DNA from: Nitrosopumilus sp.
GTDB lineage: Archaea > Thermoproteota > Nitrososphaeria > Nitrososphaerales > Nitrosopumilaceae
Length of the DNA stretch: 64,000 nt
NCBI GenBank assembly: GCA_963662625.1
Contig: OY759726.1
Coordinates: forward strand, 1,152,001-1,216,000
Direction of reading: 5' to 3'
The notes beneath the pieces were generated by a model. The model worked only from the letters and a program-made list of their open reading frames with translations. It searched no databases and was not told the origin of the DNA. Positions 1 to 64,000 of this stretch are shown here, piece after piece (positions within the stretch are counted from its first letter, which is position 1; every line of letters starts with the position of its first letter). The position numbers and the translations under genes are program-made.

Positions 1-1
1 C

Positions 2-913
2 AACCAGAGCCCCCTAGGCGCGGGGCCCGCGGGCGGGACGAGCATCCCCATCGACAGGCACGCCACGGCCTCGCTGCTGGGCTTCGGCGGGGTCGTGGAA
101 AACTCGCTCGACGCTACCGGCACGCGCGACTTTGTAGCCGAGTACGTCTCGGCGGCGGCGATACTCATGACCAACCTCAGCAAAATCGCCGAGGACCTCG
201 TCATCTGGTCGACCGCGGAGTTCTCCTTCGTCGAGCTCGCCGACGAGTTCGCGTCCCCCTCGAGCGTCATGCCGCAAAAGAAGAACCCCGACATCCTGGA
301 ACTGACCCGGGGCAAGACCGCGGGGGTCATAGGAAACCTCGCGGCGGTCCTCGCCACGGTCAAGGGCCTCGCGTCCGGCTACGGGAGGGACCTGCAGCAG
401 ATCAAGCCGGCGATATGGTCGACGTCGAGGATCTCGATCAGCGCGCTGCTGGTCTTGAAGTCCGTGCTGCTCACGCTCCGCGTCAACGAAAAGCGGATGA
501 GGCGGTCTGCCGAGTCCGGCTACCTGGTGGCGCTCGACGTGGCAGAGGCGCTGGTGCGGGACGGCGTCCCGTTCAGGACCGCGCACAAGGTCGCGGGCAG
601 GCTGGTCCATATTGCGCACGGCAAGAAGGCGCGGCTGGGCGGCCTGACCGCCGCCGACGCCTCGGAGGCGGCCAGGGGCTGTAGGGCGGATCCGGGCCTC
701 GTCCTGAAGGCGGCCCGGGGCGCCACGGTCGCCTCCTCCCTGAGGGAAAGGAAGTCGCTCGGCTCGTCGGGCTACGCGGAGCAGGACCGCATGATCTCCG
801 ACAGGATCAGGCGGATAAGCTCGTGCCGCGAGGCAACCACGAAGCTCGACAACGACGTGTCGAGGTCACTCGACGCCCTGTCATCCAGGGTGCGGGAACT
901 GGTCGGGGCCTGA
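2..913 (+). CDS. argH: Argininosuccinate lyase, 5'-truncated by the window edge
   Basis: Open frame from position 2 (NQSPLGAGPAGGT...), lyase signature SSVMPQKKNPD, and C-terminal GVPFRTAHKVAG motif. Confidence 0.95.
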   Translation, partial: NQSPLGAGPAGGTSIPIDRHATASLLGFGGVVENSLDATGTRDFVAEYVSAAAILMTNLSKIAEDLVIWSTAEFSFVELADEFASPSSVMPQKKNPDILELTRGKTAGVIGNLAAVLATVKGLASGYGRDLQQIKPAIWSTSRISISALLVLKSVLLTLRVNEKRMRRSAESGYLVALDVAEALVRDGVPFRTAHKVAGRLVHIAHGKKARLGGLTAADASEAARGCRADPGLVLKAARGATVASSLRERKSLGSSGYAEQDRMISDRIRRISSCREATTKLDNDVSRSLDALSSRVRELVGA

Positions 914-1229
914 CCCGGGCACGCGCCGCCAGGCGCGGCGCGTTCCGCCGGGCCCTGCCACGCGGGCGGAGGAGCTGGCAAATCCTCAGAACGCCTTATT
1001 AGCAACGGGCACGCAAACCCTTGGCATGGCAGAATCAGCGGCCACAAGGACGATATGCGCGTGGAGCGGGCCCCAGGGCCAGCCCCAAACGCCGGCGGTA
1101 CCCGCGGCAAGCAACCGTGGCACCCGCGTGTCTGCCATGCATGCCGCGAAAGACCGCCCCCCGTCCGCGGTCAACGCGGGCGGGACGCCAGAACGCGCTC
1201 CTGGGTACGACAGACAACGGAGGTTGGAA

Positions 1230-1760
1230 ATGGAAGACGAGAAGGAACCACGAGATAACCGGGACCATGTAGGGGACCGGAATGGATCCGACCGCTACGA
1301 GGACGAGTACTCCTCTGGGGAGACCATTGCGGGCACATGGACCGACAAAAAGAGTTGGGACTACGTGGACTACGAGGGAGTAGACGACGAGGACGACTTC
1401 ACGCCACGGATCATGAGGCTCCTGAGGGAGCACTACGCCCGTGAACGGAGGAGGGAGCGCGGCCTCCGCGGGCTGCTGTCCACGCCGGACTGGGGCCTGC
1501 GGGAGCTGGGAAGCAAGGAGAGGGACGCCGTCATGGCGTTCCGGGAATGCAACGACGAGTACGTGAGGTGCGGGATGAGGCTTCTCTTCCCGCCCCACGT
1601 ACGCCCAGGCCGGGCCACGGCCGCAGTGACGCGTGGGGACGCGCAGCCCCGGGGCGCGGCGCGGCCATGCGCGCCATTGAATGGGCCGGCGGCCAGGCAG
1701 GCCGGCAACACGGTTCCGTCGGAGCCGGCCCGGGAGATGCTGGCGCAGTGGCGTAGCTAG
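1230..1760 (+). CDS. Acidic hypothetical protein, C-terminus probably degenerate
   Basis: ATG at 1230 preceded by GGAGGT; coding-like first ~120 codons; the stop TAG at 1758-1760 is supplied by the left end of a MITE. Confidence 0.4.
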   Translation: MEDEKEPRDNRDHVGDRNGSDRYEDEYSSGETIAGTWTDKKSWDYVDYEGVDDEDDFTPRIMRLLREHYARERRRERGLRGLLSTPDWGLRELGSKERDAVMAFRECNDEYVRCGMRLLFPPHVRPGRATAAVTRGDAQPRGAARPCAPLNGPAARQAGNTVPSEPAREMLAQWRS

Positions 1761-1837
1761 TTTGTCGCGCAACTCGACTTTTAGGCACGAAAAACAACCC
1801 CATAAGACGGGCTCAGGCATGGTTGTGCAACAAGCTA
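1758..1837. mobile_element. 80-bp MITE with IS5-like terminal inverted repeats
   Basis: Left TAGTTTGTCGCGCAACT (1758-1774) and right GGTTGTGCAACAAGCTA (1821-1837) are imperfect inverted repeats, each 14/17 identical to the TIR of the IS5 at 42269-44973; flanks GGCGTAGC and TCGGTAGC share GTAGC. Confidence 0.7.
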
Positions 1838-1881
1838 TCGGTAGCGACACCCTCAAATAATTACCGCCCCGCTGTAGCGCA

Positions 1882-2439
1882 ATGGCGAAAGAAAAACCGG
1901 CACTGCTTGCGGCACTGGCGGTAGCCATCTTCTCGGTAGCGGCAGCCCCCGCAACACTCGCGGATCACTCCGAAGTCACCGTCGTGCCGGCGCAGGGATC
2001 CGGCGTGGCAGGATGCGAGACCACCCCCGAGGGGTGCTTCATCCCTTCCACGGTGACGGTTGACGTCGGAGGGGCCGTGACATTCTCGAACACGGACACT
2101 GTCGCGCACACGTTCGCCGGCGGCACCTCGGGGGACGGCCCAAGCGGCGAGTTTGACAGCTCCCTGGTCATGGCCGGCGCCTCCTACGAGTTCAAGACGG
2201 AGGAAGCGGGCGAGATCCCGTACTTTTGCATAGTCCACCCGTGGATGGAGGGGCTGATCGTGGTGCAACGCGACGGCGACGCCGCCGTGGAGACGATTGC
2301 TGGGACGGATACCATGACGGCGGCGGCGCGATCTTCCACAAGCGGCTCTGTGCCGGATGGAAAGATTCCCATGATGGGAAATCAAACACCCTCAACCTCG
2401 ACAGGTCGTTCTATTCGGTTGGGGACACCGTGGAAATAA
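1882..2439 (+). CDS. Secreted plastocyanin-like blue copper (cupredoxin) protein; probably the 5' part of a frameshifted longer gene
   Basis: Signal peptide, AHT His ligand and YFCIVHPWM type-1 copper motif; sequence after ~2285 looks out of frame. Confidence 0.8.
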   Translation: MAKEKPALLAALAVAIFSVAAAPATLADHSEVTVVPAQGSGVAGCETTPEGCFIPSTVTVDVGGAVTFSNTDTVAHTFAGGTSGDGPSGEFDSSLVMAGASYEFKTEEAGEIPYFCIVHPWMEGLIVVQRDGDAAVETIAGTDTMTAAARSSTSGSVPDGKIPMMGNQTPSTSTGRSIRLGTPWK

Positions 2440-3332
2440 GGGCGTACCAGGACCCTACGGACCGCGACCGGGCACAGGCTGCAACCATAACAATATCTGA
2501 CGGCGACGGCTTCCGGGTCGGGCACTACGTCCTGAACGGCAACGACATCCTCCTTGCAGTCAGGATGGCCCCTAGCCTTTACGGGGTAGGATGCTACACG
2601 GTGCATTCCTCGTTCGACACCTCCAGGCCGGACAACCAGGAGGCGTACGATGCCAGGGACTTCTGCATAGTTTCCGGCCAGGGAAACGGCGGCGCCCCGC
2701 CGTTGGCGACGGGGGTCATGGGCAAGGTCTTCTACGACGTCAACGGAAACGGCGTCTTGGATCCCGACGAGCCCGGGATGGCCGGGGTGGCAGTGGTGAC
2801 GGTGAACGTGGCCGACTTTGCGGACACCGCCAGGACCTCGACCGGCGCAGACGGCAGATACTCAGTCCCGCTGGATGCGGGAGCCTACCTCGTACAGGTC
2901 AAGGGCACCGACTCGCACGCGTATGTCACGGTGGCGGACGGCCAGGCGACCGTCCAGGACTTGGGAGGGCCATCCTCGGGGTCGCACGGCACCGTCACCA
3001 GGAACATAGACGGCAACACCATCGAGGTCTCCGGGGACGTCATCCGGTCCCCGTTTGTATGGGTCGAGGATTCCGGGAACACGGCCATGCCGCACGCCCA
3101 GTACGCGAGGCAGGTCTGCCCGGTAGGGGCGGCGGCCTACTACGACGTGGACGACCTGCAGCCGGTCGGCAAGTATGGCAGGACGATCGCCATGGTCTGG
3201 TGCGGCGGGAACGAGAAGTCGCTCGACCAGCTGATGGTGGAGTCCGGGCTCGGCTGGATCAACGGGCATTTCTGCGAGCGGTCGGAGTTCAGGACCATGG
3301 ACTGGGTGGACGATTGCAAAGGGGCGCGGTAG
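2286..3332 (+). pseudogene. 3' part of the frameshifted gene: Ig-like domain, SdrD B-like domain and thermonuclease (SNase)-like domain
   Basis: GKVFYDVNGNGVLDPDEPGMAGV (SdrD B-like); GTVTRNIDGNTIEV, KYGRTIAMVW and LMVESGLG (SNase-like); no convincing start of its own. Confidence 0.6.
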
Positions 3333-3428
3333 CACGTGCCTCGCCCAACGGCACGCCTCTGGCAGGCCCGCCCATTCCCGGAATGACCGTGTTGCAATTC
3401 TGGCATCACCTGGCCGCACGCATCTGTT

Positions 3429-4207
3429 TCAAACCTTTTCAAAACCCGCGTGGCGCATGCTGGCCCGGCTGCGGCCCGCGGGCGGCGGAACCTGTACCGG
3501 ATCCCGGAGCCTATGGCGGCATCCAGTACCCCGCCGGCCAACGCCGGGCCCAGCCTCCACGGAATCCGTCACGATGCTAGGGAAGGCGCACTGGTAGGGC
3601 CTGTCGACTGCCGCGGTCCTCTTGTAAAACTCGACGTAGGGAACGTCATGGTAGGTGAAGACGCCCTCCGGGTAGTGCATGTGCATGAATGTAGAGTCGG
3701 GGGGTTCGGGACAGTCGCCCGTTAGGGTGCCCCACCATTGCTTGCATTCTGGCTTTGCCAGGTGCCCATCGTGTCGTAGCAGCCTCCCACGAAGGTGTCG
3801 TTTTCTTCCAGACGGAGTTCAATCTGGCTTGACGGGTCGTCGGGATCGGCCAGCTTGAGGTTGATTGCTAGGTCAGATACGGCCTCAAAGGAACGCACGT
3901 AGTCGTACATGTGAGTTTCATTCTCTAACAACACAAAGTATTCTCCGTAGCCAATCGGGATTATGAAGGTGTGATCCAGTTCTGGATCCGTGGCACGACC
4001 CCTACACATGTAATCCCCCGCTGAGTCTCTGTGCATATATGGCCTAAACCCTCCTGCTGATCCTCGCACTCGAGGTCGCACGGAGCTTGGATCTTCAAAA
4101 AACTCGGCGTCGGCCACTAGGTTCCGGGAGGACTCCATCATAACCATAGATAGGACTGCTGTCAGTGCCACAATGTCGGCGCACAACGGGAGAGCCTTTC
4201 CCATCAC
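3429..4207 (-). pseudogene. Fragmented hypothetical gene (ORFs 3722-4207 and 3429-3686)
   Basis: Visibly lower-GC segment; two consecutive same-strand ORFs separated by a stop and a frame change near a C6 run. Confidence 0.35.
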
Positions 4208-4216
4208 ACTCTAGGC

Positions 4217-4980
4217 GTGGTCCGCCCCAATAAAACGACACGGGTGCCAAGGCAGGCAATTTCACGGTTTTGGGGCGCGGCCGAAGGGCAGGAAGCGCGG
4301 CCCCCGGGAAACCGCGCCGGGGCGTCGCACCCCGACCGGCCGTCCGTGACGCTGCACTGCCTCCTCGCCGCCGCGAGGTGCCGGTGCGGGCGGGGCCCGG
4401 GGCCGATGAGGCCCGTGAACAAGCTGGTCACGGACTTTGACTCCATGCGCATGGTGACGGCGTGCGCCGTGATACACAGGGCATCCTGCGGCGGCTGCGG
4501 GGCAGTCGCGTGCGCCGAATCGCCGTTCCCGGAGGGCACGTCCCTGGGGCCCGTGGAATTGGGGGTGGTGCTGACGCTGTTTGCCATGGACTGCACCGGC
4601 GCCCGCATCGCGTGGTTCTTCCGCGCCGTGTTCGGGTTCGGGATGGCGGCCAACACGGTGACCGCGGAGCGCCGCGCGATGGCCGCGTCCCTGGCGGACC
4701 TGATCCTTTCCATACGGGAGGAGATACGGGCCCGACCGTGGGTGCGGGCGGGCTAGACCATGTTCAGGAGGGGTGACGGCCACTGGGGGTACGTCTGGGT
4801 GGCGCATACCGACGCGGCGGTGTGGATGCTCTTCTCCCCCACCATGGCCGCCGCCGTGCCGGGCGCGCACTTGGGGTGGCTCAGGGGCAAGGGGGCCGTG
4901 TGCGACGGGTACCCGGGGTACCGGGGGTTCTTCGGGGCGATCCAGAGGTCCCGGGGGCACCTGCTGGCAGAGGCAGAGAG
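4217..4980 (+). pseudogene. IS66-family transposase remnant
   Basis: Zn-ribbon CGGCG, PEGTSLGP, GYVWV, VCDGYPGY and QRSRGHLL motifs resemble IS66 TnpC; stop where the DET motif is expected (~4754); truncated just before tRNA-Lys. Confidence 0.75.
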
Positions 4981-5000
4981 GCCCGGACCGGGGATGGAAG

Positions 5001-5074
5001 CGGGTCTAGAGGGATTCGGACCCTCGACAACCGGATTAAAAGTCCGATGCGCTACCTGGCTGCGCCATAGACCC
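5001..5074 (-). tRNA. tRNA-Lys(TTT)
   Basis: Reverse complement folds as a cloverleaf GGGTCTA...TAGACCCG; anticodon loop CTTTTAA. Confidence 0.93.
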
Positions 5075-5170
5075 TGTGCAAGACTGCCTGATGCGTATAA
5101 TTTAGCCTTTTAGAAAACTTTTGGCCCATGCAGAAACTTTTAATCAGGCCAATTGTCTCAAAAAACTCGT

Positions 5171-5248
5171 GCCCTTGTAGTATAGCCCGGTCTAGAATTC
5201 GGCCCTGTCACGGCTGAGACGCGTGTTCAAATCCCGCCGAGGGCGCCA
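5171..5248 (+). tRNA. tRNA-Asp(GTC), CCA encoded
   Basis: Acceptor stem GCCCTTG/CGAGGGC, anticodon loop CTGTCAC, T-loop TTCAAAT. Confidence 0.93.
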
Positions 5249-5340
5249 TACCATTAAACCCGATCCCGCGCTTCGCGGGAGAGGCCGCCGCGGGCCGGCC
5301 CGACCAATAAATTTAACAACTTTTCCAGAGACTGCAATCC

Positions 5341-5826
5341 ATGGCAGGCCCCGTTGACGACTCGAGGGTCCTTGACTACTTTGAGGCCTCCATGAGGGAA
5401 TTCCTCCTGGAGCGCTTCTCCCACGTGGATGACTGGTGGAACGCGTGCATACCGCCCGAGGTGCGCGAGGACGCGGCCCGGAGGCACGAGAACGCCAAGA
5501 AGATCAACGACGTCCTGAACAAGCCTGACTATGAACTGATCGACTACCTCAACTTTGACGGCTACGGGAGGATAATCTCGCGGAGGGACAACTGGAGGAA
5601 CCACTTTGAGGCCGTGTTCCTCGAAAAGACGGTGTTCGATTACAAGATGCGGGTCATACTGTCGCTCAGGAACGACATCAGGCACGGGAGGAGGCTCGAC
5701 GAGATAAACAGCACGAGGCTCAGGCTGCACTGCTACGACGTGCTGGCCCAGATATTCGAGGCCAGGCACTCCGGCACTGACGAGCGACACGCCATGATGG
5801 TAAAGCTCGGATTCGGCCCCGGCTGA
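5341..5826 (+). CDS. Swt1-like HEPN domain protein (putative RNase)
   Basis: Rx4H motif RNDIRH; E-x-x-M-R-E-F, DWW, IDYLNF and NW-F segments typical of Swt1-HEPN; AT-rich promoter-like tract at ~5306-5316. Confidence 0.7.
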   Translation: MAGPVDDSRVLDYFEASMREFLLERFSHVDDWWNACIPPEVREDAARRHENAKKINDVLNKPDYELIDYLNFDGYGRIISRRDNWRNHFEAVFLEKTVFDYKMRVILSLRNDIRHGRRLDEINSTRLRLHCYDVLAQIFEARHSGTDERHAMMVKLGFGPG

Positions 5827-6006
5827 CCGCACGGACGCGCCCGCCGCACGCCAAGCCGCCGGGAGATGACGCGGGGGCGGGACAAGGCCGGGCATGGCGT
5901 GGCCCAGCCCGGCGGCCGCCGGACGCGGCAGGCCCGGCGCCGCGGATCCCCAGCGGCGGGGCCCTTACAAGAATATTAAAATTCAGGCGGTTCCAGTAAA
6001 AACTCG

Positions 6007-6882
6007 ATGTCTGGAGACCATGGCGAGCAGAAGGCCGGGGACGGCCCCGCCGCCGGTTCCGCCCAAGAGCCCCCCGCGGCAACGACCATAACGGCCGACG
6101 CCGCCAGGGAGGCCCGGATCGACGCCGAGGCCGCCGCCAAGGCCGCCAAGGAGGCAGACGCGGCAGACGCCAAGGCTACCGCCGAGGCCGAGGCCGCCGC
6201 CAAGGCTACCGCCGAGGCCGAGGCCGCCGCCAAGGCTACCGCCGAGAAGGACGAGGCCGCCAAGGCAAACGCCGAGGCCGAGGCCGCCGCCAAGGCGACC
6301 CACGAGGCGGAGATGGCCACCGAGGCCGCCGCGGCAGCCGAGGCCGCCGCCAAGGACGCCATCGCGAGGGCCGAGCACGCAAAGGCCGCCGCCGAGGCCG
6401 CCGCCGAGGCCGCCGCCGAGGCCGAGTACAAGGCGATCGCCCACAAGACCGAGATCTCAAGCGGCTCCGACTATACCTTCAAGCGCCAGAGCGAGGAGAT
6501 CTTCAGGCGGGAGATGGGCGAGCCCGAGTTCTTCCTGAACAAGGAAGACAGGTTCCCGGTACCCATACTCTCCCAGGAACAGCAAGACGAGCTCACGAGG
6601 AAGGTCGAGATTCCGGTCGACAACACCCCAAAGTACGTCCCCCAGCGCGTCCTCAGCCCCGAGTACGGCGGGCTGTCGAACTACGAGTCGGGGGTCGGGG
6701 GGTTCCTGGAGGAGGAGAGGGCGCGCCTGGCGAGGCTGAAGGACGATCCCGAGGCCACCGCGAAGCAGCTGGCAGACGCCAAGCACAGGGTCTCCTACCT
6801 GGAATCCATCCAGGAGAACTACTTCCTCGGGATGAACGTCTTCCGCACCGCCAAGGGCGGCAGGAGCAGGCTGGCCAAGTGA
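6007..6882 (+). CDS. Hypothetical protein with Ala/Glu/Lys-rich (EAAAK-like) helical N-terminal half
   Basis: Strong coding bias; AT-rich TATA-like tract upstream; globular C-terminal ~140 aa of unknown family. Confidence 0.8.
   Translation: MSGDHGEQKAGDGPAAGSAQEPPAATTITADAAREARIDAEAAAKAAKEADAADAKATAEAEAAAKATAEAEAAAKATAEKDEAAKANAEAEAAAKATHEAEMATEAAAAAEAAAKDAIARAEHAKAAAEAAAEAAAEAEYKAIAHKTEISSGSDYTFKRQSEEIFRREMGEPEFFLNKEDRFPVPILSQEQQDELTRKVEIPVDNTPKYVPQRVLSPEYGGLSNYESGVGGFLEEERARLARLKDDPEATAKQLADAKHRVSYLESIQENYFLGMNVFRTAKGGRSRLAK
6124..6426 (+). repeat. Imperfect coding repeats (30-bp unit GCCGAGGCCGAGGCCGCCGCCAAGGCTACC and related units)
   Basis: Encodes AEAEAAAKAT repeats and EAAA runs. Confidence 0.85.
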
Positions 6883-6888
6883 TGGGGG

Positions 6889-7959
6889 ATGGACGGGCCT
6901 ACTTTTGACGTGATGAACGCGCGGGTGACCTTCAAGAACGTCCCGCTCCACTCGCTGTCCCGGTTCGCCTTCAAGGACGTCGGCGCGGCGGTCGAGGCGT
7001 TCAGGAAGATCCCCGACGTGGACGAGTGCATCATCATCCAGACCGCCAGCAGGGTCGAGATCTTCACGGTAAGCAACGTCCAGGGCGGGGAGACCCCGGA
7101 CGCGCGGAGGGACGCCGGGAAGGCGCTGGTGCTCAACAAGATCAAGGACACCTGGGAGTCCCTGGCCGACCTGGAGCAGATCGACATCGACCACTTTGAC
7201 CAGACCATGGAGGTGTACAAGGGATACGACGTGTACTTCCACCTGCTGCGCCTGGCCTGCGGCCTCGACTCCGTGGTCGTGGGAAAGCAGGAGATATTCG
7301 ACGAGATCGCCGCGTCGGCCTCCAACGCGAAGCAGGCGGGGCACTCGGGCAGGGTCCTCAACAAGCTGTTCGACCACGTGATACGCATAGCCGGCCGGGT
7401 GAGGAAGTCCACCGCGATCAGCAAGAACGTGCTCTCGCTCGGGGACATCGCAGTCAAGATAGTCTCCGAGAAGGCCGGCCTGGATCCCAAGAAGAAGGTC
7501 CTGCTGATCGGCACCGGCGAGCCGGCGGCGATGATCGCAAAGACCCTCAACCAGAACAAGGTCTCCTTCGAGGTCACCAGCAGGACCATCGAGCGCGCCA
7601 CGGGATTCTCGAAGATCCTGGGGGGCAAGCCTGTCGCGTTCGACGAGGTGCTGAGCGGGTTCGACAGGTTCGACATCGTGTTCGTGGCGACGACTGCAGA
7701 CTATTTCCTGCTCACGTACGACAGGATCCACCTGCCGATGGAGGAGAAGAAGAAGGGGACCCTGGTGCTCGACATGTCCGATCCCAGGACGGTCGACGAG
7801 GGGATCACGTCGCTGCCGGGCATCAAGCTGCTGTTCAGGGATCAGATCGCCGAGATCTACGAGGAGAACGTCCGGGAGAGATCCGGCATCGTCCCCGCCG
7901 TAGAGAAGATCATCGAGAAGGAGACCCCGCTCGTCGAGGCGGCCATGCACAGGGCATAG
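6889..7959 (+). CDS. Glutamyl-tRNA reductase-like protein lacking the catalytic Cys
   Basis: HemA fold motifs (IIQTASRVE, HLLRLACGLDSVVVG, LLIGTGE, DMSDPR); TCNR is replaced by TASR; no C-terminal dimerisation domain. Confidence 0.8.
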   Translation: MDGPTFDVMNARVTFKNVPLHSLSRFAFKDVGAAVEAFRKIPDVDECIIIQTASRVEIFTVSNVQGGETPDARRDAGKALVLNKIKDTWESLADLEQIDIDHFDQTMEVYKGYDVYFHLLRLACGLDSVVVGKQEIFDEIAASASNAKQAGHSGRVLNKLFDHVIRIAGRVRKSTAISKNVLSLGDIAVKIVSEKAGLDPKKKVLLIGTGEPAAMIAKTLNQNKVSFEVTSRTIERATGFSKILGGKPVAFDEVLSGFDRFDIVFVATTADYFLLTYDRIHLPMEEKKKGTLVLDMSDPRTVDEGITSLPGIKLLFRDQIAEIYEENVRERSGIVPAVEKIIEKETPLVEAAMHRA

Positions 7960-8029
7960 CCCCGCAGCTTCCGCGCCCCGATGATGCCGTCCGCCATCCT
8001 GTCCAGCCTCGCGATGGGCCGCGCCAGGG

Positions 8030-8194
8030 TCACCCCTGCTGCCTTGCGATGAACTGCATCAGGGCCTCCCTGGAGTAGTCTATCCCGTGCTCCTCCTCGG
8101 TATGCGCCTTGAAGTTGTCTATGACCTCCTCGACGCCGCCCTGGGCTACAAAGTCGCACTCAAAGCCGTAGTCGTTGCACCTAAGCCTGGCCAC
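8030..8194 (-). CDS. Small DUF1059-like metal-binding protein
   Basis: LRCNDYGFECDF...H...EEHG pattern; GTG start just downstream of the TATA tract at 8213-8224. Confidence 0.75.
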   Translation of the reverse strand: MARLRCNDYGFECDFVAQGGVEEVIDNFKAHTEEEHGIDYSREALMQFIARQQG

Positions 8195-8212
8195 GGTTAA
8201 GACTGCAAGCCG

Positions 8213-8224
8213 TTTATATATAAA
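8213..8224. promoter_or_regulatory. TATA tract between divergent genes
   Basis: Palindromic TTTATATATAAA in a high-GC background, ~20 nt upstream of the DUF1059-like start. Confidence 0.6.
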
Positions 8225-8302
8225 TCTCGGGCCGCCCCAGCCCATGCTGATCACGCGCCGGTTGCAGAAATACATTTATCCAAAACCGGGGAAGTATGGT
8301 CG

Positions 8303-9142
8303 ATGGTGGTAGAGTACAAGGCCAAGATCACATACATACAGCTGGTCAAGGAGGACCTGGCCGTGATCCGCATACGGCCCGACGGGGGGATGCCCGAGTA
8401 CAAGACGGGGCAGTTCCTCACCATAGGCCTGCCGATACCATCCGAAAAGAAGGTCGTCAGGCGCGCCTACTCCATAGCGTCCCACCCCGAGAACCGCGAC
8501 TATTTCGAGTTCCTGATCAGGTGGGTCAGGCGGCCCCTGCCGGGAAGGGTCACGACGGAGCTGTTCTACGCGAACGTCGGCGACGAGGTCTCCCTCGGGG
8601 ATCCCACGGGCAACGCGCTGCAGATAGACCACGAGCTGCCCGACGGCATGCCGGACACGCGGCGTATAATATGCGTGGGCGGCGGGACCGGGCTGGCGCC
8701 GTTCATCGCGTTCGCAAAGCACCTGCACGACACCAACGACAGGCGCCAGGTCGTGGTCCTGCACGGCGTGAGCTACGTCGACGAGCTGAGCTACAAGGAG
8801 CTGCTCACGAGGCTCGAGGACGAGAGCATAGAGCGCGGCCCGGAGGAGTGGGACTTCAAGTACAGGGCGTCGGTGAGCAGGCCCAAGGAGTTCTTCAACA
8901 GGTCGTGGTCCGGGCAGGCCGGGAGGGTCGAGTCCTTCTTCAAGCCCAACAAACAGGGCGTCTCGCCCATCGACGAGCTGGTGGGGGAGGAGGTGACTCC
9001 CCAGAACAGCAAGATCTACATCTGCGGCTACCAGGGGACGATAGACGGGGTGATCGACCACCTCTCTCCCAAGGGGTTCGTGACCAAGGACCAGAAGCAC
9101 GAGGACGGAAGCTACGAAATAAAGTTCGAGTCCTACGGGTGA
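8303..9142 (+). CDS. Ferredoxin-NADP+ reductase family FAD/NAD(P)-binding oxidoreductase
   Basis: RRAYSIAS FAD motif, GGGTGLAPF, YICGY and C-terminal FESY. Confidence 0.9.
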   Translation: MVVEYKAKITYIQLVKEDLAVIRIRPDGGMPEYKTGQFLTIGLPIPSEKKVVRRAYSIASHPENRDYFEFLIRWVRRPLPGRVTTELFYANVGDEVSLGDPTGNALQIDHELPDGMPDTRRIICVGGGTGLAPFIAFAKHLHDTNDRRQVVVLHGVSYVDELSYKELLTRLEDESIERGPEEWDFKYRASVSRPKEFFNRSWSGQAGRVESFFKPNKQGVSPIDELVGEEVTPQNSKIYICGYQGTIDGVIDHLSPKGFVTKDQKHEDGSYEIKFESYG

Positions 9143-9197
9143 GCGGCCGGAGCCGATCCCCTTGAAAGCATAAATAACAATACGGCATCTCTTGTGC

Positions 9198-10313
9198 GTG
9201 AGTGGAAAGGACCGGTCGGTCGTGAGCAAGGAGGCCCTGAGGGGCACGGCCCCCGGCAAGCAGATCATGAAGCAGGCGTTGTTCAAGTCCAAGGGCTACA
9301 AGCTGTTCAACACGTACAAGGAGGAGGCCGAGGCCGCGTTCCCGGACTTTGCCAGGCGGTTCACGCAGGGCCTCCTGGCCGAGATGCGGTCCGACGCGTC
9401 GCCCGCCTCAACCCAGCGGGCGTTCGGCGACGAGGTGGGCTCCGCGGAGATGGTCCTGGGGGCCTCGGAGATCGACGCCGTCAGGTCCCGGCTGGAGAGC
9501 CCCGAGGTGCTGCACGACAGGGTGCTCAGGATACTGGACTCGAACTTTGTGAAGATGACGTTCCCGGTGTTCAACGCGCTGTTTGACGGCGCCGCGGAGC
9601 ATGCCGGGAGGGACGACCCCCGGATGCGGCAGGACATGGTGGAGGGACACATACTGGCGATCGACCTCAGCGAGCCGATGGACCGGATCGTCGACAGGGA
9701 CGAGGACCTGGAGTACCTCGACGACTACAAGCTGATGAACCCGTACATCCTGAGGCTCGCGCGCGCCAAGATCTCCAAGGGCGGAGACCGGGTCGTGCGC
9801 GAGTTCGAGGAGGGCTTCAGGGACGCCCGGCTGGGGCAGCACGTCGACGAGAGGCTAAAGTCGAAGCCCGCCGAGATCACCGAGGAGGAGATGGCGTCGT
9901 CCTACAAGAAATACCGCGCTGTCATGGGCACGGCAGGCAGGAATATGGCGCTCGCAGAAAGGCCGCTGGGGGAGATCTTCTACCTGGGCATGGCGCACGC
10001 GGCCGAGTGCGTCGGGTGCGGCAACGAGATCGAGGACTCTGTGAAGGGGGGACGCGTCAAGGTCCCGTCATGGCCCCTGTACTACTCGCTGCTCGCCGGC
10101 GACGTGAGGAGGGGGTTCGAGCTCACGCTGGAAAGGAGCGGGCTGTACCTGCGGGAGGCGCGCTTGGCGCTGGGGCTGCTGCCCGGGGACTTTTCGCGTA
10201 CAAAGTTCCTGGAGTTCCTGTTCCTGACGGTGGAGCACTACAACCAGTACTGGCACAAGCAGCTGGAAAGGGCGGGCAAGTGGGACGAGTTCAGGCTCGG
10301 CCTGCCGCGGTGA
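9198..10313 (+). CDS. Conserved hypothetical protein (start uncertain)
   Basis: Long ORF with strong coding bias, coupled to the downstream RFC gene. Confidence 0.8.
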   Translation: MSGKDRSVVSKEALRGTAPGKQIMKQALFKSKGYKLFNTYKEEAEAAFPDFARRFTQGLLAEMRSDASPASTQRAFGDEVGSAEMVLGASEIDAVRSRLESPEVLHDRVLRILDSNFVKMTFPVFNALFDGAAEHAGRDDPRMRQDMVEGHILAIDLSEPMDRIVDRDEDLEYLDDYKLMNPYILRLARAKISKGGDRVVREFEEGFRDARLGQHVDERLKSKPAEITEEEMASSYKKYRAVMGTAGRNMALAERPLGEIFYLGMAHAAECVGCGNEIEDSVKGGRVKVPSWPLYYSLLAGDVRRGFELTLERSGLYLREARLALGLLPGDFSRTKFLEFLFLTVEHYNQYWHKQLERAGKWDEFRLGLPR

Positions 10314-10321
10314 TCGGGTTG

Positions 10322-11479
10322 ATGTGGTCCGAAAAGCACCGCCCCCGGTCAGTCGCCGACATGATCGGCAACGAGGAGCCGCGCTCTACGGTGATCGAGT
10401 GGTTCACAAAGTGGAAGAAGGGGACCCGGCCGATACTCCTGGCCGGGCCGCCCGGGACCGGAAAGACCACCATGGCGTACCTCGCGGCGAGGCAGTTCGG
10501 CTACGACGTGGTGGGGCTCAACGCCAGCGACGCGCGGAGCAAGTCGCGGATCAACGAGATCCTGCGCCCCGTTCTGGGAAACGTGAGCGTGCACGGCTCC
10601 CCCATGATATTCGTCGACGAGGTCGACGGCATACACGGGCGGAGCGACTACGGGGGCGCCGACGCCCTGGTCAAGATCCTCAAGGATCCCGCGGTGCCGA
10701 TCGTGCTGGCGGCGAACTACCCGTCCTCGGACAAGATGAAGGGCATCGTGAAGGCCGTGAAGACCGTGGCCTTCAGGCCGATCCCCCCGCGCCTGATGGC
10801 GGCGCACCTCAGGGGGATCCTGGAAAAGGAGGGCTCCCGGCTCGGGCCGGGATCCGTCTTCAAGGCGGTCTCCAAGTCGCGCGGCGACATACGCTCGATG
10901 ATCAACCTGGCGCAGTCCCTGGTGACAGGGTTCGACCCGCAGACGGAGGCGGCGTTTGAGAGCGTCGACATCGAGGAGGGGGTCAACGCGTTCTTCAAGG
11001 CAAAGTCCGAGGACGAGGCCAGGGCCGTCCTGTACTCCATGCAGGTCGATCCCCGGCAGAAGATAGGCGCGTTTTACTCCAGCATAGTCACCAGCGGCGC
11101 CGGCGGCGCGGAGCTTGCCGAGTCGCTCGAGGTGCTGTCGAGGGCCGACGCGCTGTACGGGAGGATACTCAGGACCCAGAACTGGAGGCTGCTGCGCTAC
11201 CTCAACGAGATCCTGCTCGGGCTGCACCGCGGCGGCTCCTCCGTCCGGTACTCGCAGTACAACCTGCCGTGGCCGCTGCTCAACAGGATCCGCTGGGACG
11301 GCAGGAAGCTCAGGGCGCTGTCCTCGCTGATGGCGCGGCGGCTCCACACGTCCCCGAGCTCCTTTGCCACCTCGTGCCTCCCGTACGCACTGCTCTGCAT
11401 GAAGAACGGGAGCCTCGGCCGGGGCCAAGACGAAGCCTTCGACGGCATCCTGGAAAAGGAGATCGAGAGCCTCCGATGA
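10322..11479 (+). CDS. rfcL: Replication factor C large subunit
   Basis: WSEKHRP, Walker A GPPGTGKT, LNASDAR, DEVDG and GDIRSMIN. Confidence 0.9.
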   Translation: MWSEKHRPRSVADMIGNEEPRSTVIEWFTKWKKGTRPILLAGPPGTGKTTMAYLAARQFGYDVVGLNASDARSKSRINEILRPVLGNVSVHGSPMIFVDEVDGIHGRSDYGGADALVKILKDPAVPIVLAANYPSSDKMKGIVKAVKTVAFRPIPPRLMAAHLRGILEKEGSRLGPGSVFKAVSKSRGDIRSMINLAQSLVTGFDPQTEAAFESVDIEEGVNAFFKAKSEDEARAVLYSMQVDPRQKIGAFYSSIVTSGAGGAELAESLEVLSRADALYGRILRTQNWRLLRYLNEILLGLHRGGSSVRYSQYNLPWPLLNRIRWDGRKLRALSSLMARRLHTSPSSFATSCLPYALLCMKNGSLGRGQDEAFDGILEKEIESLR

Positions 11480-11790
11480 GCTGGCGCAAGATCCGGATGA
11501 AGTTTCCCGGGACGTGCACCGTCTGCAACGGGAGCATACCTGCAAACGAGGTCGGCCTGTGGGCCAAGGGGCTGGGGGTGAAGCACGAGGGGTGTGCCGA
11601 GGCCAAGGAGCTCAGGTGCGCCGTGTGCGGCAAGCCGGCCGGGTGCCCGCAGTGCGAGTTCCGTGACGGCTGCGACCTCGAAAGCGTGTCCCCGCTCTGC
11701 ATCTGCAGGGGGTGCGCCGACGGGGGGAACGCGATCCGGGAATACCAAAAGTCCGCAAAAAGAAAGTTCCCGCTGCTCGGCGCCGGGTAG
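11476..11790 (+). CDS. Cys-rich zinc-binding hypothetical protein
   Basis: Multiple CxxC motifs; ATGA overlap with rfcL. Confidence 0.8.
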   Translation: MSWRKIRMKFPGTCTVCNGSIPANEVGLWAKGLGVKHEGCAEAKELRCAVCGKPAGCPQCEFRDGCDLESVSPLCICRGCADGGNAIREYQKSAKRKFPLLGAG

Positions 11791-11842
11791 CCGCCCGCCA
11801 AACTAAATTAATATATGAAGCGATTATGTCCTAATACCGGGC

Positions 11843-13387
11843 ATGCATTCCGATAAGCTTGAGGAATATTCCACGAAGATCAGGACCGCCATGCAGGGGG
11901 GCGGCCAGGACAGGATCAAGGCGCAGCACAGCAAGGGCAAGCTGACTGCCCGCGAGCGCATAGGGTTGCTGCTTGACGAGGGCAGCTTTACCGAGATCGA
12001 TCCACTGGCTACCCACCATTACCACCACTACGACATGCAGAAAAAGAAGTTCTTCGGCGACGGCGTGGTGGGGGGCTACGGCACTGTGGGCGGCAGGCAG
12101 ATCTTCGTCTTTGCGTACGACTTTACGGTGCTGGGGGGCACGCTCAGCCAGATGGGGGCCAGGAAGATCACCAAGATCATGGATCACGCGGTGAGGACGG
12201 GGTGCCCCGTAGTCGGGATCATGGACTCCGGGGGCGCGCGCATCCAGGAGGGCATAATGAGCCTCGACGGCTTTGCGGACATCTTCTACCACAACCAGCT
12301 GGCCTCGGGCGTGGTGCCGCAGATCACCGCCAGCATAGGCCCGTCCGCCGGGGGCTCGGTCTATTCCCCGGCGATGACCGACTTTGTGATAATGGTGGAG
12401 AAGGCCGGGACGATGTTCGTCACCGGCCCCGACGTGGTCAAGACCGTCCTGGGGGAGGAGATCTCCTTTGACGACCTGGGCGGCGCGGTGACCCACGGGA
12501 CCAAGAGCGGGGTGGCCCACTTTGTGGCGCAGAACGAGTACGAGTGCATGGACTGCATCAGGAGGCTGGTCTCGTTCATCCCGCAGAACAACTCCGAGGC
12601 CCCGCCCGCGGTAAAGACCGGAGACGATCCGAACCGGCTGGATCACAACCTGATCAACGTCCTCCCGGACAACCCCCTGCAGCCGTACGACATGAAGGAG
12701 ATCATAGGCTCCGTCGTGGACGACGGGGACTTTTTCGAGGTCCACGAGCTGTTCGCGCCCAACGTGATCGTGGGCTACGCGCGGCTCAACGGCAGGGCCG
12801 TCGGGATCGTGGCCAACCAGCCGTTGCACCTTGCAGGCGCGCTGGACATCGACTCGTCGAACAAGGCAGCGCGCTTCATCCGGTTCTGCGACTCCTTCAA
12901 CATACCCATAGTCACGCTGGTGGACACCCCCGGGTACATGCCGGGCTCGAACCAGGAGCACAACGGCATCATCCGGCACGGGAGCAAGCTGCTGTTCGCG
13001 TACTGCGAGGCCACCGTCCCGAAGGTCACCCTGGTGATCGGCAAGGCGTACGGGGGCGCGTACATCGCAATGGGTAGCAAGAACCTGCGCACCGACGTCA
13101 ACTACGCCTGGCCGACAGCGAGGTGCGCGGTGCTCGGGGCCGAGGCGGCCATCAAGATAATGTACAGGAAGGAGCTCGCCGCGCCCGACAGCGAGGACAC
13201 CAAGAAACGGCTCATAGAGGAGTTCACCGAAGAGTTCGACAACCCCTACGTCGCGGCGTCGCACGGGACGGTGGACAACGTAATAGACCCCGCGGAGACC
13301 AGGCCGATGCTCATCAAGGCGCTAGAGATGCTGTCCAGCAAGCGGGAGAAGCAGCTTCCGAGGAAGCACGGGAACATCAACTTGTGA
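11843..13387 (+). CDS. pccB: Acetyl-/propionyl-CoA carboxylase, carboxyltransferase subunit (3-HP/4-HB cycle)
   Basis: GKLTARERI, DSGGARIQEG, GKAYGGAY and RKHGNINL motifs. Confidence 0.95.
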   Translation: MHSDKLEEYSTKIRTAMQGGGQDRIKAQHSKGKLTARERIGLLLDEGSFTEIDPLATHHYHHYDMQKKKFFGDGVVGGYGTVGGRQIFVFAYDFTVLGGTLSQMGARKITKIMDHAVRTGCPVVGIMDSGGARIQEGIMSLDGFADIFYHNQLASGVVPQITASIGPSAGGSVYSPAMTDFVIMVEKAGTMFVTGPDVVKTVLGEEISFDDLGGAVTHGTKSGVAHFVAQNEYECMDCIRRLVSFIPQNNSEAPPAVKTGDDPNRLDHNLINVLPDNPLQPYDMKEIIGSVVDDGDFFEVHELFAPNVIVGYARLNGRAVGIVANQPLHLAGALDIDSSNKAARFIRFCDSFNIPIVTLVDTPGYMPGSNQEHNGIIRHGSKLLFAYCEATVPKVTLVIGKAYGGAYIAMGSKNLRTDVNYAWPTARCAVLGAEAAIKIMYRKELAAPDSEDTKKRLIEEFTEEFDNPYVAASHGTVDNVIDPAETRPMLIKALEMLSSKREKQLPRKHGNINL

Positions 13388-13392
13388 TCGGC

Positions 13393-14877
13393 ATGATTGA
13401 GAAGGTTCTTATCGCAAACAGGGGGGAGATCGCCCTACGGGTGATCCGCACGTGCAAGGCGCTGGGCATAAAGACGGTTGCGGTATACTCCGACGAGGAC
13501 TACGGCTCCCTGCACGTGAAGCAGGCCACCGAGGCGTACCACATCGGCGAGGCGGCGCCGGCAAAGTCGTACCTCAACCAGCAGAAGATCCTAGAGGTGA
13601 TGCTGTCGTCGGGCTCGGACGCCGTCCACCCGGGCTACGGCTTCCTGTCGGAGAACGACGAGTTCGCTGCCCTGTGCGAGAGGAACAAGATCAACTTCAT
13701 CGGGCCGTCCTCGGCGTCGATGAACCTCTGCGGCGACAAGATGGAGTGCAAGGCGGCGATGCTCAAGGCCGACGTGCCGACCGTCCCGGGAAGCCCGGGC
13801 CTAGTAGGGGACGCCGCCGAGGCAGAGAGGACAGCAAACGAGATAGGGTACCCGGTGCTGCTAAAGTCCGTCTACGGCGGCGGGGGCCGCGGGATACGGC
13901 TCGTCAACACCGACGAGGAGCTGCGCGCGGCGTACGAGTCCGTGACGGGCGAGTCGATAGCCGCCGTGGGCAAGTCCGCGATAATCGTGGAGAAGTTCCT
14001 CGAAAAGACGCGGCACATAGAGTACCAGATGGCAAGGGACAAGCACGGCAATGCCGTCCACCTCTTCGAGAGGGAGTGCTCCATCCAGCGGCGGAACCAG
14101 AAGCTCATCGAGCAGACGCCCTCGCCCGTGGTGGACCAGGAAACGCGGGACAGGATCGGAGAGCTGGTGGTGCGGGCGTCCGAGGCCGTCGACTATGTGA
14201 ACCTGGGGACCGCGGAGTTCCTGCGCTCCGACGACGGGGAGTTCTACTTCATAGAGATCAACGCGAGGCTCCAGGTGGAGCACCCGATCACGGAGATGGT
14301 CTCCGGGCTGGACCTGGTGAAGCTGCAGATCGACATTGCAAACGGCGAGCCCCTGCCCTTCAAGCAGGAGGATCTCAAGATGAACGGATACGCCATAGAG
14401 TGCAGGATCAACGCGGAGGACACATTCCTCGACTTCGCGCCGTCCACGGGGCCCGTCCCCGAGGTCACCGTCCCGGCAGGGCCCGGCGTGAGGTGCGATA
14501 CCTACCTCTATCCCGGGTGCACCGTGTCCCCGTTCTACGATTCGCTCATGGCGAAGCTGTGCACGTGGGGGCAGACGTTCGACGAGTCCCGGACGAGGAT
14601 GCTGACCGCCCTGGGCGACTTTTACATCCAGGGCGTCGAGACGTCGATCCCGCTGTACAAGACGATCTTGGAGAGCGAGGAGTACAGGGAGGGCCGGCTG
14701 TCCACCGACTTCCTGAAGCGCCACGGGATGATCGAGAGGCTGGAGGGAGACCTCCGGGAGGAGAAGAAGGGGAAGGGACTGGCCGCCGCCGCGGCGGCCA
14801 TCATGCACTCGGAGTACCTCAAGAGCCGCGTGCGTGGATCTCAAGACGCCTCCGAATGGAGAGACAGGCTGGGTTGA
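13393..14877 (+). CDS. accC: Biotin carboxylase subunit
   Basis: KVLIANRGEIA, HPGYGFLSEN, GGGGRG, ERECSIQRRNQK and RLQVEHP. Confidence 0.95.
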   Translation: MIEKVLIANRGEIALRVIRTCKALGIKTVAVYSDEDYGSLHVKQATEAYHIGEAAPAKSYLNQQKILEVMLSSGSDAVHPGYGFLSENDEFAALCERNKINFIGPSSASMNLCGDKMECKAAMLKADVPTVPGSPGLVGDAAEAERTANEIGYPVLLKSVYGGGGRGIRLVNTDEELRAAYESVTGESIAAVGKSAIIVEKFLEKTRHIEYQMARDKHGNAVHLFERECSIQRRNQKLIEQTPSPVVDQETRDRIGELVVRASEAVDYVNLGTAEFLRSDDGEFYFIEINARLQVEHPITEMVSGLDLVKLQIDIANGEPLPFKQEDLKMNGYAIECRINAEDTFLDFAPSTGPVPEVTVPAGPGVRCDTYLYPGCTVSPFYDSLMAKLCTWGQTFDESRTRMLTALGDFYIQGVETSIPLYKTILESEEYREGRLSTDFLKRHGMIERLEGDLREEKKGKGLAAAAAAIMHSEYLKSRVRGSQDASEWRDRLG

Positions 14878-14883
14878 TGGGCA

Positions 14884-15396
14884 GTGGACTATAGGATACA
14901 GGACGTGGAGGACGCCTTCGAGGGCCGGATAACCGGGAGGCCCGGCGGCGGCGAGTACGTGATCACGATCAACGGGGACGAGCACGCGCTGCGGATCATC
15001 GGGATGGACTCCCGCGGGATGGAGTTCGTCCTGGATCGGGAGTACCACATGGCAAGGTACCTCAAGCACTCCACCAACGAGATGTCCATGGTGGTCGACA
15101 ACGTCCCGATCACGGTGAACATGCACGGCCACTTTGACGACATAGTATACAAGAACTCCGGCGGCGGGGGCCCGGCCAGCGAGCACCTGGCCCTGAAGAG
15201 CCAGATACCCGGCAAGGTGGTGTCCGTCGCGGTGTCCGAGGGGGACTCCGTCAGGAAGGGGGACGTGGTGTGCACGCTGGAGTCCATGAAGATGCAGGTC
15301 GCGGTAAAGTCGCACAAGGACGGGTCGGTCAAGTCCGTCAAGATCAAGGAAGGCGTGAGCATCGCCAAGGGCGACGTCGTCGCGGAGATCGAGTGA
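14884..15396 (+). CDS. accB: Biotin carboxyl carrier protein
   Basis: ESMKM biotinylation motif in a C-terminal biotinyl domain. Confidence 0.93.
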   Translation: MDYRIQDVEDAFEGRITGRPGGGEYVITINGDEHALRIIGMDSRGMEFVLDREYHMARYLKHSTNEMSMVVDNVPITVNMHGHFDDIVYKNSGGGGPASEHLALKSQIPGKVVSVAVSEGDSVRKGDVVCTLESMKMQVAVKSHKDGSVKSVKIKEGVSIAKGDVVAEIE

Positions 15397-15408
15397 GGCC
15401 GGGGCCCG

Positions 15409-15876
15409 CTACCCCTTCAGGAACTCCCTGATCTCCCCGTAGTCGGGCTCCTTGAGGGGATCCTCGGACACCCACTTGTAGCCTACGGTGCCGTCCTCCA
15501 TGACCACGAACACGGAACGCTTCGCGGCGTTGTATCCCTTGATGTGGAGCAGGTCCGGCATCAGGACGCCGTAGTCGCGGATCGTCTTGCTGGAATAGTC
15601 CGAGAGCAGGGGGAAATTGTAGCGGTTCTTCTCCGCGAACGCCTTGTTGGCGAACGGGCCGTCGTTGCTTATGGCCACCACCTGCGCGCCGAGGCCCGAG
15701 ATCTCGTCCCACGAGTCCCTGAACGCGCACAGCTCGTTCTCGCAGACCGGGGAACTCGCGGCGACGATGAACGAGAGGACGACCTTCTTGCCCCCGAACT
15801 CGTCCAGGGTCCGCATCTTCAGCTCCGTGTCCGGCAGCTCAAATCCTGGGGCGGAATCCCCGACTTCAGGTCCCAT
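15409..15876 (-). CDS. Peroxiredoxin (AhpC/TSA family)
   Basis: VGDSAPGFELPD start, SPVCENELC, FPLLSD and AKRSVFV. Confidence 0.88.
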   Translation of the reverse strand: MGPEVGDSAPGFELPDTELKMRTLDEFGGKKVVLSFIVAASSPVCENELCAFRDSWDEISGLGAQVVAISNDGPFANKAFAEKNRYNFPLLSDYSSKTIRDYGVLMPDLLHIKGYNAAKRSVFVVMEDGTVGYKWVSEDPLKEPDYGEIREFLKG

Positions 15877-15987
15877 GCACCCCGTGGGGGCACGTCCTAT
15901 TAGAACCTTCCAGGCAACGGATCCCGGGAAACCGCACCCGAAAAATGTGCATACCTTTTTATACAAAAACTTGGGTTCAAAGCTAAA

Positions 15988-16362
15988 TTGGTCGGGGAAT
16001 TGGCGGGCAATTACAGTACCGTGGTGTTGATGTTCGGCTTTGCCGTGGCCGCCATGGCACCCGCCCTCGTGATCTCCAGGATGATATCCCCCAGAAGGAA
16101 GAGCAACCCAGTCAAGTTCCTGCCCATGGAGTGCGGCCAGGTGCCCTCTGGCAAGGGCAGGACCCACTTCATGATGCAGTACTATGCCTACATCCTGATG
16201 TTCGTGGTCTTCGACGTCGTGGCGATCTTCCTTTACGCGTGGGGGAGCAGCCTGCTGGACCTCCCAAGGTCGGCGACCCTGCCGATACTCGGGTTCTTGG
16301 CGATCATGTTCGGGGCGATGGCGTTCGCAATATACCAATCGGGAAGACGGAACATATGGTAG
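15988..16362 (+). CDS. nuoA: Complex I subunit A
   Basis: MECG and FVVFDV motifs, three TM segments; first gene of the nuo operon. Confidence 0.93.
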   Translation: MVGELAGNYSTVVLMFGFAVAAMAPALVISRMISPRRKSNPVKFLPMECGQVPSGKGRTHFMMQYYAYILMFVVFDVVAIFLYAWGSSLLDLPRSATLPILGFLAIMFGAMAFAIYQSGRRNIW

Positions 16363-16402
16363 TTATTTATATACTTCAGACCTACGGAGGTCGGGGATAG
16401 AG

Positions 16403-16927
16403 TTGCTCAAGGATCTGGTCACGCCGCAGAACGCAAACGTGTTCGTGGGGAAGCTGGGTGACATCCTGGAAAGGGCGATCGACAAGCCGCTGGGCTATGC
16501 CATCAACTGGGGCAGGATATGGTCGCTCTGGCCGGTACACATAGAGACGGCGTGTTGCAGCGTGGAGTTCGGCGCCGCGTCCGGCCCGAGGTATGATGTC
16601 GAGAGGTTCGGGATCATAGAGGCGTTCGGCTCGCTCCGGCAGTGCGATCTCATCGTCGTCCAGGGGACCATAACCAGGAAGATGGCACCGCGCCTCCGCC
16701 TGGTCTACGATCAGATGCCGGAGCCAAAGTACGTCATCGCGATGGGGGCCTGCGCGATCACCGGGGGCCTGTACTTTGATTCCTACAACGTCCTTCCCGG
16801 GATCGACGGGGTCTTGCCGGTGGACGTCTACGTTCCGGGCTGCCCGCCCAGGCCCGAGACCCTGATCCAGGGGTGCATGTTGCTACAGGAAAAGATCAAG
16901 AGGATGAAGGCCAGGAAGTTGGTATGA
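16403..16927 (+). CDS. nuoB: Complex I subunit B
   Basis: TACCSVE, MGACA and YVPGCPPRPE. Confidence 0.95.
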   Translation: MLKDLVTPQNANVFVGKLGDILERAIDKPLGYAINWGRIWSLWPVHIETACCSVEFGAASGPRYDVERFGIIEAFGSLRQCDLIVVQGTITRKMAPRLRLVYDQMPEPKYVIAMGACAITGGLYFDSYNVLPGIDGVLPVDVYVPGCPPRPETLIQGCMLLQEKIKRMKARKLV

Positions 16928-17625
16928 TGAGCGGCCCGGATCCTGAAAAAGTCGAAGAAAAGCCCGAGACCCCGCCCGAAGCCAAGCCCGAAGCCAAGCC
17001 CGAAGCCAAGCCCGAAGCCAAGCCCGAAGCCAAGCCCGAAGCCAAGCCCGAAGCCAAGCCCGAAGCCAAGCCGGCACCCAAGCCCGCGCCCAAAAAACCT
17101 GCGGGCAAACCGGAGGCAAAAGAACCGGAACTTCCGGCGTTTGAAAAGGAACTTGCGGACAAGATCGTCGGAAAGTTCGGCGAAAAGACCAAGATCGCCT
17201 TCGTCAAGCCAGACAGGATCAGGATCGACGTGGGGAGGGAGGACGTCCACGACGTCGCCGAGTTCGTGAGGGACGAGATGAACTTCGACCATGCCGAGTC
17301 GGTCTCGGGGGTGGACTTTCCCGACGAGAAGGAGATCGAGGTGGTCTACCACCTGGGATCATACAGCGATCCGTCCCTGGCTAGGCAGGTGCTGACCCTG
17401 GCCACCAGGGCCCAGAGGGAGGACAACCCGCTGCCTGGCAGCGACGCCACCACGCTCCCGAGCCTCAGGGACGTGTTTTACAGCGTCGAGTTCCACGAAA
17501 GGGAGGTCTTTGAGATGCTGGGGGTCTACTTTGACGGCCACCCGGACAACAGGAGGCTGCTTCTGCCGGAGGACTGGGCGGATCTGCCGCCGCTGCGGAA
17601 GGACTTTGCGATCAAGGGAAGATAA
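16924..17625 (+). CDS. nuoC: Complex I subunit C with PEAK-repeat N-terminus
   Basis: EREVFEMLGVYFDGHPD and PPLRKDF. Confidence 0.93.
   Translation: MMSGPDPEKVEEKPETPPEAKPEAKPEAKPEAKPEAKPEAKPEAKPEAKPAPKPAPKKPAGKPEAKEPELPAFEKELADKIVGKFGEKTKIAFVKPDRIRIDVGREDVHDVAEFVRDEMNFDHAESVSGVDFPDEKEIEVVYHLGSYSDPSLARQVLTLATRAQREDNPLPGSDATTLPSLRDVFYSVEFHEREVFEMLGVYFDGHPDNRRLLLPEDWADLPPLRKDFAIKGR
16975..17070 (+). repeat. 12-bp tandem repeat CCCGAAGCCAAG x8 (PEAK)
   Basis: Eight perfect copies read directly. Confidence 0.95.
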
Positions 17626-17628
17626 ACA

Positions 17629-18762
17629 ATGACAGCAGAACTGCCCCCGGGACTCGCATTACAGAAAGTGGACGAGAGGATCATGACCCTCAACGTCGGG
17701 CCGCAGCACCCGGGGTCGGGGCACATGAGGATAATAGTGCAGATCGACGGCGACTACATCGTAGCCTGCGATCCAGATCCGGGCTACGTGCACCGCGGGG
17801 AGGAGAAGATGGCCGAGTACAGGAACTACGTCACGAACATCCCCCACCTGGAGAGGCCCGTGATCCACGACTCCTGCAACATCCTGTACCCGTACGTACT
17901 GGGGGCGGAGGATCTCCTCGGGGTAGAGGTCCCGGAGCGCGCAAAGTACATCCGCGTCATCGCCTCCGAGCTGAACAGGTGCATCTACACGATGTACTGG
18001 CTCGCGATCTACGGCATATTCCTGGGCCATTCCACCATGTTCATGTGGCCCGCCGGCGACAGGGAACTGCTGATCGACCTGATGGAGAAGATGTCGGGCG
18101 CGAGGGTCACTCACGCCTACTTCGTGCCGGGCGGCGTCCGGAACGACCTGCCCCCGAACTTTGAGGACGCCTGCCTGAGGCAGGTGGCCTATTTCGAGAA
18201 GAGGATCAAGGAGTACGCCGCGGTGTTCTACGACAACCCGATCCTGATATCCAGGACAGCCGACACCGGGGTCCTGTCACGGGACGACGCGATCCGCCTC
18301 GGCACCACCGGATCCGTCCTGCGCGCCAGCGGGGTGGACTATGACGTGAGGAAGAAGGAGCCGTATGACGTCTACGACGAGCTGGACTTCCAAACCAACG
18401 TGCTCAAGTCAGGCGACTCTTACGCCAGGTCCAAGATACCGTGGCTCGACATGCTCGAGAGCTGCCGGATCGTCAGGAACGCGCTGCAGAAGATGCCCAA
18501 GTCCGGCTCGGTCAGGGTGAAGCTCAAGCCCAACCCCCGCGGCGCGCTGGACTCCGTCTACAGGCGGGTGGAGTCGGGGCGCGGCGCGCTGGGGTGCTAC
18601 ATCGTGTCGGACAAGAAGCCGGAGCCCTACAGGGTGAAGCTCAGCGTGGGATCGTTCAGGAACCTGATCGCGCTCCCGTACCTGCTCAAGGGCGAAAAGC
18701 TCGGCAACATGCCGTCGGTATACTGGAGCCTGAACTACTGGCCGGTGGAGGCAGACAGGTAA
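17629..18762 (+). CDS. nuoD: Complex I subunit D
   Basis: LNVGPQHPGSGH, GYVHRGEEK and ESGRG. Confidence 0.95.
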   Translation: MTAELPPGLALQKVDERIMTLNVGPQHPGSGHMRIIVQIDGDYIVACDPDPGYVHRGEEKMAEYRNYVTNIPHLERPVIHDSCNILYPYVLGAEDLLGVEVPERAKYIRVIASELNRCIYTMYWLAIYGIFLGHSTMFMWPAGDRELLIDLMEKMSGARVTHAYFVPGGVRNDLPPNFEDACLRQVAYFEKRIKEYAAVFYDNPILISRTADTGVLSRDDAIRLGTTGSVLRASGVDYDVRKKEPYDVYDELDFQTNVLKSGDSYARSKIPWLDMLESCRIVRNALQKMPKSGSVRVKLKPNPRGALDSVYRRVESGRGALGCYIVSDKKPEPYRVKLSVGSFRNLIALPYLLKGEKLGNMPSVYWSLNYWPVEADR

Positions 18763-20060
18763 TGTCGATCATCGCGCCGAAATTCAGGCTGAGCGAGTTC
18801 CTTAAGGTAATCCTGGACAACGTGTTCTGGACCGTGCTGCTGCTCTCGCTGGTAGGCATCCCAGCCGTCCAGGTCGTCCTGTTCTACATCGAGATGCCCG
18901 TGATCGACGGGGAGCTCCTCACGCCGTTCCTTGCGCTGACTTGGCTCGCGGACCCGTCAAGGACGCTCCCGATCCTAAAGGCGTTCATGGCGACCGACCT
19001 GTTCAGGATCGCCGCGTTCCCGGGGCTCGGCTTCGCGGCGCTGCTGGCGGCGGGGACGATATTCGTGGAGAGGAAGATGCTCGCGAAGCTGCAGCTGAGG
19101 GTGGGCCCGTTCTACTGCGGGAAGATCGAGGGCATCCTGCAGCTCATGGGGGACGGCCTCAAGCTGATCTCAAAGGAGATAATAATCCCAGCCAAGGCCG
19201 ACAAGCCGCTGTTCTGGGCCGCCCCGCTCCTATTCGTGGGGACGGCCGCCGCGTTCGTCGCGCTGATCCCGGTGTCCCCCGGCTGGGTCGTCGCCGACGT
19301 CGACGTGGGCCTGCTAGCCGTGTTCGCGGTGGTGGGGTTCTTCCCGATAATCACCATACTCTCGGCGTGGTCTGCAAACAGCAAGTTCCCGTTCATCGGG
19401 GGGATCAGGGCGCTGTACCAGATGGTGTCCTTTGAGATCCCGCTGATCCTGTCGCTGCTGGGCGTGGTGATAATCACGGGGACGCTCAACCTGTCCGAGA
19501 TCGCCGCGAGCCAGTCGGCATTCCCGTGGATAATCTTCCTGCCGGTGGGGGCGATCGTGTTCTTCATCACCATGCTCGCGGAGCTGGAGAGGATCCCGTT
19601 TGACCTGCCCGAGGCCGAAAGCGAGATCGTCGCCGGCTGGCTGACGGAGTTCTCCGGCATGATGTACGGCCTCGTCCAGCTGGGGACCTACCTGAAGCTG
19701 TACGCGTTCGCGGCCCTGTTCGTGGTGGTGTTCCTCGGCGGCTGGAACGGACCGATGATATGGCCCCCGTTCCCCGAGGAGATCATCACCGAGGGAATAG
19801 AGCTGGGCCCGGTGACCGCCAAGTTCCCGGGGCTGCCAGTGTTCTCGCAGGAGATGCTCAACGGGACCATGTGGTTCGTGCTCAAGACGGTTGGGGTGAT
19901 CTTCTTCATCCTGCTCCCGAGGGGCGTCTTTCCCAGGATCCGCGTCGACATGCTCCTGAGCCTCGGCTGGACCAAGCTGATCGGGCTCGCGTTTGTTAAC
20001 ATGTTTATAGCGTTGGGTTTGATTTACGCCGGAGTCTTGGGACCAGGAGGGATGTTGTGA
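18762..20060 (+). CDS. nuoH: Complex I subunit H
   Basis: ERKMLAKLQLRVGP and RIPFDLPEAESEIVAG. Confidence 0.95.
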   Translation: MSIIAPKFRLSEFLKVILDNVFWTVLLLSLVGIPAVQVVLFYIEMPVIDGELLTPFLALTWLADPSRTLPILKAFMATDLFRIAAFPGLGFAALLAAGTIFVERKMLAKLQLRVGPFYCGKIEGILQLMGDGLKLISKEIIIPAKADKPLFWAAPLLFVGTAAAFVALIPVSPGWVVADVDVGLLAVFAVVGFFPIITILSAWSANSKFPFIGGIRALYQMVSFEIPLILSLLGVVIITGTLNLSEIAASQSAFPWIIFLPVGAIVFFITMLAELERIPFDLPEAESEIVAGWLTEFSGMMYGLVQLGTYLKLYAFAALFVVVFLGGWNGPMIWPPFPEEIITEGIELGPVTAKFPGLPVFSQEMLNGTMWFVLKTVGVIFFILLPRGVFPRIRVDMLLSLGWTKLIGLAFVNMFIALGLIYAGVLGPGGML

Positions 20061-20557
20061 TGGGAACGGCAAGCGGCATAATAAGGGCGCTCAACTCGGG
20101 CATAAAGCACCTGGCCGTGAAGCGGTTCACGCTGCGCTACCCGGAGGAGAAGCTCAAGTTCGTGGGCGACGGCTACCAGTTCGACCCGTCCACGGGCGTG
20201 GGGATCGCCGGCTACAAGGGGAGGCACATGCTGTTCCACGACCACTGCACGGGGTGCCAGCTCTGCTCGATCGCCTGCGAGGGCGTGGCCGAGGCGATCG
20301 CGATGGTCAAGGTCCCCGAGGAGCGGTCGCAGAACAAGAAGTCCATCATGCCGCAGATCGACTACGGCAAGTGCGTCTTCTGCGGGCTGTGCGTCGACGC
20401 CTGCCCGTTCTACGCGCTGTACATGACGAACGACTACGAGCTGTCGTCTTTCTCGAAAGAGGGCCTGATCTACACCCCTGCCCAGCTGCAGGTGAAGCCG
20501 TACGTCTCGCAGGATTCCGAGATCCAGATCACTGACAGGGGTGCGACGCATGGCTGA
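20060..20557 (+). CDS. nuoI: Complex I subunit I
   Basis: Two CxxCxxCxxxC ferredoxin motifs. Confidence 0.95.
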   Translation: MGTASGIIRALNSGIKHLAVKRFTLRYPEEKLKFVGDGYQFDPSTGVGIAGYKGRHMLFHDHCTGCQLCSIACEGVAEAIAMVKVPEERSQNKKSIMPQIDYGKCVFCGLCVDACPFYALYMTNDYELSSFSKEGLIYTPAQLQVKPYVSQDSEIQITDRGATHG

Positions 20558-21062
20558 CGCCGCGTTCCTCGCGCTGTCCGTGATCACGGTCGGCTCCGCC
20601 ATCGCGGCGCTGGAACTGCGCTCGCTGATCTACGGCTCGATCGCGCTGATGGGCACGCTGGGGGGAGTCGCGGGGTTCTTTCTGCTGCTGGACTCGCCGT
20701 TCGTGGCGATGTTCCAGATCGCCGTCTACGTCGGCTCGATAGCGGTACTGATCCTGTTCACGGTCATGCTGGTCAGGCGGGAGCTCATCTTCACGAAGAT
20801 CGAGGACAGGAGGAGGAAGTTCGCGGGCGTCGCGCTGATGCTCGTCTTCATGGTCGCGCTCGGCGCGGTGATCATGGATTCCGGGATCAAGTCGGTCACG
20901 ACCGACGAGCCCGCCGTGGACTTTAGGGACATCGGGGCAGACTTTCTGACGTACTACTGGCCGGCGCTGATTCTGATGGGGCTGATACTGGCGGGCTCGG
21001 TGATCGGGGCGCTGGTTCTGGCAAGAAGGGAGGACATTGGCAATGAGCAACGAGCTAATTGA
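20550..21062 (+). CDS. nuoJ: Complex I subunit J
   Basis: QIAVYVGSIAVLILF motif. Confidence 0.93.
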   Translation: MADAAFLALSVITVGSAIAALELRSLIYGSIALMGTLGGVAGFFLLLDSPFVAMFQIAVYVGSIAVLILFTVMLVRRELIFTKIEDRRRKFAGVALMLVFMVALGAVIMDSGIKSVTTDEPAVDFRDIGADFLTYYWPALILMGLILAGSVIGALVLARREDIGNEQRAN

Positions 21063-21348
21063 CTTCACCCTGGTGTCCGTGGCCCTGCTGGGGATCGGGA
21101 TATACGGCCTCTCGGTGAAGCGGAACGCCATAAGGATGCTGTTCGCAGTGGAGATCATGATCAACGCGGCCAACCTCAACATGGTCGCGTTCGGGCGGTT
21201 CCTGCCCCACAGCGGAGGGCAGACCCTCGCGCTGTTCTCCATCGCCATCGCGGCAGCCGAGGTCGCCGTCGGGCTGTCGCTGATCATAGTGGCGTACCGC
21301 ATGTACCGCAACATCGACATTGCAGACTTTAGGAGCTTGAAGGGCTGA
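21043..21348 (+). CDS. nuoK: Complex I subunit K
   Basis: EIMINAANL and AAAEVAVGL. Confidence 0.93.
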   Translation: MSNELIDFTLVSVALLGIGIYGLSVKRNAIRMLFAVEIMINAANLNMVAFGRFLPHSGGQTLALFSIAIAAAEVAVGLSLIIVAYRMYRNIDIADFRSLKG

Positions 21349-22901
21349 TGGAATACGCGCTACTGCAGGCAGTCTTCCTGCCGTTACTGCTGTCCCCGGT
21401 CGCCTACGTGATCGGGCGCAGGTCGGGCCCCACCCCCGCGATGTGGTTCACATTCGCGGTCCTGCTGTATTCCACCGTGCTGGTGATCACGGCCGCCCTG
21501 GAAGGCACCTACGAGGAGCACTACCCGTGGACCGCCTCGTTCGGCGAGTTCGGCCTCCTGCTTGACGGCCTGGCGTCGCCGTTCGCGATAATGATCTACG
21601 TCCTGTGCACCGTCCTGGCGCTCTACTCCAAGCCGTACATGATCCACAAGTTCCACGAGCAGTACGAGGAGGAGCGGGCGCAGTTGGTGGGGGCCGCCGG
21701 CCAGGCGTCCGTCGTGGAACCGCCGTCCCTCTCGAGCTACGTCAACGCCAAGTCCGGCCTGTACTTTGCGCTGTACCTGGTCTTCGCGATGGGGATGCTC
21801 GGCACCGTCCTGGCGACCAACCTGATAGAGTTCTACGTCTTCTTTGAGATCATGCTGATCCCTGGCTTCTTCCTCGTGGCCCTCTGGGGCGACGGCCCCA
21901 GGAGGAAGATCGGCCTCATGTTCCTGTTCTGGACGCACGCCGGCGCGGTGGTCCTGCTCCTGGGGTTCCTGATGATCGGGCTCACGATCGGGAGCTTCGA
22001 CTTTGCGGACATCCGGGAGGCCGACATCCCGCAGGACATCGTGATGGCGTCGGCCGTCGCGATAGCGATCGGCCTCGGGGTCAAGCTGGCGGTGTTCATG
22101 TTCCACATATGGCTCCCGTACGTCCACGGCTCGGCGCCTACCCCGATCAGCGCGCTGCTGTCCCCGGCCATGATCGGGATCGGCGCGTACGGGATATTCA
22201 GGCTGATCGTGGAGTTCCTGCCCGCTACGTTTGCCGAGCTCTCGATCTGGTTCCACATCTGGGGCCTGGTCACCATGATCTACGGTGGCGCGATGGCCCT
22301 GATGCAGGACGACATAAAGCGGCTGCTCGCGTACTCCAGCATCAGCCAGATGGGCTACATCCTGTTCGGGATCGGCTCGATGTCCGTCCTCGGGATGGCC
22401 GGGGCCGAGATGATGTACGTCACGCACGCCCTCGGAAAGGGCCTGCTCTTCATGACTGCGGGGATCCTCATAGTGAAGGTGGGCACGCGCAGCATCTCCA
22501 AGCTGGGCGGCCTGGCCGGGAAGATGCCCATAACCGCCGTCTGCGCGGTCATCGGCGCGCTGACCATCATGGGAATCCCGCCGACCAGTGGCTTCATGGG
22601 CGAGTGGATACTGTTCTACGGCGCGCTGGAGACGGCGATCGACGAGGGCTCCACGGTGAGGGCGGTCACGTTCGCCCTGGGCCTGGTAGCTACCGCCCTG
22701 ACGATGTCGTACATCCTGTGGATGCTCAAGCGCGTGTTCTTCGGGAAGACGCCCGAGAACCTAGAGAACGTGAGGGAGGGGAGCTGGTACATGACCGCCC
22801 CCATGATGGTGCTTGCGGGGTTCACGATCGTAGTGGGCATATACCCGGACATATTCTTGCAGGGGATCATCCCGTACATGAACGGGGTGCTGGGGGCCTA
22901 G
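21348..22901 (+). CDS. nuoM: Complex I subunit M
   Basis: FYVFFE, HIWLPYVHGSAPTP and KRLLAYSSISQMG. Confidence 0.93.
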   Translation: MEYALLQAVFLPLLLSPVAYVIGRRSGPTPAMWFTFAVLLYSTVLVITAALEGTYEEHYPWTASFGEFGLLLDGLASPFAIMIYVLCTVLALYSKPYMIHKFHEQYEEERAQLVGAAGQASVVEPPSLSSYVNAKSGLYFALYLVFAMGMLGTVLATNLIEFYVFFEIMLIPGFFLVALWGDGPRRKIGLMFLFWTHAGAVVLLLGFLMIGLTIGSFDFADIREADIPQDIVMASAVAIAIGLGVKLAVFMFHIWLPYVHGSAPTPISALLSPAMIGIGAYGIFRLIVEFLPATFAELSIWFHIWGLVTMIYGGAMALMQDDIKRLLAYSSISQMGYILFGIGSMSVLGMAGAEMMYVTHALGKGLLFMTAGILIVKVGTRSISKLGGLAGKMPITAVCAVIGALTIMGIPPTSGFMGEWILFYGALETAIDEGSTVRAVTFALGLVATALTMSYILWMLKRVFFGKTPENLENVREGSWYMTAPMMVLAGFTIVVGIYPDIFLQGIIPYMNGVLGA

Positions 22902-22904
22902 GGC

Positions 22905-24983
22905 ATGGCGACGGAGACGCTAGGCATGCCGTTTGAGGCCGGCGCCGCGAGCGCCTGGCTGGTCTGGATCCTCCCGTTCGCGGCCGCCCTGATAATGCCG
23001 GCGGTCGGCAGGCTCTCGAGGAATGCCACGGGCTACGTGGCCGTCGGGTTCGCGCTCATGAGCGCCCTGTCGGCGGCGTCGCTGATGCCTATGGCGCTCG
23101 AGGCCCACGAGATACACCACCAGGTGGCCTGGATCGAGTCCATCGGCCTCAAGGGGGGCGTCCTGGCAGACCCGCTCTCGGTCATCATGGCAAACGTGGT
23201 GGCCTGGATCTCCTTCCTGATAATGATCTACAGCACCGGCTACATGAGGGGCGACAGGGACATCACGAGGTTCTGGTTCTGGATGATGTTCTTCATCGGC
23301 TCGATGCAGCTCATCGTGCTGTCCGACAACCTGCTCCAGGTGTTCTTCGGCTGGGAGGGGGTCGGGCTGGCTTCCTACGCGCTGATCAGCTTCTGGTACC
23401 GCGACAAGAAGAAGGACCACGTAGGGCAGGAGGGCAGGACCGTCCTGGGGCTGCTGGACTACTACTCCCCGACGCACGCCGGCATGAAGGCGTTCATCAT
23501 GACCAAGGTGGGCGACGTGATGATGATCGCGGGGATGCTGCTGATCTTCCTGTTCGCCGGGACCTTCGGGTTCAGGGAACTGATGGGCGACACCGGATGG
23601 GCCACCGCAATGTCGGCGCAGGGCCTCCTCGTCCCGGCGTTCGTGCTGCTGTTCGGCGGCGCGGTGGGCAAGTCCGCCCAGTTCCCGCTAAACGAGTGGC
23701 TGCTCGAGGCGATGACAGGCCCCACGGCGGTATCGGCGCTGATACATGCGGCCACGATGGTCAAGGCCGGGGTCTTCCTCGTGGCGAGGATCGGCCCGCT
23801 CATGTTCGCGCTCGGCGCGGCGGGGATACTGGCCGACCAGTTCTTCGAGATAGTCGCGTGGGTTGGGGCGGTCACCGCCCTGCTGCTGGCCACCCAGGGC
23901 ATGGTGAACCCGGAGATCAAGAAGGTGCTAGCGTACTCCACCGGCTCGCAGATCGGCTACATGATGATGGCTCTAGGGGTCGCCGGCCTGTCCACGCAGT
24001 ACGTGGACGGGTACACGGCCGGGTTCTTCCACCTGATATCCCACGCCATGTTCAAGGCGTCCCTCTTCATGGCCGCCGGCTCGCTGCTGCACGTGGTGGG
24101 CTCCAGGTTCATGACCGACATGGGCGGGCTGCGCAGGCACATGCGGAAGACGTACGCGTTCATGTGGGCCGCCGGTCTCGGGCTGATGGGGGCCCCGTTC
24201 ATCACGACCGGTTTTTGGAGCAAGGACGCGATCTTCGCTTCCGTCTTCGAGTCGGGAAGCGAGTGGGCCATGCCGCTCTACGCGATCGCGGTGCTGACCG
24301 CCGTGATCACGGCGTTTTACACCACCAGGATGATCGGCATGGTGTTCTTCGGGAAGAAGAGCAGGCACGTTGAGAAGATGGAGGAGGCAGGGCGCCACAT
24401 ACACGAGGCCCCTCTCTCGATGTGGGCCCCGTACGGGATCCTGGCGGCCCTGACGATCGGGATCGGGCTGGTCGGGCTGTCGGCCGAGGAGGGGATCCAC
24501 CACCTGTTCGCCGAGTACCTCGACCACTCGTTTGGCATCCACGCCGCGCACTACGAGCCCGGGGAGTCCGTCCTGCCGGAGTTCCTGCAGGGGCTCAACC
24601 CAGTGGCGCTGGGATCCTCGCTTGCCGCGTTTGCCATAGGCATCGGGCTGGGCTACGTCTTCTACATAGCCCGGTGGGTCGACCCCGTCAGGTTCGTGGG
24701 ATCCAACGTGTTCTTTTACGCTATCCACAAGGTGATCCTTAACAGGTGGTACCTCAACGCGATAATCTACTGGTGCTTCGTGGTGGCCCCGCTGTGGCTT
24801 GCCCGGGGGGTGTTCCGATACTTTGAGAGGACCGCCATCGACTACGGGATGAACGACGGGTTCCAGAAGGCCGTCGGCTGGAGCGCCAGGGTGGTGCAGG
24901 GGACCCAGACGGGCGTCGCACAGTCGTACCTGTTCGTATTTGGAGCTGGACTGCTATTCGTGGTCCTGATTTTGCTGGTATAG
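22905..24983 (+). CDS. nuoL: Complex I subunit L
   Basis: GKSAQFPLNEWLLEAMTGPTAVSALIHAATMV and HAMFKASLF. Confidence 0.95.
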   Translation: MATETLGMPFEAGAASAWLVWILPFAAALIMPAVGRLSRNATGYVAVGFALMSALSAASLMPMALEAHEIHHQVAWIESIGLKGGVLADPLSVIMANVVAWISFLIMIYSTGYMRGDRDITRFWFWMMFFIGSMQLIVLSDNLLQVFFGWEGVGLASYALISFWYRDKKKDHVGQEGRTVLGLLDYYSPTHAGMKAFIMTKVGDVMMIAGMLLIFLFAGTFGFRELMGDTGWATAMSAQGLLVPAFVLLFGGAVGKSAQFPLNEWLLEAMTGPTAVSALIHAATMVKAGVFLVARIGPLMFALGAAGILADQFFEIVAWVGAVTALLLATQGMVNPEIKKVLAYSTGSQIGYMMMALGVAGLSTQYVDGYTAGFFHLISHAMFKASLFMAAGSLLHVVGSRFMTDMGGLRRHMRKTYAFMWAAGLGLMGAPFITTGFWSKDAIFASVFESGSEWAMPLYAIAVLTAVITAFYTTRMIGMVFFGKKSRHVEKMEEAGRHIHEAPLSMWAPYGILAALTIGIGLVGLSAEEGIHHLFAEYLDHSFGIHAAHYEPGESVLPEFLQGLNPVALGSSLAAFAIGIGLGYVFYIARWVDPVRFVGSNVFFYAIHKVILNRWYLNAIIYWCFVVAPLWLARGVFRYFERTAIDYGMNDGFQKAVGWSARVVQGTQTGVAQSYLFVFGAGLLFVVLILLV

Positions 24984-24993
24984 GTGATATGGT

Positions 24994-26478
24994 ATGCTCG
25001 ACGTAAGTTCCACGCCTCTGGTCATGGTAGCGATCCTGGGAACCGTGGGGATACTGCTGCCGGTGATCAGCATCGCCAGGGGGGAGAGGGGCTCCAACTC
25101 GTTCTACGCGGCCATCGCCTTCGCGGCGCTGTTCGCGTCGATCGGCTACGTCTGCTACGTGCTGGCCACCGAGCACATAGTGCCGTCGGCGCTGTTCTCG
25201 GAGGAGGTGCTCGTGGACGACGCGTTCGGCGGGTTCTTCGCCATAGCGATGCTCATCGTGGCGATCTTCACCACCGTCGGGTCGTTCAACTACATGAGGA
25301 AGCAGAACTCCCCGGCCGTGTACTACTCGCTGATCCTCCTCTCGACCATAGGCATGGTCCTCGTCGCCTATTCCACCGACCTGGTGATGCTGTTCGTGGC
25401 GTGGGAGCTGATGAGCATCCCGACGTACATCCTCGCGGGGTTCATGAAGAAGAACCCGAGCTCCAACGAGGCCGCGCTGAAGTACTTCCTGTTCGGCGCC
25501 ATGTCGTCTGCCATAATCATCTACGGGATATCGATATCGTACGGCCTGACCGGCTCCACCAACATAGGGGCGGTCATCCAGGGGTACGCGTCGCTGGACC
25601 CGTCGCTCCTCCCGCTGGCGCTGCTCTCAGTCGGGATGTTCATCGCGGGCTTCGGGTTCAAGATGGGGCTCGTCCCGTTCCACATGTGGCTGCCCGACAC
25701 GTACGAGGGGGCGCCGGCGCCCATCACCACGCTGCTGGCGGCCGGGACCAAGAAGGCAGGGTTCGCCGCGGCGATCAGGATAATCGTCCTGGGGATGGTC
25801 GCGCTCAACCTGGACTGGACCCTGGCGCTCGGCGTCATCGCCATCATGACCATGACGATCGGCAACGTGGCGGCCATCATGCAGAAGAACCTCTCCAGGA
25901 TGCTGGCGTACTCAAGCATAGGGCACGCGGGATACATCCTGATCGGGCTCGCGATAGCCCCGTTCTCGTCGATGGGGATACAGGGCTCCATGTACCACGT
26001 GCTCAACCACGCGGTGATGAAGGGCGCGGCGTTCGTGGCCATCGGCGGGCTGGTGACCACGCTGGCGGTGACCAACCTGGACAAGCTGAAGGGGCTGGGG
26101 AGGAGGATGCCCATCACGTCGCTGGGGCTGGTGGTCTCGCTGCTGGCGCTGGCCGGCGTCCCGCCGCTCAACGGGTTCTGGAGCAAGCTGATGCTGTTCG
26201 GGGGCGCCCTTGACGCCACGGGCGCCGTCTGGTGGGCCCCGTGGCTCGCCATAGCGGGGGTCCTGAACAGCGCGCTGTCGCTCGCGTACTACGGCTGGAT
26301 CATGAGGAGGATGTACTTTGAGGGCGAGACCGAAAAGCGCGTCTCGGAGCCCAGGTCGGTGATCGCCATAATGGTGTTCTCCATAATATTCATGGTCGGG
26401 CTGGGGGTCTACCCGGACCCGGTCATACAGTTCGTGGAGTTCGCCTCCCCCGTGATCGGGATGGGCATCACGCCTTAA
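24994..26478 (+). CDS. nuoN: Complex I subunit N
   Basis: EAALKYF, FKMGLVPFHMWLPDTYEGAP and RMLAYSSIGHAG. Confidence 0.95.
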   Translation: MLDVSSTPLVMVAILGTVGILLPVISIARGERGSNSFYAAIAFAALFASIGYVCYVLATEHIVPSALFSEEVLVDDAFGGFFAIAMLIVAIFTTVGSFNYMRKQNSPAVYYSLILLSTIGMVLVAYSTDLVMLFVAWELMSIPTYILAGFMKKNPSSNEAALKYFLFGAMSSAIIIYGISISYGLTGSTNIGAVIQGYASLDPSLLPLALLSVGMFIAGFGFKMGLVPFHMWLPDTYEGAPAPITTLLAAGTKKAGFAAAIRIIVLGMVALNLDWTLALGVIAIMTMTIGNVAAIMQKNLSRMLAYSSIGHAGYILIGLAIAPFSSMGIQGSMYHVLNHAVMKGAAFVAIGGLVTTLAVTNLDKLKGLGRRMPITSLGLVVSLLALAGVPPLNGFWSKLMLFGGALDATGAVWWAPWLAIAGVLNSALSLAYYGWIMRRMYFEGETEKRVSEPRSVIAIMVFSIIFMVGLGVYPDPVIQFVEFASPVIGMGITP

Positions 26479-27319
26479 ACGACGCGAACTTTACCAGGTT
26501 TTCCAGGCTGATCTTCGGGCCGTCGCAGGCGATCTTCCTGAGGCTAGCCCGAGCCCTGTCGGAGTACTCCTTCAGCAGCTCCTCCATCCTGTCGAACACG
26601 TCCCTGGGATCGGAACTCTTCTTGATCAGCAGGTTGAACAGCTTGTCCTCGTTCTTCCAGTCGAGCAGGTCGTCCCTGATCTGGTACGCGATCCCGATGT
26701 TCCTCCCGTACTCGGTGAGCGCCTCGATCTGCTCCTCCGTCCCGTTCCCTATGATCGCGCCGGTCCTGGCGGCAACCTCGAAGGCGGTGGCGGTCTTGTA
26801 CTCTATCACCTTGAGGTAGTCCCCGAAGGTGACGTCCTCGCTGGTGTCCAGCCTGCTCTCGATCATCTCCCCCTCGCTCATCAGCATCGCGGTGGTCGCC
26901 AGGTCCTTGGTGATCCTGGGGTTGTCCAGCCTCGAGCATATCGCCAGGATCAGGCCCAGCACAAAGTCCCCGGTCAGGACGCTGGTGTTGTAGCCGTACT
27001 TGATGTGGAAGGGCTCCTTCTGCCTCCTCACGGTCTCGTTGTCTATGATGTCGTCGTGGATGATCGACTCCATGTGGAGGAACTCCACGGCGCAGGCCGC
27101 AGCCAGGGTGTTCTCGTCGACCCTGCCGACGCTCTCGGCGGCCAGGACCAGGATAACCGGCCGGATCCTCTTGCCGCCGTCAAGGGAGTACTTGAGCGGC
27201 TCGATGAACTCGGACTCGGAGTACAGCGACAGCTCCTTGTCCAGCGCCCGGTTTATCTCCTCGATGTACTTCCCATAGGTCTCAATCAAGGGGTTGATCT
27301 CGATGTTTTTCCTGTCCAA
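26468..27319 (-). CDS. Polyprenyl diphosphate synthase family protein
   Basis: GGKRIRP, HDDIID, KTA and QIRDDLLD motifs. Confidence 0.9.
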   Translation of the reverse strand: MDRKNIEINPLIETYGKYIEEINRALDKELSLYSESEFIEPLKYSLDGGKRIRPVILVLAAESVGRVDENTLAAACAVEFLHMESIIHDDIIDNETVRRQKEPFHIKYGYNTSVLTGDFVLGLILAICSRLDNPRITKDLATTAMLMSEGEMIESRLDTSEDVTFGDYLKVIEYKTATAFEVAARTGAIIGNGTEEQIEALTEYGRNIGIAYQIRDDLLDWKNEDKLFNLLIKKSSDPRDVFDRMEELLKEYSDRARASLRKIACDGPKISLENLVKFASFKA

Positions 27320-27476
27320 GACTGCCTAACAACAAAAGCTCTCCCATTACTAATTAAATCTTGGTACGTTGCGGGATCCCTGCGTTGGCACCATCGGCCG
27401 TAACCGCCACCGGCCCGGCCGCGTGGATCCCCGCACGAAGAGATAAATACGCGCGCCGGCCCACCTTCCGGTGCAC

Positions 27477-28163
27477 ATGACGCGGGACGGCCTGGCATCT
27501 GAGCGGTGGGACGCGGAGTACCGGTCAGGCAGGTACGTCGGGGAGGGGCCGGTGGCGTTCGTCAGGGAGATAGCGGCCGCGCTTGACGGGCCGCGCCGCC
27601 GCGGCCGTGGGCTGTACGTAGGGTGCGGCAACGGCAGGAACTACGTCCCGCTGGCGCGCTCCGGCCTGGACCTGACCGCGATAGACGCGTCGGCGGAGGC
27701 CATCGCGCGGCTCTCCGCCCGGGAGCCGTCGCTTTCGGAAGGCCTCCTGTGCACCAGCCTGGGCGACTTTGAGCCAGGGCGGGCCTTCGACTACGTCATA
27801 GCCATCCAGGTGTTCCAGCACGGCACTGCGGCCGGGGTGTATGGGCACTTTGAGCGGGCCTCGGCCCTGCTGAGGCCAGGCGGGCTCCTGTTCCTCAGGG
27901 TGAACTCCCGCTCCACCGACGTCTGGCACCGGCACGATGTGGTCGAGGAGGACGCGCTTGGCGGGTTCACCGTCCGCTACGGAGAGGGCCCGAAAAAAGG
28001 ACTCTGCATACATTTTTTCTCCCGGGAGGGGCTGGAGGAACGCCTCCGGCGCGCGGGCCTGGCGCCCGTGTCGGGCCCGAGGGAGGTCACCGAGCCCCGC
28101 GCCCCCCCTAGATCCGGCTCGTGGTCCCAGTGGGAGGTCGTCGCGGAGAAACGCGGCCCGTGA
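27477..28163 (+). CDS. Class I SAM-dependent methyltransferase
   Basis: LYVGCGNGRN motif I, IDAS and LLRPGGLL. Confidence 0.85.
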   Translation: MTRDGLASERWDAEYRSGRYVGEGPVAFVREIAAALDGPRRRGRGLYVGCGNGRNYVPLARSGLDLTAIDASAEAIARLSAREPSLSEGLLCTSLGDFEPGRAFDYVIAIQVFQHGTAAGVYGHFERASALLRPGGLLFLRVNSRSTDVWHRHDVVEEDALGGFTVRYGEGPKKGLCIHFFSREGLEERLRRAGLAPVSGPREVTEPRAPPRSGSWSQWEVVAEKRGP

Positions 28164-28184
28164 TCCGCCGCGGCCGGCTACTGG

Positions 28185-28263
28185 TGGTGCTCCTGTCGGG
28201 ATTTGAACCCGAGATCACTGCCTTGAAAGGGCAGTATGCTTGACCGGTCTACACCACAGGAGC
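28185..28263 (-). tRNA. tRNA-Glu(TTC), CCA encoded
   Basis: Reverse complement GCTCCTG...CAGGAGCACCA; anticodon loop CTTTCAA. Confidence 0.93.
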
Positions 28264-28341
28264 CTGCTTGAACGATTCGCCTTGACCATAAAATCTTTTT
28301 GAACCGCAAAGATTTTTTTAACGGTCGCGTCAAACAATAAC

Positions 28342-28977
28342 ATGAGCAAACTAGTACAAAAGATAGACGAAATGATTGAGCAGCGCAGCCTGCTCGGGCA
28401 CCCGTTTTACGAGATGTGGTCCGACGGGAAGCTCGCGCAGGGGGCCCTGGCCGGGTACTCGAAGGAATACTTTCAGCTGGTAAAGGCCGTCCCGTCGTTC
28501 ATGAGCCCGATCATCGACAAGGCCCCGGGCGACGTCGTCGGCGAACTCGTCGAAAACCAGCGGGAGGAGTACGATCACATCGGATCCTGGGTGAAGTTCG
28601 CAGGTGAGCTGGGCGTGTCCGAGCAGGAACTGACAGAGTATCACGGGCTGGAGAAGACCAACCAGGCGGTATCTGCCCTGTCCGGGCTGATGGACACGTT
28701 CGAGGGCGGCGCGTGCGCGATGTACGCGTTTGAGAAGGAGATCCCGAAGGTCAGCCAGACAAAGCTCGACGGCCTGGCGGGGTTTTACGGCATCACGAGC
28801 GATGACGCTACCAGGTACTTCAGGCTCCACACCGAGGCGGACATCAGGCACGCGGCATCCTGGAGGAACATACTCGAGCGGTGCCCGGACGACTCGGACA
28901 ACCTGATCCGGGTGGCAGGCGAGTCCATCGGCGCGCAGCACGCGCTGCTTGACGGTTGCTACGAGGCATACTGCTAG
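28342..28977 (+). CDS. Heme-oxygenase-like diiron protein (CADD/PqqC/TenA superfamily), CADD-like
   Basis: HPFYEMW, EEYDH, YAFE, KLDGL and HTEADIRH motifs. Confidence 0.8.
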   Translation: MSKLVQKIDEMIEQRSLLGHPFYEMWSDGKLAQGALAGYSKEYFQLVKAVPSFMSPIIDKAPGDVVGELVENQREEYDHIGSWVKFAGELGVSEQELTEYHGLEKTNQAVSALSGLMDTFEGGACAMYAFEKEIPKVSQTKLDGLAGFYGITSDDATRYFRLHTEADIRHAASWRNILERCPDDSDNLIRVAGESIGAQHALLDGCYEAYC

Positions 28978-29102
28978 CCCCGGCAGCGCCCCGCGGGCAA
29001 AAGCCCCGGGAATCCGCGCGACGGGACGGCCCGCAGCCCGCGTGGGGACGCGCGGCAGCCGGCCTCGTAACATTTTATACCGAAGAAAAAACCCATCTGC
29101 TA

Positions 29103-29176
29103 GGGCCCGTAACTCAGCTTGGTAGAGTAACCGGCTCATAACCGGTGAGCCAAGGGATCGAAGCCCTTCGGGCCCA
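29103..29176 (+). tRNA. tRNA with CAT anticodon, most likely tRNA-Ile2
   Basis: GGGCCCG acceptor stem and CCGGCTCATAACCGG anticodon arm match archaeal Ile2 rather than initiator (AGCGGG...) tRNA. Confidence 0.85.
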
Positions 29177-29649
29177 TACCGTTTTCTTTATTTATTTGGT
29201 CCCGTGTTTTTACACCGCATGTGGCCAATCATGACTGCGGCTTGGAAAAGCCGGAGCGCCTCCGCCGTTTGACAGCCTCGTGGCCGGGATAAGGGACGGC
29301 GCCACCGCCACCTGGCAAACACACAGGGGGCAGATGGACGCGTCCCCCAATCCCGAGCACGGGCGGGATCCCCCGTAGCAGGAGAGGCGGCTGCTGCCAG
29401 AAGGAGATTTTGCCGCGGCCGCCAATGATTTCGCGGGCCTGGCGAAGACGGATCCGGCCCTGGGGGCAATGGTGCGCAAGAGGGGGGATGGCCTAGGCCA
29501 AAACGCGCGGCTGTTTGGGGCGTTGGCCAGGATCCGCCCGCCCGGCTTGATCTCGGGGGCTTTTGCGCGCTGCCGCGGGACCGTGGAACGCGCATCGGGG
29601 TCTTGCACGCGTGCGGCACGGGCCGGCAAAACGCGCTGCCGGGATCCGC

Positions 29650-30000
29650 CTACGTCGAGCCGGGACGGCGGTTCCCAATGTCCCTTCCCAGGCCTGAGAG
29701 GGCCCGCTGAAAAATAACGGCGTCCCCTTTAGTTTTCCTTACGTCCGGGGAGAGCCTCTCAAAATTCGCCCTGGCCAGGTCCGACGTCCTGGTTACCCTC
29801 GCGGCAGGCTCCTCGTCCCCCATGCTGTGCGCCACGCGTCATCGAGCAGGTTGTTGGCCTCGAAAATGGCCGCCGCCGCCGCGTGGCTTCCACAATCCCT
29901 TGCCACCAGCTCGTCGATCCCGCCGATCGTCTTCCCCATGGACATGAGCCTCTTGAACTTGACGCATTCCGCGTAGGCCCCCAAGCGCCACGAACGCGGC
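29650..30000 (-). pseudogene. Probable degraded gene fragment
   Basis: Coding-like peptide (AECVKFKRLMSMGKTIGGIDEL...) continues in another frame (AHSMGDEEPAARV...LSPDVRKTKGDAVIFQRAL). Confidence 0.3.
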
Positions 30001-30365
30001 CAACCCGGAGTACGGCGCGGCCGTCTGCACGGCATCTGCCCGGATCCCCTCGCCGCATGCCGCGTGCGCGGCAAGCAGCACGGCCAGGGACGCCGCAAGC
30101 GTGATGCCGGTCGCCGCAAAGCGGCCGGGACTCCCTGCTACGCGATCCTTGGAACGCGCCCACACGCAAGCCGCACGGGCCCGCGCTAGAAACGCGTTTT
30201 GGATCGTGCCCGCGGAGCGGCGCCGCGCCGCGGGACGATCCCGGGCGATCGGCCGGGCCCCCGGTTCCCCCCGCGCGGAGGCCGGGCGCGCTCGATCGCA
30301 GCCGGCCGCCCGGCAGCGCCGCGCCATTAGATTGATTTAATTATTGAGATTTTTTTTGCCAAGTC

Positions 30366-31280
30366 ATGCTTACAATCATCGGCTCCGGAAAGGTGGGGGG
30401 AGACGCGGCGCTGTTCTCCGCCCTGAAGAGGCTGGACGACCAAATACTGCTGCTTGACGTCGTGGAGGGGCTGCCACAGGGGGAGGCGATGGACATAAAC
30501 CACATGCTGTCAGAGCAGGGGATCGACGTGGAGATCAGGGGCTCAAACGACTATGCCGACATGCGGGGATCAGACGCCGTCGTGGTGGTCGCCGGCTCGG
30601 GAAGGAAGCCGGGGATGACCAGGATGGACCTGCTGAAGATCAACGCCTCCATCGTGAAGAGCGTGGTGGAAAACGTCAAGAGGCACGCGGGCGACTCCAT
30701 GCTGATCCCGGTGACAAACCCGCTGGATCCGATGGCATACCTGTCATACAGGGTGTCGGGATTCGAAAGGAACCGCGTCTTCGGAATGGGCGGGATGCTG
30801 GATCTGTCCAGGTTCAGGCAATTCATCCACGAGGCGACGGGGCATTCGCGGGATTCCATAAGGGCCCTGGTGATCGGGGAGCACGGGGAGAACATGCTCC
30901 CGCTGCCCCGGTTCTCGTCCGTCTCCGGAATCCCACTGGCGTCGCTCCTTTCGGGCGAGAAGATGGACGAGCTGGTGCGGAGCACCAGGCAGGTCGCGGC
31001 CAAGGTCATCGAGCTGAAGGGCGCCACGGTCCACGCGCCGGGGAACGCGATCTCGGCAATCGTGGAGGCGGTAGTCAGGAACAGGAGGCAGGTGATCCCG
31101 GTATCCACCCCGCTGGACGGGGAGTACGGGCACTCGGACGTCGCAATCGGGGTCCCGGCCGTAATCGGGTGCAACGGAGTCGAGAAGATCGTGGAGCTTG
31201 ACCTCGACGCGGACGAGAGGCGGGTGTTCGACGACGGGGTCCGGAGCGTCAAGGAAGCGGCATCCGGGGCAGGAATCTAA
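30366..31280 (+). CDS. mdh: Malate dehydrogenase (LDH-like)
   Basis: [25 protein letters not shown] and GEHG. Confidence 0.95.
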
Positions 31281-31307
31281 GCATTTTTTTATTCGGGCGG
31301 CCACCGG

Positions 31308-32090
31308 ATGCTGTTGGAGACGCGCGAGATCCTGGGGGCCCTGGAGGCGGGAAAGATTTCGGTCGGCCAGGCGCAGCGGCTTCTGTCGCTTTACTCGATT
31401 GAAAAGATAGAGGGGTTTGCCAAGATAGACGTCGACAGGGGAAGGAGGAGGGGGATGCCGGAGGTGGTCTTCGCCGAAAACAAGGAGCTTGCCGAGACGA
31501 AAAAGATCATCAGGCGGGTGCTTGAAAAGTCAAACTCGCTGGTGGTCTCGCGCCTCACGAAGGCCGACTACCCCAAGGTCGTCTCGTACGCCAGGGGGCT
31601 GAAGATCAAGGTCAGGACCGGGCGCAAGTCGTCGTCCGTCCTCCTGTACAGGAAGCCGATAAGGCCAGGGGGCGGCAAGGTCGGCATCCTGGCCGCGGGA
31701 ACGTCCGACATCGGGGTGGCAGAGGAGTCCAGGCTGGTCTGCGAGGCGATGCGCTGCCGGTGCATCACCGGCTTCGACGTGGGGGTCGCCGGGATCCAGC
31801 GGATCTTCCCGGCCCTGAGGGAGATGGTGGCCGGGGACGTCGACTGCATCGTCGTGGTGGCCGGCATGGAAGGGGCGCTGGCAACGTTGGTCGCCTCGAT
31901 GGTGGACATCCCGGTGATCGGCGTGCCCACGTCCGTGGGGTACGGGTACGGCGAGAAGGGGATCGCGTCGCTGGCGTCGATGCTGCAGAGCTGCACGCTC
32001 GGCATGTCCGTGGTCAACATCGACAACGGGATAGCGGCGGGCGCGATGGCTGCAAACATCGCCAACAGGGCCTCGAGGAGGGCCGGATAG
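31308..32090 (+). CDS. larB: LarB-like (AIR-carboxylase-related) nickel-pincer cofactor biosynthesis protein
   Basis: AGTSD, DVGVAG, AGMEGAL, PTSVGYG and VNIDNG. Confidence 0.85.
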   Translation: MLLETREILGALEAGKISVGQAQRLLSLYSIEKIEGFAKIDVDRGRRRGMPEVVFAENKELAETKKIIRRVLEKSNSLVVSRLTKADYPKVVSYARGLKIKVRTGRKSSSVLLYRKPIRPGGGKVGILAAGTSDIGVAEESRLVCEAMRCRCITGFDVGVAGIQRIFPALREMVAGDVDCIVVVAGMEGALATLVASMVDIPVIGVPTSVGYGYGEKGIASLASMLQSCTLGMSVVNIDNGIAAGAMAANIANRASRRAG

Positions 32091-32152
32091 CTGCGGCGAC
32101 CCCCAACTTTTCTCGTAAATGATATATATCATACCAGAACGAAGTTTTATGA

Positions 32153-33730
32153 TTGGCTGGAAAACGAATCGTGCTCACGGCGGACCGCAGTCTGATGACG
32201 AACTACAGGGGCAACTTCCTCTACGGGTTCATCGCGTGCGGGCCGTACGAGGTCCTCCCGGAATGGGTGTTCGACAAGGTGTTCTGCCCGGCCGTGGAGA
32301 CCGATCCCGCCACCGGGGAGTCCAAGGTAGCCCAGGTGGGGCTGCGAAGGGTGGAGAGCGCCCTGCTCCAGGGATACGACCGCCAGGACGTCTTCATCGC
32401 CAACCCTGAGATGCTCGAAAAGTCGATAGGGGCCGACACCAAGGTCGTGGGGATAAACGTGATGGATCCGCTCGGGATGGCACCCGTCACCACCACGATG
32501 TCGCCAGAAAAGCTGTCGTACGTCGCGATGAAGTTCAAGAAGATGTGCGCGAGCATAATCCAGCTGAAGAAGAAGTACGACTTCCACGTGGTGGTCGGGG
32601 GGAACGGCGCGTGGGAGCTGGCCAAGTCGGACAGGATGAGGATCCACGGGATCGACACGGTGGTGGTCGGCGAGGCAGACGAGCTGGCCCTGGACCTGTT
32701 CAACGACCTGGAGAAGGGCGACGCGCCAGAACTGATGCACTGCTTCGTGAAGAACATCCAGAACATCCCTGTCATAGAGGGCCCCACGATCAACTCCCTG
32801 ATCGAGGCCATGCGGGGATGCGGGAGGGGGTGCGACTTTTGCGACGTGAACAAGAGGTCGAAGAAGGACCTGCCGCTCGACAGGCTGAAGAAGGAGGCGA
32901 GGATAAACCTGGACTACGGGTTCGACTCCATCTGGCTCCACTCCGACGAGATGCTGCTGTACGGGTGCGACAACAGGGACTTTGTCCCCAACAGGGAGGC
33001 GATAACGGACCTGTGGAAGGGCCTCAAGGGCATGGGGGCGAACTTTGTCGGCACCACGCACATGACGTTTTCCGCAGTGGCGGCGGATCCGCAGCTGATG
33101 CAGCAGATCTCGAGGATCAACAGGCAGGACGAGACGGGGAGGTGGCTTGCCACCAACCTCGGGATCGAGACGGTCGCCCCGGACATGGTGAAAAAACATC
33201 TGGGGGTCAAGACGCGGCCGTTCGCTCCCGAGGAGTGGGGCAGCGTGGTGAGGGAGGGCGCGAAGATCCTCAACGAGAACCACTGGTTCCCCGCCGCGAC
33301 GATCATCATCGGGTGGCCGGACGAGACCCCCGACGACATCCAGCACACCATCGACATGATGGGGGACTTCAGGGAGATGGACTTTAGGGGGCTGGTGGCA
33401 CCGCTGCTCTACCAGGACTTCAGCGAGAAGAACTCCATGCACTTTGGGAACCTCAACGAGGCCCAGTTCACGCTGTTCTGGAGGTGCTGGGAGAACAACC
33501 TGAGGGTGATCAACGACATCATCCCAATCATCCTCCGCAACAAGACCTACGGGCCGCCGATGAAGGTCTTCATGTACGGGATCCTCAAGGCGGGGACGTG
33601 GGCGATAATGAGGTACCTGCGGGGCCTGTGCAAGGACCTCTTCAACGGCAGGACGCCAGACGAGATAATAGACAAGTACGCCAGGAGCAGGTCGGTGTCT
33701 GCGCCCAAAATCCAGACCAAGAAGCTCTGA
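32153..33730 (+). CDS. B12-binding radical SAM protein, GDGT ring synthase (Grs)-like
   Basis: RGCGRGCDFC motif; N-terminal IVLTADRSLMTNY...GF and GLRRVES resemble Sulfolobus GrsA/GrsB as recalled. Confidence 0.7.
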   Translation: MAGKRIVLTADRSLMTNYRGNFLYGFIACGPYEVLPEWVFDKVFCPAVETDPATGESKVAQVGLRRVESALLQGYDRQDVFIANPEMLEKSIGADTKVVGINVMDPLGMAPVTTTMSPEKLSYVAMKFKKMCASIIQLKKKYDFHVVVGGNGAWELAKSDRMRIHGIDTVVVGEADELALDLFNDLEKGDAPELMHCFVKNIQNIPVIEGPTINSLIEAMRGCGRGCDFCDVNKRSKKDLPLDRLKKEARINLDYGFDSIWLHSDEMLLYGCDNRDFVPNREAITDLWKGLKGMGANFVGTTHMTFSAVAADPQLMQQISRINRQDETGRWLATNLGIETVAPDMVKKHLGVKTRPFAPEEWGSVVREGAKILNENHWFPAATIIIGWPDETPDDIQHTIDMMGDFREMDFRGLVAPLLYQDFSEKNSMHFGNLNEAQFTLFWRCWENNLRVINDIIPIILRNKTYGPPMKVFMYGILKAGTWAIMRYLRGLCKDLFNGRTPDEIIDKYARSRSVSAPKIQTKKL

Positions 33731-33772
33731 TCCCCGGCGCCGTCCCGAACGCGGGGCTTGGGGCCCGGCCCC

Positions 33773-34096
33773 TCACATCTTTTCGATGGCCACGTCAGCT
33801 ATCGTGTTGCGCTTGGGGGTGAGGCAGACGAAGTAGTTCTTGTCGGCCCTCTCTATCCCGCCTACCTTTTTGAAGGATCCCGACGACACGTCGAACTCGT
33901 ATATCCCCTGCTCCAGGGATCCCTTCGCGTAGATCATTAGGTAGGAGTTCCCCGACGTCGGGCTCAGGGGGATGAATGACATCACGTAGCCCTTGTACGA
34001 GTTTACCGGCATGGTGTTCTTCATGGGCGGGGCGGCCGACGCCATGTACAGGAAGATGTCCTCTATCTTGTCAAACTCCTCGTACTCTATCTGCAT
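33773..34096 (-). CDS. Conserved hypothetical protein
   Basis: Strong coding bias; AT-rich promoter-like tract upstream. Confidence 0.75.
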   Translation of the reverse strand: MQIEYEEFDKIEDIFLYMASAAPPMKNTMPVNSYKGYVMSFIPLSPTSGNSYLMIYAKGSLEQGIYEFDVSSGSFKKVGGIERADKNYFVCLTPKRNTIADVAIEKM

Positions 34097-34127
34097 GGAG
34101 AATGGTGGCCGGCTTCAGTATAATAAC

Positions 34128-35261
34128 CTAGAGCCTTGCGGCCGACTGCCTGGACTTGAGGTGCCTGTGCACCTTGAAGCCTACGAGCGCCGGCGCGGCG
34201 ACGTACATCCCTAGGTTCAGCGCGATCACGGAGGCGCCCAGCCCCAGCACCTCGGCCTCGGAACCGGGGTCCGCCAGGGTCATTATTGACAGGGTCGCCA
34301 TCATCGGCGTGATGAACGCGCGCACCGCCTCCCTGAATGCCTGGTTCTCCCGTTCCAGGTCGGCTACCGCCGGAGAGAACGAATAGTACCACTGGTTGAA
34401 GCCGTCCATGAACGCGGCGCCAGACGACGTGCTCATGACCACGTTGTCGCGCACCTCCCTGAGGGACTGCACCTGGTGGGCCATCTCGGAGCCGTATGCC
34501 GCAGTCGCGATCAGGCAACCGCCGCCATTCCCGTCGCCAGTCTGGACCGGCACGCACTGCCCATCTACCGCCATCGTGCCTTCGCCGCAGACCACGGAAG
34601 CGGGCTTGTCTATGCACTGCCCATCCACCAGGTCCTGGTCCGGGCCGCAGGTGACCGGCTGGGGCATCCTGTCTATGCACTGCCCATCCACCAGGTCCTG
34701 GTCCGGGCCGCAGGTGACCGGCTGGGGCATCCTGTCTATGCACTGCCCATCCACCAGGTCCTGGTCCGGGCCGCAGGTGACCGGCTGGGGCATCCTGTCT
34801 ATGCACTGCCCATCCACCAGGTCCTGGTCCGGGCCGCAGGTGACAGGCTGGGGCGCCGGCGCGGCCTCGCCCCCGGCGTACACCACGACCGTCTTGCCGC
34901 CCTGGGCGCCGAAGCGCACCTCGATGGAGTAGTCGCCGGCGGCCTTCCACATGGGGATCGCGGCCACGAACGAGGCGGAGAACGTGCCGTCTGACCCGGG
35001 CGTGACCTGCCCGATGTCCACCAGCGCGCCGTTGGGGGCCTTTATCATGATGAGGACGTCCTGGCCCGCGTCATCGGCGGGGTCGTAGTCACGTATGCTC
35101 CCGCTGACGTTTACCCGGTCGCCGTTCCCGTACGACGGGAGCTCGGTTGATACCGAGATCGGCGGTATGTTATGGGAGTCCGCAAGCGCGCTGTCGCTTG
35201 CGCCATAAGACAAAAGCGAAACGGTCAACAACATTACAGCTAAGGGCCCCCTGATCCTCAT
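34128..35261 (-). CDS. Surface protein with Ig-like domain, Cys-containing repeats and CFI-box-CTERM sorting domain
   Basis: Signal peptide; GGGCLIATAAYGSEMA...LREVRDN...FNQWYYSFSP plus C-terminal TM helix. Confidence 0.88.
   Translation of the reverse strand: MRIRGPLAVMLLTVSLLSYGASDSALADSHNIPPISVSTELPSYGNGDRVNVSGSIRDYDPADDAGQDVLIMIKAPNGALVDIGQVTPGSDGTFSASFVAAIPMWKAAGDYSIEVRFGAQGGKTVVVYAGGEAAPAPQPVTCGPDQDLVDGQCIDRMPQPVTCGPDQDLVDGQCIDRMPQPVTCGPDQDLVDGQCIDRMPQPVTCGPDQDLVDGQCIDKPASVVCGEGTMAVDGQCVPVQTGDGNGGGCLIATAAYGSEMAHQVQSLREVRDNVVMSTSSGAAFMDGFNQWYYSFSPAVADLERENQAFREAVRAFITPMMATLSIMTLADPGSEAEVLGLGASVIALNLGMYVAAPALVGFKVHRHLKSRQSAARL
34607..34853 (-). repeat. 63-bp tandem repeat, ~4 copies (PQPVTCGPDQDLVDGQCIDRM)
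   Basis: Near-perfect copies with period 63. Confidence 0.93.
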
Positions 35262-35322
35262 TATTGCTCTTGAGTCGTGCTTGTGGGTATTTATGTATTC
35301 AATGAAAGAAAAATTGACCATG

Positions 35323-38300
35323 TTATACCCGAATTATGCCCTTTTTTACCAGGAACTGCACCATGCCGAGGAACTCGCCGTCGCTTATCACGCCCTTGGA
35401 CCACCACCCAGCGGCGTCCTTTGTCCAGGCGGGGACGTGCTCTGCCGTGCCGCGGCCCGCGGCCGGCGCGACTATGACCCCCTTGTCGACCAGGTGCCTG
35501 ACGCCCCCGGCGAACCCGGAGTCGGGCGCAGACGGGGAGGACCAGGCGCCGGCGGCGTCCTTCACCCAGTCGGGGATCCCGTAATCGTAGACCACGAAGG
35601 ATGCCGATCCCTCGTCCCTGTCTGCGTGGGACAGCTGGATCCTGTAGGTCCCGGGCGGCGTGTCACCCGAGATCGCAAAGGCCGCCCTGAACTTCCCCTT
35701 TGGGGAGAGGCCAGCCGCCCACGTCTCCTCGGCGCCGTCGGGATTGGTCAGGGTGACGGTCAGGGGGGCGCCCCTCTCGGGGCTTGCCACGCTACCCGAC
35801 ATGACGACCTCCGAGACGCCCCCGCCAAGCGGGACGGCCACCTCGTATGCGCTCAGCTGCGGCGAGGGCGGGATCCCCCTGGACAGCGAAAACACGCTCT
35901 GGTTGCCCGAGCCGTCGCGGTAGTCGTGGTACCTGGCGTCGATGCTGCCGCCCGCCGTGGAGACCAGCCTAGTGCCGGACCCGTTGCATATCTTCCCGGG
36001 CATCTTGAAGACTCCCGTGAAGACCCCGGAATCGGCCGACGTCTCGACCAGGGAGAACCCGGTCGCCGCCAGCCCGCCGTGCTCCACGCCGTCCACGGTG
36101 CAGCGCTTGTACCTCGTGTCCTTGATCAGGACCTCGAGCAGCACGCCCGCGCCGCCGCCGACGGTGTCCACGTACGGCGAGCGGGGATCGTCCACCACGC
36201 CGTAGGCGTCCACGACGTCGTGGCTCAGGTTCAGGTCGGGGTCGTGCAGCGTGAGGGTGACGGGCTGGCCGAAGCGGTACGTGTCGGAGTCCAGGAGGAT
36301 CCTGCCGGAGCTGGTGCCGGCGTCGGCCCTTGCCGACACGCCGGTCACCACGCCCACGTCGTCCAGGTCGGAATACGACACGGCAATCCCGCCGCTGCCC
36401 GCCAGCCTGTCTGCAACGACGAACTTCACGCCGTCGCCGATCGTCCTGACGTGCCGCGCGAACTCCGGGCCGGCGGCGTCCTGCCCGCCTGCCACGGAGT
36501 ACTCGATCGTGCCCGCAAACGTCGACGTGTCCGGGCCCGTCTCCTCCAGCTCGAAGCGGTATACCGCGTTGTTGACGGCGCCGCCGGCGGCCTCCCCGAA
36601 CGAGAAGAAGTCCATGATGATCGGGTGCACTGACCCGGAGCCCGGGACGTGCCCGGCGCCGGGGCCCCCAAAGTCCACCACGACGGAGGCCGCGCCGGCC
36701 GCGCCCCGGACGTCCGGCACGTCCAGCCGGACGAGCCCCTGCGGGGACGCGATCCCGCCGGGCGCCACGAGCGGGACCGGATCCGTGCCGGGCCCGCCGA
36801 AGAACAGGTCGATCGAGGCGCCAGAAAAGTCGGAGACCCCCAGGCCCGACTCGAGGGACCTAAAGTCGTAGTTGAGCCAGTTGGTGCCGCCGGGGCCGGC
36901 CAGGGCCGAGCCGAGCTCGGCGGCCGAGAACCCCAGGTCCAGCGAGATCCCCCTGAACGGGCCGGCGGGCAGCCCGGAGGTGTCTATGAACAGCCTGGCC
37001 GACGCCGCGTCCGGGACGGACGAGCCTGCCGGCATGCCCGCGCCGGGCGAGTCCCTGAAGAACTCGACGCCGGACGCGCCTGCCAGCGTTGGCGGGTCCC
37101 CTATCATGAGGGTCGGGATGGCAGCCGAGGCGCTAGAAGCATCCAGGGAGTCCCTTGCGCCGGAATTCAGGTTCTGATCCGCGTCGACCAGGACTACCGG
37201 GAACTCCTTCCCGGGAACCAGCGGCCTCGAGTCGTTCACGACCAGCGAGGATCCCCCGACGGCGATGCCCGCAGCCGAGGGGCCCGTCAGGACGGATACC
37301 GAGTCCCTGTCGTACGTGATGGAGCCGGCATGGCCCCTCGGGGCGCCGCCGAGGATCGATATCGTGGACATGCCGCCGTGGTCGGCGGTGTCAAACACGC
37401 CCGAGTTGGGGCCGCTCTCCACCAAGGTGACCAGCTGCGAGAACCCCGGGGCGCCGCCCAGGGACGCCCGCGGCTGCTCCGAGTTGGTCCCCAGGGAGAG
37501 CACCCTTCCGGCGCTGACGGCCAGCCTCCCGTTGTCCTCGAAGCCCAGCCCGGGGAGGCGCGTGGAGATGTCAGCCGGTTCGGCGCCGCCGCCCCGGCCC
37601 GTGCCGCCGAATGCCTGGTAGAAGACAGCCCCGGGCGTGCCGACGCCAAACGTCCACGAGTCCTCGTCTGTCGGGTCCTGGTTCAGCTGGGCGTCGCTGA
37701 CCGTCAGGAATACCTGGGCGCCCTGCGGGTAGCGCTCCCGGTCCACTCCCAGGGACGTGCCGGGGATCTCGCCGTACTCCAGCCTGACCTGCTGCGTGCC
37801 TGAGGCATGGTCGTACCTCACGGTGACGTCCCCGAAGGAGAACAACTGGATCAGGGGCCACGCGCCGGGATCCAGGCCGATCTGCCCCGGCGGGACGCCG
37901 GCGTCGGCGTTGAGGGGCCTGGCATTCCGCACCACGTTGTTGAGTCCCCCCAGGCCGTCCGGCTCCCCCGAGCACTCCGAGAGCCCGCCTGCCCCGTCTG
38001 CGAACCCGGACAGCCCGGACGGGGACGGGACGGCAAACCCGTCGGTGTCGGGGAATCCTATCCCGAACACGGCCGGGGGGGTGTCCCTGCCGCAGAAGAC
38101 TCCAAAGTCCAGCCCGCTCCCGGGGGATCCCGCGGCGGAGTCCGCCGCCCTGGCCATGTCCGCGTTTGCAAAGTACGCGTACCAGCTCCCGTCCCCTGCC
38201 TGGGCCATCCTAAGGGTCCGGCCGTTCAGGGTGACGTCGGGCTCGCCCCTGCCCTCGCCGGTGTCCCCGATGGCCGGATCCAGCACAGCCACCTCCACCA

Positions 38301-38427
38301 CCATCGACCCCGCAAAGTGGTTTCCGAACCGGGGGTTTTCGGCGGACACGTACAGGCTGGGGCCGGCCGCGTGGGCGGAGGGCAGCAGGATCGCTGCCGC
38401 GGCGGCGAGGATGGCGAGGGTCGACAC
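35323..38427 (-). CDS. Large secreted/S-layer-associated protein
   Basis: Signal peptide, repeated LxETGxxSGxFxG and DPDLN motifs, C-terminal IPDWVKDAAGAW/VPAWTKDAAGWW repeats typical of thaumarchaeal surface proteins. Confidence 0.85.
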   Translation of the reverse strand: MSTLAILAAAAAILLPSAHAAGPSLYVSAENPRFGNHFAGSMVVEVAVLDPAIGDTGEGRGEPDVTLNGRTLRMAQAGDGSWYAYFANADMARAADSAAGSPGSGLDFGVFCGRDTPPAVFGIGFPDTDGFAVPSPSGLSGFADGAGGLSECSGEPDGLGGLNNVVRNARPLNADAGVPPGQIGLDPGAWPLIQLFSFGDVTVRYDHASGTQQVRLEYGEIPGTSLGVDRERYPQGAQVFLTVSDAQLNQDPTDEDSWTFGVGTPGAVFYQAFGGTGRGGGAEPADISTRLPGLGFEDNGRLAVSAGRVLSLGTNSEQPRASLGGAPGFSQLVTLVESGPNSGVFDTADHGGMSTISILGGAPRGHAGSITYDRDSVSVLTGPSAAGIAVGGSSLVVNDSRPLVPGKEFPVVLVDADQNLNSGARDSLDASSASAAIPTLMIGDPPTLAGASGVEFFRDSPGAGMPAGSSVPDAASARLFIDTSGLPAGPFRGISLDLGFSAAELGSALAGPGGTNWLNYDFRSLESGLGVSDFSGASIDLFFGGPGTDPVPLVAPGGIASPQGLVRLDVPDVRGAAGAASVVVDFGGPGAGHVPGSGSVHPIIMDFFSFGEAAGGAVNNAVYRFELEETGPDTSTFAGTIEYSVAGGQDAAGPEFARHVRTIGDGVKFVVADRLAGSGGIAVSYSDLDDVGVVTGVSARADAGTSSGRILLDSDTYRFGQPVTLTLHDPDLNLSHDVVDAYGVVDDPRSPYVDTVGGGAGVLLEVLIKDTRYKRCTVDGVEHGGLAATGFSLVETSADSGVFTGVFKMPGKICNGSGTRLVSTAGGSIDARYHDYRDGSGNQSVFSLSRGIPPSPQLSAYEVAVPLGGGVSEVVMSGSVASPERGAPLTVTLTNPDGAEETWAAGLSPKGKFRAAFAISGDTPPGTYRIQLSHADRDEGSASFVVYDYGIPDWVKDAAGAWSSPSAPDSGFAGGVRHLVDKGVIVAPAAGRGTAEHVPAWTKDAAGWWSKGVISDGEFLGMVQFLVKKGIIRV

Positions 38428-38763
38428 CGTTTTACCGAGATGCAACAGGTACGATGGCGGCCCGCCACAAATAACCTTGTCGCACGATTCCCACCTTAAT
38501 AGGCGGGGGGCGCAACGTGGCGCGGGAGATGCGTTTTCGCGGCTGATCGGGGTGCCGCAGGCGTCGCTGGCCGCCACGTTCTCGGAGTTCCCGGCAGGGC
38601 TGGCGTTCGGACTACGGCGCGGGGACCGTGGGGGTCAGGGTGCCGGACGTGGGCATTTTCAGGATGGGGTTCGCTCACCGGATCCCCGAGGATGTGGAGC
38701 GGGGGATGCGGGACGGCGTGGGGGATCGAGCAGGCCACCGCGCACCCGGAGCCGTCGCGGGGG

Positions 38764-39939
38764 TCAGACCGCGATGCTGGTGACGTACATCACCAGCATC
38801 CCGACGGCGACGCCGGCCGCTACGGGCGCGCTTGAGAGGTTCCGGTCGCCCTCCGCCCTGATCATCCTCATGATCACCAGTATGACCTGGAATATCGCGC
38901 CGGCGCCTACCGAGAGGAACACGACGGACGCGAGCGGCGAGAACGCGAACCCGCCGGTCCACGCGCCGAGGATCGCGGGCCCCCCGGCGATCATCCCCAG
39001 GGCGGCCAGCCGGCCCAGTACGGCCTTCTCCCTGGACAGCGGCGCCGCGATGGCGATCCCCTCCGTGGTGTTGTGTATCGCAAATCCCACTATCAGGAAC
39101 GAGCTGAACGCCATGGAGCCCATCCCCACGGCGGCGCCGATGGCCAGCCCCTCGCCGAAGTTGTGCAGGCCGATCCCGACTGCGATCATCAGGGCCACCG
39201 CAAACGGCCCGCCGAGCCGGGGGTCTGCGGCCCGGGCCAGCCGGTCGCCGGAGTAGTACAGTCCCAGGAATGCCAGGACGATCACGGTGGCCACCAGCAG
39301 GACGCCGTTGAAGCTGCCCGCCAGGTTCTCGCCGGACACGGCCAGTGCCTCCTCGACGGAGTCGATCCCTAGGAACAGCAGCAGCCCGGCGGTCAGGGCC
39401 AGGAAGAAGTGGTACTTTGCCCTGCTGATCCTCCTGATGAACGGGAGCCACAGGAGGCCTATGGCCACGGGGATTACCCCGACGTATGTGCCGATTATTG
39501 CGAAGAATCCGAACAGCTCGGGGCTGGGTTCCAGCGCGGGGGCCGCGGCCTTCACCTCCCTCTCGAACCGCGTCCCGTCCTGTATGGTGAGCCCGATCAC
39601 GTACGGCTCGGCCTCGTTCCACTCGAAGGGGATCCTCACGGTGCCGGCCTCGTACCTGCCGAGGAACCTGTCGGGCTCCACGGCGGCAGGCTGTATCCTG
39701 TCGTTCACGTCGGCCATGACGACCTCCACGGGGACTGGGCCCGTGTTCCTCACGGTGACGACGATCTCCGATCCCGCAAAGTCGATCTTTTCCAGGGATA
39801 TCTCCGGCAGCGGCACCCCGAGGTCCAGCAGCTCCGAGCCCGGCCCGAAGACGTACGCGACCAGCGCCACCAGGAGCAGGAAGGGGGCGACCCCGCTTGC
39901 CACCGTCCTGCCCCTGGACGACCTTCTGCCAAGCTCCAT
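38764..39939 (-). CDS. ZIP-family divalent metal transporter with N-terminal extracellular domain
   Basis: GLHNFGEGLAIG and IHNTTEG motifs. Confidence 0.9.
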   Translation of the reverse strand: MELGRRSSRGRTVASGVAPFLLLVALVAYVFGPGSELLDLGVPLPEISLEKIDFAGSEIVVTVRNTGPVPVEVVMADVNDRIQPAAVEPDRFLGRYEAGTVRIPFEWNEAEPYVIGLTIQDGTRFEREVKAAAPALEPSPELFGFFAIIGTYVGVIPVAIGLLWLPFIRRISRAKYHFFLALTAGLLLFLGIDSVEEALAVSGENLAGSFNGVLLVATVIVLAFLGLYYSGDRLARAADPRLGGPFAVALMIAVGIGLHNFGEGLAIGAAVGMGSMAFSSFLIVGFAIHNTTEGIAIAAPLSREKAVLGRLAALGMIAGGPAILGAWTGGFAFSPLASVVFLSVGAGAIFQVILVIMRMIRAEGDRNLSSAPVAAGVAVGMLVMYVTSIAV

Positions 39940-39940
39940 C

Positions 39941-40981
39941 CTACGTCCCCCCGGGCGCCTCTCCGGGGCCGTCGGCGGCCAGGAAGATCCCGACCCACCC
40001 CTTCTCGGAGAATTCCACCTTGTGCGCATGGAACAGGTACTTTCCGGGGTACGCGTACTCGAACTCCATTATCCCCCGCTCCGTCTGCGACAGCGTCACC
40101 ATGTCGGTGTAAAACGAGGGCACGGTGTGGGTGCCGGTGGGGTAGTAGTAGAACAGGTTGCCGTGCAGGTGGAAGTTGTTGATCGGGTCAAACTCCACCA
40201 TGTTTACCACGTAGACGCGGATCAGCTCGTTGGTGCTTATCTGGATCGGGTGGTGCTGGTAGTAGAACGGGATCGTGTTTGCGGCGTAGAAGTTGTTCTC
40301 GGTGTCAAAGTCGGTGTCCAGCCCGTTGAGCACCATCACCATCTCGTCGGCCGGAGCACGCCCCTCCTTGGGATCGACGATGTAGACGCCGTACAGCCCG
40401 TGCACGATGTGCTCCTCCAGCGGCATCACGTGGCAGTGGTACGGGTGGACGCCCACCGGCCCGGCCACGAACTCGTAGGTGAACTTCCCGCCTCCCGGCC
40501 CCACGGGCTCGAACACGCCGTCCATCCCGGCCGGGTGGATCCCGTGAAAGTGCATTGTGTGGGTCTTGGAGCCGTTGTTCACGAAGTTGATCCGCACCAG
40601 GTCGCCCTCGGTGGCCCTGATGGTCGGGCCGGGCACCGACCCGTTGAACGTCCACGCGTTGTAGAACACGCCCGGCGCGACCTCCATCACCTTGTCGTCC
40701 TCGGCGACTATGGTGTATTCCCTCACCACGGTGCCGTCGGGCAGCGTGGACACCTCGCCGTAGTCAAAGTCGCGCAGGTACTCCATGGGATCAAACTCCA
40801 TGGTGGACTCTGCGTAAAGCGGGTCGATCACGTCCCCCGTAGTCTTGACTATCCCGCCGGTGTGCGTCACGAAGATCCTCTCCACCAGCTGCGCCTCGGT
40901 GACGGACGGGAGCACCGCGACCGAAAGCCCCGCCGCCATGACCACCGCGAGGCCCATTAGGAGTGATCTGCTGGGCTTCAA
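39941..40981 (-). CDS. Two-domain multicopper oxidase
   Basis: HTMHFHG, YHCHV...HIVHGLYG, NFHLHG and YLFHAH copper motifs; probable TTG start ~25 nt downstream of TTTAAATA. Confidence 0.9.
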   Translation of the reverse strand: MKPSRSLLMGLAVVMAAGLSVAVLPSVTEAQLVERIFVTHTGGIVKTTGDVIDPLYAESTMEFDPMEYLRDFDYGEVSTLPDGTVVREYTIVAEDDKVMEVAPGVFYNAWTFNGSVPGPTIRATEGDLVRINFVNNGSKTHTMHFHGIHPAGMDGVFEPVGPGGGKFTYEFVAGPVGVHPYHCHVMPLEEHIVHGLYGVYIVDPKEGRAPADEMVMVLNGLDTDFDTENNFYAANTIPFYYQHHPIQISTNELIRVYVVNMVEFDPINNFHLHGNLFYYYPTGTHTVPSFYTDMVTLSQTERGIMEFEYAYPGKYLFHAHKVEFSEKGWVGIFLAADGPGEAPGGT

Positions 40982-41009
40982 CTGAGATGTAAGCCGGGCC
41001 TGCTTATTT

Positions 41010-41050
41010 AAAGTTAGCATGGACTAACTTTTTTAACCCAGGCTAACTTT
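41010..41050. promoter_or_regulatory. Palindromic operator(s), DtxR/MntR-like, overlapping the MCO-ZIP promoter
   Basis: AAAGTTAG-CATGGA-CTAACTTT (41010-41031) plus degenerate second copy TTAA-CCCAGG-CTAACTTT. Confidence 0.7.
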
Positions 41051-41107
41051 TTGGGGCCGATCCCCCCGCGAAACTAGGTTTAAACTGAGGCGCGCGCGCC
41101 ACAAGTC

Positions 41108-41605
41108 ATGCCAAAGGCAAGCGTGCTGCTGCTGTTGGTCGGCGGGATACTGGGGCTGGGGATAACGCTCTCGTTCTACGGCAACCAGGCCCTCTTCGAG
41201 GATCTGGCCGACGGGGGAGGCGACGTCAGGCCTGGGGAGAAGCTCGAGGTCAGGGCGGAACTGGAGCGGTCAGACGAGGGCGGGATCTACGCGATCCAGG
41301 TGGAAGATCCCGACGGGGGGCCGGTCTCAGTGCGGGTACTGGATCCCGGGGGCGCCGAGGTGGGCTCCGGCCTTGTCGGCGGCGAACTGTTCGAGGGGAG
41401 GTTCGCGGTGGACTCCGACGGCGCCTACACGCTGGTCGCAAGGAACGACGGGACGGGCCCAGTCAAGGTCTTCGCCGTGATGGGGCCGGAACCCGACGCG
41501 GGCACGAAGTCGTTGGGGTTCGTCTCGCTGTACGTGCTGGTCATAGGGCTGCTGGGCATGGCCGGCGTGGCGATCTTCGCGGTTAGGAACAGGAAGCGGC
41601 CCTAG
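41108..41605 (+). CDS. Membrane-anchored hypothetical protein
   Basis: N- and C-terminal TM helices flanking a beta-rich domain. Confidence 0.75.
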   Translation: MPKASVLLLLVGGILGLGITLSFYGNQALFEDLADGGGDVRPGEKLEVRAELERSDEGGIYAIQVEDPDGGPVSVRVLDPGGAEVGSGLVGGELFEGRFAVDSDGAYTLVARNDGTGPVKVFAVMGPEPDAGTKSLGFVSLYVLVIGLLGMAGVAIFAVRNRKRP

Positions 41606-41907
41606 TTCAGGTAGCTGTCCATCTTCTCCAGGCCGCCGATCGCGGAGTCGAAATCCTCGCCCTCGACTATCCCAGCCAGCATCTCGGTGTTTGCCGAAAA
41701 GTAGGCCTTCCCGCCGTCGAGCCTCTGGATCACGAACCCCGTCTCTACCAGGTACCCGAGCCTCTGCCGGACGTCGTCCTCGGTGGTGGAGGCGGCACTT
41801 GCCAAAAACGAGCATTCCTTCTCGCCGTCCTCCAGCTCCGCGATGACGGCCGAAGTCACTGGATCAAACATGCAGTCGACCACCTTGTCCCTGTCAAAGT
41901 CGGGCAT
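41602..41907 (-). CDS. Small winged-helix-like protein
   Basis: ArsR-like spacing (FDPVTSAVIAELEDGEK...VRQRLGYLVETGFV). Confidence 0.65.
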   Translation of the reverse strand: MPDFDRDKVVDCMFDPVTSAVIAELEDGEKECSFLASAASTTEDDVRQRLGYLVETGFVIQRLDGGKAYFSANTEMLAGIVEGEDFDSAIGGLEKMDSYLN

Positions 41908-42037
41908 CCTCTTGGAGGGGCGGGGAGGGAATTTAAGAATTTCCAGTCAGGGCGGGCACGGGCCCCGGATCGCGCAGTCGGCGCCGCCTGGGTCACGGGT
42001 GCTTGTGCACCAATAAGGTAATTAGTAAACCCCCCCC

Positions 42038-42199
42038 ATGCAACCCATGCAGAAACTGTGCGAGGGGGACGCCTCCGGGAGGGGGCAGCACTGCTTCTGC
42101 ATGGAGGTCGACCCCAGGAGCGGGGTGCGGAAGTGCTGCAGGTGCAACAGGTGGAACATCCAGGGGCGGGACTGGACAGACGACTCTGACTTCCGGTGA
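42038..42199 (+). CDS. 53-aa Cys-rich microprotein (not in the ORF track)
   Basis: MQPMQKLCEGDASGRGQHCFCMEVDPRSGVRKCCRCNRWNIQGRDWTDDSDFR*; GC3-rich codons; AT-rich tract ~20 nt upstream. Confidence 0.65.
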   Translation: MQPMQKLCEGDASGRGQHCFCMEVDPRSGVRKCCRCNRWNIQGRDWTDDSDFR

Positions 42200-42261
42200 T
42201 CCCGCGCAATACCGCGGTTCCTACCGCGATATCGCGAAAACACGCGCGATCGCGCGAGCCA

Positions 42262-42293
42262 TGCCTAATAGTCTGTTGCCTAATAGTCTGTTG
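42262..42293 (+). repeat. 15-bp tandem duplication TGCCTAATAGTCTGT x2 (+TG)
   Basis: Read directly at the IS5/IS110 left junction. Confidence 0.95.
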
Positions 42294-42324
42294 AACACAT
42301 GATAACCACCCAGGCGTAGTTGCC

Positions 42325-42446
42325 CCGATGGATCGACCCCTGGTAGCGCGTGGGCCTGGCGCCCTTTCTGTTGAATGGGGCAATCCGAGCTGCTGTGTCA
42401 CTGGGCTTCGCGCCCTGATAGGTGTGTGCAGCTTCCGATCCGTCAG
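42325..42446 (+). ncRNA. Candidate bridge RNA (boundaries approximate)
   Basis: Nested stems (42327-35/42436-44, 42346-50/42409-13), GCAA tetraloop, and unpaired TCTGTTG (target match) and ATAGGTG (donor match). Confidence 0.55.
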
Positions 42447-42473
42447 ACATCCGAAAGGAGGTGATAGGAAAGG

Positions 42474-43565
42474 ATGAGAAAGACAAGCATAGGGATAGAC
42501 ATAGGGAAGAGAAAGTGCGACGCGTGCGTGGTGGACGGGAACGGGAAGGTTCTCGAGAGGGGGCAGTACCCCAACACCCGGGACGGCGCGGCGAAGTTCG
42601 CAGGGGTGATGGCGCGCAGGTACCTGGGCGGCGGCCCCTGCAGGGCCGCCTGCGAGACGACTGGCAACATGTGGAACAAGACGTTTGACGCCTTCGAGGC
42701 GGCCGGGATCGACATCAAACTGGCCAACACGTACAAGATGGCCCTGATAGCCAGGACCGCCAAGAAGACCGACAGGATTGACGCAGAGAAGATAGCGCAG
42801 GTGCTGAGGATGGACATGATACCGGAGTGCTACGTCCCCCCGGGCCACACCAGGGGGATACGCGCGATGGTCAGGCAGAGGGTGAGGCTGGTCCAGGACA
42901 GGACGCGCGTGATAAACCGCGTCCACAGCCTCCTGGACCGCCACGACATCCAAATGGACGCCTCCACCATGCACTCCGAAAAGGCCTTGGGGCAGCTGGA
43001 ATCTGCGGAGCTGGGCTCTGGGCACGACGGGTTGGTCCTGGGCCAGTGCGCCCGGCAGGTGAGGCACCTGACGGAGGAGATCTCCGTGACGGAGGGGCTC
43101 CTCGAGATGGAGGCCGCCCACAACGGTGACGCGAGGCTGCTGGCCAGCATGACCGGCGTCGGCACGTTCACCGCGGTGCTGATGGCCTCCGAGATCGGGG
43201 ACGTCTCCAGGTTCAGGGGGCCAAGGCAGATGGTGTCGTGGGCCGGGCTGTGCCCGGTGGTCTACCAGTCGGGGAACCAGCTGTACACGGGGAGGATCAA
43301 GAAGATCGACTCCAGCAGCCTGGTCAACTGGGCCATGTGCGAGGCCGCGAACACCGCCGTGCGGCACGACGCCAGGATGGAAGCCGTGTATGCGTCCGCG
43401 CGCCGGAGGCACGCGGACAAGCATGGGCCGGCAATCATAGTGGTGGCCCACAAGATGGTCACCATAATGTGGCACATGCTGACCACCAAGACACCCTACG
43501 AGTCCCGCAACGAGAGGCTGTACCGGCGCAAGCTGGCCAGGATGGAGAAGGCGCGCCGGGGGTGA
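42474..43565 (+). CDS. IS110-family DEDD recombinase/transposase
   Basis: GIDIG, ACETTG and KKTDRIDA (DEDD); MTGVG HhH; GLCPVVYQSG with catalytic Ser; SD GGAGGTGA at 42457-42464. Confidence 0.95.
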   Translation: MRKTSIGIDIGKRKCDACVVDGNGKVLERGQYPNTRDGAAKFAGVMARRYLGGGPCRAACETTGNMWNKTFDAFEAAGIDIKLANTYKMALIARTAKKTDRIDAEKIAQVLRMDMIPECYVPPGHTRGIRAMVRQRVRLVQDRTRVINRVHSLLDRHDIQMDASTMHSEKALGQLESAELGSGHDGLVLGQCARQVRHLTEEISVTEGLLEMEAAHNGDARLLASMTGVGTFTAVLMASEIGDVSRFRGPRQMVSWAGLCPVVYQSGNQLYTGRIKKIDSSSLVNWAMCEAANTAVRHDARMEAVYASARRRHADKHGPAIIVVAHKMVTIMWHMLTTKTPYESRNERLYRRKLARMEKARRG

Positions 43566-43768
43566 CCCCCCGCGCTGCCCGCATCCCGGATCGTCTTGCC
43601 AGCGCTAGCTATAAATCTCATGCCATGCAACCCAGTCACGGATCGGAAAAACCGCGGGATGCATTGCGGCAACTACGCCTGAGTGGTTAACATAGGTGCA
43701 CAACTGCCAGAAATTGCCGGGTCTAAACAGTTGAACCCCCGGCCCAACCATGTCAAACCGAAAAGGCC

Positions 43769-44911
43769 TTGGATCACGGCCGCGCACCGTCCCCGTTGGC
43801 TGCGACCGACAACGAGAAATACGTCAGGCGCGGGAGGGGCCTGGCTGTGTCGTATGACCCCGGCTGGGAGGACGACCTGAGGGAGGCCAACGCCGGCAAG
43901 GAGGGCGCCCCGTTCAGGTACGCCGGGGCGCTGGTCATGGCCGCCGCCGCGGTGAGGACCTCGCTCGGGGTCCAGTACAGGCAGCTGTCCGGGCTCCTCG
44001 CGGGGATGCTGGGGGGGCACGGCGCGCCGCACTACTCGGTGCTGGCCAGGAGGATGGCGCGCCTCGACGTGGACATCGGCGGGGGAGTCGTCCGCGTCTC
44101 CGGCGGCGGCCAGCCCATGACCCTGCTGGCCGACGCCACGGGCCTGAAGCAGTGCAACCGGGGCGAGTGGATACGGAAGAAGTGGAAGGTGAAGCGCGGG
44201 TTCGTCAAGCTGCACCTGCTGGCCGACGCCGACACGAAGAAGATACTCGCGGCGGTGGTGACCGACGACAGGACGGGCGACTCCCCCATGCTGAAGGAGC
44301 TCCTGGGAACCGTGGCGGGGCCGCGTGGCGGGAAGCCGGACGGGAAGCCGGCGGGGAAGCAGGGCGGGAAGCAGGACAGGCGCATGGCGCTGATCCGCGG
44401 GAAGGCAGCCGCGGCGGGGGATCCCCTGCCGCGCGTGGGCTCGCCCCCGCCCAACCTCCTCGCGAGCGGCGTGGCGCCGCTCGCGCTGCAGTGCGGCCAG
44501 CCGCCCGGCTCCCACGGGGCGCGCCTGATCGCGGACGGGGCGTACGCGTCGCGGGACAACATGCGGAGGTGCCGCGACATGGGCGTGGGGCCTATCATCC
44601 CGGTCAAGGTGGCGTCCACCGCCAGGGGCAAGGGCGCCGGCGGCGCGTGGGGCGAGGCGGTGCGGGACCAGCTGGGGGGCGGCCCGGAGGCGCGCGTCGA
44701 CAGGATGGGCACGAGGGAGAGGGAGGAGAACGTCCGGTACTGGAAGGCCAGGAAGGGGTACGGCAGGAGGTGGCTGATCGAGATAATCATATCGGCGTTC
44801 AAGAGGATGTTCGGGGACCACGTGCACTCGCGCAGGTGGGAGAACATCGTGCAGGAGGTAAGGCTCAGGGTGGCCCAGTACAACCGGTGGGCGGGGGAGG
44901 CGGGGGCGTAG
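43769..44911 (+). CDS. IS5-family DDE transposase (5' end possibly frameshifted)
   Basis: NEKYVRRG, YRQLSG, LADATGLK, GEWIRKKW, FVKLHL, ADGAY, YGRRWLIE and FKRMFG; low-complexity insert ~44320-44520. Confidence 0.88.
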   Translation: MDHGRAPSPLAATDNEKYVRRGRGLAVSYDPGWEDDLREANAGKEGAPFRYAGALVMAAAAVRTSLGVQYRQLSGLLAGMLGGHGAPHYSVLARRMARLDVDIGGGVVRVSGGGQPMTLLADATGLKQCNRGEWIRKKWKVKRGFVKLHLLADADTKKILAAVVTDDRTGDSPMLKELLGTVAGPRGGKPDGKPAGKQGGKQDRRMALIRGKAAAAGDPLPRVGSPPPNLLASGVAPLALQCGQPPGSHGARLIADGAYASRDNMRRCRDMGVGPIIPVKVASTARGKGAGGAWGEAVRDQLGGGPEARVDRMGTREREENVRYWKARKGYGRRWLIEIIISAFKRMFGDHVHSRRWENIVQEVRLRVAQYNRWAGEAGA

Positions 44912-45019
44912 GGACTCCAAGCGGCACGGCCTGGCCACGGCCCGGGGATCGTGCCGAGTTGTGCAACAGACTAATGCCTAAGCATGGTTTTTATCGGGGT
45001 AACTGAGAATTTTGGTCAC

Positions 45020-45595
45020 TTGAGCGCTCAGGAATACAGGCACATAGTCAGGATAGTGGGAAACGACATCCCGGGGGCCAAAAAGGTCGTGGTCGGCCTG
45101 ACCCAGATCAAGGGGATCGGGCACAACTTTGCCACCGCGGTGCTGGACGTGCTGAAAATTGACGTCAATTCCAACGTCGGCTTTCTGACGGAGCCGCAGG
45201 TACATGCCATCGAAAAGCTGATCACCGATCCAAAGTCTGCCAACTTTCCCGCATGGTTCCTGAACCGGAGAAAGGACATCGATACGGGAAACGACATGCA
45301 CCTGCTCACGTCTGACATCCCGTTCACGCTGAGAAACGACATCGAGCGTGAGAGGGTCACCAACAGCTGGAGGGGGTACCGGCACCTGTACGGCCTCAAG
45401 GTCAGGGGGCAGAGGACCCGGACCACCGGAAGAAAGGGCGGCGCGGTAGGCGTCGCAAAGGGCGGCAAGGCCGCACCAGTAAAACCATCAAAGCCTGGCG
45501 CGCTGGCGTCGCCTACGGGGGAGGCCGTGGCCGAACAGGGGACTCCGGCTAAGGCAGAGGGCGAGAAGGCGGCCCCGGAGGAGACTACGTCGTAG
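45020..45595 (+). CDS. rps13: 30S ribosomal protein S13 with low-complexity C-terminal tail
   Basis: [13 protein letters not shown] and [18 protein letters not shown]; TTG start downstream of TTTTAT. Confidence 0.95.
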
Positions 45596-45605
45596 GTGGC
45601 CGTGG

Positions 45606-46601
45606 ATGGGAGATCCAAAATACCCGCGGCGCGTGTGGAAGAAACCGAAGAGGCCCCTGAACTATGAACTAAAGATGGACGAGCTGAAGACGCTCGGCAC
45701 GTTTGGGCTCAGGACAAAGAGGGAGCTGTGGAAGGCGCACACGGAGCTGTCCCGCGTAAGGCACCAGGCACGGTCGCTGCTTGCGCTGAGGCAGGAGATA
45801 AGGCAGGAGAAAGAGCCGATCCTGATGAGGTCGCTCGCAAGAATCGGGCTGGTCAGCGGAGACGCGACCCTGGACGACGTGTTGAACCTGCAGGTAAACG
45901 ACCTGCTTTCCCGCAGGTTGCAGACGATAGTGTCGAGGAAGCTGGGGTTTCAAACCCCGTACCAGGCAAGGCAGGCTGTCGTGCACGGCCACATAATGAT
46001 CGGGGACAGGAAGGTAACCATCCCGTCATACACCGTGACACTGGAAGAGGAAGACGCGATTCGTTTTTCCCCGGAATCCACGATTGCGGAGATGTTGGAA
46101 AAGCACAAAAAGTCAACTGAGGAACCTGCAGAGGCCGCGCCAGAGACGCCGGCAGAGGCCGCGCCAGAGACGCCGGCAGAGGCCGCGCCAGAGACGCCGG
46201 CAGAGGCCGCGCCAGAGACGCCGGCAGAGGCCGCGCCAGAGACGCCGGCAGAGGCCGCGCCAGAGACGCCGGCAGAGGCCGCGCCAGAGACGCCGGCAGA
46301 GGCCGCGCCAGAGACGCCGGCAGAGGCCGCGCCAGAGACGCCGGCAGAGGCCGCGCCAGAGACGCCGGCAGAGGCCGCGCCAGAGACGCCGGCAGAGGCC
46401 GCGCCAGAGACGCCGGCAGAGGCCGCGCCAGAGACGCCGGCAGAGGCCGCGCCAGAGACGCCGGCAGAGGCCGCGCCAGAGACGCCGGCAGAGGCCGCGC
46501 CAGAGACGCCGGCAGAGGCCGCGCCAGAGACGCCGGCAGAGGCCGCGCCAGAGACGCCGGCAGAGGAGAGTAAACAGGACGACAAGCCTTCACCGAACTA
46601 A
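45606..46601 (+). CDS. rps4: 30S ribosomal protein S4 with long PAEAAPET-repeat tail
   Basis: MGDPKYPRR, FGLRTKRELW, RRLQTIV and ARQAVVHGHI. Confidence 0.95.
   Translation: MGDPKYPRRVWKKPKRPLNYELKMDELKTLGTFGLRTKRELWKAHTELSRVRHQARSLLALRQEIRQEKEPILMRSLARIGLVSGDATLDDVLNLQVNDLLSRRLQTIVSRKLGFQTPYQARQAVVHGHIMIGDRKVTIPSYTVTLEEEDAIRFSPESTIAEMLEKHKKSTEEPAEAAPETPAEAAPETPAEAAPETPAEAAPETPAEAAPETPAEAAPETPAEAAPETPAEAAPETPAEAAPETPAEAAPETPAEAAPETPAEAAPETPAEAAPETPAEAAPETPAEAAPETPAEAAPETPAEAAPETPAEAAPETPAEESKQDDKPSPN
46128..46566 (+). repeat. 24-bp tandem repeat GCAGAGGCCGCGCCAGAGACGCCG x18
   Basis: 18 perfect copies plus a partial copy. Confidence 0.97.
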
Positions 46602-46650
46602 CTACAAGGAAAGATTATCAACAAATAGCCCCAAAAAGAAGAGTTTAACC

Positions 46651-48408
46651 ATGTGTTCAATCATAGGCTATTCCGGAAAAAACACCGCGGCGCCAATTCT
46701 GGTCAAGGGACTAAAGCGGATGGAATACCGCGGGTATGACAGCGTGGGGGTGGCCACGGAGTCAGGCAACCGGATCGAACTGAAAAAGGGGACGGGCAAG
46801 GTACACGAGGTCAACGCCAGGCTCAAGCTAACGGTACTGCCGGGCAAGGTGGGGATAGGCCACACGCGGTGGGCAACACACGGAAGCATAACGGACTCCA
46901 ACGCGCACCCGCACCAGAGCAATTCCGGACGGATCGCAATAGTCCACAACGGGATAGTAGAGAATTTTGAAGAGCTGAGGGCCGGATTGAAAGACAGTGG
47001 GTACCGGTTCAAGAGCGACACGGACAGCGAGGTCATCGCCAACCTCTTGCAAAAAAACCACGAGGAATGCGGTGACGTCAAGCAGGCGATGCTCAAGACC
47101 GTGTCGGAGCTAAAGGGCCACTACTCGTTCGTGGCCATGTTCGAAGGCGGCCAGCTGGCCGCGGCGAGGTTCCACGAGCCGCTCATAATAGGGCTGGGCC
47201 GGGGGGGCTACTTCCTGTCAAGCGACGTGCTCGGGTTCATCGAGCAGACGGACGACGCGATTTACATCGACAGCATGAACCTGGCGATCGTGGACGGGGG
47301 GAGGCTGGAGATCGTCGACTTTGACGGCAACGAGGTGGCCCATGACGCCACCAAGGTCTCAAAGGAATTCGCCGACGCGTACAAGGGGGAATACGCGCAC
47401 TTTACCCTGAAGGAGATCTCCGAGCAGCCCGAAATCATCCTGAGGGCCAGCGAGGACGCTGACGCGAGCCTCAAAAAGGCAGCCGCCCTGATCAAAAGCT
47501 CCGGCAACGTCTTCATCACGGGCAGTGGCACCAGTTACAACGCCGCGCTGATCGGAAGGCAGCTGTTCTCAAAGTATGCCAAGATCAAGGCCGAGCCCGT
47601 GATTTCGAGCGAGCTGCCGTTCCTGTCGGAAGTGATAGAGCCCCGCTCCGCCCTGATTGCCATCTCGCAGAGCGGCGAAAGCGCGGACGTCCTTGAGGCG
47701 GTAAGCATCGCAAAAAAAGCCGACTGCACGATAATCTCCATAGTGAACCACCTCACGTCGTCCCTCGCCAGGGAGTCGGACGTGGTGGTGGGGATGAACT
47801 GCGGGCCGGAGATAGGGGTAGCCGCGACGAAGAGCTTCACGGCGCAGATAGCAATCCTATACAAGTTCCTGCAGGAAATGACCAGCGGGCTCGGGATAGA
47901 CTTTGCGGAAATCTCGGGGGCGGTCTCGGAGATACTGGAGGACCAGTCCGTGATCAAGGAGATCGCAGGCAGCATCAAGGAGATCACCGACATCTACGTG
48001 CTGGGACGGGGGATCCACTACCCAATCGCGATGGAGTCGGCCCTGAAGCTAAAGGAGCTGACGTACATCCACGCCGAAGGCATCGCAGGCGGGGAACTGA
48101 AGCACGGCCCGCTCGCGCTGATGGATCCCGACGTGTTTGTAGTATTCATCAACCCCGACGACTCGACATACGCCGACACGATAATAAGCGCGCGGGAGAT
48201 AAAGGCCAGGGGCGCGAAGGTCATCGGGATATCGGACGTAGAGAGCGACGTATACGACTACTGGATCCGGATTCCCAAGACGGGGAACCTGGCATACGTG
48301 ATCACCGAGATAGTGCCAGTCCAGCTGCTGTCGTACTACGCCGCGCTGAAAAAAGACACGGATCCCGACTACCCGAGGAACCTGGCAAAGTCAGTCACCG
48401 TCAAATGA
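46651..48408 (+). CDS. glmS: Glutamine-fructose-6-phosphate aminotransferase
   Basis: MCSIIG, EYRGYDS, GHTRWATHG, SQSGES, ELKHGP and PRNLAKSVTV. Confidence 0.96.
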   Translation: MCSIIGYSGKNTAAPILVKGLKRMEYRGYDSVGVATESGNRIELKKGTGKVHEVNARLKLTVLPGKVGIGHTRWATHGSITDSNAHPHQSNSGRIAIVHNGIVENFEELRAGLKDSGYRFKSDTDSEVIANLLQKNHEECGDVKQAMLKTVSELKGHYSFVAMFEGGQLAAARFHEPLIIGLGRGGYFLSSDVLGFIEQTDDAIYIDSMNLAIVDGGRLEIVDFDGNEVAHDATKVSKEFADAYKGEYAHFTLKEISEQPEIILRASEDADASLKKAAALIKSSGNVFITGSGTSYNAALIGRQLFSKYAKIKAEPVISSELPFLSEVIEPRSALIAISQSGESADVLEAVSIAKKADCTIISIVNHLTSSLARESDVVVGMNCGPEIGVAATKSFTAQIAILYKFLQEMTSGLGIDFAEISGAVSEILEDQSVIKEIAGSIKEITDIYVLGRGIHYPIAMESALKLKELTYIHAEGIAGGELKHGPLALMDPDVFVVFINPDDSTYADTIISAREIKARGAKVIGISDVESDVYDYWIRIPKTGNLAYVITEIVPVQLLSYYAALKKDTDPDYPRNLAKSVTVK

Positions 48409-49468
48409 AGACCCTGCCGTATTCCTTCTGCGCCAGCTCCAAAAAGCACGCCGACGTGCTCCCGGTCTTGGCCATGGACGAGATGATCGTGCCGCCCGCC
48501 CCGGCGCCCTCCTTGACGTGCCCCTCGGAGAACGCCCTCAGTCCGGGAAACCTGGAGTCTTCCAGGCCGGGGTCCACCGCGATTGCCGGGATGTCGGCGA
48601 TCTCCGACACCATGCCCCTGATGTCGGCGCTCCGGTCGTCTAGTATGTACGATGTGGTGCCGAGCACGGTGTTTGACTCGTCAAATCCCACCTTCGACGC
48701 GAATGCCAGGACGGCGGCCATCTGGGTCCCGCCCGCCAGCATGACCTTGGACGCCGTGGACGCCGCGCTGAGCATGCCTGCGACGAACGCTATCATCGGG
48801 TCACCCACGTTCGCTACCACCTCGTAGGGGTTCGCGGCAGGCGACCTCTCCAGCGCCTCTTCGGCCACCCTGTTTTTCAGGGCCACGGGGTTGTCGGCCA
48901 TGCTGGAACTGACCCTCGCGTTGAACCCGAGCCCCCGCAACACAGCCAGGGCGGTGGTGGTCCCCCCCGGGATGCTCTCCCCTATCACCAGGCAGTCGGT
49001 CATGGATGCCAGCGTGCGGCCGACGATCCTGCCATAGTCTATCGCGTGGGACACCTCAGAGCCGGACATCGCGGCCTCCGCGGAGATGTTCTTCCCGCAG
49101 GCCAGCCCGGTGCTCACGTACGGCAGCTTCGGGGCAACCATGCTGCCCGCGTCGATCGCGACGTGGGGGATGCTCGATGACTCCAGGGCGGTCTTCGTCA
49201 GCAGGGCCGGCGTGGGCTTTCCGTCGGGGGTCACCGGGATCCCCCTGATGGTCTTGCAGCTGCCGTAGTAGAGGTACTCTGCGTCGGCAGCAGGAGTGAA
49301 CTTCATCGACTCCCGGTCCGCCCCGGCAAGAGTTATCCCGGGAATCTCGCAGGTCTCCGTGTAGGACATGACAAACGAGAACAGGAATCTCCCCTTCCTG
49401 GATCCCTCGACAAACTCCGAGGCCTTCTCCGAATCCCCAAAAAACGTGAAGTCGCCAAGACGGTCCAT
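48401..49468 (-). CDS. cobT: Archaeal nicotinate-nucleotide:dimethylbenzimidazole phosphoribosyltransferase
   Basis: TPAADAE, GESIPGGTTTA, LAGGTQM and VKEGAGAGG. Confidence 0.85.
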   Translation of the reverse strand: MDRLGDFTFFGDSEKASEFVEGSRKGRFLFSFVMSYTETCEIPGITLAGADRESMKFTPAADAEYLYYGSCKTIRGIPVTPDGKPTPALLTKTALESSSIPHVAIDAGSMVAPKLPYVSTGLACGKNISAEAAMSGSEVSHAIDYGRIVGRTLASMTDCLVIGESIPGGTTTALAVLRGLGFNARVSSSMADNPVALKNRVAEEALERSPAANPYEVVANVGDPMIAFVAGMLSAASTASKVMLAGGTQMAAVLAFASKVGFDESNTVLGTTSYILDDRSADIRGMVSEIADIPAIAVDPGLEDSRFPGLRAFSEGHVKEGAGAGGTIISSMAKTGSTSACFLELAQKEYGRVFI

Positions 49469-49549
49469 CAGCCGTGTTTATGGGGGCCCGGGAGGTAAAA
49501 AACCTAGCCAATCACCGGATCGTTTCGGCCGGGTCCGCGGCCCGGCGCG

Positions 49550-50158
49550 TCACCCCAGGGCGCCGACAAACTCCTGCTCCGTGCGCCTCTGCAGTACTGG
49601 GTTTGACGCCTTCTCCTCGCCCATGGTGGAGGTTGCGGCGCGGCCGTAGTCGTGCCCGGGATAGAGCACGAGGCCGTCGTCAAGGGGGTACATGACGTCG
49701 AACAGGCTGTGGTACAGCTCCCTCGAGCTCCCGCCCGGGAGATCCACCCTGCCGCAGGTGCCCACGAACAGGGTGTCCCCGGAGAAGATCTTGCCGTCGC
49801 CCACCAGGCACATGCTGTCCTTGGAGTGGCCGGGGGTGTGCAGCACCTTCAGCCTCGAGTCCCCGAACTCGATCACGTCGCCGTCCCTGACCGAGATGTC
49901 GCGCTCCAGCTCCGAGGCCTCGTGCTGGATGATCTTCGCGCCCGTGGAAGCCGCCATCCCATCGTTTCCGAGCGTGTGGTCGAAATGGTGGTGCGTGTTG
50001 ACGACGTATTTCACCTTCAGGCCGTTGCGCATTATGACCCGCTCGATCTCGGGCAGGTCCCAGGACGGGTCTATGACTACCGCCTGGCCGGTACCCTCGT
50101 CTGCGACGACGTAGGTAAAGTTCTGCATGCCCCCGACCCGGACCTGATGCACCCTCAT
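49550..50158 (-). CDS. Metallo-beta-lactamase-fold hydrolase (glyoxalase II-like)
   Basis: THHHFDH, HTPGHS, SGDTLF and YPGHDY. Confidence 0.9.
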   Translation of the reverse strand: MRVHQVRVGGMQNFTYVVADEGTGQAVVIDPSWDLPEIERVIMRNGLKVKYVVNTHHHFDHTLGNDGMAASTGAKIIQHEASELERDISVRDGDVIEFGDSRLKVLHTPGHSKDSMCLVGDGKIFSGDTLFVGTCGRVDLPGGSSRELYHSLFDVMYPLDDGLVLYPGHDYGRAATSTMGEEKASNPVLQRRTEQEFVGALG

Positions 50159-50802
50159 AGCACTCCCTCTTCCGCCTCGGGCGGGATGCCGATTTTTTCC
50201 ACCAGCAGCTCGCCCGTCAGGTCCCTCCTCCTCGGAATCCCGCGCTTCATCTTGTGGAACGTCACCGTCATGTCGGCCTTGACAAACACGTTTGCCGTCT
50301 CCCCCGTCTGCGGATCCAGGCCGGAAGGCACGTCTACTGCAAGCTTGAAACAACCCGCCTGGTTGACGTACCCTATCGCGGAGGCGTAGGGCTCCCTGAT
50401 CTCCCCCGCGATCCCGGTACCCAGCATGCCGTCCACGATCGCGTCAGGCCGGAGGTCGGCGCCGGGGGCCCCGCCGGGCACCAGCCTTACCGACGGCATC
50501 TTCTGCAGGATCGACCAGTTCCACCGGCTCTCCTCCGTCTTGATGTCCCCGGGCTGGCCCATGAGCACCACCGTGACCGCCGCGCCGTAGCCGGCCAGGT
50601 GGCGCGCCATCACCAGGCCGTCGCCCCCGTTGTTTCCCATCCCGGCAAAGACGAGGATGCTCTTGGAGCGGGGGTCGCCGAACCTCTCGACCATCCTCCC
50701 CACGGAGGCGGCGCCGGCGTTCTCCATCATGAACTTCTTCAGGAACCCCATGCGGTGCCCCCTGTCCTCGATCTGGTACATCTGGTCCACAGTGATCTCC
50801 AT
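50155..50802 (-). CDS. nnrE: NAD(P)H-hydrate epimerase (YjeF N-terminal domain)
   Basis: MMENAG, GNNGGDG, DGMLGTG and AVDVPSG. Confidence 0.9.
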   Translation of the reverse strand: MEITVDQMYQIEDRGHRMGFLKKFMMENAGAASVGRMVERFGDPRSKSILVFAGMGNNGGDGLVMARHLAGYGAAVTVVLMGQPGDIKTEESRWNWSILQKMPSVRLVPGGAPGADLRPDAIVDGMLGTGIAGEIREPYASAIGYVNQAGCFKLAVDVPSGLDPQTGETANVFVKADMTVTFHKMKRGIPRRRDLTGELLVEKIGIPPEAEEGVL

Positions 50803-50901
50803 GGGCTGGGATGGGACGGCGCGAGATAATAATTTATTGAAACACGCCGCGGCCGGCCCGCGCTGCAAACGGCTTTATCCTAGTTGGGCGCGCCACTAGG
50901 C

Positions 50902-51516
50902 ATGACCATGAAAGCCGCAAGGTCGTCCCTAGACAGGATTTCAAGATCGCTGTCAAAAACCCAGGACGACAGGGAGTTCCTGCTGAGGAACACGCGGGAG
51001 ATAATCGCCGCGTGCGGCAGGTCGATAATCTCGACGCACAGGGGCGACTCCAAGTCCGCAAAGGCGAGCCTCGGGCGCGCCGGCGCGCTGCTGGAGAAAT
51101 ACAGGGCAAAGGCGGCCGGGGACCTGAAGCGGTACATGATCACCCCGGAGCAGGAATACGTCGAGGCGGCGTGCCTGATCTCGATCGCGGAAAAAAAACC
51201 GATCCCGTCGGACAAGAAGCTGAACGTGATGCCGGAGGCGTACGTCCTCGGCCTGCTGGACTGCGTGGGCGAGATGAAGCGGATGGTCTTCGACCAGATC
51301 AGGGCGGGGGACGTCGGGGAGGCCTCCAGGGTCTTTGACGTCATGGAAAACCTGTACCTTGCCCTGTACCCGTTCGCGGCGTATGACAAGGTGCTCAAGG
51401 ACGCCAGGAGGAAGACCGACGTTGATCGGATCCTCGTCGACGACGCGAGGGGGGCGATCACGGAGGAGGCCAGGCGCTCCGAGCTGATCAGGGCCATGGG
51501 CGGGATCGGCGGGTAG
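50902..51516 (+). CDS. Translin/Trax family protein
   Basis: QEYVEA and YVLGLLDCVGEMKR. Confidence 0.85.
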   Translation: MTMKAARSSLDRISRSLSKTQDDREFLLRNTREIIAACGRSIISTHRGDSKSAKASLGRAGALLEKYRAKAAGDLKRYMITPEQEYVEAACLISIAEKKPIPSDKKLNVMPEAYVLGLLDCVGEMKRMVFDQIRAGDVGEASRVFDVMENLYLALYPFAAYDKVLKDARRKTDVDRILVDDARGAITEEARRSELIRAMGGIGG

Positions 51517-51530
51517 CAGGTGTGGGTGTG

Positions 51531-51615
51531 TGCGGGCGATGGGATTTGAACCCACGAACTCCTGAGAGACTAGCCCCTCAAGCTAGCGCCTTTGGCCAGG
51601 CTGGGCAACGCCCGC
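51531..51615 (-). tRNA. tRNA-Leu(GAG)
   Basis: Reverse complement GCGGGCG...CGCCCGCA; anticodon loop TTGAGGG; long variable arm. Confidence 0.93.
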
Positions 51616-51667
51616 AACTAGTGTGCCTTGCATGGTTTTTATAATCCTTGGTCGCCCCTTCGTTCGT

Positions 51668-51904
51668 ATGCTGATTCCGGTAAGATGTTTCACCTGCGGG
51701 AACCTGATAGCGGACAAGCATGAGGACTATCAAAGCAGGGTAAAGGCGGGCGAGGATCCCGCCGCGGTGCTGGATTCCCTGCAGATCAGCAGGTATTGCT
51801 GCCGCAGGATGCTGCTGTCTACCGTGGAGACCATCCAGCAGGTCATCCCGTTCTACGAGGCGATACACAGGAGACGGCAGGAAGTCCTGTCTGAGCTAGA
51901 ATAG
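51668..51904 (+). CDS. rpoN: RNA polymerase subunit N (Rpo10)
   Basis: [11 protein letters not shown] and RYCCRRM. Confidence 0.95.
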
Positions 51905-51905
51905 A

Positions 51906-53144
51906 TTGCCAAGGATAACCTCCGTCGACGGGCGCATTTTATACAACAGCAGGGGGGGCAGGACCGTCGAGGTTGACGTGACCGCCGACGGCGCCCACCT
52001 GGGCAGGGTCTGCGCGCCTTCGGGCGCCAGCGTGGGCAGGCACGAGGCGGTGAGTTTTCCCAACGGCAGGCCGGAAGACGGGCTGAGGATCCTGAGGGAA
52101 AACTCGCAGAGGTTCGTGGGGCTGGAACCGTCCGACCTAAAGTCCGTCCACGACGCCCTGCGGTGCATCGACCAGACCCCCGACTATTCGAAGATCGGCG
52201 GGGCGCTGGCGTTCGCGGTGACGATCGCGTCGATGGAGTCGGCCTCCAGGGAGTCCGGCCGGCCGCTGTTCCAGATGCTGTCGCCGGAGGCGCGTTTCAG
52301 GTTCCCCTTCCCGCTGGGGAACATCCTGGGCGGGGGGGCCCACGCGGGGCCGGGCACCCCGGACATACAGGAGATACTGGTATGCGCGACGGGAGCCGGG
52401 ACGGTCGTGGAGGCGATCGAGACGAACCTGTCGGTGCACGGGGAGCTCCGGCGGGTACTGGAGAGGGAAGACCCGGGGTTTACTAACGGCAGGGGGGACG
52501 AGGGCGGCTGGGCGCCGAAGCTGGACAACGAGAGGGCCCTGGAACTGTCTGCCAAGGCGTGCGAGAACCTGGGCTTCACGCTGGGAAAGGAGGTGTCCCT
52601 CGGCGTGGACTTTGCGTCGTCGACGCAGTGGAACGAGGCCAGGCAGACCTACGAGTACCGCAGGGCCGGCTTTGAGAACTCGCCGGCAGAGCAGATCGAG
52701 TTCGCCTCCAGGCTTATCCGCGACTACAAGCTGGCCTACGCGGAGGACGCCGTCCACGAGGAGGCGTTCGAGGACATGGCCGAGCTGACCTCGAGGTTCC
52801 CTGACACGCTGGTCACGGGCGACGACCTCACGGTGACGAACACGGGAATACTGAAGAAGGCGATCGGGTCAAAGTCGTGCAACGCCGCGATCCTGAAGGT
52901 AAACCAGGCGGGGAGCCTGTACGACGCGCTGGAGTTCGCGGGCGAGGCAAACTCCCACGGCATCGGGCTCGTCACGTCGCACAGGTCAGGCGAGTCTACC
53001 GACTCCCACATCTCCCACATCGGCCTGGCCACCGGCTCTAAGATGCTCAAGGTGGGCATAGTGGGGGGGGAGCGGGTGGCAAAGATAAACGAGCTGGTGC
53101 GCCTCTCAGAGCATGATTTAATATGCGGTATGGCAGAGGTTTAG
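51906..53144 (+). CDS. eno: Enolase
   Basis: NSRG, APSGAS, GDEGG, GDDL, LKVNQAG and SHRSGE. Confidence 0.95.
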   Translation: MPRITSVDGRILYNSRGGRTVEVDVTADGAHLGRVCAPSGASVGRHEAVSFPNGRPEDGLRILRENSQRFVGLEPSDLKSVHDALRCIDQTPDYSKIGGALAFAVTIASMESASRESGRPLFQMLSPEARFRFPFPLGNILGGGAHAGPGTPDIQEILVCATGAGTVVEAIETNLSVHGELRRVLEREDPGFTNGRGDEGGWAPKLDNERALELSAKACENLGFTLGKEVSLGVDFASSTQWNEARQTYEYRRAGFENSPAEQIEFASRLIRDYKLAYAEDAVHEEAFEDMAELTSRFPDTLVTGDDLTVTNTGILKKAIGSKSCNAAILKVNQAGSLYDALEFAGEANSHGIGLVTSHRSGESTDSHISHIGLATGSKMLKVGIVGGERVAKINELVRLSEHDLICGMAEV

Positions 53145-53151
53145 AATCGCC

Positions 53152-53775
53152 ATGAGTCAGCAGGCAGAAACGACCGACATCAAAAAAAGGGTGCTCTCCA
53201 CCGGCATCAGGGTGGGGACGCAGGTCAAGACCAAGTTCATGAGGCAGTTCATAACAAAGGCCAGCCCGGAGGGGCTGTACATGCTCGACCTGGACATCAC
53301 CATGGAGAGGATCAAGACCGCCGCCAGGTTCATCAACCGCCTCGGGCCGGAAAGGCTGATCATCTGCTCGGGCAGGCAGTACGCGAACACCCCCATCGAG
53401 AAGTTCTGCGAAATGCTGGGCTCCACAAAGTCGCTGGGCAGGTTCATGCCCGGCACCCTGACAAACCCCTCGCTGCCGTACTACAAGGAACCGAAGCTGG
53501 TGCTGATCTCCGACCCGCAGATCGACGGGCAGTCGATCACGGAGGCGACGAACGCGGGCATACCTGTCATCGGGATTGCAAACACCGACAACATAACGTC
53601 AAAACTCGACGTGATAATCCCAGCAAACAACAGGGGCAGGAAGGCCCTTGCCACCATCTACTGGCTCCTCGCACGCCAGATCCTCATCGAGAGGGGGGAC
53701 CTGAAGGAAGACGAGCCGATGAAGTACGAGATAGACGACTTTGAGACCAAGATAACCGAAGAGGAACCCGAGTGA
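53152..53775 (+). CDS. rps2: 30S ribosomal protein S2
   Basis: GRFMPGTLTNP and IPANNRGRKAL. Confidence 0.95.
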   Translation: MSQQAETTDIKKRVLSTGIRVGTQVKTKFMRQFITKASPEGLYMLDLDITMERIKTAARFINRLGPERLIICSGRQYANTPIEKFCEMLGSTKSLGRFMPGTLTNPSLPYYKEPKLVLISDPQIDGQSITEATNAGIPVIGIANTDNITSKLDVIIPANNRGRKALATIYWLLARQILIERGDLKEDEPMKYEIDDFETKITEEEPE

Positions 53776-54605
53776 TGCGGGTTAGGACGCCGGCGGTGGC
53801 CGGGATGTTCTACCCGGGGGAAAGAGGCGAACTGGAGCGGTCCATCCGCGGGTGCTTCCTGCACAGGCTGGGGCCTGGCAGTGCCCCCGGGCCGCGCACC
53901 CGCAAGATTTTCGGCGCGGTATGCCCGCACGCGGGATACGCGTACTCCGGGCCGGTGGCAAGCCACGCCTTCCGCGCGATCTCCCCGGACGTCCCGGAGC
54001 TGTTCGTCATAGTGGGCCCCAACCACTGGGGGATCGGGCGCGACCTGGCAACCATGATGGACTGCGCGTGGAGGACGCCGCTGGGAGACGTCGAGGTGGA
54101 CTCGGAGGCGGCCGGGGAGATCTCCGAGTCGTCCGGCGTGGTGGACGTGGACTATTTTTCCCACGCGCGGGAGCACAGCATAGAGGTGCAGCTGCCCATG
54201 ATCCAGGACATGGCGCGCGACCCCAAGATCGTCCCCATATCGATGATCAGCCAGGACAGGGATTCTGCAAGCGCCGTGGGCCTGGCAATCGCGGGCGCGG
54301 CAGCGGCAAGGGATGCCGTGGTGATAGGATCGTCGGACTTTACGCATTATGAGCCAAACGACCTGGCGTACGAGCAGGACACGGCGCTGATCGATCCGAT
54401 CCTGAGGCTGGACGTCGGCGGGTTTTACCGCGTCCTGGGCGACAGGAAGGTCAGCGCCTGCGGCTACGGCGCGATCGCCTCCACCATGGTAGCGTGCAAG
54501 AAGCTCGGGGCGACCCGGGGGGATCTGCTGAAATACGCCACGAGCGGAGACGTCACGGGGGACATGAGTTCGGTAGTGGGATACGGGTCCATAGTGTTCA
54601 CTTGA
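53775..54605 (+). CDS. MEMO1 family protein
   Basis: PAVAGMFYP, PHAGYAYSG, EHSIEVQLP and SSDFTHY. Confidence 0.92.
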   Translation: MRVRTPAVAGMFYPGERGELERSIRGCFLHRLGPGSAPGPRTRKIFGAVCPHAGYAYSGPVASHAFRAISPDVPELFVIVGPNHWGIGRDLATMMDCAWRTPLGDVEVDSEAAGEISESSGVVDVDYFSHAREHSIEVQLPMIQDMARDPKIVPISMISQDRDSASAVGLAIAGAAAARDAVVIGSSDFTHYEPNDLAYEQDTALIDPILRLDVGGFYRVLGDRKVSACGYGAIASTMVACKKLGATRGDLLKYATSGDVTGDMSSVVGYGSIVFT

Positions 54606-55549
54606 GATCCAAGGCGTCGGCGCCCGGAAAGGTGATCCTGTTCGGGGAGCATTTCGTGGTGTACGGCGTCCAGGCGGTGCTGTGCGCGATAGACAGGCGG
54701 ATCACGGTCTCCGCCGAGACGACCCCCGGAGGCACGGTATCGATCAGGTCGGGCGTCGGCACGCTCTCGGCCGGCCCCGCGACGGGCTTGGGGGACGTGG
54801 ACCCGCCGCTGCGGCCCCTGTTTTACCTGGCAAGGAGGATCTCAGAGGAGCACGGCCACGGAGGGGGCGTTTCGCTGGACGTAGAGTCAGAGCTCCCGCC
54901 AGGGGCGGGCCTGGGATCGTCGTCGGCCGCCTGCGTGGCGGGCGCGGCGGCGGTATCGGGGCTGTTCGGGGAGCCCGACAGGGAGGAGGTGCTGGGGCTG
55001 GCAATCGAGGCGGAGAGGACCGCCTACCCTGCCTCTTCTGGCGCGGACTGCACGGTGTGCACGCACGGCGGGATCATGAGGTATTCCCGGGAGGGCGGGT
55101 TCTCGAGGGTGGTGCCGGCGCCGGGCTTCAGGCTGGTCGTCGCGAGCTCGGGCGCGGAACACTCCACGGCAGACATGGTGTCGGCCGTGAGGGGGTTCAG
55201 GGAGAGGAACGCGGAGCGGTTCTCGGAGATGTGCGGCGCCGAGGGCAGGCTGGTGGAGTCTGCGCTGCGCCTGATCGCGGAGAACGACCTGGCTGGGCTG
55301 GGAAGGTGCGTGACGGAGAACCAGGGGATGCTCGAGGAGATGGGCGTCTCAAGCGAGAGGCTGGGGGAGATGGTGGCAGTCGCAAACGAGACGTCGTTTG
55401 GCGGCAAGATAACCGGCGCCGGGGGAGGCGGGTGCATATTCGCGCTAAGCGACGAGGCAGGCGTGCGGGACGCCGTCAGGGGGTTCCGGGAAAGGGGGAT
55501 AGACTGCTTTCCCACGGGGATCGACTTTGACGGACTGAATACTTTTTAA
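54602..55549 (+). CDS. mvk: Mevalonate kinase
   Basis: APGKVILFGEHFVVYG, PGAGLGSSSA and KITGAGGGG. Confidence 0.93.
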   Translation: MRSKASAPGKVILFGEHFVVYGVQAVLCAIDRRITVSAETTPGGTVSIRSGVGTLSAGPATGLGDVDPPLRPLFYLARRISEEHGHGGGVSLDVESELPPGAGLGSSSAACVAGAAAVSGLFGEPDREEVLGLAIEAERTAYPASSGADCTVCTHGGIMRYSREGGFSRVVPAPGFRLVVASSGAEHSTADMVSAVRGFRERNAERFSEMCGAEGRLVESALRLIAENDLAGLGRCVTENQGMLEEMGVSSERLGEMVAVANETSFGGKITGAGGGGCIFALSDEAGVRDAVRGFRERGIDCFPTGIDFDGLNTF

Positions 55550-55572
55550 TTGACTCGGTATTTCTGGACAAC

Positions 55573-56325
55573 ATGATCCTGCTGAAACTGGGGGGCTCGG
55601 TCATCACAAACAAGGCCAGGCCCCTCTCGCCGAGGAGGAAGGCCGTGGACGGGCTGGCCTGGTGCCTGGGGAGGATCGGCGAGCCGGTGGTAGTGGTACA
55701 CGGAGGGGGCTCCTACGGGCACCACTGGTCCGTGAAATACGACATGCACACGAAGCCAAAGAAATACGCCGCGAGGGGGGTGGCAGTGGTGAAGACCTCC
55801 ATGGTGGAGCTCAACAGGATCGTCCTGAACGCCATGCTGAGGAACGGCCTGAACCCGTACTGCCTCCCGCCGACCGACTTCATGCACGGCGGAACGCCGG
55901 TGGAGGAAAAGATCAGGGAGATCGGGAGGATCGCCAGGTCCGGCCTGATCCCAGTGACGTTCGGGGACGCGCTGTGGCACGGCCGGAACAGGACGTACAT
56001 ACTGTCGGGGGACAGGATCATGACCCACCTGGCCGGGGTCCTGAAGCCGAGGCTGTGCGTCTTCGCGCTGAACGAGGACGGCCTGTACGACGATCTCGGC
56101 TCGAAGAGGCTGGTCCGGGAGTTCAGGGGAGGGGGGCACACGGCCCGGGAGAGCCCGGCGGACGTGACGGGGGGGATGGCGCGCAAGGTGGAGGAGGCCA
56201 CCCGGATCTCGGGGGGCGGCACCAAGGTGTTCTTCGCCAACGGGTTCAGGCCGGAAAGGATCGTGAATGCAGTTAAAAACAACAGGTTTGAGGGAACCTT
56301 GTTCAGGGGAATGAGGCATGGCTGA
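55573..56325 (+). CDS. ipk: Isopentenyl phosphate kinase
   Basis: KLGGSVIT, HGGGSYGH, SGD and DVTGGM. Confidence 0.9.
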   Translation: MILLKLGGSVITNKARPLSPRRKAVDGLAWCLGRIGEPVVVVHGGGSYGHHWSVKYDMHTKPKKYAARGVAVVKTSMVELNRIVLNAMLRNGLNPYCLPPTDFMHGGTPVEEKIREIGRIARSGLIPVTFGDALWHGRNRTYILSGDRIMTHLAGVLKPRLCVFALNEDGLYDDLGSKRLVREFRGGGHTARESPADVTGGMARKVEEATRISGGGTKVFFANGFRPERIVNAVKNNRFEGTLFRGMRHG

Positions 56326-56959
56326 GGAATACGTCATACTGGTCGACGAGGACGACAACCCCGTGGGGCTGGAGGAGAAGGTGAGGTGCCACCTGCCCGA
56401 CGGCAAGCTGCACCGGGCGTTCACCGCGCTGATCTTCGACGGGGACGGCAACCTGCTGCTGACCCGGAGGGCCAGAGAGAAGATGTTGTGGCCCGGGGAC
56501 TGGGACGGGACGGTGGCCAGCCACCCGAGGGAGTCCGAGACGTACGCCTCCTCGGCCGAAAGGAGGCTACCGGAGGAGCTGGGAATCTCGTGCCCCATGG
56601 ACTACCTGATGAAGTTCGAGTACCACGCGCCGTACGGGGACGTGGGCTCCGAAAACGAGATCTGCGGCACGCTGATTGGCGTGGTGGGGGACGGCACGCG
56701 GGTCATGCCCGTCCGGGGGGAGATAGACGAGACCCGGTGGGTCTCGGCCCCCACGCTGGCGCGGGAATTGGAGGCGGCCCCGCGGGACTACTGCCCGTGG
56801 ATGCTGATCGCGCTGGCCCTGCTCGGCAAGTCGGAGGGCGGGGCGCTGGAAAGGCACGAGGGCGTCCTGCGCCAATGGCTGGACAGCGTCGTGGCCGACG
56901 CGCTTCCCGGGGCGATACGCTCGCACCTGCCGGACGACCGGTGGAGGATCGCCCGATGA
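56318..56959 (+). CDS. idi: Type 1 (Nudix-fold) isopentenyl-diphosphate isomerase
   Basis: LHRAF, WDGTVASHP, RRLPEELG and ENEIC. Confidence 0.88.
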   Translation: MAEEYVILVDEDDNPVGLEEKVRCHLPDGKLHRAFTALIFDGDGNLLLTRRAREKMLWPGDWDGTVASHPRESETYASSAERRLPEELGISCPMDYLMKFEYHAPYGDVGSENEICGTLIGVVGDGTRVMPVRGEIDETRWVSAPTLARELEAAPRDYCPWMLIALALLGKSEGGALERHEGVLRQWLDSVVADALPGAIRSHLPDDRWRIAR

Positions 56960-57936
56960 GCGGGACCGGGGGGATCCGGGATAACGCAAGGGCGGTGAAC
57001 CGGTACCTCGGCGAGACGCTGAGCGGGAGCCCGAGGGAGCTTTACGACGCGGCTGGCCACCTCATCGCGAACGGCGGGAAGAGGCTTAGGCCGTACATGG
57101 TAGTCAAGAGCTGCCAGATCCTGGGCGGAAGGAAGTCGGACGCGATGCCCGCCGCCGGCGCAGTCGAGATGGTTCACAACTTCACGCTGGTCCACGACGA
57201 CATCATGGACAACGACGACGTGCGGCACGGGGTCCCGACGGTGCACAGGAAGTTCGGGATGCCGGTGGCGATACTTGCAGGGGACGTCCTGTTCTCGAAG
57301 GCCTACCGGGACATCGCGGGATCCGGCCTGCCCGCGGAGGCGGTCGTGCGGCTGGTCGCCAGGCTGGCCGCAGCCTGCGTGGACGTCTGCGAGGGCCAGC
57401 TGCTGGACATCAGGATGGCCGACGAAAAAAAACTCCCCTCGCAGCGGCGGTACGTCACCATGGTCCGCAAGAAGACCGCGGCCCTGTTCGAGGTGTCCTG
57501 CTCCATGGGGGCGATCTGCGCGGCGGGAAGCCCGCGGGACGTGGGGAACATGGCCTCGTTCGGGAGGAACCTGGGGATAGCATTCCAGATCACCGACGAC
57601 CTCATCGGGGTGATGGGGGACCCGAAGATCACGAAAAAACCCGTCGGCAACGACATCCGCGAGGGGAAAAAATCGCTCCCGATCCTCATGGCGGTGAGGC
57701 GGTCAGGCGGCAAGGACAGGGAGGCCATACTGGGGGCGTTTGGCAACCCGGGCGCGTCGCAGGACGAGCTCGAGAGGGCGGTGGGGGCCATACGCAGGCT
57801 GGGCATCGAGCAGGACGTGAGGGACGAGGCGCTAAAGTACGCCTCCAAGGCCGAAGGGTCGCTGGCGGGGTACTCCGGCCCGGCAAGGGACGGCCTGGCG
57901 GCGCTGCTGGATTTCGTGGTAAGAAGGAGCCTGTGA
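56956..57936 (+). CDS. Geranylgeranyl diphosphate synthase
   Basis: GGKRLRP, FTLVHDDIMD, KTA, FQITDD and GNDIREGK. Confidence 0.9.
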   Translation: MSGTGGIRDNARAVNRYLGETLSGSPRELYDAAGHLIANGGKRLRPYMVVKSCQILGGRKSDAMPAAGAVEMVHNFTLVHDDIMDNDDVRHGVPTVHRKFGMPVAILAGDVLFSKAYRDIAGSGLPAEAVVRLVARLAAACVDVCEGQLLDIRMADEKKLPSQRRYVTMVRKKTAALFEVSCSMGAICAAGSPRDVGNMASFGRNLGIAFQITDDLIGVMGDPKITKKPVGNDIREGKKSLPILMAVRRSGGKDREAILGAFGNPGASQDELERAVGAIRRLGIEQDVRDEALKYASKAEGSLAGYSGPARDGLAALLDFVVRRSL

Positions 57937-57937
57937 C

Positions 57938-59647
57938 TTGGACGCAGGACTCGGGGATGAGATCAGGAAACTGGCGCTGCAAAACGCGTTCGAGCACGGG
58001 GGGCAGACCCGCGACAAGATCGTCTTGGCAAAGGTGCTGGGCGCCCGGCCGGATCTCAGGGGCAGGGCGAGGGAGATCGCCGGGCAGATCTCCGGGGTGG
58101 TCTCGGAGGTCAACGCGATCCCGGTAGCGGAGCAGGGCAGGGAGCTCGAGGAAAGGTTCCCTGGCCTCCTGGCCCCCAAGGAAAGGGCCCCGGAGCGGGA
58201 GGGGCTGCCCCCGCTGCCCGGCGCGGAGCACGGCAAGGTGGTCACGCGGTTTCCCCCCGAGCCAAACGGGTACCCCCACATAGGGCACGCAAAGGCCGCG
58301 ATCATCAACGCCGAGTACGCGAGGATGTACGGCGGCAGGTGCATCCTGAGGATCGACGACACCAACCCCGAGGCGGAGAGGATGGAGTACCACGCGGCCA
58401 TAAAGGTGGGCCTGGACTGGCTCGGGGTGGAGTTTGACACCGTAAAGAGCACGTCTGACGACATGGACCTGCTCCATGAAAAGGGCCAGGAACTCATACG
58501 GTCCGGAAAGGCGTACGTGTGCACGTGCAAGAGGAAGGACATCAGCCGGAACCGGAGGGAGAGAAAGGCCTGCAAGTGCAGCGGGGGGGCCGTCGAGCGA
58601 AACGAGGACGGGTGGGAGAAGATGTTCCAGAAGTTCAGGCCGGAGGAGGCCGTAGTGAGGTTCCGCGGCGACATGGGGTCGGACAACGCGGTCATGAGGG
58701 ATCCCGTGCTGTTCAGGATAATCGACGAAAAGCACTACGTGCTAGGGAACAAGTACCGGGTCTGGCCAAGCTACGACCTCGCGGTGGCGGTCGAGGACAG
58801 CGCGGACGGCGTCACGCACGCCTTCCGCTCGAAGGAGTTCGAGCTGAGGGGGGAGCTGATCGAGGCCATCCTGGACGCGCTGGGCATGAGAAAGCCTGCC
58901 CAGGGGTTCTTTTCCCGGCTGGAGTTCGAGGGGATGCCAGTCTCCAAGAGGATCCTGAGGCCCCTGATCGAGGAAGGCAGGGTGTCGTGGTATGACGACC
59001 CCAGGCTGCCCACGCTGGAGGCCATGAAGCGGAGGGGAATCAGGCCCGGGGCGGTGAGGAAGTTCGTCCTGTCGCTGGGGATGACCAAGGCGGACACCCT
59101 GGCGCCGTTTGGCGCGCTGGAGGCGTTCAACCGGAGGCTCGTGGACGCGGACAGCATCCGGCTGCACATGGTGGCCAGCCCCTCCAGGATCGCGGTAAGG
59201 GGCATGCCCGCGCCCTTCGTGGACCTGCCCAACCACCCCTCCGGGGGGATGGGGACGAGGAGGGTGGAGGTCGGGGAAGGCCTCCTCGTAGCCGGCCCCG
59301 ACGCGGAAAACCTGCGCGCCGGCTCGCGCGTCAGGCTCCTGGGGCTCGGCAACGTCAAGATCACAAAGGCCGGCGGCGGGCTAGAGGGGGATTTCGAGGG
59401 GGACGGCGCGCCGGGAGACATCCCGAAGATCCAGTGGGTCCCGGAGGGCGGCGCGCACGGGCTGACGATCCTCGTCCCGCGCCCGCTCTTTGCCGGCGGC
59501 GAATTCGACGCGGACAGCCTGGAGGAGCTAAAGGTATATACGGAGCCGCACTACTTGCAGCTAAAAGAAGGGGAAGCGATTCAATTTGTCAGGTTCGGCT
59601 ACTGCAGGAAGGATTCTCAGAACCGGGCGGTATTCACGCACAAGTGA
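57938..59647 (+). CDS. gltX: Glutamyl-tRNA synthetase
   Basis: RFPPEPNGYPHIGH, RIDDTNP, SKR and QFVRFGY. Confidence 0.95.
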   Translation: MDAGLGDEIRKLALQNAFEHGGQTRDKIVLAKVLGARPDLRGRAREIAGQISGVVSEVNAIPVAEQGRELEERFPGLLAPKERAPEREGLPPLPGAEHGKVVTRFPPEPNGYPHIGHAKAAIINAEYARMYGGRCILRIDDTNPEAERMEYHAAIKVGLDWLGVEFDTVKSTSDDMDLLHEKGQELIRSGKAYVCTCKRKDISRNRRERKACKCSGGAVERNEDGWEKMFQKFRPEEAVVRFRGDMGSDNAVMRDPVLFRIIDEKHYVLGNKYRVWPSYDLAVAVEDSADGVTHAFRSKEFELRGELIEAILDALGMRKPAQGFFSRLEFEGMPVSKRILRPLIEEGRVSWYDDPRLPTLEAMKRRGIRPGAVRKFVLSLGMTKADTLAPFGALEAFNRRLVDADSIRLHMVASPSRIAVRGMPAPFVDLPNHPSGGMGTRRVEVGEGLLVAGPDAENLRAGSRVRLLGLGNVKITKAGGGLEGDFEGDGAPGDIPKIQWVPEGGAHGLTILVPRPLFAGGEFDADSLEELKVYTEPHYLQLKEGEAIQFVRFGYCRKDSQNRAVFTHK

Positions 59648-59656
59648 GTGGGCGCC

Positions 59657-60523
59657 ATGAGGATAGCGAGGGTCTCCAAAAACGGCAAGGAGACGTACGG
59701 GCTGGTAAGGGACGGCATGCTTGCCACCAAGGACGACATCACGTACAAGACGGGCGTGCCGATACCGCGCAGCGTCAAGGACTTTCTGTTCGACGGGTGG
59801 TACGACGAGATCAAGGACAAGCTGGAGGGCCTCCGGTACGGCACGGACGTCTCAAGCTGCAGGCTGCTGGCCCCGATCCCTGACCCGAACAAGATCATCT
59901 GCCTGGCGTTCAACTACACGGACCACGCCGCAGAGCAGGGGCTGGATGCGCCAGAGGATCCCGTCCTGGTCCTAAAGCCTAGGACGGCGCTCAACTCCGC
60001 GGGGGACGACATCGTGTGCCCCGACTTTGTCACGCAGCTTGACTACGAGGTGGAGCTGGCGATAGTCGTCGGGAAAAACTGCAAAAACATAACGGCGGAG
60101 GATGCGCACGGGGCGATCTTCGGATACATGGTGTTCAACGACATATCCGCTAGGGACATCCAGTTCAAGGACAAGCAGTTCACCAGGGGGAAGGGCTTTG
60201 ACACGTTCGCGCCGTGCGGCCCCTGGATAACCACCGCCGACGAGGTGGGGGATCCGCACGACCTGGGGATGACGACCCGGATCAACGGGGAGCTGCGGCA
60301 GGACTCCTCGACGTCCAAGATGTTCATACGGATCCCGGAAATCGTCTCGAAGATCAGCGAGTGCATGACGCTCGAGAGGGGCGACATCATATCCACGGGC
60401 ACGCCGGCGGGCGTGACGCTGAACAAGCCCGACGGGGTGTTTCTCCGGGACGGGGACACGGTGGAGATGGAGATAGAGGGCCTCGGGGCCCTTAGAAACA
60501 CGGTGAGGGTGGAAAAGCGGTAG
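59657..60523 (+). CDS. Fumarylacetoacetate hydrolase family protein
   Basis: DYEVEL, NDISARD, GKGFDTF and TGTPAGV. Confidence 0.92.
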   Translation: MRIARVSKNGKETYGLVRDGMLATKDDITYKTGVPIPRSVKDFLFDGWYDEIKDKLEGLRYGTDVSSCRLLAPIPDPNKIICLAFNYTDHAAEQGLDAPEDPVLVLKPRTALNSAGDDIVCPDFVTQLDYEVELAIVVGKNCKNITAEDAHGAIFGYMVFNDISARDIQFKDKQFTRGKGFDTFAPCGPWITTADEVGDPHDLGMTTRINGELRQDSSTSKMFIRIPEIVSKISECMTLERGDIISTGTPAGVTLNKPDGVFLRDGDTVEMEIEGLGALRNTVRVEKR

Positions 60524-60568
60524 CGGGCGGCAGGCTGGCTGCGGGCAAGAATGGTGAACGGCGCGGGC

Positions 60569-61408
60569 TTAGTGCCTTGGCATGATGCTGAGCCTGGACC
60601 TCGCGGTGACGGCGATTATGGATATGATTGCCACTCCAAGGATCATGGCCGCAACGGTGCCGAACTCCGGGATTACGTAGGTGCCTATTATCTCGATCTC
60701 CTCAGTGCCAGCCTGGAATTGTATCGTCAGCGTCCGGTACGAGCCAGTGATGGACTCTTCATAGTCCTGCACCTCCTCCCCGTCTACCAGCACGAAGAAG
60801 TCGTCGTCCGTGCCGTCCTCGTACAGGGCGCCCAGGATCGTCCTGGGTATGGAGAGCGTTATCGAGCCGTCTTCAGTGGAATTGATGGTGATGATCAGGG
60901 ACGTCTGGTCTTCATCCGGCATGATGCCGATCACTGTCCCGCCGGAGATCGAGTAGTCCACGGGCTCGGCCCCCTCTTCTATCGTGATGGAAATCCTGTC
61001 GTCCGGCGCCACGGGATCCGTGCCGGTCGCCAGCGCGCCGCCGTAGGCAAACGTGGCCTCGGCCGTGCGGGCCTGGCTGCCGTAGGTCACCCCCACGGTG
61101 TACGTCCCATCGACCTTCCACATGGGGCCTCCTGGCGTCAGCTCCACGGAGAACATCCCGCCGGAATCCACGTTGAGCTGCTCGATGCCTATTATGTTGC
61201 CGTTTGGAGCCGTGACCTTGAGGGCTATTGGCTGCCCCGATAGGAGATCCCTGACCTGCCCGGTCACGAGGATCTTATCGCCAGGCGCATACGAGGCCTT
61301 GTCGGTCATGACCGTCACCGGGTCTGGGATCTGCCCGGATGCCGGTGCCGCGCCGATGCCCGCGATAAAGACCGCCGCCAGCGCAAGCACCTTCAGGTTG
61401 GCGTTCAT
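60569..61408 (-). CDS. PEFG-CTERM surface protein
   Basis: Signal peptide; IEIIGTYVIPEFG followed by a TM helix and basic tail. Confidence 0.9.
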   Translation of the reverse strand: MNANLKVLALAAVFIAGIGAAPASGQIPDPVTVMTDKASYAPGDKILVTGQVRDLLSGQPIALKVTAPNGNIIGIEQLNVDSGGMFSVELTPGGPMWKVDGTYTVGVTYGSQARTAEATFAYGGALATGTDPVAPDDRISITIEEGAEPVDYSISGGTVIGIMPDEDQTSLIITINSTEDGSITLSIPRTILGALYEDGTDDDFFVLVDGEEVQDYEESITGSYRTLTIQFQAGTEEIEIIGTYVIPEFGTVAAMILGVAIISIIAVTARSRLSIMPRH

Positions 61409-61604
61409 GTTTTTCCAGTCTTGATTTCTCTTATTTAAGGTTGTGAAATGCGTCCGCCCGCGCGGCACCCGCGCTGGTGATCGCCGGCAATCCCGCCGAG
61501 GGAGGATTGATCAGATTAGATATATATTAACCTCGGAGCGAATTCTTGACAGTTTGTGCATAGTATTTAACGTCACCTTTAGTGTTTTCAGGGGTGGTTC
61601 GTAG

Positions 61605-61856
61605 ATGGCTGCCAAAAAAAACCAGGTACTCGTGCCAGATCACATCCTCGTCCCAAAGCATGAGATCGTCTCCAAGAAGGAGGCCGAGGAGGTGCTGGGG
61701 AGGTTCAACTGCAAGCCGACCGAACTGCCGCTGATCTTCGTAAACGATCCCGCGATACTGGAGCTTGGCGTGAAGCCGGGGGACATGATCAAGATCACGA
61801 GGGCTAGTCCTACGGCCGGCGAGAGCTTCTATTACCGGTATGTGGTGGAAGTCTGA
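61605..61856 (+). CDS. rpoH: RNA polymerase subunit H (Rpo5)
   Basis: HILVPKHE, LPLI..NDP and SPTAG. Confidence 0.95.
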   Translation: MAAKKNQVLVPDHILVPKHEIVSKKEAEEVLGRFNCKPTELPLIFVNDPAILELGVKPGDMIKITRASPTAGESFYYRYVVEV

Positions 61857-64000
61857 TGGCCGATCCCTCCACCAAGCGCTGGCCGGTGATCCAAGACATC
61901 CTCAAGCGGGAGGGCATCGCCAGGCAGCACCTGAACTCCTTTGACGAGTTCCTGAACAACGGGCTCCAGAGCATCATCGACGAGGTGGGGCAGATAGAGA
62001 TCGAGAACGCCGAATACCCGTACAAGATACAGCTGGGCAAGGTCCGCCTCCAGAAGCCCAGGATGATGGAACTCGACGGCTCCATCACACACATCACGCC
62101 TGCCGAGGCGCGGCTGCGAAACGTGTCCTACTCCGCGCCAGTGATGATGGAGGCAAGCGTCGTCGAGGACGGCAAGGTGCTCGAGTCCAGGTTCGTCCAC
62201 ATCGGCGACGTCCCAGTCATGGCGAAGTCAAACGCGTGCATCCTGCACAACTTTTCCACGCAGAAGCTGGTCGAGCACGGCGAGGATCCGAACGATCCCG
62301 GAGGGTACTTTATCATCAACGGCTCCGAGCGGGTAGTGGTCGGGCTCGAAGACCTGTCGTACAACAAGATCATCGTGGACAGGGAGACCGTCGGGGGAAA
62401 CCCCGTGTTCAAGGCCAAGGTGTATTCCTCGATCGTGGGCTACCGGGCCAAGCTAGAGCTGGTGATGAAGAACGACGGCCTCATCGTGGCCAGGATACCG
62501 GGCTCCCCGGTGGACATACCCGTAGTCACGCTGATGAGGGCGCTCGGCCTGGAGTCCGACAGGGAGATCGCGTCGGTGGTCTCGCTGGTCGACCAGATCC
62601 AGGACGAGCTGGAGGGGTCCTTCGAGAAGGCCGGCGACGTCCAGACGTCAAAGGACGCCATAGTCTACATCAGCAAGAGGATCGCGCCCGGCATGCTCGA
62701 GGAATTCCAGATCAAGCGGGCGGAGACGCTCCTCGACTGGGGGCTGCTGCCGCACCTGGGAAAGCACACGGAGAACAGGAAGGAGAAGGCGCAGTTCCTC
62801 GGCGAGGCCACGTGCAAGCTGCTGGAGCTCAAGCTCAAGTGGATCATCCCCGACGACAAGGACCACTACGGGAACAAGGTCATAAAGTTCGCAGGGCAGA
62901 TGCTCGCCGACCTGTTCAGGACCGCGTTCCGCAACCTGGTCCGCGACATGAAGTACCAGCTGGAGCGCTCGGGCCAGAAGCGGGGGATAAACGCGGTGGC
63001 CGCGGCGATCCGCCCCGGAATCATAACCGACAAGCTGAACAACGCCATCGCCACCGGAAACTGGGGGCGGGGGAGGGTCGGCGTTACGCAGCTGCTGGAC
63101 AGGACCAACTACCTTTCCACGATAAGCCACCTGAGGAGGATCCAGTCGCCCCTGAGCAGGACCCAGCCGAACTTCGAGGCGCGGGACTTGCACGCGACCC
63201 ACTTCGGCAGGATATGCCCGAGCGAGACCCCCGAGGGCTCCAACTGCGGCCTCGTAAAGAACCTGGCGCTGTCCGGAATAATCTCCGTCAACGTGGCGTC
63301 CGCGGAGATAGTCGAGAAGCTGTACGACCTCGGCACCGTCCACTTTTTTGACGCCAAGGAGGACCTGAAAAAGGACGGGACCAGGATCTTCGTGGACGGC
63401 AAGCTGATCGGGTACTACAAGGACGGGCTGCGCCTTGCGGAACACCTGAGGGATCTCCGGAGGAGCTCCAAGATCCACCCGCACGTGGGGATATCTTTCC
63501 ACCACTCCGACATAGAGGGGTCCACCAAGCGGCTCTACGTCAACTGCAACGCGGGCCGGGTCCTGAGGCCCCTGATAATAATCAAGAACGGCAAGCCCCT
63601 GCTCACGCAGGACCTGCTTGACAAGATCTCAAAGAAGCTGCTCTCCTGGACCGACCTGCTCCGCATGGGGATAATCGAGCTGATTGACGCAAACGAGGAG
63701 GAGAACTGCTACGTGACGCTGGACGAGGCCGACGCCAAGGGGCACACGCACCTCGAGATCTTCCCCCCAGCCATCCTCGGCGCCGGCGCGTCGATCATCC
63801 CGTACCCCGAGCACAACCAGTCCCCGAGGAACACGTACGAGTCGGCCATGGCGAAGCAGAGCCTGGGGTTCTCAACCCCCATGATGAACACCAGCACGTA
63901 CGTGCGCCAGCACTTCATGCTTTACCCGCAGACCCCGGTGGTGAACACGAAGGCGATGAAGCTGCTCGGGCTCGAGGACAGGCCCGCCGGGCAGAACTGC
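61856..64000 (+). CDS. rpoB: RNA polymerase subunit B (Rpo2), 3'-truncated by the window edge
   Basis: QHLNSFDEF, DPGGYFIINGSERV, DDKDHYGNK, ETPEGSNCGLVKNL and HNQSPRN; absent from the ORF track because the frame has no stop in the window. Confidence 0.96.
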   Translation, partial: MADPSTKRWPVIQDILKREGIARQHLNSFDEFLNNGLQSIIDEVGQIEIENAEYPYKIQLGKVRLQKPRMMELDGSITHITPAEARLRNVSYSAPVMMEASVVEDGKVLESRFVHIGDVPVMAKSNACILHNFSTQKLVEHGEDPNDPGGYFIINGSERVVVGLEDLSYNKIIVDRETVGGNPVFKAKVYSSIVGYRAKLELVMKNDGLIVARIPGSPVDIPVVTLMRALGLESDREIASVVSLVDQIQDELEGSFEKAGDVQTSKDAIVYISKRIAPGMLEEFQIKRAETLLDWGLLPHLGKHTENRKEKAQFLGEATCKLLELKLKWIIPDDKDHYGNKVIKFAGQMLADLFRTAFRNLVRDMKYQLERSGQKRGINAVAAAIRPGIITDKLNNAIATGNWGRGRVGVTQLLDRTNYLSTISHLRRIQSPLSRTQPNFEARDLHATHFGRICPSETPEGSNCGLVKNLALSGIISVNVASAEIVEKLYDLGTVHFFDAKEDLKKDGTRIFVDGKLIGYYKDGLRLAEHLRDLRRSSKIHPHVGISFHHSDIEGSTKRLYVNCNAGRVLRPLIIIKNGKPLLTQDLLDKISKKLLSWTDLLRMGIIELIDANEEENCYVTLDEADAKGHTHLEIFPPAILGAGASIIPYPEHNQSPRNTYESAMAKQSLGFSTPMMNTSTYVRQHFMLYPQTPVVNTKAMKLLGLEDRPAGQNC

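Follow-up and report, generated by a model that had tools for sequence, protein, structure and literature searches.

Integration of one insertion sequence (IS) into the inverted repeats of another was described in bacteria for IS1383, which is cited with the IS110 family and enters the repeats of IS1384 in Pseudomonas putida H (Muller, Lauf and Hermann, 2001, cited in PMC11208160). The archaeal pair reported here resembles it in that one IS targets the inverted repeats of another, but the bacterial pair, compared here through the title of that report, was described before RNA guides were known. Within the IS1111 family, IS4321 and IS5075 target the 38-bp repeats of Tn21-family transposons, and the excerpts of their published descriptions agree with the archaeal element in the presence of subterminal repeats, in the single position and orientation taken inside another element's terminal repeat, and in the many landing sites available. 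They differ in their bacterial host and in a target that is a Tn3-family transposon rather than an IS5-family IS or MITE. That IS110 and IS1111 elements are RNA-guided and that IS4321/IS5075 act on Tn21-family repeats, the background invoked by the original prediction for this locus, agrees with these partial descriptions.

The seekRNA elements ISEc11, ISPa11 and ISKpn4 (IS1111 family) share with the archaeal element, according to the same kind of excerpts, subterminal repeats, the GL-P----S(t)G motif of the C-terminal domain (here AGLCPVVYQSG), an RNA in which the top-strand complement lies 5′ of the bottom-strand match, and terminal extensions of 7 (or 6) bp to the left and 3 bp to the right of the repeats (here TG+AACAC and AGG, with the core taken as part of the left extension). 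Their RNA, however, is encoded 3′ of the transposase gene, where the longer non-coding region of the IS1111 family usually lies, whereas the archaeal guide RNA is upstream, in a 180-nt left end that exceeds the 133-nt right end. Exceptions given in the available portions of the literature are ISMtsp17, with an upstream region, and ISHvo10, with long regions on both sides. Because of the upstream RNA the archaeal element is labelled IS1111-type and not a typical member. IS621 of the IS110 group, as partly described, is similar in its DEDD and Ser recombinase, its left-end two-loop RNA, its four guide segments each with a 2-nt core and the bottom-strand pairing of its left guide, but it has subterminal repeats of 2–3 bp, a CT core and REP targets in place of 26-nt repeats and a TG core, and its sequence similarity is distant (phmmer E 5e-11).

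No description of such an arrangement in thaumarchaea was known to the original prediction. Searches of the literature on IS110 elements in Thaumarchaeota and Nitrosopumilaceae found no prior description, relatives possibly being listed in the supplements of PMC11208160 and PMC11187229, and a search for archaeal IS110-family insertions into MITEs or inverted repeats gave only work on Thermus. The locus is a clear archaeal example, but the principle is not new since the bacterial IS1383/IS1384 pair is already published. IS1384, we presume, is itself an IS5-family member.

Anatomy of the nested locus

In the window, that is, the whole stretch of 64,000 nucleotides of a Nitrosopumilus genome that was analysed, an IS1111-type IS110-family insert of 1,405 bp interrupts an IS5-family element at a TG within its left 17-bp inverted repeat (Table 1). 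The insert begins with AACACATG and ends with CATAGGTG; deletion of 42294-43698, the element plus one TG, yields TAGTCTGTTGCACAACT, which is the exact complement of the IS5 right end AGTTGTGCAACAGACTA. The TG core is single in intact repeats and present on both sides of the inserted element, with no duplication of the transposase type. The placement of an IS110 recombinase precisely inside an IS5 terminal repeat was thus borne out, the coordinates, the flanking ATGCCTAA and the rebuilt 17-bp repeat all being read directly. The first reading had missed that 15 bp are repeated in tandem at the left junction; the unit combines 5 bp of flank/duplication with the 10 outermost bp of the IS5 repeat, and no counterpart is found at the junctions of other copies tabulated from the same genome.

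Table 1. Features of the nested locus, in positions of the window.
Feature	Position	Strand	Basis
8-bp target-site duplication ATGCCTAA, IS5-made	left copy 42261-42268, right copy 44974-44981	.	read directly
Tandem duplication, 2 x 15 bp, CCTAATAGTCTGTTG	42264-42293 (units 42264-42278, 42279-42293)	.	read directly
IS5 left-repeat outer 10 bp TAGTCTGTTG, the left target; final TG is the crossover core	42284-42293	+	direct reading, junction table, IS5 copies
IS1111-type IS110-family element, 1,405 bp including one TG core at right end	42294-43698	+	copies and junctions
Left subterminal inverted repeat, 26 nt, 5 nt inside end	42299-42324	+	partner 43668-43693
Two-loop guide (bridge/seek) RNA, extent as matched by covariance model R1	42327-42463	+	
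Right target guide GGUAGCGCG, loop 1 5′ side	42342-42350	+	pairing and family-wide test
Left target guide UUUCUGUUG, loop 1 3′ side	42365-42373	+	sequence identity and family-wide test
Probable right donor guide CUGUGUCACU, loop 2 5′ side	42393-42402	+	judged by eye
Left donor guide UGAUAGGUG, loop 2 3′ side	42416-42424	+	identity and covariation
DEDD/Ser recombinase, 363 aa (D9, E61, D100, D103, S266)	42474-43565	+	
TATA-box-like motif GCTATAAA, 83 nt before right end, outward-pointing	43608-43615	+	conserved position
Right subterminal inverted repeat, then AGG and TG core	43668-43693	+	direct reading, junctions, relatives
Right TG core copy	43697-43698	.	direct reading and junction table
Rest of IS5-family element (CACAACT 43699-43705, transposase gene, right repeat)	43699-44973	+	
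IS5-family DDE transposase ORF, 380 aa (TTG start as listed)	43769-44911	+	
Right 17-bp terminal inverted repeat AGTTGTGCAACAGACTA, intact	44957-44973	-	direct reading and other copies

The recombinase matches Pfam DEDD_Tnp_IS110 and Transposase_20 (E 6e-28 and 6.5e-22) as well as the NCBIfam model 'IS110 family RNA-guided transposase', NF033542 (242.9 bits, threshold 140), and aligns to two solved relatives, the ISCro4 and IS621 transposases. By alignment to the ISCro4 transposase structure and by motif positions, D9/E61/D100/D103/S266-G267 occupy the DEDD and SG positions, so that the predicted retention of DEDD and the catalytic Ser is confirmed; the IS621 catalytic residues are D11, E60, D102, D105 and S241 (residue roles from PMC11208158). 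Among the copies in the genome the window copy alone keeps the IGIDIG motif and its catalytic Asp. It is also the only one that seems to have remained autonomous, whereas the seven further full-length copies are degraded. The 26-nt subterminal arms differ at two positions, and relatives show exact seeds of 8–12 nt in a scripted search; such repeats are usually 11–13 bp in the IS1111 subgroup.

The gene of the surrounding element encodes a protein that matches Pfam DDE_Tnp_1 (PF01609, E 1.1e-21) and DDE_Tnp_1_5 as well as NCBIfam NF033579 (173.5 bits, threshold 140). Nine near-full copies of this element are present in the genome. The terminal inverted repeats and fixed-length target-site duplications that characterise the IS5 family are seen, as 17-bp repeats with 8-bp duplications, at five uninterrupted copies and at the window copy. 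Duplications of 8 bp we take to be a trait of the ISH1 subgroup. The uninterrupted copies, which the original prediction proposed to look for, have complementary ends and their own 8-bp duplications, which start just outside, and at the left they carry TAGTCTGTTG contiguous with CACAACT. Hence the nested arrangement in the window is not due to chance.

Target sites and the guide RNA

The 1.86-Mb genome contains eight full-length copies of the IS1111-type element with 84.5-100% identity. At all nine left junctions (the eight full-length copies plus one truncated copy; the other nine of the 18 rows of the junction table are seven more diverged fragments and two cross-matches) the element stands behind TAGTYTGTTG or TAATCTGTTG, the sequences being TAGTCTGTTG (six), TAGTTTGTTG (two) and TAATCTGTTG (one). 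The right flanks are CACAACT in three cases (IS5), CGCGACC, CGCAACC and CGTAACC in MITE repeats, and CGCCACT, CGGTGTC and TGATGTT. Four copies lie in IS5 repeats and three in MITEs of about 80 bp with IS5-like repeats, and the position and orientation of the subfamily copies are constant relative to the IS5-type repeat or its left half. Both IS5 ends are used, since the IS5 at genome positions 729877-731131 was struck in its right repeat, and the truncated copy at 1774206 lies inside an IS5 with an intact duplication, CCACGCAA. In the proposed inspection of the flanks of every copy the left half is of IS5 type throughout (9/9), but the right flank is not IS5-like in the copies lettered F, G and H. 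The sequence TAGTCTGTTG occurs 22 times in the genome compared with 1.4 times expected from base composition, and a census gave 15 intact TAGTYTGTTGCRCRAC sites and eight occupied TAGTYTGTTGAACAC junctions, which is consistent with the many landing sites that had been envisaged.

Single-sequence folding was uninformative in this G+C-rich sequence (z-scores −0.52 for the left end and +0.40 for the right end) and a comparative analysis of the RNA was therefore adopted. With a covariance model derived from 11 sequences, the RNA was detected in 26/151 sampled family genomes, a tally that takes in G000 and the unpublished G076, and in 11/27 genera. The RNA family so defined has no counterpart in Rfam, against which 41500-45500 gave no match with an E of 1 or less. 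Compensatory changes are found in 26 of 32 pairs over 41 distinct sequences, in a model-fitted alignment that favours structure, and none of 500 shuffles was as good; paired cells amount to 94.3% in the RNA alignment versus at most 53% with the partner slid. The sequences of related genomes are not independent, in these tests as in those of covariation below. The two-internal-loop structure, supported by the wider alignment, displaced small hairpins that RNAalifold had formed from the guide segments.

The right target guide lies 5′ of the left target guide, which is the IS1111-type order. Its complement matches the core plus right half with seven Watson-Crick and one G-U of nine pairs in the MITE repeats and with five Watson-Crick and two G-U of nine in the IS5 repeat, a moderate fit to the IS5 repeat and a better one to the MITE repeats. 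The last seven nucleotides of the left target guide (UCUGUUG) are identical to repeat positions 4-10 (TCTGTTG), core included, and those of the left donor guide are identical to the right end, ATAGGTG, with which they covary in relatives (AUAGAUG/ATAGATG, AUAGGAG/ATAGGAG and AUGGAUG/ATGGATG); the predicted circle junction agrees with this donor guide, AUAGGUG. The probable right donor guide is the weakest of the four, judged by eye and without a statistic: its UGUGU complements ACACA at element nucleotides 2-6, with UGUGUUC versus GAACACA in relatives. TGTGCA (42425-42430), a complement of TG+CACA, was considered as the right target guide and rejected, as it is kept in relatives with the right flank CCTA and its letters form the closing stem AGCUGC/GCAGCU.

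The left target guide agrees with its own flank at 6/7 or more in 23 of 31 distinct guides and in 32 of 930 (3.4%) non-cognate pairs, the observed mean being reached in 0/10,000 permutations. For the right target guide the mean score is 4.32 versus 2.23 (14 distinct guides; 0/10,000 permutations as high). Identity between left donor guide and right end is complete (7/7) in seven of 11 distinct guide/end pairs, and the four exceptions (5-6 of 7) are degraded copies of the Nitrosopumilus genome analysed, in which copy G also has a left guide, CGCCAUG, unlike that predicted from its flank. In a second genus (genome G079), 11 of 20 loci stand behind TAG[C/T/A][C/T]TGTTG, eight of these 11 with CATAAC to the right, and the guides CCUGUUG and CGUUAUGCA (8/8 Watson-Crick) match the IS5-type repeats perfectly. 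Three of these loci lie in an approximately 80-bp MITE for which the partner repeat was found, and one more resembles, by eye, the same MITE reversed. The uniform position and orientation at the target, the covariation of guide and flank and the perfect guide matches in the second genus together support the view that IS5 ends are what the element is programmed to find. That it immobilises the host IS, as the original prediction also proposed, would be a conjecture.

Proposed history and alternative explanations

The reading favoured here, with a probability of roughly 0.87, is that an RNA-guided IS1111-type element integrated at the central TG of the repeat at the IS5 left end. The IS5-family element would have landed first, just upstream of the gene for ribosomal protein S13, creating the duplication ATGCCTAA. 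The IS1111-type element would then have entered the left 17-bp repeat (TAGTCTGT-TG-CACAACT) by site-specific recombination, the site being selected by the RNA encoded in its left end, of which loop 1 would read the target and loop 2 the joined ends of the element, through AUAGGUG, identical to the right end, and UGUGU, which complements the left one. At the shared TG the recombinase would swap strands. A circular intermediate and this strand-exchange chemistry are predicted by analogy with the published mechanism of the family, as is expression of the RNA and recombinase from the outward TATA-like promoter across the circle junction. Half-match and direct-transfer routes, taken from partial accounts, were considered as ways in which the 15-bp duplication, and likewise copies F, G and H, might have arisen.

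A mis-joining of repeats during assembly, such that the IS110 element is not truly inside the IS5 repeat, could be entertained given that both elements are multi-copy and that the 3.2-kb stretch has no single spanning contig. The sequencing evidence consists of contigs from four runs of one study, in which rare forms drop out, and no circle junction, empty site or joint was seen in them. X1 and X2 short-read contigs, however, match 41900-42311 without difference, starting in the unique left flank, crossing the duplication and taking in the first 18 nt of the element (fewer than the 31 nt required to score a record as bridging), and one X3 contig spans 42135-42302. On the other side, contigs lead from the right end of the IS5 element into the unique sequence that follows it. 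The genome consists of a single 1.86-Mb contig, and the two junctions are found together again at independent loci whose outer flanks differ, all of which makes a chimera very improbable. Contig sequence at 43697 (GTAGTCTGT) corresponds to the uninterrupted IS5 repeat and is derived from other copies, and that at 42262 (AGCGGCGTCC...) is not the empty site. There is equally little to be said for the idea that TAGTCTGTTG is the left end of the IS110 element itself, travelling along with it, which would render the IS5 identity incidental and the target not IS5-specific. Copies F, G and H do retain TAGTCTGTTG or TAATCTGTTG next to a right flank that is not IS5-like, but uninterrupted IS5 copies join the same 10 bp to CACAACT with their duplications just outside, the MITE copies carry TAGTTTGTTG as their own repeat, and in relatives the sequence at this position varies and tracks the guide.

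Recognition of the IS5 repeat by the recombinase protein, the left-end matches being leftovers of past insertions or chance, is most unlikely. Although the guide matches are short (6-9 nt), the covariation extends over 31 left and 14 right distinct guides, the guide segments lie in loops of a structure backed by compensatory changes, and RNA guidance has been demonstrated experimentally in both branches of the family, as stated in the parts of the literature available. A further proposal, that the nested pair is kept for a benefit to the host or to IS5, is unlikely, if somewhat less so. The motif GCTATAAA is a candidate promoter directed toward the circle junction or, here, toward the IS5 gene 150 nt downstream, which it might activate rather than silence; among 20 distinct right ends, 12 have it 80-83 nt before the terminus (it is mutated in copies D-H), and in copies A and B the element is upstream of the IS5 gene in a shared orientation. 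Against such a benefit, copy C occupies the right repeat, oriented against the IS5 gene, the MITE targets have no gene, and the position of the motif is more simply explained by expression across the circle junction, which is described for the family.

Ammonia-oxidising archaea here supply a clean multi-copy, multi-genus natural case of an RNA-guided IS with guides aimed at the ends and the MITEs of another transposon family. Its layout mixes IS1111 hallmarks with a left-end RNA, which helps to map variation in bridge/seek RNA architecture and is useful in finding compact archaeal recombinases. For annotation, it accounts for IS5 ends and MITEs often being split by a 1.4-kb insert in these genomes.

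Decay of the copies

Compared with the window copy, the remaining seven full-length copies carry 44, 44, 90, 125, 210, 202 and 212 substitutions, of which 44, 44, 89, 96, 199, 143 and 186, respectively, are A>G or T>C. [quoted passage not shown] It is possible, and is offered tentatively, that the copies record burst-like A:T-to-G:C editing unlike the ordinary mutation spectrum of the genome, perhaps through host adenine deamination (or an equivalent) acting on transposition intermediates or repeated DNA. If so, archaea would have a process comparable to fungal RIP or to the editing of retroelements by APOBEC, and dead copies would be mobilised in trans by the single intact copy. The directional A>G/T>C decay alongside one intact master copy could bear on the handling of mobile DNA in an unusually G+C-rich lineage. 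A literature search on RIP-like processes in archaea gave nothing pertinent. The one match to the PF00383 deaminase in the genome recurs in most relatives and offers no lead, and Endonuclease V (PF04493) was not found in the genome (99.5% complete) or in 10 of 12 family relatives searched, which is not specific. Third codon positions are 82% G+C in a crude ORF set, and genome-wide AT-to-GC pressure alone was judged insufficient, since copies E, G and H show a mixed spectrum in the changes private to them. Simple gene-conversion mosaics likewise fail to explain the presence in copy D of 43 of the 44 sites of copy B.

The nested locus

The genome is a single contig (C1) of 1.86 Mb with 63% G+C, of which the window covers 1152001-1216000. 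Blastn searches of it recovered eight full-length copies of the IS110-family element (84.5–100% identity) together with fragments, and nine near-full copies of IS5. Direct reading confirmed every coordinate of the original prediction and added one overlooked feature, 15 bp duplicated in tandem at the left junction. The uninterrupted form of the host IS5, which that prediction had left to be found, is present at five copies, with TAGTCTGTTG directly followed by CACAACT on the left, a complementary right end and an 8-bp duplication particular to each copy. Because these five copies have the 17-bp repeat as well as an 8-bp duplication, both features belong to IS5 itself, and the window copy (copy A) sits in an IS5 whose left repeat is split between bases 10 and 11. 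The recombinase can be aligned with the solved ISCro4 and IS621 proteins, and its residues D9, E61, D100, D103 and S266-G267 fall at positions essential in IS621, where mutation at the DEDD and Ser-Gly positions is reported to abolish activity.

Features of the nested locus (window positions), guide segments of the RNA and full-length element copies (positions on C1)
Feature	Position	Sequence or content	Remark
IS5 target-site duplication, left	42261-68	ATGCCTAA	preceded by unique flank
15-bp tandem duplication	42264-78 and 42279-93	TAGTCTGTTG, CCTAA, TAGTCTGTTG	unit CCTAATAGTCTGTTG twice (42264-42293), exactly at left junction
Element, 1,405 bp	42294-43698	AACACATG...CATAGGTG	copy A
IS110-family ORF	42474-43565	Pfam; NCBIfam NF033542 'RNA-guided transposase'	242.9 bits, cut-off 140
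Remaining DDE-transposase element	right repeat 44957-73	CACAACT...AGTTGTGCAACAGACTA	
IS5-family ORF	43769-44911	Pfam; NCBIfam NF033579	173.5 bits, cut-off 140
IS5 target-site duplication, right	44974-81	ATGCCTAA	then ribosomal protein S13 gene region
Right target guide	loop 1, 5' side	GGUAGCGCG	
Left target guide	loop 1, 3' side	UUUCUGUUG	
Probable right donor guide	loop 2, 5' side	CUGUGUCACU	
Left donor guide	loop 2, 3' side	UGAUAGGUG	
Copy B	719425-720829	44 differences from A: A>G 22, T>C 22, rest 0	A>G + T>C share 44/44
Copy C	728474-729878	44: A>G 22, T>C 22, rest 0	44/44
Copy D	476458-477862	90: A>G 45, T>C 44, 1 transversion	89/90
Copy E	1063451-1064856	125: A>G 47, T>C 49, rest 29	96/125
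Copy F	17306-18717	210: A>G 108, T>C 91, rest 11	199/210
Copy G	1699637-1701039	202: A>G 76, T>C 67, rest 59	143/202
Copy H	1507275-1508668	212: A>G 102, T>C 84, rest 26	186/212

It is unlikely that the nested junctions were created during assembly, since identical junctions occur at independent loci, and the left flank, the duplication and the element's initial 18 nt are all recovered in short-read contigs from other runs. The 15-bp duplication itself, which is seen in the short-read contigs of other runs, is absent at the element's other copies in the genome. Each of its units ends in the core TG, which also precedes the first unit, and as both end points thus follow a TG, slippage and an aberrant recombinase event are each a possible origin.

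A contig in sequencing runs X1, X3 and X4 matches the window to 42262 and then continues into unrelated AGCGGCGTCC..., which is neither IS5 nor the expected empty site. On the right the composite stops 2 bp ahead of the ATG opening the listed S13 ORF (44984-45595), and a T-rich stretch resembling a TATA box, GTTTTTATC, is retained between the end of IS5 and the conserved S13 portion (window 44974-45030). The ribosomal protein S4 ORF (window 45606-46601) carries some two dozen PAEAAPET repeats at its C terminus, and these also produce long spurious ORFs in the alternative frames. Aligned to window 43699-44973, copies of IS5 (e.g., C1:44852-46138 and 7176-8474) extend over 1,275, 1,287 or 1,299 bp, and these 12-bp steps lie, at a guess, in the repetitive Gly/Lys/Pro-rich middle of the transposase.

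Guide RNA and insertion sites

The bridge RNA of IS621 is described as having two guides per loop, the left pairing with the bottom strand and the right with the top, and a left guide is therefore identical to the top strand, core included. The 180-nt left end of the element contains TCTGTTG, corresponding to positions 4-10 of the IS5 repeat, and ATAGGTG, which is the element's right end. Relatives from other MAGs (49–67% protein identity) keep the scaffold and differ in letters exactly at the guide places, where the differing letters match each relative's own flanks. A covariance model built from 11 sequences matches the RNA in 26 of 151 sampled family genomes (a tally counting the present genome and one unpublished genome), representing 11 of 27 genera. 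In the window element the RNA is predicted at 42327-42463. The structure consists of an outer stem around two internal loops, each closed by a covarying hairpin, with the four guide segments situated in the loops. Across 45 aligned matches (41 distinct), compensatory changes are found in 26 of 32 base pairs; in this alignment, which was fitted to the model, 94.3% of cells are paired versus at most 53% with the partner slid, and none of 500 shuffles was as high.

Guides and flanks were then compared with the unpublished locus left out. The left target guide agrees with its own upstream flank at 6 or more of 7 positions in 23/31 distinct guides, as opposed to 32/930 (3.4%) non-cognate pairs, and no mean as high as that observed was obtained in 10,000 permutations. 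For the right target guide and the 7 nt past the core, the mean was 4.32 versus 2.23 (14 distinct guides; 0/10,000 permutations). The left donor guide equals the right end at 7/7 in seven of 11 distinct guide/end pairs, the four exceptions (5-6 of 7) being degraded copies from the present genome, while the right donor guide, judged by eye, pairs as UGUGU/ACACA here and as UGUGUUC/GAACACA in five relatives.

That the element is programmed against IS5 ends had been proposed from the window copy, and the flanks of every copy of the subfamily in the genome bear this out on the left side. The left-end tabulation comprises 18 rows, namely nine from the subfamily (the eight full-length copies plus a truncated one retaining nt 1-325), seven more diverged fragments and two cross-matches to the right-end repeat. 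All nine subfamily junctions follow TAGTCTGTTG (6), TAGTTTGTTG (2) or TAATCTGTTG (1); the seven diverged fragments have other flanks. The right flank is CACAACT at three copies, located in two IS5 left repeats and in the right repeat of an IS5 (729877-731131), and CGCGACC, CGCAACC or CGTAACC at three (two full-length, one partial), these being repeats of ~80-bp MITEs with IS5-like ends. The truncated copy lies inside an IS5 with an intact duplication, CCACGCAA. The window's left guide matches the IS5 repeat at 7/7 and the MITE repeats at 6/7, and its right target guide forms 7 Watson-Crick and 1 G-U pairs of 9 with the MITE repeats and 5 + 2 of 9 with the IS5 repeat. In copies F, G and H the half-site is confined to the left and the right flank is not IS5-like; candidate explanations are half-match insertion, reported in published work, and later deletions. 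The whole genome contains 15 intact TAGTYTGTTGCRCRAC sites and eight TAGTYTGTTGAACAC junctions, and TCTGTTG by itself occurs 65 times.

In copy G the left guide is CGCCAUG and the right end ...ATAGGAG, yet the copy sits behind TAGTCTGTTG; the fragment C1:1229946-1230215 combines the guide UCUGUUG with the flank CCATCTTG. In these two, guides and flanks have become uncoupled, perhaps by inter-copy recombination or by mobilisation in trans.

In a genome from a second genus (G079), 11 of 20 examined loci lie behind TAG[C/T/A][C/T]TGTTG. Eight of these have a CATAAC right flank and the guides CCUGUUG and CGUUAUGCA, the latter 8/8 Watson-Crick; three are in a ~80-bp MITE whose partner repeat was located, one is in seemingly the same MITE reversed (by eye), and four are in longer elements. 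A second subfamily there has the guides UCGUAGUUG and UUCAUUUUCA and is located behind (T/C/G)(C/T)AGTAGTTG. Judged from sequence, these guides and flanks indicate that the targeting of IS5-type ends is a heritable and reprogrammable trait of the clade. The reverse nesting is found in a Nitrosopumilus sp. MAG (OZ242041.1; L008:3630-5025), where an IS5-type element (repeat TAGTTAGTTGCGCAAC, 8-bp duplication CCCCCAGC, 377-aa DDE-type ORF) is placed inside the right end of an IS110-family relative, just ahead of its TATA-like motif.

Element type and outward-facing motif

Of the IS1111 hallmarks listed in PMC11187229 (subterminal repeats, 7/3-bp extensions, GL-P----SG and guide order), the element has 26-nt subterminal repeats with 2 mismatches, terminal extensions of 7 bp (left) and 3 bp (right) if the core is counted on the left, the GL-P----SG motif in its recombinase, and an RNA whose top-strand complement lies 5' of its bottom-strand match. 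The guide RNA, however, is encoded upstream of the recombinase gene, as in IS110-type elements, an arrangement that PMC11187229 mentions for a few exceptional IS1111 elements, and its left guides are on the opposite side of the loops from those in the IS621 description. It is therefore called an IS1111-type element with a left-end RNA, an unusual layout. IS4321/IS5075 are well known to target Tn21 repeats; no archaeal or thaumarchaeal description was found in literature searches, and relatives may be listed in the large element tables of the 2024 papers.

Twelve of 20 distinct right ends contain the motif CTAGC(N)0-3TAGCTATAAA, placed 80-83 nt before the terminus and facing outward. In the integrated window copy, whose TATA-like part is at 43608-43615, it points into the IS5 gene. 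In the circle form, transcription from it would cross the junction and cover the RNA and the recombinase gene, and a promoter reconstituted at the circle junction is reported for the IS110 family (PMC11208158).

A ladder of A>G and T>C changes

Relative to copy A, nearly all differences in the seven remaining full-length copies are A>G or T>C, and the G+C content, 63.3% in A, reaches 77.5% in F. The changes are clustered and ladder-like, with few at the element ends, and they are nested: of the 44 sites in B, 43 are shared by D, 44 by F and 43 by H, and F has 88 of the 89 in D. Private changes show an ordinary mixed spectrum in E, G and H and number 0-2 in B, C and D. Columns conserved across 12 outgroup proteins match A in 18/22, 39/44, 86/96 and 77/87 cases and the derived copy in none. 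The changes degrade conserved residues, the first catalytic Asp being gone in B, C, D, F and H (IGIDIG to GTGMG or similar), and copies D-H are without the TATA-like motif and have mismatched donor guides.

The IS5 copies show a weaker form of this pattern and two other repeat families only a moderate excess of A>G and T>C; it was absent among eight copies in G079. The pattern may reflect burst-like editing of adenines on mobile DNA, which is the boldest reading the data allow. Among 20 relatives searched, Endonuclease V (PF04493) was not found in 10 of the 12 from the same family, nor in the present genome (99.5% complete), and it is present in six of the eight from the order's other families.

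What the first reader, a model, noticed from the sequence alone, without database searches (positions are those of the whole stretch)
42294..42473. Candidate bridge RNA with visible target and donor guides in the IS110 left end
Seen: the ~180-nt left non-coding end folds by eye into nested stems (GATGGATCG 42327-35 with CGATCCGTC 42436-44; GCGCG 42346-50 with CGCGC 42409-13; GGG-GCAA-TCC apical hairpin 42377-86). TCTGTTG at 42367-73 lies in an internal loop and equals the last 7 nt of the left target flank including the TG core. ATAGGTG at 42418-24 equals the element's own right end plus core (43692-98). TGTGCA at 42425-30 is complementary to core plus right target and nearly so to the right donor, so the right-hand guides are ambiguous. 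Each exact 7-mer has roughly a 1% chance in 180 nt. Inference: these are left-target and left-donor guides, in the target-then-donor order known from IS621.
Basis: partly seen in the sequence, partly recalled or inferred. Interest (0 to 1): 0.85.

Follow-up and report, generated by a model that had tools for sequence, protein, structure and literature searches.

The report
Archaeal IS110 bridge RNA, guides remapped
The left end of this archaeal jumping gene does encode a guide ("bridge") RNA that spells out both its insertion site and its own ends, a known kind of system seen here in an unusual layout.

Summary
The finding is real and its main inference is right. Window 42294-43698 is an intact IS110-family element inserted at a TG core in the terminal inverted repeat of an IS5-like element. 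TCTGTTG (42367-73) is the left target guide and ATAGGTG (42418-24) the left donor guide. In about 110 related left ends from 30 genomes of the same archaeal family, these positions change together with the left flank and the element's right end. The fold and the right-hand guides needed correction. Only the outer stem (42327-35/42436-44) is conserved. The family structure is that stem closing two similar modules, each a stem, a right guide, a hairpin and a left guide. The right target guide is GTAGCGCG (42343-50). The right donor guide is TGTGT (42394-98). Within each loop the right guide lies 5' of the left guide. That is the opposite of IS621 and matches the order reported for IS1111 seekRNAs. 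Yet the RNA lies upstream of the recombinase gene and the element has long subterminal inverted repeats. No RNA data were available, so expression and protein binding are inferred. It is a new variant of a known kind.

The parts
42294..43698 (+). IS110-family element (1405 bp, counting the right-hand TG core)
   Evidence: 8 full-length copies in the genome at 84-100% identity. Homology ends at these bases. Empty sites were found.
42284..42293 (+). Left target half TAGTCTGT plus core TG. These are the outer 10 bp of the terminal inverted repeat of an IS5-like element.
   Evidence: Uninterrupted ends read TAGTCTGTTG^CACAACT.
43699..43715 (+). Right target half (CACAACTGCC...), the remainder of the IS5-like terminal repeat
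42301..42324 (+). Left subterminal inverted repeat
   Evidence: Inverted repeat with arms 42292-42334 / 43658-43700, 43 nt, 81% complementary. By eye, 22 of its 24 positions match.
43668..43691 (+). Right subterminal inverted repeat
42327..42335 (+). P1 5' strand. It pairs with 42436-42444 and closes the RNA.
   Evidence: 9 of 9 pairs show compensatory changes across 56 distinct sequences. The stem is also predicted by RNAalifold.
42436..42444 (+). P1 3' strand
42337..42340 (+). P2 5' strand CCCC. It pairs with GGGG 42377-80 and closes the target-binding module.
   Evidence: 95.4% of cells paired, with little variation. The module folds this way on its own.
42343..42350 (+). Right target guide (RTG) GTAGCGCG, antiparallel to core plus right target on the top strand
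   Evidence: 70 rows: 3.69 of 6 Watson-Crick pairs beyond the core, against 1.75 in shuffles (max 2.29). 8/8 examples are. In this copy it pairs 6 of 8 with TGCACAAC (counted by eye with G.U allowed).
42351..42364 (+). Hairpin 1 (P3: GGGC 42352-55 with GCCC 42361-64)
   Evidence: 4 of 4 pairs show compensatory changes. Insertions in relatives extend this hairpin.
42365..42373 (+). Left target guide (LTG). The exact 7-nt match is TCTGTTG, 42367-73.
42387..42393 (+). P4 5' strand GAGCUGC. It pairs with 42428-42434 and closes the donor-binding module.
   Evidence: 95.7% of cells paired, 4 of 7 pairs compensatory. Folds alone, z -1.72.
42394..42398 (+). Right donor guide (RDG) TGTGT, antiparallel to nt 2-6 of the left end (ACACA)
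   Evidence: The highest mutual information in the scan (0.82) falls on this diagonal. 3.94 of 5 pairs against 3.29 in shuffles (max 3.52), 97 rows.
42402..42415 (+). Hairpin 2 (P5: GGGC 42403-06 with GCCC 42412-15)
   Evidence: 4 of 4 pairs compensatory, 99.1% paired
42417..42424 (+). Left donor guide (LDG). The exact 7-nt match is ATAGGTG, 42418-24, equal to 43692-98.
42428..42434 (+). P4 3' strand GCAGCUU.
   Evidence: Invariant or nearly so in relatives with different targets. Paired.
42474..43565 (+). Recombinase gene, 363 aa, intact
   Evidence: PF01548 and PF02371. NF033542 'IS110 family RNA-guided transposase', 242.9 bits against a cutoff of 140. Matches ISCro4 and IS621 transposase structures. 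Catalytic motifs located.
43610..43616 (+). TATAAAT box in the right end, 89 nt before the element's end, facing outward. Candidate archaeal promoter that would read across the circle junction (inferred).
   Evidence: An A/T-rich box stands at the same place (-86 to -89) in several subfamilies. It is mutated to CCATGAAT in the older copies D to G.

Best explanation
Window 42294-43698 is an active-looking IS110-family insertion sequence of an ammonia-oxidising-archaeon-type genome. Its relatives lie in records titled Nitrosopumilaceae.

The roughly 180-nt left end is the gene of a bridge (seek) RNA. The RNA folds into an outer stem, P1 (42327-35/42436-44), that encloses two look-alike modules.

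- Module 1, the target-binding loop, is closed by CCCC/GGGG. It presents the right target guide GUAGCGCG (42343-50), then a hairpin, then the left target guide UCUGUUG (42367-73).
- Module 2, the donor-binding loop, is closed by GAGCUGC/GCAGCUU. It presents the right donor guide UGUGU (42394-98), then a hairpin, then the left donor guide AUAGGUG (42418-24).

[quoted passage not shown] The DEDD/serine recombinase (42474-43565) bound to this RNA then recombines the circle junction with the target at the shared TG core. This places the element 10 bp inside the terminal inverted repeat of an IS5-like element.

Shown here: the sequence matches, guide-target and guide-donor covariation, a conserved structure with compensatory changes, empty target sites, and an intact recombinase with its catalytic motifs.

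Inferred: that the RNA is made, that it binds the recombinase, that a circle forms, and that transcription starts from the TATA box in the right end.
For: Element and target:
- 8 full copies share the left flank TA(G/A)T(C/T)TGTTG.
- 7 of 11 occurrences of the right-flank motif are uninterrupted TAG..TGTTGCACAACTGCC. Two more carry this element.
- Of 28 genomic sites matching TA[GA]T[CT]TGTTG, 9 are followed by this element's left end and 14 by CACAACT.

Relatives:
- A covariance model built from 10 left ends found matches in 27 of 151 genomes of the same family and 24 matches in 5 genomes.
- 121 matches were aligned; 116 were distinct.

Guides:
- LTG: 110 rows, 64 distinct guides, 3.71 of 5 matches against 1.41 (sd 0.107, max 1.82). 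46 rows match 5/5 and 76 match at least 4/5.
- RTG: 70 rows, 38 distinct guides, 3.69 of 6 against 1.75 (sd 0.139, max 2.29). 13 rows pair 6/6.
- LDG: 49 rows with right ends fixed independently by the inverted repeat, 3.96 of 5 against 3.32 (max 3.71). 29 rows match 5/5.
- RDG: 97 rows, 3.94 of 5 against 3.29 (max 3.52).

Natural reprogramming on near-identical backbones:
- L048 and L053 are 95% identical including flanks. 9 differences lie inside the element, and 4 of them fall in the guides.
- L142, L144, L146 and L147 differ almost only in the two target guides, and each matches its own flank.

Structure: 94.4% of cells paired, 23 of 28 pairs with compensatory changes, covariation score 0.372 against 0.172 in shuffles (0 of 500) and at most 0.10 when slid.

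Protein.

Rules for guide sense were taken from passages of PMC11208160 and PMC11208158.
Against: - No RNA evidence. The four sequencing runs that hold the stretch are DNA contigs from one study, and no RNA run was listed.
- No circle junction was seen.
- The whole left end is not more stable than shuffled sequence (z -0.35), and Rfam has no match.
- Covariation counts on A2 lean towards the model, because that alignment was fitted to it.
- The shuffle tests ignore relatedness. The near-identical pairs answer this only by example.
- Copy G (genome 1699637-1701039) carries CGCCATG at the LTG position yet has the flank TAGTCTGTTG.
- Copies D to H carry ATGGGCG at the LDG position while their right ends read ATAGGTG, ATGGGTG or ATAGGAG.
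- In this copy the RTG pairs with only 6 of 8 target bases and the RDG with only 5.
- 34 of 110 rows match the left flank at 3/5 or fewer. Some of these have misplaced boundaries and were kept in the count.
- Right ends could be assigned for only 74 of 116 rows.
Confidence: 0.88

Rival explanations
1. One reading: an IS621-like bridge RNA in which the left guide comes first in each loop, and TGTGCA (42425-30) serves as a right target or right donor guide within one long nested stem-loop.
For: TGTGCA is complementary to TGCACA (core plus right target) in this copy. The nested GCGCG/CGCGC stem appears in the single-sequence MFE fold.
Against: TGCAGCTT is invariant or nearly so in relatives whose right targets differ, and it pairs with GAGCUGC 42387-93. 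The positions that covary with the right target are 42343-50, on the 5' side of hairpin 1. 42346-50 varies freely, so the GCGCG/CGCGC stem is not conserved.
Confidence: 0.04
2. Alternative topology of module 1. The two target guides sit in the loops of two separate hairpins (CCC with GGG of 42352-54, and GCGCCC with GGGGC), as RNAalifold drew on 10 sequences, rather than on the two sides of one internal loop.
For: RNAalifold consensus on A1. The sequences CCCC...GGGC...GCCC...GGGG allow both pairings in this copy.
Against: In relatives the hairpin-1 strands change together (GGGC/GCCC, GUGC/GCAC, GCAC/GUGC, GAUC/GAUC, CGGC/GCCG, read by eye) while CCCC and GGGG stay constant. 4 of 4 P3 pairs are compensatory. 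Insertions in L035, L037 and L038 extend P3. Module 2 has the internal-loop form without ambiguity.
Confidence: 0.06
3. There is no guide RNA. The left end is only a leader or promoter, and its matches to the flank and the right end are chance, or are DNA sites read by the protein.
For: No RNA data. No Rfam family. The left end is not unusually stable.
Against: Four segments covary with four DNA half-sites across dozens of distinct guides. The right guides are antisense and the left guides sense, as in known bridge RNAs. The stems keep pairing through compensatory changes. The protein scores as an 'IS110 family RNA-guided transposase'.
Confidence: 0.02

Closest known systems
IS621 bridge RNA and recombinase (IS110 group; Durrant et al. 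2024, PMC11208160; Hiraizumi et al. 2024, PMC11208158)
   Same: - The RNA is encoded in the left end, upstream of a DEDD/serine recombinase.
- The target-binding module comes first and the donor-binding module second.
- Each module is stem, guide, stem-loop, guide.
- Left guides pair with the bottom strand and right guides with the top strand.
[quoted passage not shown]
- The two modules look alike.
- Recombinase sequences are related (8wt6, E 5e-11).
   Different: - Inside each loop the order is right guide then left guide. IS621 is stem, LTG, stem loop, RTG (passage read).
- The core is TG, or AG in some relatives, not CT.
- The inverted repeat arms are long (43 nt at 81%), not 2-3 bp.
- The right target guide is 8 nt, against 4-7 in IS621.
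- The host is an archaeon, and the candidate promoter is a TATA box wholly inside the right end.
IS1111-group seekRNAs (ISEc11, ISPa11, ISKpn4; Siddiquee et al. 2024, PMC11187229)
   Same: - The segment complementary to the top strand lies 5' of the segment complementary to the bottom strand (passages read).
- Long subterminal inverted repeats.
- Natural reprogramming among close relatives.
   Different: In IS1111 elements the RNA lies downstream of the transposase gene, in a long right end. Here all four guides lie upstream, in the left end (180 nt against a 133-nt right end).
[quoted passage not shown]
   Same: A member of the same IS family that uses the terminal inverted repeat of another transposon as its specific target.
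   Different: Bacterial elements on plasmids, with a different target. That paper was not read here, so the resemblance is a lead from its title.
Bridge RNA variants from large-scale mining (bioRxiv 10.64898/2026.10.21.760802; section 2.4 read)
   Same: That work built 86 covariance models over 32,190 loci and says many structures deviate from IS621 yet covary with target and donor. This family may be among them.
   Different: The section read does not describe an archaeal family, a left-end RNA with right-guide-first order, or IS1111 at all (0 occurrences). Its figures and supplements were not visible to me.

Membership tests
IS110 family RNA-guided (bridge) recombinase systems | Recombinase with an N-terminal DEDD RuvC-like domain and a C-terminal Tnp domain | tested here: met
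   PF01548 (E 6e-28) and PF02371 (E 6.5e-22). NF033542 at 242.9 bits against a cutoff of 140.
IS110 family RNA-guided (bridge) recombinase systems | Catalytic D, E, D, D and Ser residues present | tested here: met
   The alignment to ISCro4 transposase 9t56 shows IGID, CET, KTDxxD and YQSG aligned to IGID, MEA, KTDxxD and YESG. Positions are D9, E61, D100, D103 and S266. Their identity as the catalytic residues rests on the IS621 numbering read and on analogy.
IS110 family RNA-guided (bridge) recombinase systems | Structured non-coding RNA with two guide-bearing loops in a non-coding end | tested here: met
   Five helices, 23 of 28 pairs compensatory. Modules fold alone.
IS110 family RNA-guided (bridge) recombinase systems | Guides covary with target and donor half-sites | tested here: met
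IS110 family RNA-guided (bridge) recombinase systems | Same core dinucleotide on both sides of the insertion and once in the empty site | tested here: met
   TG at 42292-93 and 43697-98. Empty sites read ...TGTTG^CACAAC.
IS110 family RNA-guided (bridge) recombinase systems | RNA is expressed and binds the recombinase; a circular intermediate forms | not testable with these tools
   No RNA run was listed, and only DNA contigs were laid, without joints.
IS110 group (IS621-like) | Bridge RNA in the left end | tested here: met
   All four guides lie between 42343 and 42424.
IS110 group (IS621-like) | [quoted passage not shown] | tested here: not met
   RTG 42343-50 precedes LTG 42365-73, and RDG 42394-98 precedes LDG 42417-24.
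IS110 group (IS621-like) | Only a 2-3 bp subterminal inverted repeat | tested here: not met
   43-nt arms at 81%
IS1111 group | Subterminal inverted repeats (7-17 bp in the literature) | tested here: met
   Present, and longer than the published range. Also present in relatives.
IS1111 group | Top-strand complement 5' of bottom-strand complement in the RNA | tested here: met
IS1111 group | RNA encoded downstream of the transposase gene, in a right end longer than the left end | tested here: not met
   Guides and the model match lie in the left end. The left end is 180 nt and the right end 133 nt.
IS1111 group | Recombinase branches with IS1111-group recombinases | not tested
   No ISfinder reference set was on hand. 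Pairwise hits to bacterial relatives are all 23-34% identical and do not discriminate.

The most novel reading that the evidence does not exclude
This archaeal lineage is a mosaic, perhaps an intermediate, between the IS1111 and IS110 groups. It has an IS1111-type RNA (right guide first, long subterminal repeats) placed upstream of the recombinase gene.

The RNA and the recombinase gene have no promoter of their own. They would be switched on only in the excised circle, by an archaeal TATA promoter that sits wholly in the right end about 87 nt before the junction.

The junction-spanning transcript would then carry both subterminal repeats as a hairpin, plus a right-end segment (43637-45) that can replace the 5' strand of P1. 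In the integrated state the same promoter fires outward, into the IS5-like transposase gene that the element has invaded.
Probability: 0.3. Interest if true: 0.6.

Novelty: new variant of a known kind. Interest (0 to 1): 0.45.

Why it matters
Bridge RNAs are the basis of programmable recombinases now being engineered. This family adds four things.

- It is a well-supported natural example from ammonia-oxidising archaea, found in 27 of 151 sampled genomes of one family.
- It offers dozens of naturally reprogrammed guide pairs on near-identical backbones.
- Its right target guide is a full 8 nt.
- Its layout combines features used to separate the IS110 and IS1111 groups: RNA upstream, but right guide first and long subterminal repeats.

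That combination bears on how the RNA moved between the element's ends during evolution. It also shows that guide order within a loop is not tied to the RNA's position.

For annotation, it shows that these left ends can be read directly to predict insertion sites. Here the site is the terminal repeat of another insertion sequence.

Tried and rejected
Rfam search of 41500-44500 at E up to 10. It returned one weak snoRNA match (18.8 bits against a gathering score of 35), which I judged to be chance. No bridge RNA family matched.

Single-sequence folds of the left and right ends. Neither is more stable than shuffles. The MFE fold of the left end is not the conserved structure.

Finding right ends by the end of homology between paralogues. 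Cross-subfamily alignments stop at the end of the gene, so this was abandoned. I used the inverted-repeat anchor and the exact donor-guide match instead. That fixed 74 of 116 right ends.

Public sequencing runs. Four runs from one study hold the stretch, all as Logan contigs. No RNA holder was listed. Laying them gave fragmentary contigs and no joints. The loose ends at 43697 (GTAGTCTGT...) are the empty IS5-like ends of other copies. This says nothing about expression or excision.

Model R1 on a Halobellus plasmid element at 34% protein identity. There was no significant match, although by eye that element has the same end types and guide-like matches.

Phylum-wide search. Only 1 of the 131 genomes outside the family had a match (E 4.6e-6). 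The model probably does not reach further, so this does not show absence.

Group assignment by protein similarity. Identities to all bacterial relatives and to the solved IS621 and ISCro4 structures are low and alike, so no decision was possible.

A count of all near-identical backbone pairs with different guides could not be made, because the script machine was lost. Two example sets were aligned instead.

Supplementary tables of PMC11208160, PMC11187229 and the 2026 preprint were not available. They may already list this family.

Full report
**What is there**

The window holds a 363-aa open frame at 42474-43565. It carries the two Pfam domains of IS110-family transposases. It scores 242.9 bits, against a cutoff of 140, on NCBI's model named 'IS110 family RNA-guided transposase'. 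It matches the solved ISCro4 and IS621 transposases (E 4e-12 and 5e-11). The IGID, CET, KTDxxD and YQSG motifs are in register with theirs (D9, E61, D100, D103, S266).

The window's genome is one contig of 1.86 Mb. It holds 8 full-length copies of the surrounding 1.4 kb at 84-100% identity, plus fragments.

**Boundaries and target**

In all 8 copies homology starts right after TA(G/A)T(C/T)TGTTG and ends with ...ATAGGTG. Two copies vary this ending, to ATGGGTG and ATAGGAG.

The DNA to the right of the window copy is itself repeated. Of 11 occurrences of its first unique 16 nt, 7 are preceded by an uninterrupted TAG(T/C)(C/T)TGTTGCACA. Two are preceded by this element's right end, one by an internal fragment of it, and one is divergent.

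Across the genome, 28 sites match TA[GA]T[CT]TGTTG:
- 9 are followed by this element's left end.
- 14 are followed by CACAACT, with two different continuations. These are the two ends of an IS5-like element whose DDE transposase gene lies at 43769-44911.
- 5 are followed by something else.

So the element is 42294-43698, the core TG is present on both sides, and the target is TAGTCTGT-TG-CACAAC, 10 bp inside the terminal inverted repeat of another insertion sequence.

All quoted strings are at the quoted coordinates. The match of the RNA to the left junction is in fact 9 nt (42367-75 = 42287-95).

**Relatives**

The recombinase has relatives at 49-67% identity in contigs titled Nitrosopumilaceae, Nitrosopumilus or Thaumarchaeota archaeon. 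Their left ends align with the window's.

- By eye, the 7-9 nt at the position of 42365-73 equal each element's own left flank. One relative has an AG core in both its left guides and at both junctions.
- I built a covariance model from 10 left ends.
- It found 24 matches in five of those genomes.
- It found matches in 27 of 151 sampled genomes of the window's family. One of the 27 is an unpublished genome whose sequence I did not use.
- It found a match in only 1 of the 131 genomes outside the family in a phylum sample.
- I fetched 60 further loci and aligned 121 matches to the model. 116 were distinct.

**Left target guide**

- Of the 116 rows, 110 had at least 12 nt of flank and no gap in the guide.
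- The 5 variable positions next to the core equal the flank at 3.71 of 5 on average, against 1.41 in 2000 shuffles (sd 0.107, maximum 1.82).
- 46 rows match 5/5 and 76 match at least 4/5.
- There are 64 distinct guides. Of these, 41 have at least one insertion matching 4/5 or better.
- Rows whose boundary the model misplaces (one subfamily starts 8 nt further left) were kept and count as misses.

**Right target guide**

Right ends could be fixed for 74 of 116 rows, by the subterminal inverted repeat and/or an exact match of the donor guide. 70 rows were usable.

The 8 nt just 5' of hairpin 1 (window 42343-50) are the reverse complement of core plus right flank.
- Beyond the core, 3.69 of 6 Watson-Crick pairs against 1.75 (sd 0.139, maximum 2.29).
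- With G.U allowed, 4.16 against 2.57.
- 13 rows pair 6/6 (17 with G.U).
- There are 38 distinct guides.
- One search shows 8/8 cases such as GTTATGCA with TG-CATAAC and CATTTTCA with TG-AAAATG.

In the window copy GUAGCGCG pairs with TGCACAAC at 6 of 8 positions. It pairs 7 of 8 with the sites of copies D and E (TGCGCGAC, TGCGCAAC). Both counts were made by eye.

**Donor guides**

With right ends fixed independently of the guide (49 rows), the 5 nt before the core equal the left donor guide at 3.96 of 5, against 3.32 (maximum 3.71). The classes ATGGA, ATAGG and ATAGA each pair with the identical right end, in 11, 9 and 8 rows.

A scan of every RNA column against the first bases of the left end put the highest mutual information (0.82) on column 104 against left-end base 3. 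Along that diagonal, window 42394-98 (UGUGU) pairs with left-end bases 2-6 (ACACA).
- 3.94 of 5 against 3.29 (sd 0.061, maximum 3.52), 97 rows.
- Switches include GCUUU with AAAGC and GCCUU with AAGGC.

**Control for relatedness**

Shuffles ignore kinship, so I looked at near-identical elements.
- L048 and L053, from one genome, differ at 9 positions inside the element. Three lie in the left target guide and one in the right target guide, and their flanks differ accordingly.
- L142, L144, L146 and L147 differ almost only in the two target guides. Each left guide (CCAGATG, CCAAATG, CCATGTG) equals its own flank.
- A full count of such pairs failed when the script machine was lost.

**Structure**

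On 56 distinct sequences the five-helix structure keeps 94.4% of cells paired. It has compensatory changes in 23 of 28 pairs, including all 9 of P1, all 4 of hairpin 1 and all 4 of hairpin 2. Its covariation score is 0.372, against 0.172 in shuffles (0 of 500) and at most 0.10 when partners are slid. That alignment was fitted to the model, which favours it.

The smaller MAFFT alignment gives the same P1, P4 and hairpin 2 by RNAalifold. RNAalifold draws module 1 differently there. The compensatory changes in hairpin 1 argue against that alternative. Each module folds as proposed on its own.

**Comparison with what is known**

- In IS621 each loop reads stem, left guide, stem-loop, right guide. 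Left guides pair with the bottom strand and right guides with the top strand (passages of PMC11208160 and PMC11208158). Here the senses are the same but the order inside each loop is reversed.
[quoted passage not shown] So this family has the IS1111 order.
- It also has long subterminal inverted repeats (43-nt arms at 81%), the feature by which IS1111 is set apart (PMC11208160, section 'Diverse IS110s encode bridge RNAs').
- That section places IS1111 RNAs in a long right end downstream of the gene. Here the RNA is in the left end (180 nt against 133 nt).

The family therefore fails one defining feature of each group. I file it under the IS110 family at large, as a variant layout.

A 2026 preprint reports 86 covariance models over 32,190 bridge RNA loci, many of which deviate from IS621 (section 2.4 read). 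'IS1111' occurs nowhere in its text and archaea only in general terms. This family may be among its clusters, but I could not see its figures or supplements.

Two literature searches found no paper that describes bridge RNAs of Nitrosopumilaceae. A 2024 preprint counts 662 archaeal IS110 recombinases without treating their RNAs (passages).

**State of the copies**

Copies A (the window), B and C are 97-100% alike. They keep TATAAAT in the right end and a donor guide equal to their right end. Copies D to H are 84-94% identical. Among them D to G read CCATGAAT in place of the TATA box, F and H have lost the ATG, and all of D to H carry ATGGGCG in place of the donor guide. The window copy is thus one of the young, presumably active ones.

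**What remains inferred**

No RNA data exist for this stretch in the runs on offer, and the DNA contigs show no circle junction. Expression, binding to the recombinase, circle formation and the promoter are inferences from homology and from conserved sequence.

Noticed in passing
window 42262-42291: An exact 15-nt tandem duplication (TGCCTAATAGTCTGT twice) lies immediately left of the insertion. It repeats the outer part of the IS5-like terminal repeat together with its flank, so TAGTCTGTTG occurs twice (42269-78 and 42284-93). It may be a footprint of an earlier event. Unexplained.
   Followed up: partly
window 42284-42293 plus 43699-44973: An IS5-like element (DDE_Tnp_1 gene 43769-44911) is split 10 bp inside its terminal repeat by the IS110 element. 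Its far end was located. ATGCCTAA stands on both outer sides. 14 other ends of this element family in the genome are unoccupied.
   Followed up: partly
window 43610-43616, and the same place in related loci: A TATA-like box lies 86-89 nt before the right end and faces outward. It is present in several subfamilies (TATAAA, TTTAAA, TTAAAT) and is mutated in the older copies D to G of this genome. In the integrated state it points into the IS5-like transposase gene. In a circle it would point into the bridge RNA and the recombinase gene.
   Followed up: partly
window 43637-43645: The right-end segment CACGGATCG can pair with the 3' strand of P1 (42436-44). In relatives a segment at the same distance (-57 to -62) changes with that strand (best pairing 7.33 of 9 against 6.83 in shuffles, sd 0.093, 46 rows). 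Either it is a second copy of the P1 5' strand, or a junction-spanning transcript can form an alternative closing stem.
   Followed up: partly
genome copy G (C1:1699637-1701039; locus L007): This copy has a different target module (CGCCATG at the left target guide, GTATGGTG at the right target guide). Yet it sits at the usual TAGTCTGTTG site, and its right end reads AG instead of TG. Its right flank begins CGCCAC, which resembles its own left guide. Unexplained. It may stem from recombination between copies or from change after insertion.
   Followed up: no
all paralogues; window 42294-43698: Differences between copies are almost all A>G and T>C. GC of the left end rises from 0.58 in the young copies to 0.68 in the oldest. 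The genome is 63.4% GC, and relatives in other genomes have left ends of 0.37-0.55 GC. This could be amelioration of an imported element or biased mutation.
   Followed up: no
alignments A2 and A3: The stems of hairpin 1 and hairpin 2 change together across subfamilies. GGGC/GCCC, GUGC/GCAC, GCAC/GUGC and CGGC/GCCG each appear in both hairpins of the same element. This fits two like protein subunits reading two like modules, or copying between the modules.
   Followed up: no
L049 and L131 right junctions: In some relatives the sequence predicted by the right target guide lies 4-5 nt beyond the core (extra GAGGT in L049, extra GGTG in L131). It looks as if a few bases were duplicated at the junction.
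   Followed up: no
window 42448-42461: A small conserved hairpin, CAUCC-GAAA-GGAGG, would sequester the Shine-Dalgarno-like GGAGGUGAU (42457-65) just upstream of the ATG (pairs UCC/GGA, no covariation).
   Followed up: no
L165 (Halobellus sp. plasmid NZ_CP134948.1, 45033-47410): A haloarchaeal IS110-family element at 34% protein identity has the same kind of ends: AATCCATGAAAATCCCGCACC on the left and GGTGCGGGATTTTCATAGGAG on the right. In its left end, CATAGGAG equals its right end, and GGTTAGAG-AATGG resembles its left flank GAGTAGAG. An IS5-family gene lies next to it. The layout may therefore be wider among archaea than model R1 can reach.
   Followed up: partly
L150: One element's right end abuts directly on the left end of an element of another subfamily (right flank AAAGCCTGTAAATC), giving a tandem pair.
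   Followed up: no
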